Assembly (NCBI GenBank): GCA_950097015.1
Contig: CATNEN010000039.1
Location: 10,416,001 to 10,480,000, forward strand
Source of the DNA: Macrostomum hystrix
Taxonomy: Eukaryota > Animalia > Platyhelminthes
Reading direction: 5' to 3'
DNA: 64,000 bases
Program-made: the position numbers and the translations under genes
Shown here: piece after piece, positions 1 through 64,000 of the stretch
Layout: each line of letters opens with the position of its first letter
How positions within the stretch are numbered: the stretch's first letter is position 1
Notes under the pieces: model-generated
Database searches by the model: none
What the model saw: the letters and a program-made list of their open reading frames with translations, nothing else
Told to the model about the DNA's origin: nothing

Positions 1-177
1 CTTCTACCTCTTTGAGTATTTTAATTGGTTTCTTCTACCTCTTTGAGTATTTTAACTAGTGTCTTCTACCTTAATTTATTGTTCCCATGGTGTCCTTCAC
101 CCCTATTTATTCGAGTGCTTTAATCTTGTCCGTGATTTCCAACTAATCACATGCACCGCCACCTTCCCACGCCGCAG

Positions 178-3100
178 AATACTACACCTGGCAGAATCCG
201 GCTGTGCAGTCCGGCTTCACCTTCTGCCAGTATCCGTTTGTGCTGAGCATCCAGGCCAAGCGGAGCATACTGCAGCGGGACAGCGAGACCCAGATGATCA
301 TCATGGCCAAGCGCAGCCTGGTGGCTGGCGTGGCCAAGCGCTCCCAGCCCAGCATGGATATGCTCTTTCTAAACATCAGCGTCAGGCGCAGCCACCTAGT
401 TGCCGACTCAATGCGCCAGATATCCGCCAAGCAGAAGGATTTAAAAAAGAAGCTGCGCGTTACATTCGAAGGCGAAGCTGGCTTAGATATGGGCGGCCTG
501 ACCAAGGAGTGGTTCCTGCTGCTGGTGCGATCCGTGTTCCAGACCAACAGTGGCCTGTTCACCTACAATGCCAGGTAAAAACTTTGAGGCCTTATATCCT
601 CCACCCCCACATAATTATTTCTGTCCCTTTATTGATTATTTTCTATATAGGCTTCAATGAGTTTAAATGACGTATTTGGGGCGCAGCCGCGGAGAGAATG
701 CTCAATCACGCCATTGCGGGCAGATATGCACGCCAGTGTGTGAGTGTGTGCTCAGGAGTCAGCGGAATGGGCAGAACTGCCTCTTCGCTGGCTGCTGGTC
801 TAGTGTCACTAAATGATGTGCCATTGCCCGCAGCCCTCTTGTAAATGTTTTATCATTATTATAATGGGCTTCAATTAAATGGATGCCTTTATGACCCAGG
901 GATCAAAGTTGCACAGTCGAGTTTCAAATTAAGAGCAATTAAAACAAATGAATCATTATTCTACAAGAAATTTGAAAATATCACAAACTGTTCAAAAGTT
1001 ATGCCTCCTTAACTGCAGTGGGGTACTGCATCTCAATACATAAACAGGAGCTTGAACTAAACTACAATTTTGAAATCTCAAAGAAATTAACCTAATTTGA
1101 ACTTGTGCGCAAAATCTCTAGCGTCATCACTTTCTATATCTATGGTAAAACGTTCATTTGTGAGGACTGAGGACGACATTTGAACTTTTTTGAAAGAGAC
1201 CTGACCTTCTGTTTCCTGTCGCTCCATATGCAGCCTCCATGTTCTTGTTCATGTATTGAGATGCAGTACCCCACTGCAGTTAAGGAGGCATAGCTTTTGA
1301 ACAGTTTGTGATATTTTCAAAATTCTTTAACTGTGAAAAGTTATGTGAAAAGTCCTAAGACTTTTTGTACACCCCTCGTACATGGTTTTAGTGTTCCCTA
1401 ATGCGGTCCAGTCTATGGACATGTGTACATATCGCTGTGCAACTCCCAATGTCAACTGAAACAAACCTTCCAGATCTCGCTGCTACTGGTTCAGTCTGGC
1501 GCCCAAGGATAACCTGCAGGAGTACTATTTGATTGGCGCCCTGATGGGCCTAGCCGTGTACAACTGCATCAATCTGGACGTGCGCTTTCCGTCAATCTGC
1601 TACAAGAAGCTTCTAAGCCCCAGCGTTGTTCCATCGGCGATTGCCACCACGCAGGTTGGCGTCTGTCCCGTCACCCTGGCAGACCTGCGCGAGGCAATGC
1701 CTGACCTGGCCAACGGCCTAAACGAAATGCTTCGTCATCCTGGCGACGTTGCCGAAGATTTCGGCGCCACCTTCGAAGTGGCCTACAACGACGGCGCCGG
1801 AAAGAATCGAACGGCGGAATTGAAACCCGATGGTAAAAATATCGCCGTCACCAATGCCAACAGACAAGAGTACGTCTCTATGTACTGCGATTTCCTGCTC
1901 AACAAAGGCGTTTATAGCAAGTTTCGCAGCTTCTATTTGGGATTCCATCAGGTGTGCGCCAGCAATGCCCTGATCCTTCTGCGGCCAGAGGAGGTGAGTT
2001 TTTTAGTATTAGTTTAGTTTTGTCTATTGTTGATTTGCCAATGATTTAGCTAAATTGATTTTTATCGGCCTCATTGATTTCAATTTTTTTCTCAGTCTTT
2101 TACTTTTAAGATGGATTATATTTAGTAGAGAGATTATAGTTAAAGCGGTTATTGCTATTATTGTTTGATATGGGATTTCACATCTATGATTTCTAGATAT
2201 GGGATTTCACATCTATGACTCCTAGATATGGGATTTCACATCTATGATTCCTAGATATGGGATTTCACATCTATGATTCCTAGATATGGGATTTCACATC
2301 TATGATTCCTAGATATGGGATTTCACATCTATGATTCCTAGATATGGGATTTCACATCTATGATTCCTAGATATGGGATTTCACATCTATGATTTCTAGA
2401 TATGGGATTTCACATCTATGATTTCTAGAAATGGGATTTCACATCTATGGTTCCTAGATATGGGATTTCACATCTATGATTCCTAGATATGGGATTTCAC
2501 ATCTATGATTTCTAGATATGGGATTTCACATCTATGATTTCTAGAAATGGGATTTCACATCTATGATTTCTAGATATGGGATTTCACATCAATGATTCCT
2601 AGATATGGGATTTCACATCTATGATTCCTAGATATGGGATTTCACAGTTATGATTCCTAGATATGGGATTTCACATCTATGATTCCTAGATATGGGATTT
2701 CACATCTATGATTCCTAGATATGGGATTTCACATCTATGATTCCTAGATACAGGATTTCACAGCTGTATCCTAGATAAATGAGATTTCACCCTTTCCCAT
2801 AATCCAAAATCGTATATTTAAGGAACCTATATTTCCAAGAATCCTTAATATTACATGTCTTTAGCTACTTGTGTTTCTCAGAATTTTGGTTAGATTTTTT
2901 ATATAGGCTTTTATAAGCACACATCCTTAAGTATTTCAGAAAACAATTCTTTTCATAGGGTTTTACACGCATGTTGATTTTAGTTTCCAGGAAAATAGGT
3001 TGTGTTTCTGAAAGAATGAGTACTCTTTCACTTAAACCCGTCTGCATCAGGTTGAACACCTGGTCTGCGGCTCGCCTAAATTCGATTTCAACGAACTGCG

Positions 3101-3410
3101 CAAAGTTACTGTCTACGATGGCTACAGGCCGAACGACGCCCAGGTGAAATGGTTCTGGGATATCGCCATCAACCTGGAACCGGCTAAGCAGGCAGCCCTG
3201 CTGCTGTTCATCACTGGCAGCGATCGGATCCCAGTTGGCGGCATGTCCGAGATGCAGATGAAAATTGTTCGCGTTAATCGGGTTGAAATGCTGCCAATTG
3301 CGCACACCTGCTTCAACCAGATCATGCTGCCAACCTACAAGACTAAGGCTGTGCTCACCGAGCGGCTACTATTGGCCATAGACAACTCGGAGGGCTTCGG
3401 ACTCGAGTGA
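178..3410 (+). CDS. HECTD2: HECT-domain E3 ubiquitin ligase, HECTD2-like (3' part; exons 178-574, 1474-1993, 3051-3410)
   Basis: Spliced frame reads YYTWQN..FCQYPF..QRDSETQM..KKKLRVTFEGEAGLDMGGLTKEWF / RSRCYWF..GLAVYN..FP..YKKLL / VEHLVCG..FITGSDRIP..LPIAHTCFNQIMLP..EGFGLE*, with the catalytic HTCFN motif. GT-AG boundaries are phase-consistent. The 5' exons lie upstream of the window. Confidence 0.92.
675..840 (+). mobile_element. SINE family A, internally deleted copy
   Basis: Shares tttggggcgcagccg and gtgtgctcaggagtcagcggaatgggcagaa..cctcttcgctggctgc..tctagtgtcact with the copies at 27915-28260 and 45112-45440. Confidence 0.75.
968..1380. mobile_element. MITE/Tc1-mariner-like remnant with a ~85-bp inverted repeat, in a HECTD2 intron
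   Basis: 968-1056 (ttgaaaatatcacaaactgttcaaaag..ttaactgcagtggggtactgcatctcaatacat) is near-perfectly inverted at 1240-1326. The region ends in acccctcgta, like the mariner terminus at 54386-54393. Confidence 0.6.
2165..2762. repeat. 29-bp minisatellite (gatatgggatttcacatctatgattccta)n in a HECTD2 intron
   Basis: About 20 tandem near-identical units. Confidence 0.95.
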
Positions 3411-4340
3411 AAATTCGCTTGCGTGCCGAGACAGAACTGTAGCTTTTAATATAGTGTTTGAAATGTGTCTGAAATGTTTCTTGTAGCATTCCTAAACCAG
3501 CTATCTTAATTGCTTCTTGATTAATTCAACGATTTGTAAGCGTAGGCGAAAAAGTAACGATTTAATATCTAGAGTCTATAGTCAGAAATTACCGATAAGA
3601 TCTGGTGGATAAAAAATGAAATAATCTAGCGACCAGTTTAACGATTTAATCAAGCGAACTATTTAGCGATACAATTTAGCGACATAATTAACGCTTTAAT
3701 CTAGCGAGAAATTTACGATTGAATCTGGCGATCAATTTAACGATTCAATCTAGCAACCAGTTTAACTATTAAATAAAGATAATTTTTAACGATTTATTAT
3801 AACGAATATTATGGCGATTCTATCTGGCGACTAAATTAACGATTTAAACTAGCGTCAAGTAGAATGATATAATGATCTTGAGAAAAAGAAAGCATCAATG
3901 AATTCGTATCTGTCGCTGTTTTTTTAAGTAATGCGTTGTGTGTCTGTACAGTCTGTACAAGACTATGATTTCCCTTTGTGTCTTCTATTCTCTAGTCTCC
4001 TCTTTCTGTTAGCGTGAAAAGCTTAAAATTTTTACTCTCGTCGTATTTTTAACGCTCTCTGTTATTTCATTAACAAAAATAGACATTGAAAATTATGTCT
4101 CAAAAACTACAGCTGTCCTTTAATCCGTCCCTTCAGTCTAGTCAAAAGCCACATCAATATACTTTTACACTACTTGTCTATAAAGTTGTCAGGGCGATTG
4201 TTAATTGCTTGTTATATACTTTTTTATTCATAATATGGTCTATTTTCTTTCCTACTTTAAGCAGTTAAAGGCCTTATTTTTATTACTGTCATTCCGCTCT
4301 TTTTTAGTAATTTTTAGTTGTGAATATTTACAATCTCATT

Positions 4341-5343
4341 CTAGAGTGACTCTTCATCAACACTCCCTCACTAGAGTGACTCTTCATCAACACTCCCTCA
4401 CTAGAGTGACTCTTGATCAACACTGCCTCACTAGAGTGACTCTTGATCAACACTGCCTCACTAGAGTGACTCTTCATCAACACTCCCTCACTAGAGTGAC
4501 TCTTGATCAACACTGCCTCACTAGAGTGACTCTTCATCAACACTGCCTCACTAGAGTGACTCTTCATCAACACTGCCTCACTAGAGTGACTCTTGATCAA
4601 CACTCCCTCACTGGAGGGACTCTTGATCAACACTCCCTCACTAGAGTGACTCTTCATCAACACTCCCTCACTAGAGTGACTCTTCATCAACACTCCCTCA
4701 CTAGAGTGACTCTTCATCAACACTCCCTCACTAGAGTGACTCTTGATCAACACTGCCTCACTAGAGTGACTCTTCATCAACACTGCCTCACTAGAGTGAC
4801 TCTTCATCAACACTGCCTCACTAGAGTGACTCTTGATCAACACTCCCTCACTGGAGGGACTCTTGATCAACACTCCCTCACTAGAGTGACTCTTCATCAA
4901 CACTGCCTCACTAGAGTGACTCTTCATCAACACTCTCTCACTAGAGTGACTCTTCATCAACACTCCCTCACTAGAGTGACTCTTGATCAACACTGCCTCA
5001 CTAGAGTGACTCTTCATCAACACTGCCTCACTAGAGTGACTCTTCATCAACACTGCCTCACTAGAGTGACTCTTGATCAACACTCCCTCACTGGAGGGAC
5101 TCTTGATCAACACTCCCTCACTAGAGTGACTCTTCATCAACACTGCCTCACTAGAGTGACTCTTCATCAACACTCTCTCACTAGAGTGACTCTTGATCAA
5201 CACTGCCTCACTAGAGTGACTCTTCATCAACACTGCCTCACTAGAGTGACTCTTCATCAACACTGCCTCACTAGAGTGACTCTTCATCAACACTGCCTCG
5301 CTAGAGTGACTCTTCATCAACACTGCCTCGCTAGAGTGACTCA
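4341..5343. repeat. 30-bp minisatellite (ctagagtgactcttcatcaacactscctca)n
   Basis: About 33 tandem units. The ctggagggac variant recurs every 240 bp. Confidence 0.97.
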
Positions 5344-5624
5344 TAATCCCTCTCTTTCAGTGTCACTACTGAAAATCAAATTCGTTCTTGGTAATTTTTT
5401 TCTGCCTGTGTTGTTGCTTTTATGTTTATTTTTGTGCCTGTCGTAAAAAATTACCAGACCTCTTTCTTGGTTTTTTTCTGTTTTTTCACTGTCTTTGTTT
5501 TTGTCAGACCTCTTCACACAGTTTATATTGATTAACTGTATAAGTACACTGTAAAAAGCCTAGATTAAGTCAAAGTGGCATTGCCAATTTACAAGCCTTA
5601 CGCTTCGTCTCTAACTTTGGGGGG

Positions 5625-5875
5625 TTGGCTGTGGCAGAGGTCCCGAGCTCGATTCCGCGCGGCGAAGCAGCTGCAGAGAGAAGGAATAGATGCTTGTGCA
5701 ATTTACGTTCTTGAGGACCAACCTCCAAGATACTGTGAAGGCACACTGCATAACGATGCGATAGTCAGTGCTGGTGTACACACTTGCGTATGTACTCAAG
5801 AGTCAGCGAAATGATCATACAGAATTACCGCCTAGCTAGCTGTTGCTAAGTAATGTGTCGCGCCCACGGCCCCTT
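5625..5875 (+). mobile_element. SINE family A, diverged copy
   Basis: gtggcagag..gagctcgattccgc head, then ccaacctccaa..cacactg..gtgtacacac..ctcaagagtcagcgaaatg body. Confidence 0.65.
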
Positions 5876-5992
5876 GCGTTTGATTTTGAATACTTGTTTA
5901 CCAGTTTATTGATTAATTTAGAAAGTTATCAATAAGAATGGTGACCTACAGTTGCAGTGACAAGGCTTATTAATTGAGACTACTAGAAAGGC

Positions 5993-6886
5993 ATGTCTAG
6001 CTCCATGGAAACCGTCAAATCGGAGGACAACGACGCCATCAGGAATAAAGAGAATTTCAAGACCGATCGATTGGTTGCCAAGACCCAATCGAGGCAGCGG
6101 CGTAGGGCCACCCTGACTGCAAAGGAGCTGCGGCCTCTCAGCTTGGCTGACTCCGACATAGACTCAAATGAGAACAAGCAGAAACAGCCGCAGCAGCAGC
6201 AACACAAGCAGAAGCAAGAGAGGCGTCGTTCCACATCTTTACTAAACGGCTTGGATCCTTCAAACATCATCCTGGGCGAATGGTCGGCCAACAGCTCAGC
6301 CGCTGGTCGGGCACCGTCGCCCACCTCGCCAGCCGAGTCGCAGATTCAGCGAGCCAACGCTTTGTCAGCCGAATTAGATCGAATATTCGACAAGTCCGCG
6401 GCGCCCAGCCTGAGGCGCAGTCTGCGTAGAAAGTCTTTCTCAATTAGTTTGTCTGCTACTACTAACAGTAGCAGCGCCTCAAATGCCTCGACTACTGGAA
6501 AGAGTTACGCCACCTCGTCTGCTGGTCAGGAATCATCGTCCGCAGCCGCAGTCCAGGCCGCTGAGCTGCTCGATCCGGCCCTGGTGCAGCTGTACAAGCA
6601 GCAGGGCACCTACAAGCCGCCGCAGCCAACTGGCCTAGGCACAATTCCAGAGGTTTCGGCCAATAATCGCGCCCTGCCGTCGACTAGTCGGCGAAGATTT
6701 ATCGATTTCGACTCGCCGGCCAGGCAGAGCCAGAAAGATCGCAGCCGCGGTCGGAAGGCATTTAAATTCATGGCCGCTGTTAGGCCGAAGTCCTCCAGAG
6801 CCGCAGCCGCCTCAGCTCCGGCTCCCATGGATATGGACGAGTTCAAAGCCTATATTGATGGACTAAATTTGATGAGCGACCGATGA
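5993..6886 (+). CDS. Intronless 297-aa protein with a C-terminal Tantalus/PRR14-like motif
   Basis: Coding-like ORF. The segment LYKQQGTYKPPQPTGLGTIPE..SRRRFIDFDSPARQSQKDRSRGRKA resembles the Tantalus domain pattern (LY..YK.P..LETIFE..RR..F.D..R.RG). Family assignment is by eye. Confidence 0.7.
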   Translation: MSSSMETVKSEDNDAIRNKENFKTDRLVAKTQSRQRRRATLTAKELRPLSLADSDIDSNENKQKQPQQQQHKQKQERRRSTSLLNGLDPSNIILGEWSANSSAAGRAPSPTSPAESQIQRANALSAELDRIFDKSAAPSLRRSLRRKSFSISLSATTNSSSASNASTTGKSYATSSAGQESSSAAAVQAAELLDPALVQLYKQQGTYKPPQPTGLGTIPEVSANNRALPSTSRRRFIDFDSPARQSQKDRSRGRKAFKFMAAVRPKSSRAAAASAPAPMDMDEFKAYIDGLNLMSDR

Positions 6887-7498
6887 ACCAATCCTGGTGC
6901 TTTGCTCCGCCGAATTCACCAAACAAATATCCAGAAATTATTTCAATTTGATCTGCATTTTTAGTACAGATTGAAGCCCGTATCACTTAGAACCAAAGCG
7001 CTGAAATTATTTTTATATCCTGTATTATCTTGCGAATCAAAGCAAAGCTCCGTGTAAAATTGTATTTGCTCACCTAAAATTGATATTCCAGCTCCACCTA
7101 GTTTGAAAGCCTTGTATCAAATTTTAAAATCGATTCATAGTGAGAGAGAACCAGTCGCAGAAAATCTAATCGGAAAAATACATATTTTTGCATTTTTTAA
7201 GCACAAACAACTGTGAGCATGATTATTTTTTAGTTTGTCCTCTGCTTACATGCGGCAATTGATGCTTTAGCTAGTTAAGGCAGTAATATTAGTGAGTGAA
7301 TGACCGTGTACTATATTAAAATATATGCAACAGCCTGTAACAGCTGACTTCGCCCAGTCGGTGATGAACGATTTTTTAAGTATTTTTTTTACAGTTTCAC
7401 TACTCTGGTGTTCTGCTCTTCAAATTACGTTGTCGCAATTGTTGGGTTTTTTAGTTAGGTTTTTGTATCTGTTCGTGGTAAGCTAAGTACGACTAATG

Positions 7499-8070
7499 TT
7501 TCTCAATCGACTCAAACACTTTTCAATGGACTCAAACACTTCTCAATCGACTCAAACACTTTTCAATCGACTCAAACACTTCTCAATCGACTCAAACACT
7601 TTTCAATCGACTCAAACACTTCTCAATCGACTCAAACACTTTTCAATCGACTCAAACACTTCTCAATCGACTCAAACACTTTTCAATCGACTCAAACACT
7701 TCTCAATCGACTCAAACACTTTTCAATCGACTCAAACACTTCTCAATCGACTCAAACACTTTTCAATCGACTCAAACACTTCTCAATCGACTCAAACACT
7801 TTTCAATCGACTCAAACACTTCTCAATCGACTCAAACACTTCTCAATCGACTCAAATACTTCTCAATCGACTCAAACACTTCTCTAACGACTCAAACACT
7901 TCTCAATCGACTCAAACACTTCTCAATCGACTCAAACACTAACGACTAACGACTAACACTCAAACGACTCAAACACTCCCTATCGACTCTAATACTTCTC
8001 TAACGTCTCAAACGTTACTCTATCGACTCAAACGCTTTTCTAACGAGTCAAACGCTTCTCTATCGACTGT
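7499..8070. repeat. 20-bp minisatellite (tytcaatcgactcaaacact)n
   Basis: About 22 clean units, then degenerate copies. The aacgcttctctaacgactca-like variant is shared with the 17680-18740 array. Confidence 0.95.
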
Positions 8071-8074
8071 TTAT

Positions 8075-8205
8075 TTTTTATAGCTGGGTTAACTGAAGCA
8101 CTAAGGGAATTGAGTGTCTTACTTAACGACAAATAGTTCATTTTGTCTGAGATTAGATCTCATGACCTCTCGATCGAAAGTACAAAGCTCTAACCACTGG
8201 GACAT
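8075..8205 (-). mobile_element. SINE family B (tRNA head plus CORE-like segment), diverged
   Basis: Reverse complement reads cagtggttagagc..tgcttcagttaacccagctataaaa, matching 39648-39930. Confidence 0.6.
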
Positions 8206-8312
8206 GACGGAAAAATTGCAATAAATTTCCAGGTTTATTAGAGAACAAAGCGGAGCAGCCTTCAATTTTCAAGTACAATTAAATCTAAGGAAATCAGACA
8301 ACTTCAAAGACA

Positions 8313-8837
8313 ATGTCCGGAGACACTAAAACTGCCGCCATTCCGCCAGCCGTGATGTGGGCCCAGCGGAAGGACAAACTGTACGTCACCATCTGTCTGG
8401 AGGATGTGCAGAACAAGAAGCTGGAACTCACCGAAAAGCAGCTGGTGTTCAGCGGCACCGGCGGAACCGACCGAAAGCCGCACGCTGTCACCATCGACTT
8501 TCACAAGGAGGTCAATCCGGAGGAGAGCAAACAGCTGATCACAGACCGCGAGATTGTCATGAGCATCAAGAAGAAAGAGGCCGGACCCTACTGGCCCCGC
8601 CTGCTGTCCGACGGCACCAAGCGGCACTGGCTCAAGACGGACTTCAATCGCTGGCTAGACGAAGACGACTCCGACGAAGACATGGCGGCGAGGGAGAACA
8701 ATCTGGAGGAGATGATGGCCCGCATGGGCTCCGGCTTCGGCGGCGGCGACTCCGACCTGCCTTTGCCCGGCGACGACATTGGGGCCGACGAACCGGATCA
8801 TGACTCGGACGATGAGGACCTGCCGGATCTGGAGTAG
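8313..8837 (+). CDS. PTGES3: Hsp90 co-chaperone p23 / cytosolic prostaglandin E synthase 3
   Basis: PPAVMWAQR..LYVTI..YWPRLL..WLKTDFNRWLDEDDSDE..DSDDEDLPDLE: classic p23 motifs with an acidic tail. Intronless. Confidence 0.95.
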   Translation: MSGDTKTAAIPPAVMWAQRKDKLYVTICLEDVQNKKLELTEKQLVFSGTGGTDRKPHAVTIDFHKEVNPEESKQLITDREIVMSIKKKEAGPYWPRLLSDGTKRHWLKTDFNRWLDEDDSDEDMAARENNLEEMMARMGSGFGGGDSDLPLPGDDIGADEPDHDSDDEDLPDLE

Positions 8838-10064
8838 GAGCTGACGCCGGTGGCCGGGCTCAAATGCGGTAGGGAGAGCAGGGGAATCCGCTCGTAGAAG
8901 ATCAAATTTGAATTATTGCGACGAACAGTTTTGAGTGCAGGCCACAGTTTAATTAAAATAGCACCCATTCGTCATTGTGCGGTGTCATAATTGCTTACCC
9001 TGGAAAGTAACAAAATCAGGACGCAAGGATGATGGTGCATTTATGACAGGCAGAACTAATGAAATCAGACAGTCTGATCTCTTGTTTTCTTAATAAAAAT
9101 TTATTTGTTACAATTGTCTTCATTTTTCATTCTACAAGTCACCCTCATTCCCGCGTGAGTGTTTACACACTGTGCTTTAGTAGGCTTAGTTCTTATTTCT
9201 GCACTTTGTGACACAGTTACAAAATTTGTTTCGCGAACTATAAAGAATTTAGTTTTTTGTTATTTCTACCACTGTTTTAAGAAATTCGAACAACTTGCTC
9301 TACGGCTTAAAAACCGACCTGATAGTCTTTGTCAGTCAAGATTTTCGAACTCAGAAGCCCAGCATTACCAACTATGCTGCTCACAGTCTCTCACGGCATG
9401 GACACCTGTCTCCTGCTATACCATTATCAGCTGTGTCCGATAATTCTATTAGTATGAATAACGAAGCCTCTAATAACTGGCTTTAGTCGTTAATAAACAT
9501 ATTTTTTGGGCTCCATCCCTCTCTGCATCTCTCCCTGTACCCGGGCCTGCCTATTACTAGTTCATTATTATTATTGTTATTATTATGTCTGTTATAACTA
9601 CTAATAGAAACTATCTGCTACAAGCTTCTTACCGTTGAATTTTTATACGAATTTATTTTATTTACCGCAGTGAGTTCTCTAGAAAATTATTAAACAGAAG
9701 ACCTATTGGGCAGTTATATAATCCAGACATCAGTTTGTCATGCTTATTCTAACATCCAAAGCTAGCTATTCAATTCGCTACAGTTCTGTTATGTTTGAAT
9801 GCGTAATTGAACAGTCGGGAAGACCAACAATAGATGTTATGTTTGTGCTTCATTCTGTTCAGCTGTGTCGGCAACAAGAAGTAAACAGACTGTTAAATTG
9901 GGATTGCCATGTCTTCGCTTTGTTGGTGGACCATGTGTGGCTTGTTATTTATTTATTTAATAGACTAAACATAGCTATAGCCGGTTTTATTGCTCTAGGG
10001 AGTCTAGGTAAAAAATTAATTTTTGCAGAAGGGCTGCAGCTAATGTTTAAGGACTATCGTTTGG

Positions 10065-10345
10065 TGACAGTCGACCCGCAGCCAGCGAGGTGGCGATTTT
10101 GACCATTTCGCTGACTCCTGAGCACTCACTCACAGGTGTGTACATCTGTCCTAACTTTGTCATTGTCAGGCAGTGTACAATCTCACTGTGCCTTCGAGGT
10201 TGACCCTCAAGGGCGTCAATTGCACGAGAAGCCCGGCGGCCTTCTCTCCTCGGCTGCGCCCCTAATGATTGTGGCCTCGCCGCAAAATCGAGCTCAGGGA
10301 CCTTGGTGCGCGAGAGGCGAACGCGTTAGACCGTTCTGCCACTCA
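10065..10345 (-). mobile_element. SINE family A copy
   Basis: Aligns with 27915-28260 along its length (cccgcagccagcgagg..gctgactcctgagcac..gtcaggcagtgtaca..gttctgccac). Confidence 0.8.
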
Positions 10346-10732
10346 CCAGCCCCCCTAGCTCTACGTTATGTCTTCGGACTTTTTAACGATGATTTGAAGG
10401 TCGAGTCTTAGCTTTAGCCAAACACTTTATTCCCCATGAGCTTAAGTTGACACAACTAAGAAATTAGCTGCTAGAAATTGAGCTGACTTGAAGTCATTTA
10501 GTCGATTGGTGCATATGGTACGGTACAACTTGGTTAAATGTTTATCTACTTAGGTTATATTCAATTTCATAGAGGCGCCCATAATATTTGTAGATACGTA
10601 CACTCTAAAGGTCAATCGTTTGATAACAAATAGAGTACAAGTATAATGATTTGCACAGTGTTTTTTTCTGAATCGATTTATCGATTACTGTAGTTAGGTT
10701 GTTAAGTGCTTTTATTCAAAGCAGTAAATGTG

Positions 10733-12719
10733 TCAATCTTTAACGCCAGTGTCGTCCCACGGCCAACCTGCCCTAGCGCGACCAGCTGGCTGGAATTTTT
10801 TAGCCTCGAGTGGCGCTAATTGCCACCTGTCCGTCTGCATTTCGTCTTGCTGTTTAGGTTGAAGCTTGGAATTGTTTGTTCCGTGCTCGATTGTTGCGGC
10901 TTGCCAGCGACGGTTCCGCCGTTCGCTTTCAATTCTCTCCAACGGCTGTAATACAGCTGGCAGATGATCTGTTCCAGACTGCTGATCGTGCGGCGTCCGT
11001 TGAGGCAACCAAGTTGTCTCACCTTGAGTCGGTGTCGACCACATCCTGTTAAGTGGTCATAGAGGGGTCGCTCTGTCAGAGTCCGTATGACTTCTGGCAC
11101 TTCCAAACTTAGTGTCTGTCTTACTTGTGACACTTTCAAGCAAAAAAGTCCATCTAAGATCTAAGAATGTTAACTTAGTGTCTGTCTTACTTGTGACACT
11201 TTCAGGCAAAAAAGTCCATCTAAGATCTAAGAATGTTAACTTAGTGTCTGTGTCTTACTTGTGACACTTTCAAGCAAAAAAGTCCATCTGAGATCTAAGA
11301 ATGTTAACTTAGTGTCTGTCTTACTTGTGACACTTTCAAGCAAAAAAGTCCATCTAAGATCTAAGAATGTTAACTTAGTGTCTGTGTCTTACTTGTGACA
11401 CTTTCAAGCAAAAAAGTCCATCTGAGATCTAAGAATGTTAACTTAGTGTCTGTCTTACTTGTGACACTTTCAAGCAAAAAAGTCCATGTAAGATCTAAGA
11501 ATGTTAACTTAGTGTCTGTCTTACTTGTGACACTTTCAGGCAAAAAAGTCCATCTAAGATCTAAGAATGTTAACTTAGTGTCTGTGTCTTACTTCTGACA
11601 CTTTCAAGCAAAAAAGTCCATCTAAGATCTAAGAATGTTAACTTAGTGTCTGTGTCTTACTTGTGACACTTTCAAGCAAAAAAGTCCATCTGAGATCTAA
11701 GAATGTTAACTTAGTGTCTGTCTTACTTGTGACACTTTCAAGCAAAAAAGTCCATCTAAGATCTAAGAATGTTAACTTAGTGTCTGTCTTACTTGTGACA
11801 CTTTCAGGCAAAAAAGTCCATCTAAGATCTAAGAATGTTAACTTAGTGTCTGTGTCTTACTTGTGACACTTTCAAGCAAAAAAGTCCATCTGAGATCTAA
11901 GAATTTTAATACGAGCCGTACATTTTTGTGCCTTCCTGTGCTTTTTGCTCTCTTTTGCTCGTGTCGTAGCTTTTTAAAGCTTTCACATTCTTGGCGTAAA
12001 CACTTCATTGAAAACTGAAAAAATTTATCGTCTGGCCGCTCTTACATTGGAGGCTGCTGCTTCTTTAGCCGTTCGATTTGCTCGCCAAGGCTATTTGCGC
12101 TATTCTCTAGACGCTGCAGACTTGCTGACACGACTCGCTGTTTAGTCCACCATCCGTCGTCGTCAAAATAATCCAATGTTCTGCGCATAGTTGAATGCTC
12201 TATCGTGGCTAACGAAGGTGGGTAATAATACATTCTGCCTTCGTCTCTGCCGCTATTTGCTGCCAGACGTTTGAGACGATTGGCCAGATTAACCTGAGCA
12301 CAGCAGCGGCAACCCGACGTGTAGCTTCTATATTTTTCCTGTCTGAACTCCGGCTGCCGCTGCTGCTGCTGCTGTTGTTTCTGCGGACGAAGATACTCCA
12401 ACAGAAGTTTTTCGAGCCGATAATTGTCCATGCTTGCCGATAATTCCATTCGAGGCTCTGCCTGGAATAAAGCAATTAATTTATTTATTGCGATGTGCCA
12501 GATTTTTTAACTGTCTGGATGATACTTAAAAACTAATAGGGTCAGTCTTGTTACCTTAGCTAACCTGCCACCTTTTGCGCCTGCATCTGCGATGACTTCC
12601 GGGTCCCGGCTTGTAGTATTTAATCTTCTCTCGTCTAAACGTTTCATTTTAGTTTCAATAGCAACGGAGGAATGCTCATTAGAATTTCGTGGCTGCTCCG
12701 CTGCAGTTTGGGCTGTCAT
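10733..12719 (-). CDS. Putative ~324-aa orphan protein (exons 12719-12555, 12461-12046, 12002-11922, 11045-10733)
   Basis: Four segments join in frame through GT-AG introns (LAK|AEPRMELS; PPI|VYAKNVK; EGTKM|MWSTPTQ). The 66-bp array falls inside the third intron. No homology recognised. Confidence 0.45.
11107..11905. repeat. 66/68-bp minisatellite
   Basis: About 12 units of acttagtgtctgtcttacttgtgacactttcaagcaaaaaagtccatctaagatctaagaatgtta, with +tg length variants. Confidence 0.95.
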
Positions 12720-13662
12720 TTGTTCTTGTACTCGCCTTTGGCTGAAGCTAAAATTGCCAGATAAGAAATGAACGTGCAGGGCCTTTGACTTTCGCGAATC
12801 AGCAGTTAATTTATGCATACGCAAGCAAAGTACGCACCAGCGGTATGAGGCGAGATCTTGAAATGGCCAAAGAAATTGCTACAAGAGTACACTGCTGTGA
12901 GCGCAGTACCTGCCTTGCACCTTCTTGTACCATTCCTATGCGACGAGAAGCATGGCCAGGTGTACTTATTAGGTACACTGATCAACCTGCACTCTCTTTC
13001 TTGAGTTGTTCCTAGAGTCTTGCAGTGACGACTATTTAGAAGTAGTAAAAAAAGGCTTGCAATCAACGCGTGGTATACGTCTCATGTGTATGTTGAACTA
13101 TAACTGTTAGCTTATGGCAGCAAACACGGATAATGCATATCCGGCTTCTTCTCTTCCTCATCCATGCCTCAATCCAGGTAGATGCTATTGAAACCGTCAA
13201 GTAAATTTTTGTACGGTATTTTTCGTTTAATGCACGCCTTCTGGGCATTAGTCTGACAGGAACACTGCTTAACTGCTTTTGCTCGCAAAGTCTCACCGAT
13301 TGAATTTCAAAGAATTTCTCCAGCGCTTTGCTCCGAAGTCTATTTACTTTAACATAGTTTATTGTTTATTTTATTGTACAACTTTCTTACTAGCTAGAAC
13401 TTACTAGATCATACTTGTATCTAGAGCCTTTTAAAGAGACTACGACCTGTGCAGTTTTCTAATATTGTACTGTCGGTCAAAATTATCTGTCTCATTTGGC
13501 ATTTTGCAAAAAAGCAAGACTAAAATAGTAAAGAAATTTCAATATCTGAACTACTCTAAATCTGTAAAAACTCATAAAGAAAAATCATCTCTAATATAAT
13601 ATTCCAGACCCACTACTTTTAGTAACAATCTTTGGGAAAGGCTAAGCTGGCAAAAGTGTGGA

Positions 13663-14154
13663 ATGTCTCAGCCGAGCTCCGCTGTTATAGTTGAAGGCGA
13701 AGCGCCAGAATCTGATGACGAGCAAGAAGACTTGCATCAGAGCCGCATTCTCGAAACTGATTCTGTAAAGCGTGAACTAGAAAATCAAACATCAGCTGCT
13801 GCAGAGAACGCGTTGCCTGCTGCAGCGGCAACATTATCAGTGCGGACTCAGACGCAGCAGCAGCAGCAAACGCGGCAACAGCAACAACAGCTGCAGCGTC
13901 GCTACGCTGGCAGCGCACTGCACGCTAGATTTTTTCAGGACGCTGGAAAATTTCAATCGGCCCTAGTTGCTAGGCGGGCTACAACCTACGAGGCGGCCAC
14001 CCGCGAGCTGCGCGGAGTTGCTAGCCAGCTGGCTAAGACTCACGCCAGCATTCAGGACGCCTCGCATGCGCTCAGGCTAACTACAAACGACTTGTATAAG
14101 CTAGACGACCGGCTGCAGGCACTAGCCAAGACAGACTGGCTAGCTGGCCTGTGA
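13663..14154 (+). CDS. BLOC1S3: Biogenesis of lysosome-related organelles complex 1 subunit 3
   Basis: N-terminal VIVEGEAPESDDE motif and a C-terminal coiled coil (QLAKTHASIQDASHALRLTTNDL..L), typical of BLOS3. Intronless. Confidence 0.8.
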   Translation: MSQPSSAVIVEGEAPESDDEQEDLHQSRILETDSVKRELENQTSAAAENALPAAAATLSVRTQTQQQQQTRQQQQQLQRRYAGSALHARFFQDAGKFQSALVARRATTYEAATRELRGVASQLAKTHASIQDASHALRLTTNDLYKLDDRLQALAKTDWLAGL

Positions 14155-14548
14155 TGCTTAATAAATCCCCTAAGTTTTACAGAACGATGCCTGTTGACGG
14201 TTATTTGATTGATCTTGTCGTACTGTCGTTTAAATTTCAATATTCTTTAGATAAATCATCAATGAATAGCACCCATGCTATTCTACGAGCTATGATCATT
14301 GTGATGTGTGTTATTTTTTAAATAAACAAGTTAAAATGATTTTATAAAATTATTTAATTTAATATTGTTCTTTTATTCTTCATTATTACTTAAATTCAAA
14401 AATCCTTTTGTATTAATTCAATAGTCAGAAAATTGTCCTAAAAATAGAGGTTAACCACACTTATGTGCACTTTTCTAATACCTGTCGTAGGTTTGATTAA
14501 CGATCGAAATAAAATACTCGCTGAATACTACTTGTGGCACATCTTCAG

Positions 14549-17534
14549 CTATCCAGAGTTGCAGCTTGTTGTGTCAGCGGCTTCGCCTTGGCCGGCGGCG
14601 GCTGCGGTCGCGCCGTCAGTCGCTTGAACTTTCAGCAGCGGCTTTTGCATTACCTGGCCGTGACACCGGCTGCTAAAGCTTCCATTGTTGTTGCAACAGC
14701 TAGGCGTCAGAAGCACACCGATTTGCGTCCGCCGAAGCCCACCTTGGCGCATCGTTTAGTTAATGCTGCGCCTAGCGCATTACAGCCCTACCTCAGACTG
14801 GCACGGTTAGACCGACCCATCGGCACCTGGCTGCTCTACCTGCCTTGCGCTTGGAGCATCACTATGGCAACGCCGAATGGTTTGCTGCCAGATCCGTTAG
14901 TATTGGGACTGTTCGGGTTGGGGGCTGTGCTGATGCGTGGAGCCGGCTGCACCATGAACGATATTCTCGACAGGTAAGTTGAGCCAGGTACTCTCGGTCA
15001 GCTCAAAGATAAGAGCAAATTATCATCAGTTAATGTGTTCGTACAGTTAGTCAGTCATCAATCGATGTACATGTAGTCGTACAGGTAGTCACAATGGTCG
15101 TCCTGATTCATGAGAACAGTTCAAGTTTTTGATAACGTCATTCGTCGTCTGGAATTTTTTAATAGAGCACATCTTCCCACAAAAGAAGACATTATTCGAC
15201 AGTTAAGGTTTCGTACAGTCGATTTCGAAGTATCAGTGAAGCAGTAACGTTTTAAACTTCCGAAAGAGAGTAGCCCGTAAAGGGCGGTTAATCCCTTTGT
15301 CCCTTATTAATCCCTTTACTTATTAGTAACAGTGACTGATTTCTTACTGGTATTAAAAATTAACTAACGACCTTTTATCTAGGGACTTTGACAAACTCGT
15401 CCAGCGAACAGAGGACCGGCCAATCCCATCTGGCCAAGTGTCCGTGCCACGCGCCACCGCATTCCTTGTTGGCCAATCACTACTGGCCGCTTGCATACTA
15501 TTTCAATTTGATTGGTTCACAGTAGGACTGGGCGTGGCCTCGCTAGGCCTTGTGGCCACCTATCCGCTGTTTAAGCGATTCACCTATTGGCCACAGGCGG
15601 CTCTAGGTACGGAAAGTTCAGCTTAAACAGTAATGTCTTAAACCGAACACAAATCAGTTTATAAATTAGAAATGCTTAGAGTGTCCGCCCAATAACGCCC
15701 TACATGTAGATAATAAATTAATTAACAGTGTTTTGCTTTTTTCCTGCGCGCTCCAGGCGTTACACTCAACTTCGGCGTTCTGATTGGTTACTCAGCCATC
15801 CAAGCTCACTGTGATTGGCCAGTAGTCTTGCCACTGTACGGAGCTGCTATCCTATGGACTATGATTTATGATACAATCTATTCCCATCAAGTACGGGCTT
15901 CAATAACTAAATAGTATTTATCAAATTTTTTTGTGAAAACGTGGTTTGTTTGCATTTTTAAACCTAAACTATTTCTTGTTTAACCTTAGCTAGTATTTGC
16001 ACCGCCAAGCAGTCTGCTCACAGCTGTGTTGTTGTCCTTAGTGTAACCTACTAGCTACTCAGTGCGTGTGTATCGCTCATTAAGTCTCATTTAGTTGCAC
16101 CAGGATGGAAAAAGAACTCAAAAGTTGATAGTTGCCGCTGCCCCCGGTTTTGTCACCTGGTGTAGCCCTAAATTATTTAATAAACAGTGACCAAAAAACC
16201 CGGCTGGATATCAATGTTCAGTCTCTGGCTTGTTCAAGCTGAGTAACCAATCAGTAAATGGCGGCGGAACATTGTAGTAGGAATAGCATTGTGACACGCA
16301 TTGAATTGACTGCATCCTTCCTATGCACTAAAAGCTATTCAATTATCAATCTAATTGCAGGCCTCACATTTAACTATGGGGCATTGTTGGGCTACGCTGC
16401 CATTAACGGCGGCCTCAATCCTGCCGTTTGCCTGCCCCTCTATGCGGCCGGTTTTTGCTGGACAATGGTCTATGACACCATTTATGCGCACCAGGTGACC
16501 AAACCTGAGGGCTGGTCTAGGGGCGGTTTTAGACAGAGATGGCGGTTGCTTATGGATTTAAGTATCTTTTATTTGCTACTTAAAGTACAATGCAAAATAT
16601 TTTTTCTTTGCTTGTTTTTTCAGCTCTAACCTAATTAGAGCTGACTAACTAACCTACATTATTAGTTGCAATAGAAAACGGATTTTACTAATATCTCACT
16701 CAGTTTTTTGTTTAGTTATGAAATGCAAAAAAGTAAAAAGAAAATTAAAGTGCTCTCCGAACTAAATTAACTGGAACTACTGTTTTGTATTGAAAAGTTA
16801 AACAGGGGTGTAGGGACTGTCCGACGCGAGGCGATTCTGCCTTTTCCCCTGAACCCTGAGCACACGCACGCTGGCACATACACACAAAGAGGTGTCTATC
16901 TACATGAACCTTCAACCTTCAAGGCACAGTAAGGTGCACAGTACACTGTCCGACAGTGTGCTCAGGAGTCAGCGAAATGGGCAGAATTGCCGAAAAGCCT
17001 ACACGACTGATACTTTTTTAGTATTTTGTAGCAAAATTCGCATGAATTCTAGTTTATAGAATTGTTCTACTAACAGTAATACTCCTGGTACGCAATCGTA
17101 TATAATTATAATTCAAGCAAACCTTGTTTTTCAATATTTTGCTCACACTTTAGGACAAAGAGGACGACCTGATCGCTGGCGTCAAGTCTACCGCCCTGCT
17201 GTTCGGTGATGCAACAAAGACCTGGCTAACAGGCTTCACCCTGGGCATGGCGCTAATGCTGGCCACAGCTGGGGTTAACGCTAATTGCGGCCTGTTCTAT
17301 CACGCCGGCGCCATGTTCGCCTCGCTGCACCTGGCCCAGCAGGTGGCGAGCGTCCAGTTGGACAACCCGGCCGACTGTCTGGCCAAGTTCAAATCGAATC
17401 GCAATCTCGGCATCGCCTTCTGGCTAGCCCTGTTGTGCGAAAATTTCTTCGGCCTTCCGGCGCCAGGTTTCGGCGGCGGATTTGAGGCCGGCGATTCGGC
17501 CGACCTGTTCGACTCGTACGACGATAATGATTGA
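14549..17534 (+). CDS. COQ2: 4-hydroxybenzoate polyprenyltransferase COQ2 (exons 14549-14973, 15383-15606, [15757-15890 or 16361-16494], 17154-17534)
   Basis: UbiA motifs [69 protein letters not shown]. Exon sum is 1164 nt and in frame. There is no in-frame genomic ATG before the conserved core. Confidence 0.96.
15757..15890 (+). CDS. COQ2: COQ2 mutually exclusive exon, rhodoquinone (e) type
   Basis: 134 nt, ctccag|...|gtacgg. Encodes [45 protein letters not shown] with Leu4 and Ser43. Not present in the supplied ORF track. Confidence 0.9.
16140..16163 (+). promoter_or_regulatory. Intronic element complementary to the 5' splice site of the COQ2 UQ-type exon (candidate splicing docker)
   Basis: gcccccggttttgtcacctggtgt pairs with gcaccag|gtgaccaaacctgagggc (16488-16512): about 22 pairs, 11 of them contiguous Watson-Crick across the donor. 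Confidence 0.7.
16361..16494 (+). CDS. COQ2: COQ2 mutually exclusive exon, ubiquinone (a) type
   Basis: 134 nt, ttgcag|...|gtgacc. Encodes [45 protein letters not shown] with Phe4 and Ala43. Confidence 0.92.
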
Positions 17535-17679
17535 GTCGATTATAGCGTCTGTCTCAATCATTTAATTTTCGACCCGATACTAGATTAGTGAGATTGTTCT
17601 ATGACTTCAACCCGACCGAAAGACCCAATTTACACCTGATGGAAACCTTACCTGACAAGCGGCATTTTAAAGTCGTTTC

Positions 17680-18745
17680 AAACGCTTCTCTAACGACTCA
17701 AAGGCCTCTCAAGAGACTCAAAGGCTTCTCTAACGACTCAAAGGCCTCTCAAGAGACTCAAAGGCCTCTCAAGAGACTCAAAGGCCTCTCAAGAGACTCA
17801 AAGGCCTCTCAAGAGACTCAAAGGCCTCTCAAGAGACTCAAAGGCCTCTCAAGAGACTCAAAGGCCTCTCAAGAGACTCAAAGGCCTCTCAAGAGACTCA
17901 AAGGCCTCTCAAGAGACTCAAAGGCCTCTCAAGAGACTCAAAGGCCTCTCAAGAGACTCAAACGCTTCTCTAACGACTCAAAGGCCTCTCAAGAGACTCA
18001 AAGGCCTTTCAAGAGACTCAAACGCTTCTCTAACGACTCAAAGGCCTCTCAAGAGACTCAAAGGCCTCTTTAGCGACTCAAAAGCTTCTCTAACGACTCA
18101 AAGGCCTCTCAAGAGACTCAAAGGCCTCTCAAGAGACTCAAAGGCCTCTCAAGAGACTCAAAGGCCTCTCAAGAGACTCAAAGGCCTCTCAAGAGACTCA
18201 AAGGCCTCTCAAGAGACTCAAAGGCCTCTTTAGCGACTCAAAAGCTTCTCTAACGACTCAAAGGCCTCTCAAGAGACTCAAACGCTTCTCTAACGACTCA
18301 AAGGCCTCTCAAGAGACTCAAAGGCCTCTTTAGCGACTCAAAAGCTTCTCTAACGACTCAAAGGCCTCTCAAGAGACTCAAAGGCCTCTCAAGAGACTCA
18401 AACGCTTCTCTAACGACTCAAAGGCCTCTCAAGAGACTCAAAGGCCTCTCAAGAGACTCAAACGCTTCTCTAACGACTCAAAGGCCTCTCAAGAGACTCA
18501 AAGGCCTCTCAAGAGACTCAAACGCTTCTCTAACGACTCAAAGGCCTCTCAAGAGACTCAAAGGCCTCTCAAGAGACTCAAACGCTTCTCTAACGACTCA
18601 AAGGCCTCTCAAGAGACTCAAACGCTTCTCTAACGACTCAAAGGCCTCTCAAGAGACTCAAAGGCCTCTTTAGCGACTCAAAAGCTTCTCTAACGACTCA
18701 AAAGCCTCTGAAGAGACTCAAAGGCCTCTCTAATGACTCAATGGC
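17680..18745. repeat. 20-bp minisatellite (aaggcctctcaagagactca)n with interspersed variants
   Basis: About 53 tandem units downstream of the COQ2 stop. Confidence 0.97.
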
Positions 18746-19318
18746 CTCTTTGATCCCTGAGCACACGGATACGTACGCAAGCACTCTCACAGGTTTGTGT
18801 ACATCTGCCTTGATTTTATCATATCAGAGCAGTGTACAGGGAGAAGGGAGAAAGGCGAAAGCCCCCATTAACAAAGTGATTGATTATTTCTATATCGTTT
18901 TTAGTAAAATGTGCATAATTTTTAACGGAGTTTAGTTTTATTTAACCTATGAACATAAATTTAGTGTCCTGTTCAATTCACTATCGGCATTTTCTTCGTG
19001 TTAAGCTATAGCTGGTCGTGTGTTTGTGTGTGTGTGTGTCGTAAAGATGTTTTCTTGTTAGGAAACAATCAATGCTAGACTTTTATTATATAATAAAAAA
19101 TTTATGTATAAATAAATGATTTGAAAATCCACGAGAGTTGCAACCGATTACTCTCGTTATTTTGTCATGTGCCTTTGAAATTCGATTAAATTTATACAAG
19201 GAATAGTTCAATGTCCCTTACACATAAGAAAATAATTAATCAACTACCAGGATGATTTCCCCTGTGACAATTAATTGACTCGAGAACACGGGCAAACTTT
19301 CTGTTGCGCATCTTCTGA

Positions 19319-19564
19319 AACAAGAATCAAGTTGGCAGTCTTTTGGACCGTCGAGATATTCAACGGTTCTGGCCGAATGTCAGATTTTTCACACATGAGA
19401 TTTCACACACCACCCGAATGTACCTGCATCATCTCCGACTTCGGCGGTCACCGACCTTCGTCTAGACGGAGCTGCTTTGTGTATAGGGGTGTATGAAATA
19501 CACTTCCTTCCGACCTTCGGCCAGAACCGTTGAATATCTAGATGGTGGCGACTTAATTCTTGTT
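19319..19564. mobile_element. MITE-like element with ~55-60-bp terminal inverted repeats
   Basis: aacaagaatcaagttggca..ccgtcgagatattcaacggttctggccgaa is inverted as ttcggccagaaccgttgaatatctagatgg..tggcgacttaattcttgtt. Related gtcgagatattcaa motifs occur near 35830 and 46005-46150. Confidence 0.7.
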
Positions 19565-20019
19565 GCTCCGTTCGGGTGCAGCAAAAATAGTCTTCAGGGG
19601 GGGGGGAAACTCCCCCCTAGGTGTAAAAATGGCTTGGTAGTCCTACTGTTAAAGCTCAAATTGAATCACACACTTCAGCTAAGCATCTGATCTGACACTA
19701 CAGTCAGCCAAACTGTTCTATAAACTTGCTAAAAGTTCAGCAATTGATCATCCGCCATCAATTGGTGCCTAACTACATATCGTAATAATTTGACGCTGGA
19801 GATGCTTCAGTTAGGTAGCCAGTCCTTCTTTTGCAACTTCTCCGGTTTCCAAAGTTGCAACGGCAGCAGCAGCAAGAACAAGTGCTCGTCCATTAGCTAA
19901 TTAGCTGCACCCGTCGATGGGCACAGAACCGCTTTGTTCCGCGGATATTCTCAGCTTGATCCTACTATTAAAAGCGGTCGCCAATTAATTGCTAATTGAA
20001 GCTAATACCAGCTGCAACA

Positions 20020-43418
<23,399 letters not shown>

Positions 43419-43559
43419 TTTTAGATTGTATTTTAAATAGGCAGGTGTCACATTGTTAATCAGTACGGCTTTCATCTATTCATTTGCGTGTACTTTGCGT
43501 GTTTTAAATTGGGATAAATTTTATAAAATAGAGAAAAAAATTCACTCGACAACCAGTAG

Positions 43560-43735
43560 AAGTAGATGGACCGGAAGCAGTGTTTCTTAAAAAATGTTTA
43601 AGGGGCCTGTTTCTCGTTAAAAAGACACTACGCACTATTAATTAAAATTAAACACAGAAAATTCTATTTTTTGCGGTGAGAACCGGCCTCCGAAAACATT
43701 TTTCTAAGAAACATGGTTTCCGATCTTTCTACACT
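43560..43735. mobile_element. MITE-like imperfect inverted repeat downstream of the SMG1 stop
   Basis: ggaccggaagcagtgtttcttaaaaaatgttt versus aaacatttttctaagaaacatggtttccgatc. Confidence 0.5.
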
Positions 43736-45061
43736 CAGGCTGTGTACAACTGTTCGGTCCATGGACTGGGAAGGTGACTAGTGTTTTACTTATTGAAAAC
43801 TTATTTAATATGGCTTCAAAATGAAAAGTCTGTGTGCCAACTGATTTCTAATTATCAAATGATTTCACATTCGCATGCCCAATATTTATCCCGCATTGGT
43901 GCTTCATCACTATATAAATATCATTTGCTTTCTCCAATTTTGAGGAGAATTTTCACACTCTCCGTGTTGTTGCCATGTCGATTTCATTTCAATATCCGAA
44001 TAAATTCAATCCTTCCTAGGAAGGAAGGAAATGGGTTTTTAGTTTCTGTTTTACGCGGGTATTAGCCACTGCATGGCTTCTTTCTTCGCACCAATACCCT
44101 CTCAGCCATCGCTTGATTGGGCTAGATTTTTGGAAGGCTCAATTTTTTCCTCGTCAGAAAGCGATTATGATGAAGCAACAATATTCTGCCATTATATTCC
44201 ATCTGCAGTGCAGCCATGCGGTAATTATCTCGCAAGAATTAAGAATATAATATACTAGCTTAATAATAGAAATCGTACACCTAGCTATAGCCCCACTGGG
44301 CCAGATGTGACGCAGTCACAGCTTCCTGCTGTGTACAGCTTGCTGTACAGTCCATGGTTTGGGCAGGCCGTTACAAACACCTTAATTTCTACCCCTAGCT
44401 GATGCTAAAACCTATTTTAGAGCCTTGTGGAAGTTTAAGGAACTTTGGTCTCAGGGAAGGACCTGAGCTGAGTTGTTATTGAAAAAATTGACTGCAATTT
44501 GAGAAGAACTCGTGAAGGTCGTCGCTGCAACTGAGACCGCCAGCTGCGAATAGGCAATCCAATAATACACTTGTGTCGAAGGGTGCACCGGCTGCTGGCA
44601 ATTGTCGATTGAGTAAATATGCTTAGAAACGAGGCGGCAGCTATGCTCTATTTGTGTATGCATAAGATGCGGCCATGCTGCAGACTCCATGGCTATATAG
44701 TCAGTGCATGCTGCTATGGTTGGCAAATACTTTCCAAAACTGGTTCTGGCCAGTCTTGCATAGCTGAATCCTGGACGCATTGCTGCTTTCCCTGCTTTCT
44801 GCAGTTTCTCTGCTAGCCAGATGCAGACAGCAGCATTCACCAATCCCCGAGCAAGTCTTTCTCACCTAGCAGATCCGTTTCAAAAAATGGATGTGTTTAG
44901 CTTGGCTCTGATTGGCTGGCTCAGTTTTAAGTGGACTGCCTACAAATGGCAGCAAAAAATAATAAATTGACCTTAATGCAGGGACAAATGCGATTGTGCG
45001 ACTAGCAGCAATTCAACCTGATAGCGAGGCGACTTTCAAGCTGTATTGCAACGCAAGCACA

Positions 45062-46472
45062 ATGAGTAAGTCAGGTTTCCAAATTAAATTTAAAATAACG
45101 ATTTTGTTTGGGGCTGGGGGCAGAGCGGGTTGACGTGTTTACCTCTCGCATCGAAGTCCCTGAGCTCGATTCCGCGGCAAGGCTACATTAATTTGGGGCG
45201 CAGCCGGGAAGAGGCTTTGGGGGCTTGTCGCGTGCAATTGACGCCCTTGAGGCCCAACCTTCTGCACTGTCTGACAATGAGAAAGTCAGGGCAGATGTAC
45301 ACACCTGTGTGAGTGTGTGCCTGCGTACAGTATCTGTGTGCGTGCGTGTGTGCTCAGGAGTCAGCGGAATAGGCAGAATTGCCTCTTCGCTGGCTGCGGT
45401 TCTCGTGTTACCAAGTGATGAGCCTTTTCCCCTCCCGCAATTAAATAATTATTATTAGCGAGTCTTGTATTCTTTAACGAACTCTACATTTTAGCAGTCT
45501 GTTCGTTGACGCTCTGCTGTGTTTGTTTCTGTCTTTGCTGCCTACAAATACCTTGGGTTGCGGCTAATTCTTCAACAACCAGCGTTGCCATGACAACCAG
45601 TAGTTCTAGCAACGCCGCCAATAGGATCAAGTGCTACGTGTGCGACCCGTGCGGCATCACCGGCGCGCCGACTGCTGCTCAGGCTAATAACCGATCGATT
45701 TGCGAACAGTGCGGTGTATGACAACTTTCTCATTGTCAAGCGGTTGTTTTATTTTTCTAGCTTCTAGGCTTACGTAGCTCAAGATAACAACTGGGGGGTG
45801 GGTGGCAGAGTGCATGGCTAACTCACGAATCAACTCTTGTCTCACCAAGTTCCCCGAGCTCGATTCCGCTGTGAGGCCACATTCATTTGAGGGCCATAAA
45901 GGAGAAAAGACTCCTGACCAATCGCCATGAAAATCAAGAACGTCGGCTAACATTTTCCGCTCTACATGTATCAGATGAAAAAGCTTCCAGAATCACACCA
46001 GCATTGTCGAGATATTCAATGATTCTCGTCGGTGTGTCAAGTGGCAAAAATTTTCTGCTCACAAAATTTAATCATGTAACCATACAGATTCATACAGAGC
46101 AATGTTCTTGTCTTCGACAATAATTCCGCCTCGGAATCAACGTCTCGACGATGCTTACCTATTTATGTTATGTTCCTAGAGCAAATAGTTACTGGAGTAG
46201 TGCCACACACTATAAGACTTCTCAAATTTTGTCATCGCGAGCAGAAATCCGTAGTCGGCTATCTGGGAACCGTGACCAGAGTCACTAGAAAATGCTACCG
46301 ACGCGAGGACCCGGTGTACACCAGCTGCCAGCCTAGCGTTTCTAAGGACGCCGTGGACACGTGCTGCAGCAATGCCGACTATTGCAACAGAGTTGGCCGG
46401 CTATCTGCCTGGCTGCCGGCTCTGGCTGCGGCTCAGCTGTACACTCTCATTGTCCAGCAGCTGCGGCTCTGA
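45062..46472 (+). CDS. GPI-anchored Ly6/uPAR (three-finger, quiver-like) protein, 150 aa (exons 45062-45065, 45495-45715, 46245-46472)
   Basis: ATGA|gtaagt micro-exon, hydrophobic signal peptide, IKCYVCDPC..CEQCGK..RKC..SC..TCCSNADYCN, and a hydrophobic C-terminal GPI signal. Confidence 0.8.
45112..45440 (+). mobile_element. SINE family A, near full-length copy in Ly6 gene intron 1
   Basis: ggcagagcggg..ctgagctcgattccgc head plus the family body. Confidence 0.85.
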
Positions 46473-46976
46473 GCAGATGTTAATTAATCTTAACTAAGCG
46501 CCTAGTTAAACCGTCACGCTATTACACTACAGACTACTATGAGTATAATAAGAAGGCCTTTTTATCCGACACAATTTTTCTCTACACTCCGTTCAAGTGA
46601 ATCTTAGAAATGGTAAAAAGTAACGCGTAAAGTAAGATCTGTTTAATGTTAAAATAACGAAGGAGTCTAGACAAGTGAGATATTTCCATTGTGACAATTC
46701 GTTTCTTTTCATACAATCTCTTCAAATATGGAAATATATTTGCAAGCGCTTCTGCGTTTTCTAAAAGCAGTAACGAGTTCCTATACAAAACATATATAAA
46801 ACACATGCTTATTTGAATTGAATTTCTAAAATAGCAAAACTATAGACAGTTTCTTTTTAATGTTAATGAGCCTAGGCCTGATGCACAGAAGGTCTGAGGG
46901 TGCCTGGACTGATGATGCACTGATCAGTCCAGGCACGCCACGGACACTCCACAATGTTCACATTATTTTTTAGGCC

Positions 46977-47507
46977 CTACAAAATGGCGCATTGGCTGAT
47001 TCGGGCGCCAATAGACATTTGTCCAACAACGCCGTACTGAGCAAATGAGGCCTCCAAAGCGTCGTCAGCGGCTGCCAGCATCCGATGATCGAGCGCATCG
47101 CGCGAAACGGCAGATTTATCAGCCTGTGCTGCAGGTAGGGGCAGGGGCTTGGACCAGTCAGCAGGCGGCTGTTCCCGATACTGCCAGACATTGTTGCCTG
47201 TCATTGCCCGCAGTCTGGCGTGCCGGCGTCGCATTTCGCTAAGCACCAGAGCTTCGAATGCGGCTCGCTCCTCTGTCTGGTGCAGGCAGTTGGTGTGGTC
47301 CAATTCCCATTGGCTGCAGTCGGGCTGCGAGCCATAGACAAATTCGTGATGCTTGCGATAGGATCGGGTCTGACAGACTCGGAGTTCCTCCTTGTAGACT
47401 GAGCAGGGCTGCACGAGCCAGCTGTAGCGGTCCAAGTTGCAATTTGGCTCTGATTGGCTGTCGTCATTGCTGCCACCACTGGCTGAGGTGGCTGATGCTG
47501 TTTTCAT
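46977..47507 (-). CDS. UPF0545 / C22orf39 (DUF3128-like) homolog with a C-terminal CaaX
   Basis: WLVQPCSVYKEE..C..HHEFVYG..PDCSQWELD..NC..LSE.RR..R..NNVWQYREQPPADWSKPLP matches the C22orf39 family pattern. Ends in CAIL. Confidence 0.85.
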   Translation of the reverse strand: MKTASATSASGGSNDDSQSEPNCNLDRYSWLVQPCSVYKEELRVCQTRSYRKHHEFVYGSQPDCSQWELDHTNCLHQTEERAAFEALVLSEMRRRHARLRAMTGNNVWQYREQPPADWSKPLPLPAAQADKSAVSRDALDHRMLAAADDALEASFAQYGVVGQMSIGARISQCAIL

Positions 47508-47715
47508 CTTTGGCTATCAGATTGCAGAGAAGTTGACTGGAAAAAATTAAAGATCCATAACTGTACATTGTGACTAGAGCAGATATATTTGCAGGCCCAT
47601 TAAAAATTTGTAAATTTGGATCAGAGGAATGGCTAGGTAGAATTACCAATCATTATATTGACTATAATAACAAAGCTTTGACATTACTACTATGGCACAA
47701 TACTACCCTTACAGG

Positions 47716-47994
47716 CATACATGCGCAACACCCGGCCGACCCGGCCGAACCGGCCGGGTGAAACGAGGGCCAAGCAAGGTAAGTCGCAAAAACCAATTGA
47801 CCAAGCGCAAAAAAATCAAAGGGGGGACCAAGGGACAAAAAAGGAAGGCGTGAAGAAAAGGAAAAAGGGGAGAAAAAGAGAGCAAATGAGAGCAAAAAAA
47901 GTCGTAAATAGAGCAATGAAACAAACTAAGTCACAAATGAGAGCAAAAACTAAGTCGCACGGCCGGCTAAGATTTGGGAGGTTGCGCATGTATG
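47716..47994. mobile_element. hAT-type MITE (279 bp), copy 1
   Basis: TIRs catacatgcgcaac / gttgcgcatgtatg, with the 8-bp TSD cttacagg on both sides. Confidence 0.92.
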
Positions 47995-50223
47995 CTTACA
48001 GGTTCTTGTGAAATAGCTGCATGGTGTAATTGTTATTATAATTCAGTTGGTCTCTAAAGCAACATATTGAGTTGTAAGACGCAAAGAAGTAGCTAATACT
48101 TAATAAGTAAAAAAATATTTTATAGGCCTAACATGCATATTATTGATATTTACTAGGCCCCTATTGTCCAGTTTGTTAAAAGTATTTTGAACACTCAGAG
48201 AGCATAGCTAAGCATTAAAGCTTATTCCAATTAATATCATTAAAAGCAACAAAATGCAAATTAGAATTTTGTCTTAAGCAGAACATTAGTTTCTCTGCAT
48301 TTTGATTTTGCACTGCTATTGGGTTAAGCATATTACTCCTAACTAAATTAAGACATGTTGCCTAATGTTTACTACCAAGCCTGAACAATTGAAGTTTACA
48401 AGTGTTTTGCTTAAATATATCACATACTTTTGAGAAAAGATAAACTGCCAATTACTCATTATTTAATTACATTCTATTTTACTCAGTACATAATTATAAT
48501 TAAGTTTTTAAAAGTATAGAAACAAGCTTGAATCGTTAGCTATAAATTAACTTTACACAAGAGTTTTGCCATAGTTATGGATATGGGTAGGTATCACAGA
48601 TGGACGGCGCACGTATTTGTGATGGCGTCACGAACAGTGTGATGGGTGGGGTGTTAGCAGTAGGTTAGATTAGGTTATGCCTACTAGGCGCATCCTGCGA
48701 ATCATGATTTTAACAGCTTTTTATTTTTTACAATTTCATATTACAATTTTACAATTCTTAAAATCACGCTTCTTAGAAAAAACGGCAAAGAATAACAAAG
48801 TATTTAATCATTTTATTAGGAGAAAATATTGTAATTTCTAAACCAGCTTTACTCAAGCTTAGCTAGAAAGTAAAATGTTTAATCCTTCATGATAATACTT
48901 CTAAATAATTAATTCAAACTCATTTTTAGTCGGTTCCTAGAAATTGATTCGCGCGGCGTCTTGTCAAAAACCATTAGCTAAGTGCATACAGCATATGCAT
49001 AGACCTACTTTCGTTGAGCTAAGCATGTTTCGATGTATCGAACCAAAGAGCCCGTCTTATAAACTCGCGTTGCTGAAGTAAGCGAAGTTTTTACATTAGG
49101 CATTAAGGGCTCAATTTTACACTGCCGAGGTAGTTCGCCGGAGCTTGACACCAGTCGAAAACGAAATCGTCATATGGGATGTAAAAAATATGTGCAGCTT
49201 TCCGTCAAAGTCAAAATCGTCATATTTAAATATTTTTAATTATCTATTATATATCGAAATCGTCATCTTTGTATGAAGATTTGAAATATCACGCTTTTGA
49301 CATTAACCAAGAGCCTAAAATGAAACCTAGTATGAATATGAAGAATGCATGAAGCTAGAGGCTACAGCTTTATACAGCATTAATAAATGTTTCCATTTGT
49401 TAGGTTTGTTACCTTTTTAACTTTAAAAAGCAAAGGTAGGTCTATAATAAATATAGTTTTACATTTATAATATAGCTCTAGCCATGATCCATACAGGTTA
49501 GTAAGGAGCAAAGCGTTTTTTTTATTTTCAGGGTAGGCCTAATAACTCAAATTGTAAAGATATATATTACATTTTAATAAAACCAATGGGCCTTGGTCTA
49601 GCAAATGCATTAGGTCTATTGATATTATACTGGTTTATATGTATATAATAATTACTAACTACTGATCTGAATAATTCCAATTAACTACTGATCTGAATAA
49701 TGTTAAAGTCTTGGAAAGCTCTTATTCTTAGCTATATCCAATGCAATGTGCAAAGGCAGCAATATGATAGGGCCTAACTCAAAATTGTCTTACTAAAACT
49801 TTTTCTTTTCTATTCTATTTAATTTCAACTTAAACTACATTTAAATCAAAACTTTACACTGAGTATAGTAACTAATCATATAAATTAGATATAGTCAATT
49901 ATCAATAAAAAATCATTTTTGTACTGAATGCTTAATTAACCTTAGGCTTCTTATACTATTTGTATGAATAACTTGCTGAGTAATGTATTAGGCCTAGCCA
50001 TTAGGGTGATAAATGGGCATGCAATTCTGTAGCTAGGTATGGCAACCAATATTAATAGTATTGTAGTGAAATGTGTCCAAATTCAGTGTTGACCATCACC
50101 TCTAATACAAATTGTCTAGGACATTTAAGGCATTAGTGTTGTGATTAAGCGCTACTCTCAAGAGTAGTCAAGTGTTTGATCTGACTACAAGAGACACCTT
50201 ATCCAGGTCCTGACCTTCACCCA

Positions 50224-50500
50224 CATACATGCGCAACACCCGGCCGACCCGGCCAAACCGGCCAGGTGAAACGGGGGCCAAGCAAGGTAAGTCGCAAAAA
50301 CCAATCAACCAAGTGCAAAAAATCAAAGGGGGGACCAAGGGACAAAAAAAGGAAGTGTGAAGAAAAGGAAAAAGGGGAGAGAAGAGAGCAAATGAGAGCA
50401 AACTAAGTCATAAATAGAGCAATGAAACAAACTAAGTTGCAAATGAGAGCAAAAACTAAGTTGCAAGGCCGGCTAAGATTTGGGAGATTGCGCATGTATG
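50224..50500. mobile_element. hAT-type MITE (277 bp), copy 2
   Basis: Same TIRs and body as copy 1, with a different 8-bp TSD (ttcaccca). Confidence 0.92.
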
Positions 50501-50997
50501 TTCACCCAGCCCACTACTCAGGCCCTAGTGAGAGTCCACTTGTATAGACAACTATATTTGGGGACCAATGGCATGGTGCATGGTCATTTATTTCATTTGC
50601 CAACTTTTTGTCTGCTGGCAGACAAAATGAAATGACTGTTTTTGAAAATAGTATAAGAACTGTACAAACATATTATTCTAAAACTTTTATTTATTAAAGA
50701 ATTAAAGAAAGTGTATTTATGATGATAAATGTTGTTAGTGAAACAAACTTATATAATATTTGCCTAATAGCATCATTCATAGAAATATTATCAGGAATTT
50801 GAAATTGTCTTTTAAGAAGACTTTAGTCTTGGTGGCTTTAGCTTTTATAGATGATTGTGTTGTTTTGCATGCTGTCATTACAAAGTTTTGCAATAATGCT
50901 AGAGGTCTATAAAATAAGTAAAGAACAAAGTTGGAAATGTTTGGTTCCAGTTTTGTATATTTATAGGCTATTTATTAGCTCTAGAACTTTAAGAAAA

Positions 50998-51302
50998 ATG
51001 GTACATCATTTTGTGACACTAGACACACAGCCAGCAAGGAGGCAATTCTGCCCATTTGGCTGACTCCTGAGCATGCCCATACACAGGCATGTGCTCTTAT
51101 AGGTGTAAACATCTGCCCTGACATTCTAATCATCAGGCAGTGTACATTCTCACTGTGCCTTGGAGGTTGGGTCTCAAGGGCATCAATTTCACAACAAGCC
51201 CCCCAAACATTCTTTCTGCGGCTGTGCCCCAATTTAATGTTGCCAGGGAATTGAGCTTGGGCACCTTGGTGCGATAAGCGAACATGTTAACCGCTCTACC
51301 AC
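50998..51302 (-). mobile_element. SINE family A, CpG-depleted copy
   Basis: Aligns to 27940-28260 with many CG-to-CA/TG changes. Confidence 0.8.
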
Positions 51303-51531
51303 TGGATAAAAGAATAAGATTGCATTATTTGGGCCGGGATTCGAACTCACGACCTTAGGTCAGAAGTTTTCAGAAGTCTCAGAACACTGAGCTACAACTA
51401 CCAACTATTTATCTTGTTTTTTTAGGCAATCAATTGACTAGAGAGTATTTTAGTTAATATTAAATTAAATTATAATTAGGATTTAAGGTTACATCAAAGA
51501 TAATTGTCATTTCAGCACTGCAAATTTCACC

Positions 51532-51813
51532 ATGGACAGTTGGAACAGTATAGTCAGCTCTGTAACCAGCCGTCTACCGCCTTCTCATATGGACTTTGAA
51601 GGCCAACGCCGGGCTGAGACCATTTTCCAGCTAGTGTTGGCTGTCTTTGGTGTCATTGGTTTCATCTGTGGCTATGCCTGCCAGCAGTTCTCCCTGACTG
51701 TGTACATCCTTGGCATTGGCTTTCTAGCCGCAGCCATTCTAACCCTGCCACCGTGGCCAATGTACAGACGGAATCCTGTGAAATGGCAGTCGGCTTCTAG
51801 GAAAGACAAATAA
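51532..51813 (+). CDS. SPCS1: Signal peptidase complex subunit 1 (SPC12)
   Basis: HMDFEGQRRAE, two transmembrane segments, QQFSLTVY..LTLPPWPMYRRNPVKWQ. Confidence 0.95.
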   Translation: MDSWNSIVSSVTSRLPPSHMDFEGQRRAETIFQLVLAVFGVIGFICGYACQQFSLTVYILGIGFLAAAILTLPPWPMYRRNPVKWQSASRKDK

Positions 51814-51881
51814 AAGTAGTCTTTGCATTAGCTTCATTTTAGTTGCTTACAAAACCAATACTGAGCGACCTGGGCTATACT

Positions 51882-51939
51882 GGTTAAATGGCGGGAGTAA
51901 CTATGCCTTTCGGTGTGTAGGTAAATGCCTCGTCATCTA
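51882..51939 (+). other. Short 28S rRNA-like fragment (helix 69-71 region) 3' of SPCS1
   Basis: ggcgggagtaactatg and aaatgcctcgtcatcta match the conserved eukaryotic LSU sequence at the correct 17-nt spacing. The intervening segment is diverged. Confidence 0.7.
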
Positions 51940-53072
51940 CTTCTAAAGAATAAATTAGATTATGTAGACAGTGGATTTGAAACCATACGTTAATAATATC
52001 TAATTTGTCAAATATGTGTCGTGTACTTTTTGTTTTACCGATTAGGGATATTTCAATAATTATTGTTGCTTTCTAAAGTTTGCACTTTAACCATTTAAAT
52101 AAAGTTGTTTGCCATTTCTAATCGACATAGTTTTTGTTCAGTAATTTGGCATGAATAAAAAATGCTTCGAATCCTTCGAATTAAGTCAATCAATTTTAGG
52201 TTATAATTTCACTTCTCGGATTTGTTTTTGTACTCGTAAATCAGATTTTTTATGTGTCTAGTATACTTTGGTGTGACTCACATTTTTTCTTGCACTGGAC
52301 AAATATTTTGTTATTGTTGTTGCATACCATTCCTCACTTACACTGTAATGAATATATATTTTATTATTGAGATAATATTCGGATTGCTTGTCGTTTGTTC
52401 GTTTGCTTGCTTTTTGTGAAATGTTTTCTTTAATCTGATTGCATGTTTACTTTCAAAATATATAGAAAATTAGTAGTTTCTCAGTACCTTATACTAAAAA
52501 ATACGGTTTTGCCGTTATAACCCCCTATATAGCACTTAATGCCATGTGAGTGCTGTTTCTTTTTGGATGGTAAAGCAACGGTATCGCTTGTTATCGTCCC
52601 TTGCCAGTTCATATTACAAAACCATTATTTGGCCCTTATATTGTAGATAAAATGAAGTCTGTTAATACTTTGAGTCGATAGGTCAGTAAAAACAAAACAT
52701 GTCGGCCTTGCCTCGGGCCTTTCTGAATATTATATTATTTGAAAGGCTAGGGCAGAAAGGGGGGTCGACAGCGAGGAGAGACAAATGAGGGTATGAAAAC
52801 CCTGGGGGGATGTACAATGGGGTTAACAGGCGATAACGCGCGCAGGGGGAAGGAAAACAAAGTTGGTGCTGACGCTAGACTGGAGGGAGGCAGAGATGAA
52901 AGGGACACGGGGGAAAATCGATAATAGATAGAAAGGGCGGGGCTGGCAGATAAACGGGTAAGAAAAAATATATTACCACACGGGTGAACAGAGAACAGGA
53001 TTGGCTAATAATAACTCACGATTTTCGCGACATATATAGTATAGAGTATCTAATAATTGTTGGTCAGGTTTA

Positions 53073-54391
53073 CGAGGGCTGCTTAATAAGTTTCCGGAAA
53101 AACATATTTTAACATATCAAACCAGCATGAAATTTTACTTCCAGTCAGACACAGATACTAACACTTCTCCAAATATCCGCCATCGCAATCCAAGCACTTT
53201 TTCATCCTGTTAAATCACGCAGAAAAACATGCCCCCAAATGGTATCTGCTGATTTTCGCCAATTCGCCTTCCATCGCATTCAGCAGCTCCTCCTTGGTGT
53301 CAAAACGCCTCCCTTTCAAATTCCGCTTTATTTTCAGAAAGAGGAAGAAATCGCAAGGCGCCAGATCAGGTGAATACGGCGGATGCGGCAGCAGCGTCAG
53401 GTTTGTCGCCGACAAAAACTCTGACGCCACTCGGGCCTTGTGTGCCGGTGCGTTATCGTGGTGCAGGATGATGTGCCGATCTCTGGTCTTTGGCCGCTGT
53501 TCTTGAAGCGATCGCAGCACTTCAGTGAGGCATCTGGTTGTGTACCACTCTGCCGTCACTGTGGCACCCTTGTCCAGCACCACAGGCGGCAGAATCCCAC
53601 AGCGACGGAAGAAAACTGCGACCATCACTTTCCCGACACTGCGTTCTCGTGCGAATTTCACCGGCACTTCTTCACCATCAGCAACCCATTGCCTGCTCTG
53701 AGCTTTAGTTTCTGGATCGTAAAAGTAGATCCAGGTTTCGTCACCTGTTAGCACGTTGGACACCAGCGGTGAGGCTCCTGTGTTGAACTGACGCAGCGCT
53801 GACTGGCAGAAACTGACTCGGGCTGTCATGTGCTCGGTAGTTAGCTGATGAGGTACCCATCTGGCGCACAGCTTGCGTACGCCAAGTCTATCGTGCAGAA
53901 TGGAATTCATGGTGCCATCTGACACCCCACATTCTGCACGAGCTCACGAGTGGTCACACGTCTGTCTTCGTCAAGCAGACGCCTGGTGGCAGCCACAGTT
54001 GTATGCGTGATGGCTGAATTCGGACGTCCTTCACGCGGATCGTCGTCAAGACCGAATGCACCAGTCCGAAAACGAGCGTGCCACTTGTACACAACGCTCT
54101 GGCTTGGGGCTTCACTTCCAAGCGCCGTTTGAAGCATCTGCAGGCACTGGGATGGAGAATTTCCCAGGCGGAAAAGCAGCAGCAGCATGGCTCTCTTGTC
54201 ACACCGGGTCAGGCTTGGAGGTGGGTCCTTGTTCTCGTCAGTCTGGGCTTTCTTGCGAGTTAACATAGAAATGCAGCGAGCTGAAATTTTAGGCATACTG
54301 TCTCAACATATTGCCCGATCATTTCCTAAAAAAGCTCCTAAATATAATGCCTAGAACTATATTTTTCCGGAAACTTATTGAGCAACCCTCG
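53073..54391 (-). mobile_element. Mariner (DD34D) DNA transposon, full length
   Basis: TA-flanked ~30-bp TIRs cgagggctgcttaataagtttccggaaaaa / tttttccggaaacttattgagcaaccctcg, with an internal transposase. Confidence 0.95.
53158..54296 (-). pseudogene. Mariner transposase with a frameshift (~53925) and a premature TGA (53215-53217)
   Basis: HTH..DDDPREGRP; WVPHQLT; TGDETW; HHDNAPAH; HPPYSPDLAPCDF. Reading past the TGA gives FNRMKKCLDCDGGYLEKC*, the usual mariner C-terminus. Confidence 0.9.
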
Positions 54392-54999
54392 TATTCGACA
54401 GTGTGTGCAGCATAATTAACCGCAGCCAAGGAGTTTGAGCGTCCGCTTCACGATTACCCTGAAGCCTTAACCTGCTGTCAAATTTTTACCACGTTTCAGT
54501 TTCATCTGTGATGTCTATGGTTAGACTTGACTGCCAACTTATTGAGTTTCTGCCAAACACCACACACGTACTTTTTTGGCTACGAGCCAGGCCCAAATAT
54601 GCTCGGGCAATTAGCTTTTCTACTTTTACTAGATTAGCTCTCGGACTTAGTGTTCTCTCGCAATCACACTACAGGTAATTGTGAGTGGGTTTGGCGTATT
54701 TCCAGTCCATGGACTGAATAGCTGTTAGGCGTGAGTGCTCATAAGCGCCGCGCAATAGCTGCGGCTGTGCTCCCGCTTACACATGAATCTGAACACATCT
54801 ATTGTTATTAATTGCAGCATAGATTCAAGCTACCAAATAATCGTAGTATTTCAGCTGCTACCGCTACCCAACCCTAAATCACAAATCTGACGCAACAAAA
54901 AGTAAAGATACATTCGTCATTACTAACGGCGTTCAGTAGGCGTGAAGGCCTAGACGGAAAGCGAAGCAACTAATTCACAAATGTGCCATATATTGGGGA

Positions 55000-55472
55000 C
55001 GTTTCGCTAACCCGAAATTTAATCACATCGTCGAACGAGACTCTTTTTGATTAGCTCGAAATATCAGAACGTCGAAAGTTCACATTATAAAAATATTAGC
55101 AAGCCTTATCACAACGCCGAAACTTCATAAAATATCGCGCTGAATTGCATTTTGCACTACAGTGATAAGATATTTCACGTCGTCGAATCGCTGTGCGAAG
55201 ACTTGAAAAATGATGAAAGGTGGTATAGCGGAGGCCCAGTGAGACGAGTACCAAGGAACGATTAATTGCCATATTCCACACTGGGCTAGGGAGTCTTGGG
55301 CCAAAGGCAGGATTATCGCACTACCAAAACCTCCTAACTCAATCCAATTCAACGTTGTAAAGTCTCCTATCTCCGCAGTACACTTCGACGTTGTGAAATT
55401 TCGGGCTTATGAAAATTCGGGTTGATGAGGTTTCCCTGCTTCGACTATGTAAATTTCGGGTTTGTGAAAGCA
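55000..55472. mobile_element. Degenerate MITE-like element
   Basis: tttcgctaacccgaaatttaatcacatcgtcgaa is inverted as ttcgactatgtaaatttcgggtttgtgaaa. Confidence 0.45.
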
Positions 55473-56567
55473 CACCAGCATGCTGTACACTGATTGTTCC
55501 GCCAATGTAGGGAATTTCAAATCGGAAAAGTAATCGTTTTTACTACAACAAAATGTATTTAATAATTTAAATTTACTCAGTGTAGTGCATTTATTTTAGA
55601 AGAAAGGCTCTTCAAATAAAATAACAAGCCTACTTTTGATTCAAGTATTTTTGTTATAATCGATTAGCATGAAAATTCAGCAATTGCGAATACAAAATAG
55701 ATCTTATCCGAACGGCAAGACTCGAAACTTTGCGTTGGCCATATTGGCTTTTTGTGTGGAGTTCTGGTAATCTGATATTTCGGCCAAGACCTCTATAATT
55801 TAACAATATTCTGTGAATTTCATTGTTAGTCCGTGTAGTAGCCATGAATTTTATATACTTACAGCCACATTGTATATTTCTGATTTCATAAAGTCAGGGC
55901 GAATATACTTTGCCCCGTTTTGCAGTTTTTTTACAATAAATATTTAAAGCGATTCAAATTTTTAGTTAAATCTGTTTCTATGTGAAAGCAATTTCCTTTC
56001 ATAATAATGAGGCTTTTAAAAATTTTTGCATGTCTTGTGTAAAATGGTTATATCCATTTGTATACATATTAAAAAAATAAAAAACTATAAATAAACTACA
56101 TATATTAAAAAAAACTAAGCATATAGGTTAAAGAATTACATGCATTTTTTATTTTTTGGATCATATTCTCTATTTACTTGGCATTAATTAAGACGAGTTA
56201 TTATCATTCTTTTTTAGTATCATTATTATGAAATTGTTTCTCTAATGGTAGGGTTACTATTTTGAAGAAAATGTAAGTCTTGCTAATTTTAAAGTTTATT
56301 ATTTTTATTTAAAAGTTTGTTACTATTTTCGGCTCATAGAATTATAGTCTGTCAGTACCATTTTTTACTTTATATATACCTTCTAATTTCATAGCTACCA
56401 CACTACTAATACAGCTTTAGCAATAGAATAATAGCCAAATATGACGAACTGATCTTTAATGAAATATTCAACTAATTCATGCCTTCCACATGCATAGCTA
56501 CTCTTTTGTACTTAATATACAATTTGCAAAATTAATTTCTTCCCGTAATCTTTCGCTTCAACCGCAG

Positions 56568-59500
56568 TCGGCCATCCACTACTTCGATTGCGGTCTGGAG
56601 CAGCCGCAGCAGCTGCAGGACGAGCAGCAGGACCAGTTTGGCGTTGTCAGCGACGCTGACTGGTTAGATGAGCTCTGTTTGTCGCTGCCCAGCCCGCCAA
56701 TCCTTCATGACCGCATGATGTCGCAGTCAGCTAGCAGCCTTCAGCAGCAGCAGCAGCAGCGGATGTGTGACTATTATCCGCACAGCGACATTCTTATGAC
56801 TGCTTCTTCGACTATTTCAACTGTCCACTCCCCATCGAGTTCATCGCTTCACGATTCGTCATCGCCCAGCTCCGGCTGTCGGCTGACTGGCGGAATCGAT
56901 GCCACGACAGTCCGTTCGGCTGACGACAGTTCTGACAGCGGGTTGGACAACAATCTGCCCTCCCCGCCTTGGCTGCAAAGGCAGCAGCAGCAGCAACAGC
57001 AGCAGCAACAACAACAGAGGGATTGGATTAGCGTGCCACACAGAGGCGCCGACAGCTGTTGCCACTCGGATTTCAAGCCGGGTATAGCTCATTCTGATGG
57101 CCCAGCACTAACTTTTGCCTTGCCCCCCCGTACAAGAAATGCCTAATTCCAAATAGGAACCGGGTATTTGTTGGCTGACTCATTTCTAAATACTGCCGTT
57201 TGCCCCTGCAGTGGCCCTGCAGCTCTGCTCGCTTTTATCCCACATTGAGGTCATAACTCAATAAGCCTGTTATTGTCGCATTCACTCCTTAGCTCTGTGT
57301 GTACCGAGGGTCTTAGAGCTGCGTATAATGCAGAGATATAGAGCCGGGAGTGAAGGCAGTAACACGCAGAAGTCCTGCTCCCCCACGCGCTGCACAACAA
57401 AATTTCGTCAGCTCAATTTTAGAAAATAATATTCCTGAATAAAACAGATTGTAGAAAAGAGAGAGTGCAGAATTAAAGACGATAGCTAACAACTATTCTA
57501 GGAACTGGCGAGCTTAAGGCGCGCTTGAAAATCGATTCCTAGCTCAAATTTAGAAATTCCTGCACTCAAAGAATTCTCGCCTTTAGAGTTTGAGCGCTTC
57601 AAGCGGTTGCACTAATTGGTGTATTTTTCTAAGGCAGTTTAGGTTTCAGTGTTTCAGTATGAGTTACTAGTTAACTAAAAACCTTGATAAATTGACTCAT
57701 TCCACAATTCACCGACTCACTCCACAATTCACTGACTCACTCCACAATTCACTGACTCACTCCACAATTCACTGACTCACTCCACAATTCACCGACTCAC
57801 TCCACAATTCACCGACTCACTCCACAATCCACTGACTCACTCCACAATCCACTGACTCACTCCACAATTCACTGACTCACTCCACAATTCACCGACTCAC
57901 TCCACAATTCACTGACTCACTCCACAATTCACCGACTCACTCCACAATCCACTGACTCACTCCACAATCCACTAACTCACTCCACAATCCACTGACTCAC
58001 TCCACAATCCACTGACTCACTCCACAATCCATTGACTCACTCCACAATCCACTAACTCACTCCACAATTCACTGACTCACTCCACAATCCATTGACTCAC
58101 TCCACAATCCATTGACTCACTCCACAATCCACTGACTCATTCCACAATCCACTGACTCACTCCACAATCGATTGACTCACTCCACAATCCACTAACTCAC
58201 TCCACAATTCACTGACTCACTCCACAATCCATTGACTCACTCCACAATCCATTGACTCACTCCACAATCCATTGACTCACTCCACAATCCATTGACTCAC
58301 TCCACAATCCACTGACTCACTCCACAATCCACTAACTCACTCCACAATTCACCGACTCACTCCACAATTCACTGACTCACTCCACAATCCACTAACTCAC
58401 TCCACAATCCACTGACTCACTCCACAATCCATTGACTCACTCCACAATCCACTAACTCACTCCACAATCCATTGACTCACTCCACAATCCACTAACTCAC
58501 TCCACAATTCACTGACTCACTCCACAATCCATTGACTCACTCCACAATCCATTGACTCACTCCACAATCCACTGACTCACTCCACAATCCACTAACTCAC
58601 TCCACAATCCACTGACTCACTCCACAATCCACTGACTCACTCCACAATCCATTGACTCACTCCACAATCCACTAACTCACTCCACAATTCACTGACTCAC
58701 TCCACAATCCATTGACTCACTCCACAATCCATTGACTCACTCCACAATCCACTGACTCATTCCACAATCCACTGACTCACTCCACAATCGATTGACTCAC
58801 TCCACAATCCACTAACTCACTCCACAATTCACTGACTCACTCCACAATCCATTGACTCACTCCACAATCCATTGACTCACTCCACAATCCATTGACTCAC
58901 TCCACAATCCATTGACTCACTCCACAATCCATTGACTCACTCCACAATCCATTGACTCACTCCACAATCCATTGACTCACTCCACAATCCACTAACTCAC
59001 TCCACAATCCACTGACTCACTCCACAATCCACTGACTCACTCCACAATCCATTGACTCACTCCACAATCCACTGACTCACTCCACAATCCACTAACTCAC
59101 TCCACAATCCACTGACTCACTCCACAATCCACTGACTCACTCCACAATCCATTGACTCACTCCACAATCCATTGACTCACTCCACAATCCATTGACTCAC
59201 TCCACAATCCATTGACTCACTCCACAATCCATTGACTCACTCCACAATCCATTGACTCACTCCACAATCCATTGACTCACTCCACAATCCATTGACTCAC
59301 TCCACAATCCACTGACTCACTCCACAATCCACTAACTCACTCCACAATCCACTAACTCACTCCACAATCCACTAACTCACTCCACAATCCATTGACTCAC
59401 TCCACAATCCATTGACTCACTCCACAATCCACTAACTCACTCCACAATCCATTGACTCACTCCACAATCCATTGACTCACTCCACAATCCACTAACTCAC

Positions 59501-61822
59501 TCCACAATCCACTGACTCACTCCACAATCCATTGACTCACTCCACAATCCACTAACTCACTCCACAATCCATTGACTCACTCCACAATCCACTAACTCAC
59601 TCCACAATTCACTGACTCACTCCACAATCCATCGACTCACTCCACAATCCATTGACTCACTCCACAATCCACTAACTCACTCCACAATTCACTGACTCAC
59701 TCCACAATCCATTGACTCACTCCACAATCCACTAACTCACTCCACAATCCACTGACTCACTCCACAATCCATTGACTCACTCCACAATCCACTAACTCAC
59801 TCCACAATCCATTGACTCACTCCACAATCCACTAACTCACTCCACAATTCACTGACTCACTCCACAATCCATTGACTCACTCCACAATCCATTGACTCAC
59901 TCCACAATCCACTAACTCACTCCACAATTCACTGACTCACTCCACAATCCATTGACTCACTCCACAATCCACTAACTCACTCCACAATCCATTGACTCAC
60001 TCCACAATCCACTAACTCACTCCACAATTCACTGACTCACTCCACAATCCATTGACTCACTCCACATTCCCTCGACTTCCCAGAACCTCGCGAACAGTGC
60101 ATTCCGCAACACTTCGTTGGCAGCAAGTTGAGTCCCAGCCAGGTGTTGCTGACGCAGGAGGAGCTTTTCACCTTCGCCAGCGAGGGCCTGGAGCCGCCCA
60201 CGCGGCTTCCGCTCAGCGCTCACGAGGAGAGGGCACTGAAACGAATCCGGCGCAAGCTCAAAAACAAATGGAGCGCCCAGGAGAGCCGACGGAGAAAGAA
60301 GGAGTACGTTGAGATGCTGGAGAAAAGGTGAGATGGCTGAGCCTTTACTTTTAACATAAGCAAGACCAGTGGGTGTATTTCAAATACAAATTTATATCTA
60401 CCAAAATATTCAACCAATCTCCATGAAAATTGAGGACCCGCGCTGGAATTTTCCACTCTGTCCGCAGAGAGAAGGCTTGGGGGCTTGTTGTACAATTCAC
60501 GCCCTTGAGGGCCAACCTCCAAGGCACAGTGAAATGTACACTGCCTGACGATGAGAAAGTCAGGGCGGATGTACACACCTGTGTGAGCGTATGCCTGCGT
60601 ACGGTATCTGTGTGCGTGTGTGCTCAGGAGTCAGCGAAATGGGCGGAATTGCCTCCTTGCTGGCTGCGGGTCTAGTGCCACTATTATGAGTGTAAGTGAT
60701 TTTAAGTGTTGTTTTTTTTTAACGAACCAATACGGATTCGCATAGAGCTTATACAGAGCAATTTATCTTGGTCCGTATTGTGGACTTTTACGAAAATCGG
60801 TCATTCGGTTTGGGAGCTATCGTGACGTAGGCAGTGGGAGTCAAAAATAAACATCGTGGTCATTCCCCAGGGGGAAAAAGCGTGTTGTTTCTACTGCTAA
60901 ACACTTAAATTAGGTATCGAATACACTGCAAATCGTAAGGTATGCCCTAAAGGGGCCGTTTTACTTTGAACCACTTTTACTATCCAGGGTGGACCAGTTC
61001 GTGGCCGAAAACGACGGTCTTCGTCGTCGAGTGGACCAGCTGGAGAGCAGCAACCGAGGGCTGCTGTCTCAGCTTCGCCAACTTCAACAGACCTGCGCCA
61101 ACGCGTCAGCAACAGCGGCAGCTGCCGCAGCCGCAGCGGCGGCGAACGCCGTCCGTTCGCGACAAAGCGTCAAAGCGTCGTCGAATTCGTCGCTATCCGC
61201 TTCGCTGTCCTCTTCGACAACGTCGACAACAACGCTGGCTGCCGTGGTGCTCTGCTTCGCTCTGTTCTTCGTATCCCCGCCAGCTGGCCTCCTGGCTGGC
61301 GGCGGTGGGGGCAGCGGGCAGCAGCTCGAGCATCACCAGCACTATCACTATCACTATCATCAGCGGGCCAAGTCGATTCAGCAGCAGCAGCACCAGCTGT
61401 CGCCGCAGCCGCTGAAACCTTGCGTTGTGGCCGCATTCTCGCTGTCGCTGGATCCCGGCTTCCTGCTACCGTCGGCGCCGCAGGTCCTGCATGAGAGCCG
61501 CTGGCAGAGGCGCAATCAAACGCCGCCTCGCGGCCACAACTCAAACTATTACTCAACCTATTATTATTATTACAACGAGCTCAGCGGTCTGAACTTCCAA
61601 CGAGCCGGCCCGGTCGTTCCAGCTGATTCCGTGGCCTGGCGGACGCTGCGGCAGCGTCAACCAGCTCGAGTGTTCCTGGCGTCGGCAGCCTACGGCCCCG
61701 GACTTGTCGACTGTCACGGCGCGGTTGGCGCGCCTGATTTGACAGCGTCGGCCAACGAGACGGCCAGAGCTCTGCAGCTGGTGCCCCCTGCTGCGGGACG
61801 ATTTTCTAAGCTGCTTGAGTAG
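56568..61822 (+). CDS. CREB3/OASIS-family membrane-tethered bZIP transcription factor (exons 56568-57081, 60084-60327, 60988-61822; start uncertain)
   Basis: [79 protein letters not shown], followed by the TM segment [17 protein letters not shown]. Introns are phase-consistent. Confidence 0.88.
57692..60066. repeat. 20-bp minisatellite (tccacaatccaytgactcac)n, ~118 units, in the bZIP gene intron
   Basis: Continuous 2.37-kb array that runs up to the splice acceptor. Confidence 0.98.
60440..60685 (+). mobile_element. SINE family A copy in a bZIP gene intron
   Basis: High identity to the reverse complement of 27955-28175. Confidence 0.85.
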
Positions 61823-61934
61823 TGACTCACAATAACTCAACACTCAGTAAGCAATGGAATCAGACATCTGCTATCCTCATGACCTTTTTAACCTGAGGTG
61901 ATTTTCGTCACAAGTAGCCATTTTTACTTCACAT

Positions 61935-62092
61935 CACACACAGGCGTGCACATCTGCCCTGACTTTCTCATTGTTAGGCAGTTTACACTCCCTGTGCCTT
62001 CAGGGGTTTTGTCCTTATGAGTTGAAATTGCCCGACCAGCCCTCAAGCCTTCTCACTAGAAATTCGAACTCACGGACCTTCTGGTGCGAGAG
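61935..62092 (-). mobile_element. SINE family A, partial copy
   Basis: cacaggcgtgcacatctgccctgactttctcattg..aaattcgaactc..ggacctt. Confidence 0.65.
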
Positions 62093-62925
62093 TAAGCTGG
62101 ATTAATGTCATAGCATTCCGCTGCATCTCAATTATAATTATATACGAACAACTTATGGCTAATATTCGTACTTAAACATTGTTTAGCCGTGTTTGCAAAA
62201 CAAAACCACAAAGTGTTATCATTAATTCTATCAAAAAGGAGTATAGATTCCGACTATACTACTTGTTTTCTTGGAGTTAGTAGCAAGTTAGATATGCTTT
62301 GATTCTGGCATTTTGCAGCCTTTGCTTTTTACATATCTGCGCATATATTTTTGTTTTTAGTTGGACAGCATCAAGCTGCACTGTTGCCATGGCAACTTGA
62401 TGCATCAAAGAAAAAATGGCATATTCCATTTCGACTGTCTTCCAGAATGCAATTCTTAGCCTAATTTTAGTTCTAGTCCCACTGCAAATAGCATATAAAA
62501 ACGGTGCATTGTTTGTGCGAATATATAGTTTATCAGCAAATTTTAATCTGCTATTATTAAGTGGTGATCAGAATATGTTTTAATCGACCAGTTTAATTAT
62601 TTGATTTGTTGTTTACAGTTGACTGAAAACACACTCTTCCATGTTAAAATTCTTTCCATTTTTTCTTATGTTTTGCGTCATAACTACTGAATGTGGTTGG
62701 TGAGTAGTGTCTGAGAAAATTGATTAAAAATATTATTAAATACAATTACAAATAAACAAGGTACATTCAAGATGTGTTCAGATTTACTATTAACTGAAAT
62801 GATTGCGGCCATTTTATATATATATATATTTGTTAATATTACAGGTAAATCAGTGTCACACAATAGGCGTCTCCCTGGTTACCAAAACAACAATGCGCTA
62901 TTACAGAGGTTAGCTATTAGCTGTT

Positions 62926-63422
62926 TTAATATCCAACGCGGCCAGTCAAATGGAAGGCCGGCCTGGTCACACTGTAGTCAGTGCGGAACAGGGCAACGAC
63001 TTCTGAGCCAGGCGATGTGGACAGAGTGTACTGCCGATTGCCCTGACGTCCGGTCAGTCTGTAGCCGGAGGCTGTGTAATACCTGCTAGTGTAGTTAATA
63101 GCCAGGTAGTCGCAGCACGACTCGGCGTCGAAGTTGCGCAGGTCGATGTTGACAACGCCGTTCCGGTTCTCGGTGCGGTTAACCAGGACGTACCTGCAGT
63201 TGAGGTTGTTCAGGTACTGGCCGCCACAGGAGCCATAGGAATTGCCGTTCAGAAAGAATCTGGAGCCGCTCTTGTAGAGAGTCGGGCAGGTGGCAACTGA
63301 AACAATTCAAACGGTGCTACACAAGGAGTTTGCTTTTAGATAAAAGTGCAATTTAGGCGAATGAACTCACCGGCAAATGTGGCGCAACAGACCACGGTCA
63401 ACAGGCTCAGAAACAGCTTCAT
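62926..63422 (-). CDS. Secreted single-CUB-domain protein, 140 aa (exons 63422-63371, 63296-62926)
   Basis: Signal peptide MKLFLSLLTVVCCATFA|V, then YLNNLNCRYVL..IDLRNFDAESCCDYLAI..LFRTDYSVTRPAFHL (CUB motifs). Intron gtgagt..tttcag. Absent from the ORF track. Confidence 0.85.
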
Positions 63423-63510
63423 CTTTTTCTGCTTTGTGGGATAAGCTTTCCTTGTTCTAGCTTGAATATTGTGGTGACTTGTGCTGTCTGCTGTTAGCTA
63501 TCTCTGCAAG

Positions 63511-63520
63511 TATATTTATA
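63511..63520 (-). promoter_or_regulatory. TATA box of the CUB gene
   Basis: TATAAATATA on the minus strand, about 90 nt upstream of the ATG. Confidence 0.55.
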
Positions 63521-63950
63521 GTACAGACCCTTCTGCAAGACCTGCTGTTACAGTTGCCATGTGTGCTCAGCTGAGCACACCTAGACTAATTAATCAATTA
63601 GCAGTTTTCTTTAATTGCTTCAACAATCAGTGAGTGAAAATGGCTTACAATGCGAAAGCAACATTAACTTTGCCTTCTAAACCCGTGCCACTTATTAAGC
63701 AGTGTGAAAGTTAGTTCAGCTTTCAGTTGAAAGAAACGAAGAAACTAAATAGTGATTGTGAATATTAGTGCGTTAGAAATGTTAACAGACAGTTTACGTC
63801 GGATCCAATTCCGTTAAGTTTCCAAAACTTTAGACTTTGCTGTATAATTTTCTTGGTAAACTACATTTTTGTGACATTATTTATTGCATTAAGTTTTACC
63901 GAAAATATTTTTAAACAATGGAATGTTACTATCCACTCTGCCGAAATTCA

Positions 63951-64000
63951 TGACTGACTGACTGACTGACTGACTGACTGACTACTGACTGACTGACTGA
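63951..64000. repeat. (TGAC)n microsatellite
   Basis: Tandem tgac running to the window end. Confidence 0.95.

Follow-up and report, generated by a model that had tools for sequence, protein, structure and literature searches.

The alternative exons of COQ2

The window analysed here, a 64-kb stretch of the Macrostomum hystrix genome, carries a COQ2 gene in which two neighbouring homologous exons, each of 134 nt (not a multiple of three), lie between a constitutive exon and the last coding exon.

15381..15606, + strand: constitutive COQ2 exon, 5' of exons A and B, with the donor TAG|GTACGG; spanned (15381-15607) by RNA contigs X3 and X4, which link it to 15757 or 16361, and found by tblastn with the M. 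lignano COQ2 protein P0001
15757..15890, + strand: exon A, RQ/e-type, 134 nt; translation VTLNF...IYSHQ with the Leu and Ser signature; junctions in RNA contigs
16361..16494, + strand: exon B, UQ/a-type, 134 nt; translation LTFNY...IYAHQ with the Phe and Ala signature; junctions in X3, X4 and X9
17155..17534, + strand: last COQ2 coding exon, with the acceptor common to exons A and B; open reading frame, RNA contigs (17154-17560), junctions and tblastn

Mutually exclusive splicing of coq-2 (a/e) sets the choice between ubiquinone (UQ) and rhodoquinone (RQ) synthesis in helminths, molluscs and annelids, RQ being the carrier for life without oxygen (Tan et al. 2020, PMC7434440; PMC8659336). The e-form is recognized by Leu/Ser where the a-form and pan-eukaryotic COQ2 have Phe/Ala (PMC7434440), and these signature residues make exon A the RQ type and exon B the UQ type, as an initial annotation of this region had assigned them; the sequence strings it quoted were likewise all found in place. 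Each exon is joined to the same flanking exons in the RNA contigs of two samples, by four junctions: 15606>15757 and 15890>17155 for exon A, 15606>16361 and 16494>17155 for exon B. The A-to-B junction 15890>16361 was not seen in the RNA contigs of either sample, and such contigs drop rare forms. The A/B depth ratios are unequal between the two samples, contig depths being unable to measure isoform ratios. The RNA contigs of the two samples also include an intron fragment, 15986-16202.

Over its length, exon A matches M. lignano PAA57658.1 (locus tag BOX15_Mlig002721g3, on a 172-kb contig) at 98% identity. Outside exon A the identity to the M. lignano COQ2 protein is only ~78% (tblastn), and neutral intron sequence is therefore expected to be scrambled between the two species. 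Protein searches were run exon by exon; a homologue search with the read-through open reading frame 16258-16626 gave no close relative. A metagenome scan for orthologous introns returned L002, a homologue that lacks introns, and L003, a vertebrate-like locus with a single exon, neither of them of use for the comparison, and a near-identical DNA contig, termed organism B, differs at 3 positions in 1445 nt (99.8% identity). The COQ2 region is single copy in the 220-Mb genome, and no second COQ2 copy for internal comparison was found in it.

Reading of the splice sites disposes of two simple ways of keeping the exons apart: steric exclusion by too short an intron is rejected, the intron separating exons A and B being 470 nt long, and so is U2/U12 incompatibility, all sites being GT-AG with U2-type donors. 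The polypyrimidine tract is stronger at exon A than at exon B, and therefore a silencer of exon A would be needed for exon B ever to be picked.

Complementarity of the intron to both exons

The 470-nt intron contains two adjacent segments complementary to one or the other alternative exon, together with a local competitor and the remains of an inverted exon copy.

16140..16166, + strand: Box2 intronic arm; partner the exon B donor or, locally, 16089-16104
16486..16512, + strand: Box2 donor arm, made of the final 9 nt of exon B and the 18 nt of intron that follow, including CAG|GTGACC; inverted repeat, RNAduplex
15780..15796, + strand: Box1 exonic arm (CTGATTGGTTACTCAGC), exon A positions 24-40; perfect 17-nt inverted repeat I3
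16238..16254, + strand: Box1 intronic arm, reverse complement of 15780-15796 (17/17, perfect), 106 nt upstream of the exon B acceptor
16089..16104, + strand: local competitor resembling the 3' end of exon B (direct repeat D1, 14/17); partner 16156-16173
16140..16211, - strand: decayed remains of an inverted copy of part of exon B, spanning exon positions 81-134 and 18 nt of donor flank; reverse-strand alignment

The pairing of 16140-16163 with 16488-16512 had been proposed in the initial annotation, and it lies beyond chance. The two segments form inverted repeat I2 in a repeat search (22 nt, 86%), and in RNAduplex they form 22 pairs, of which 11 Watson-Crick pairs and one G-U are contiguous over CACCAG|GUGAC (dG -37.0 kcal/mol, -43.2 when extended). 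The donor window of exon B against the intron reaches -40.9, compared with -26.0+/-3.4 for shuffled sequences, none of which (0/100) was as good. Controls taken from the native sequence with the same geometry matched the Box2 energy in 8 of 400 cases (2%), mostly in GC-rich parts. Positions 16152-16163 pair with 16488-16499, so that in silico the helix covers the part of the donor at 16494|16495 to which U1 binds (-3 to +6); the computed mean probability of being unpaired over 16492-16500 falls from 0.45 to 0.11 once Box2 forms. The 18-mer core of Box2 is unique in the 220-Mb genome.

The second helix, Box1, had escaped the initial annotation. Its dG is -28.6 kcal/mol (-41.9 extended; RNAduplex) and its 17-mer occurs at these two sites only in the 220-Mb genome; perfect inverted repeats of at least 17 nt within 1.2 kb are found at just three loci of the 64-kb window. 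Even on a background identity of 70%, 17 straight matches have P~0.002. Shuffle tests gave no excess complementarity to the intron for the donor of exon A, the body of exon B or the constitutive donor. Each arm is specific to one exon, that of Box1 to exon A and that of Box2 to exon B.

Other pairings proposed earlier fared less well. The outer helix, 15999-16007 with 16540-16549, which was to loop out exon B, is rejected at chance level: at -13.8 kcal/mol it is equalled by 14/100 shuffles, it appears in no minimum free energy (MFE) structure, and 15999-16007 is paired locally in every fold. The second of two suggested mimics of the donor, 16187-16203 (-11.2 kcal/mol, z +0.7), never enters an MFE structure, and the pseudoknot that the two mimics were to build is likewise at chance level; the second mimic resembles the donor flank because it is an inverted copy of exon B 16444-16463.

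This similarity is part of a larger one, also overlooked before. Aligned on its reverse strand with exon B and the flank of that exon, the intron scores 61, which 0/500 shuffles reach, and 53 of the 69 columns (about 77%) are identical. At the 33 columns in which A differs from B, the inverted copy agrees with B at 25 and with A at 3; folded against 16441-16512 it gives a duplex of dG -62.5. By this alignment the Box2 element is the end that has survived best in an inverted, decayed copy of the last 54 nt of exon B plus donor flank, although its identity (19/22) is not significantly above that of the remaining copy (about 70%; P 0.06). The Box1 intronic arm equals exon A at 6/6 columns that distinguish A from B. 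A single long inverted copy of an entire exon was considered and rejected, the significant parts being only the B-like 3' 54 nt with flank and the A-like 17-mer; once both are masked the leftover similarity is weak (P~0.03 to B, not significant to A). The B-like 16140-16211 and the A-like Box1 thus form a block mosaic, which one neutral duplication does not predict. An origin of the arms in a transposon or repeat is rejected because neither core recurs in the 220 Mb and the region occurs there once, and no known RNA family matched in 15300-17600 (Rfam, E<=1). In our verdict the complementarity is real and derived from the exons.

Folding of the region and a candidate splice toggle

The region was folded against shuffled controls, as the initial annotation had called for. 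Box2 is in the MFE structure, with P~0.999, when 15891-16600 is folded alone; the whole region folds only slightly better than its shuffles (z -1.1 and -1.9). In the ensemble of 15700-16700, the region used for the toggle computation, the free probabilities are 0.999 for Box1, which is also present in the MFE and centroid structures, 0.95 for the local hairpin and 0 for Box2. The free MFE structure contains the local helices 16089-16093:16169-16173 and 16094-16104:16156-16166, so that the first mimic (16094-16104) is indeed the computed alternative partner of the element, as had been suggested; its standing against shuffles is marginal (4/100 as good). When the exon A arm is held open, the probability of Box2 becomes 0.998 (ddG +9.2 kcal/mol). 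Box1 crosses Box2, and therefore only one of them can form in ordinary nested folding; in whole-region nested folds Box1 fully displaces Box2 and leaves the exon B donor free. It should be noted that this exclusivity holds in nested folding only: a pseudoknot with both helices comes to -304.6 before any penalty, against -297.6, and we estimate that a long-loop pseudoknot holding both would be sterically possible and roughly isoenergetic.

These computations plausibly reflect a two-armed splice toggle in the 470-nt COQ2 intron, built from exon-derived antisense arms, to which we give a probability of roughly 0.4. In its ground state Box1 would be formed and the Box2 arm parked in the local hairpin with 16089-16104; exon A would be tied up and the exon B donor free, yielding the UQ isoform. 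The alternative state would arise once the splicing machinery, a helicase or an RNA-binding protein occupies the exon A arm or unwinds it, which would release the antisense element; Box2 would then shut the exon B donor, and exon A would be spliced directly to the last exon, yielding the RQ isoform. Because an exon of 134 nt shifts the frame when both or neither of the pair are kept, nonsense-mediated decay (NMD) would serve as a backstop that clears such errors. We infer that the helices would form in vivo and act on splicing, and likewise any regulation of them, a response to hypoxia included. The effect of a 17-bp helix within an exon on the inclusion of that exon is assumed, and Box1 could equally draw the donor of A and the acceptor of B together. 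Somewhat doubtful is the tighter form of the proposal, a single exon-derived antisense module of which one arm silences the RQ exon and the other masks the UQ donor; engaging one exon would close the other because the helices cross.

The two elements might alternatively be neutral relics of one or two events of local inverted duplication, template switching or gene conversion during the evolution of the tandem exons, tolerated without a regulatory role, with exon choice set by RNA-binding proteins, splice-site strength and NMD; we regard this as possible, and slightly less probable than the toggle. Inverted duplication accounts for the complementarity without any function, the Box2 arm sits within a 72-nt inverted copy of the exon B 3' end that shows ordinary decay and is not kept significantly better than the rest of it, and Box1 is roughly collinear with that copy, at most 13 nt off the expected position. 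Other two-exon mutually exclusive pairs, for example in C. elegans, are reported to be run by RNA-binding proteins (PMC3585155, PMC4165533). Against a neutral origin, the mosaic of a B-like part and an A-like Box1 needs two events or selection, the perfect 17-mer once masked leaves no significant flanking similarity to exon A, and an exon that has to be used would hardly be unaffected by a helix of about -37 kcal/mol on its 5' splice site.

Unlikely, in our judgement, is the model of the initial annotation, in which only the donor-blocking helix matters, opposed by the two-mimic pseudoknot and aided by an outer helix looping out the UQ exon, with no pairing of exon A. Its central helix is real and strong and its first mimic is the computed local alternative, but neither the outer helix nor the second mimic exceeds chance or enters any MFE structure, and the model leaves out Box1, the dominant helix of the full-region ensemble. 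Chance complementarity with neither common origin nor function is very unlikely: although 2% of native windows with equal geometry attain the energy of Box2, we calculate an expectation of ~1e-5 for a 17/17 match of a 134-nt exon to the ~1.1 kb of intron flanking it, the reverse-strand alignment to exon B surpasses all 500 shuffles, and there are two elements, each matching one alternative exon.

Relation to known systems and significance

The gene, the 134-nt exon pair, the Phe-to-Leu and Ala-to-Ser signature and the mutually exclusive use are the same as described by Tan et al. (2020, PMC7434440), where no cis-acting mechanism is given and Macrostomum is not among the species listed. The literature searched contained no paper on the mechanism of COQ2 exon choice and no described cis mechanism for the coq-2 a/e choice, in agreement with the initial annotation.

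Competing RNA structures of docking sites and selectors operate in arthropod clusters of mutually exclusive exons, such as Dscam1 exons 4/6/9/17, 14-3-3zeta, MRP1 and srp (PMC6071210). COQ2 shares with these the tandem homologous exons of equal length and long-range intramolecular pairings proposed to govern exon choice, which in COQ2 exclude one another in nested folding. Unlike them, it has no shared docking site with one selector per exon but two adjacent arms with their own targets, directed at the body of an exon and at a 5' splice site instead of intronic selectors, the arms coming from inverted exon copies. The Box2 arm has two rival partners, the exon B donor and 16089-16104, the second of which has no link to exon A. 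The duplication model (Ivanov and Pervouchine 2018, PMC6071210), in which regulatory complementarity is a by-product of duplicating exon-plus-intron segments, resembles COQ2 in deriving the complementarity from duplication; it concerns, however, tandem duplication of one arm of a pre-existing intronic stem-loop, whereas COQ2 has inverted exon copies, and the text of that paper uses neither "inverted" nor "antisense". Two-exon mutually exclusive pairs like that of COQ2 are also found in human ATE1 (exons 7a/7b) and SCN9A (exon 5a/5b; PMC7797038; PMC12772994); competing or bridging intronic helices shift their exon choice, and NMD alone does not account for exclusivity. Their elements are intronic, conserved among vertebrates and validated by mutagenesis and antisense oligonucleotides; those of COQ2 are predicted, with one arm exonic and one on the donor.

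Sequestration of a 5' splice site in a stem is also a feature of MAPT exon 10. Further cases are SMN2 exon 7 (TSL2; PMC1802598) and MALT1 exon 7 (PMC9348792). The predicted COQ2 helix similarly covers the donor (-6 to +5) and would be expected to compete with U1 snRNA, but the known stems are short local hairpins, whereas the helix in COQ2 would pair the splice site with its own antisense copy, 326 nt upstream.

The COQ2 e-form is a proposed anthelmintic target (PMC7434440, PMC8659336). If the toggle is true, the animal UQ/RQ (coq-2 a/e) switch would have its first cis-acting mechanism, and inverted exon copies would represent a new evolutionary route to mutually exclusive splicing and a raw material for competing RNA structures beyond arthropods and vertebrates. 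If it is false, the locus would still be a clear case of exon duplication littering an intron with strong, idle complementarity. The hypothesis that the locus offers is concrete and cheap, with two short arms open to mutation or blocking, and M. lignano, the best-known laboratory species of the genus, carries both COQ2 exon types.

The COQ2 gene and its two alternative exons

The window contains a COQ2 gene (4-hydroxybenzoate polyprenyltransferase) of five exons on the + strand, with two alternative exons in tandem, separated by the 470-nt A–B intron; no second copy was found in the genome, making COQ2 single copy in the 220-Mb assembly (42 contigs).

15757-15890, + strand, exon A: 134 nt, translation ending in ...IYSHQ
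16361-16494, + strand, exon B: 134 nt, translation ending in ...IYAHQ

The initial annotation labeled A as the rhodoquinone (e) exon and B as the ubiquinone (a) exon, in agreement with the changes Phe to Leu and Ala to Ser seen in all e-form exons (Tan et al. 2020, PMC7434440). In protein searches with single exons as queries, the nearest protein was Macrostomum lignano PAA57658.1. Exon A differs from M. lignano by one residue (44/45 counting the first codon, which is shared; phmmer gives 98%), and identity to this species is about 82% for exon B and about 78% for the first and last exons. Judged from these sequences, the rhodoquinone exon is by far the most constrained portion of the COQ2 protein. 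An a-form model is present in M. lignano too (A0A1I8GS08). These matches place the window in a Macrostomum flatworm. Neither a metagenome scan nor a protein search at ORF level turned up a relative; one locus from the scan resembles a vertebrate COQ2 with one a-type exon. A DNA contig of another organism ('organism B') is nearly identical to this locus, with 3 differences in 1445 nt. The trematode Echinostoma caproni protein VDP80774.1 carries an e-type translation (...IYDTVYSSQ) and an a-type translation (GLTFNW...IYAHQ) only four residues apart; either the two exons of this species may be separated by a very short spacer, or the gene model contains an artefact.

Expression was assessed in Logan contigs; those of two runs made in 2020 on the same organism carry spliced junctions and thus behave as RNA. 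Junctions 15606>15757 and 15890>17155 use exon A, 15606>16361 and 16494>17155 use exon B, and no A-to-B junction occurs among the Logan contigs. By contig word depth, A exceeds B in one run (21.4/17.4) and falls below it in the other (8.7/21.2), and a third run has the B form only. Based on these junctions and depths, both isoforms are produced and are mutually exclusive as far as contigs can tell; as a matter of arithmetic only, 134 is not divisible by three, so that retaining both exons or neither shifts the frame. RNA contigs from two independent samples also cover parts of the A–B intron (16007-16202, depth 4.4; 15986-16138, depth 3.6), with none over 15908-15983 or 16212-16287. The covered part, 15986-16202, includes a local hairpin (16089-16173) and may represent a stable piece of the intron, a cryptic transcript, or pre-mRNA that was sampled unevenly.

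Antisense exon copies in the A–B intron

All strings quoted in the initial annotation are found at the positions assigned to them, and its main duplex, between the intronic element 16140-16163 and the donor region of exon B at 16488-16512, is real: RNAduplex gives 22 pairs, 12 of them contiguous across GCACCAG/GUGAC, with a dG of -37.0 kcal/mol (-43.2 when extended). An inverted-repeat search returned the same duplex as 22 nt at 86%. The best duplex between the B-donor window and the intron reaches -40.9, compared with -26.0+/-3.4 for dinucleotide shuffles (0/100), and 8/400 native windows of the same geometry within the 64 kb, chiefly in GC-rich parts, match the donor duplex. The core of this donor-covering helix (Box2, 16140-16166 with 16486-16512) is unique in 220 Mb. 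The further helices proposed fared less well: the outer one (15999-16007 with 16540-16549) and the second donor mimic (16187-16203) do no better than shuffles and are absent from every MFE. For the first mimic (16094-16104 with 16156-16166), 4/100 shuffles do as well, a marginal result, but the pairing does count in the full-length ensemble (P 0.95). When the long-range helix is absent, the B donor can form a 5-bp self-hairpin (16492-16507, CAGGU/ACCUG, 6-nt loop).

Aligned to exon B and its donor flank, the intron's reverse strand scores 61, against a shuffle maximum of 41 (0/500). Under strict gap costs the aligned stretch is the following:

16140-16211, - strand, inverted exon B copy: exon B positions 81-134 plus 18 intron bases

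It is identical to exon B and flank in 53/69 columns and gives -62.5 kcal/mol as a two-strand duplex. By this alignment, the intronic element is the best-kept end of the copy; its identity in Box2 (19/22) is not significantly higher than the 70% of the remaining copy (P 0.06). Beyond the copy by 27 nt lies a match missed by the initial annotation: the 17 nt of 16238-16254 are perfectly complementary, in reverse, to 15780-15796 within exon A (Box1; dG -28.6, or -41.9 with flanking pairs). The window has only three loci with perfect inverted repeats of at least 17 nt within 1.2 kb, Box1 being one and the other two resembling transposon ends; the Box1 17-mer has no further site in 220 Mb. In 16140-16211, 33 columns distinguish A from B, and the antisense sequence matches B at 25 of them and A at 3, whereas all 6 discriminating columns of Box1 match A, so that the antisense stretch reads as a block mosaic of a B-like copy and an A-like Box1. 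Once both boxes are masked, the reverse strand of the intron retains a weak similarity to exon B (P~0.03) and none of significance to exon A.

A putative two-armed splice switch

Folded without exon A (15891-16600), the region has the main helix in its MFE (P~0.999). Box1 (15780-15796 with 16238-16254) and Box2 (16141-16162 with 16489-16510) interleave, so a nested structure fits only one of them. The ensembles for 15700-16600, 15560-17200, and 15700-16700 all contain Box1 (P 0.999) and not Box2 (P 0), the intronic arm of Box2 being paired locally with 16089-16104 in a hairpin (P 0.95); the Box1 state is also the MFE and centroid of 15757-16520 (z -1.9, 0/20 shuffles). Keeping the exon A arm or its intronic partner single-stranded raises Box2 to P 0.998, with loss of the local hairpin. 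The Box2 state is 9.2 kcal/mol costlier, and the mean unpaired probability of the B donor (16492-16500) is 0.45 in the Box1 state and 0.11 in the Box2 state.

The complementarity is real, non-random, and derived from the exons; given the shuffle results, chance is a highly improbable explanation. Our leading reading, to which we give a probability of about 0.4, is a two-armed toggle, in which Box1 would tie up exon A and leave the B donor free, and release of Box1 would allow Box2 to mask that donor. Engagement of exon A would then close the B donor, and this computed logic matches what mutual exclusion requires. Function is favored by the presence of one arm per alternative exon with no other target found. 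The 3' splice site of exon A is pyrimidine-rich and stronger, the tract before B being A/T-rich and weak; exon A would therefore need a silencer if B is ever to be chosen. The narrower model of the initial annotation, a donor-blocking helix without a part for exon A pairing, appears unlikely beside the Box1-dominated ensembles of the whole region.

That the stretches are neutral relics, complementary but devoid of a regulatory role, is a substantial possibility: an inverted duplication suffices as their origin, and Box2 is kept no better than its surroundings. Under neutrality, however, a perfect 17-mer would sit in sequence otherwise decayed to 70% identity (P~0.002 per place), and the mosaic requires two separate events of inverted copying within 115 nt unless pairing was selected for. 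On physical grounds, a helix of ~-37 kcal/mol over the donor is unlikely to be neutral when the animal cannot do without the exon. Also counted against function is a pseudoknot containing both helices, at ~-304.6 before any loop or pseudoknot penalty compared with -297.6; as the two are roughly isoenergetic, thermodynamics alone does not guarantee that Box1 and Box2 exclude each other.

RNA-structure control of mutually exclusive exons is known from Dscam1, 14-3-3zeta, MRP1, and srp, and from vertebrate ATE1 and SCN9A (PMC6071210, PMC7797038, PMC12772994), and donor-masking stems from SMN2 (PMC1802598) and MALT1 (PMC9348792). The COQ2 locus falls outside the strict docking/selector definition, having no common docking site with one selector per exon, and differs from the known mutually exclusive systems in that one arm is exonic, one covers a donor, and the arms come from inverted copies of exons. 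Ivanov and Pervouchine's duplication model invokes tandem duplication of one arm of a stem-loop, with no mention of inverted copies (PMC6071210). The literature searched offers no cis mechanism for the coq-2 a/e choice, in line with the initial annotation, and no treatment of Macrostomum COQ2.

Neighboring repeats and genes

The intron after exon B contains an imperfect inverted repeat (16830-16865 and 16956-16991; 36 nt, 81%), whose arm at 16955-16991 is a high-copy repeat (summed contig depth about 1200-2600 in DNA and RNA runs, with many loose ends); the repeat at 16820-16991 looks like a small transposon. Long tandem arrays flank COQ2 just upstream (11091-12015) and just downstream (17694-18932), one with the 60-nt unit RLKGLSRDSKASQETQRPLK and the other with the unit LVSVLLVTLSSKKVHLRSKNVN, and several open frames run through their repeats. 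The 1857-aa M. lignano UniRef model A0A1I8GS08 joins COQ2 to a downstream ankyrin-repeat/SMG1-like gene. This neighbor also lies 3' of COQ2 here (20020 onward), indicating that synteny is kept; the fusion is probably a gene-model artefact. Perfect inverted repeats at 971-1321 and 19354-19539 resemble terminal repeats of small mobile elements; in one the arms measure 28+42 nt with about 250 nt between them, in the other 24 nt with about 140 nt between them.
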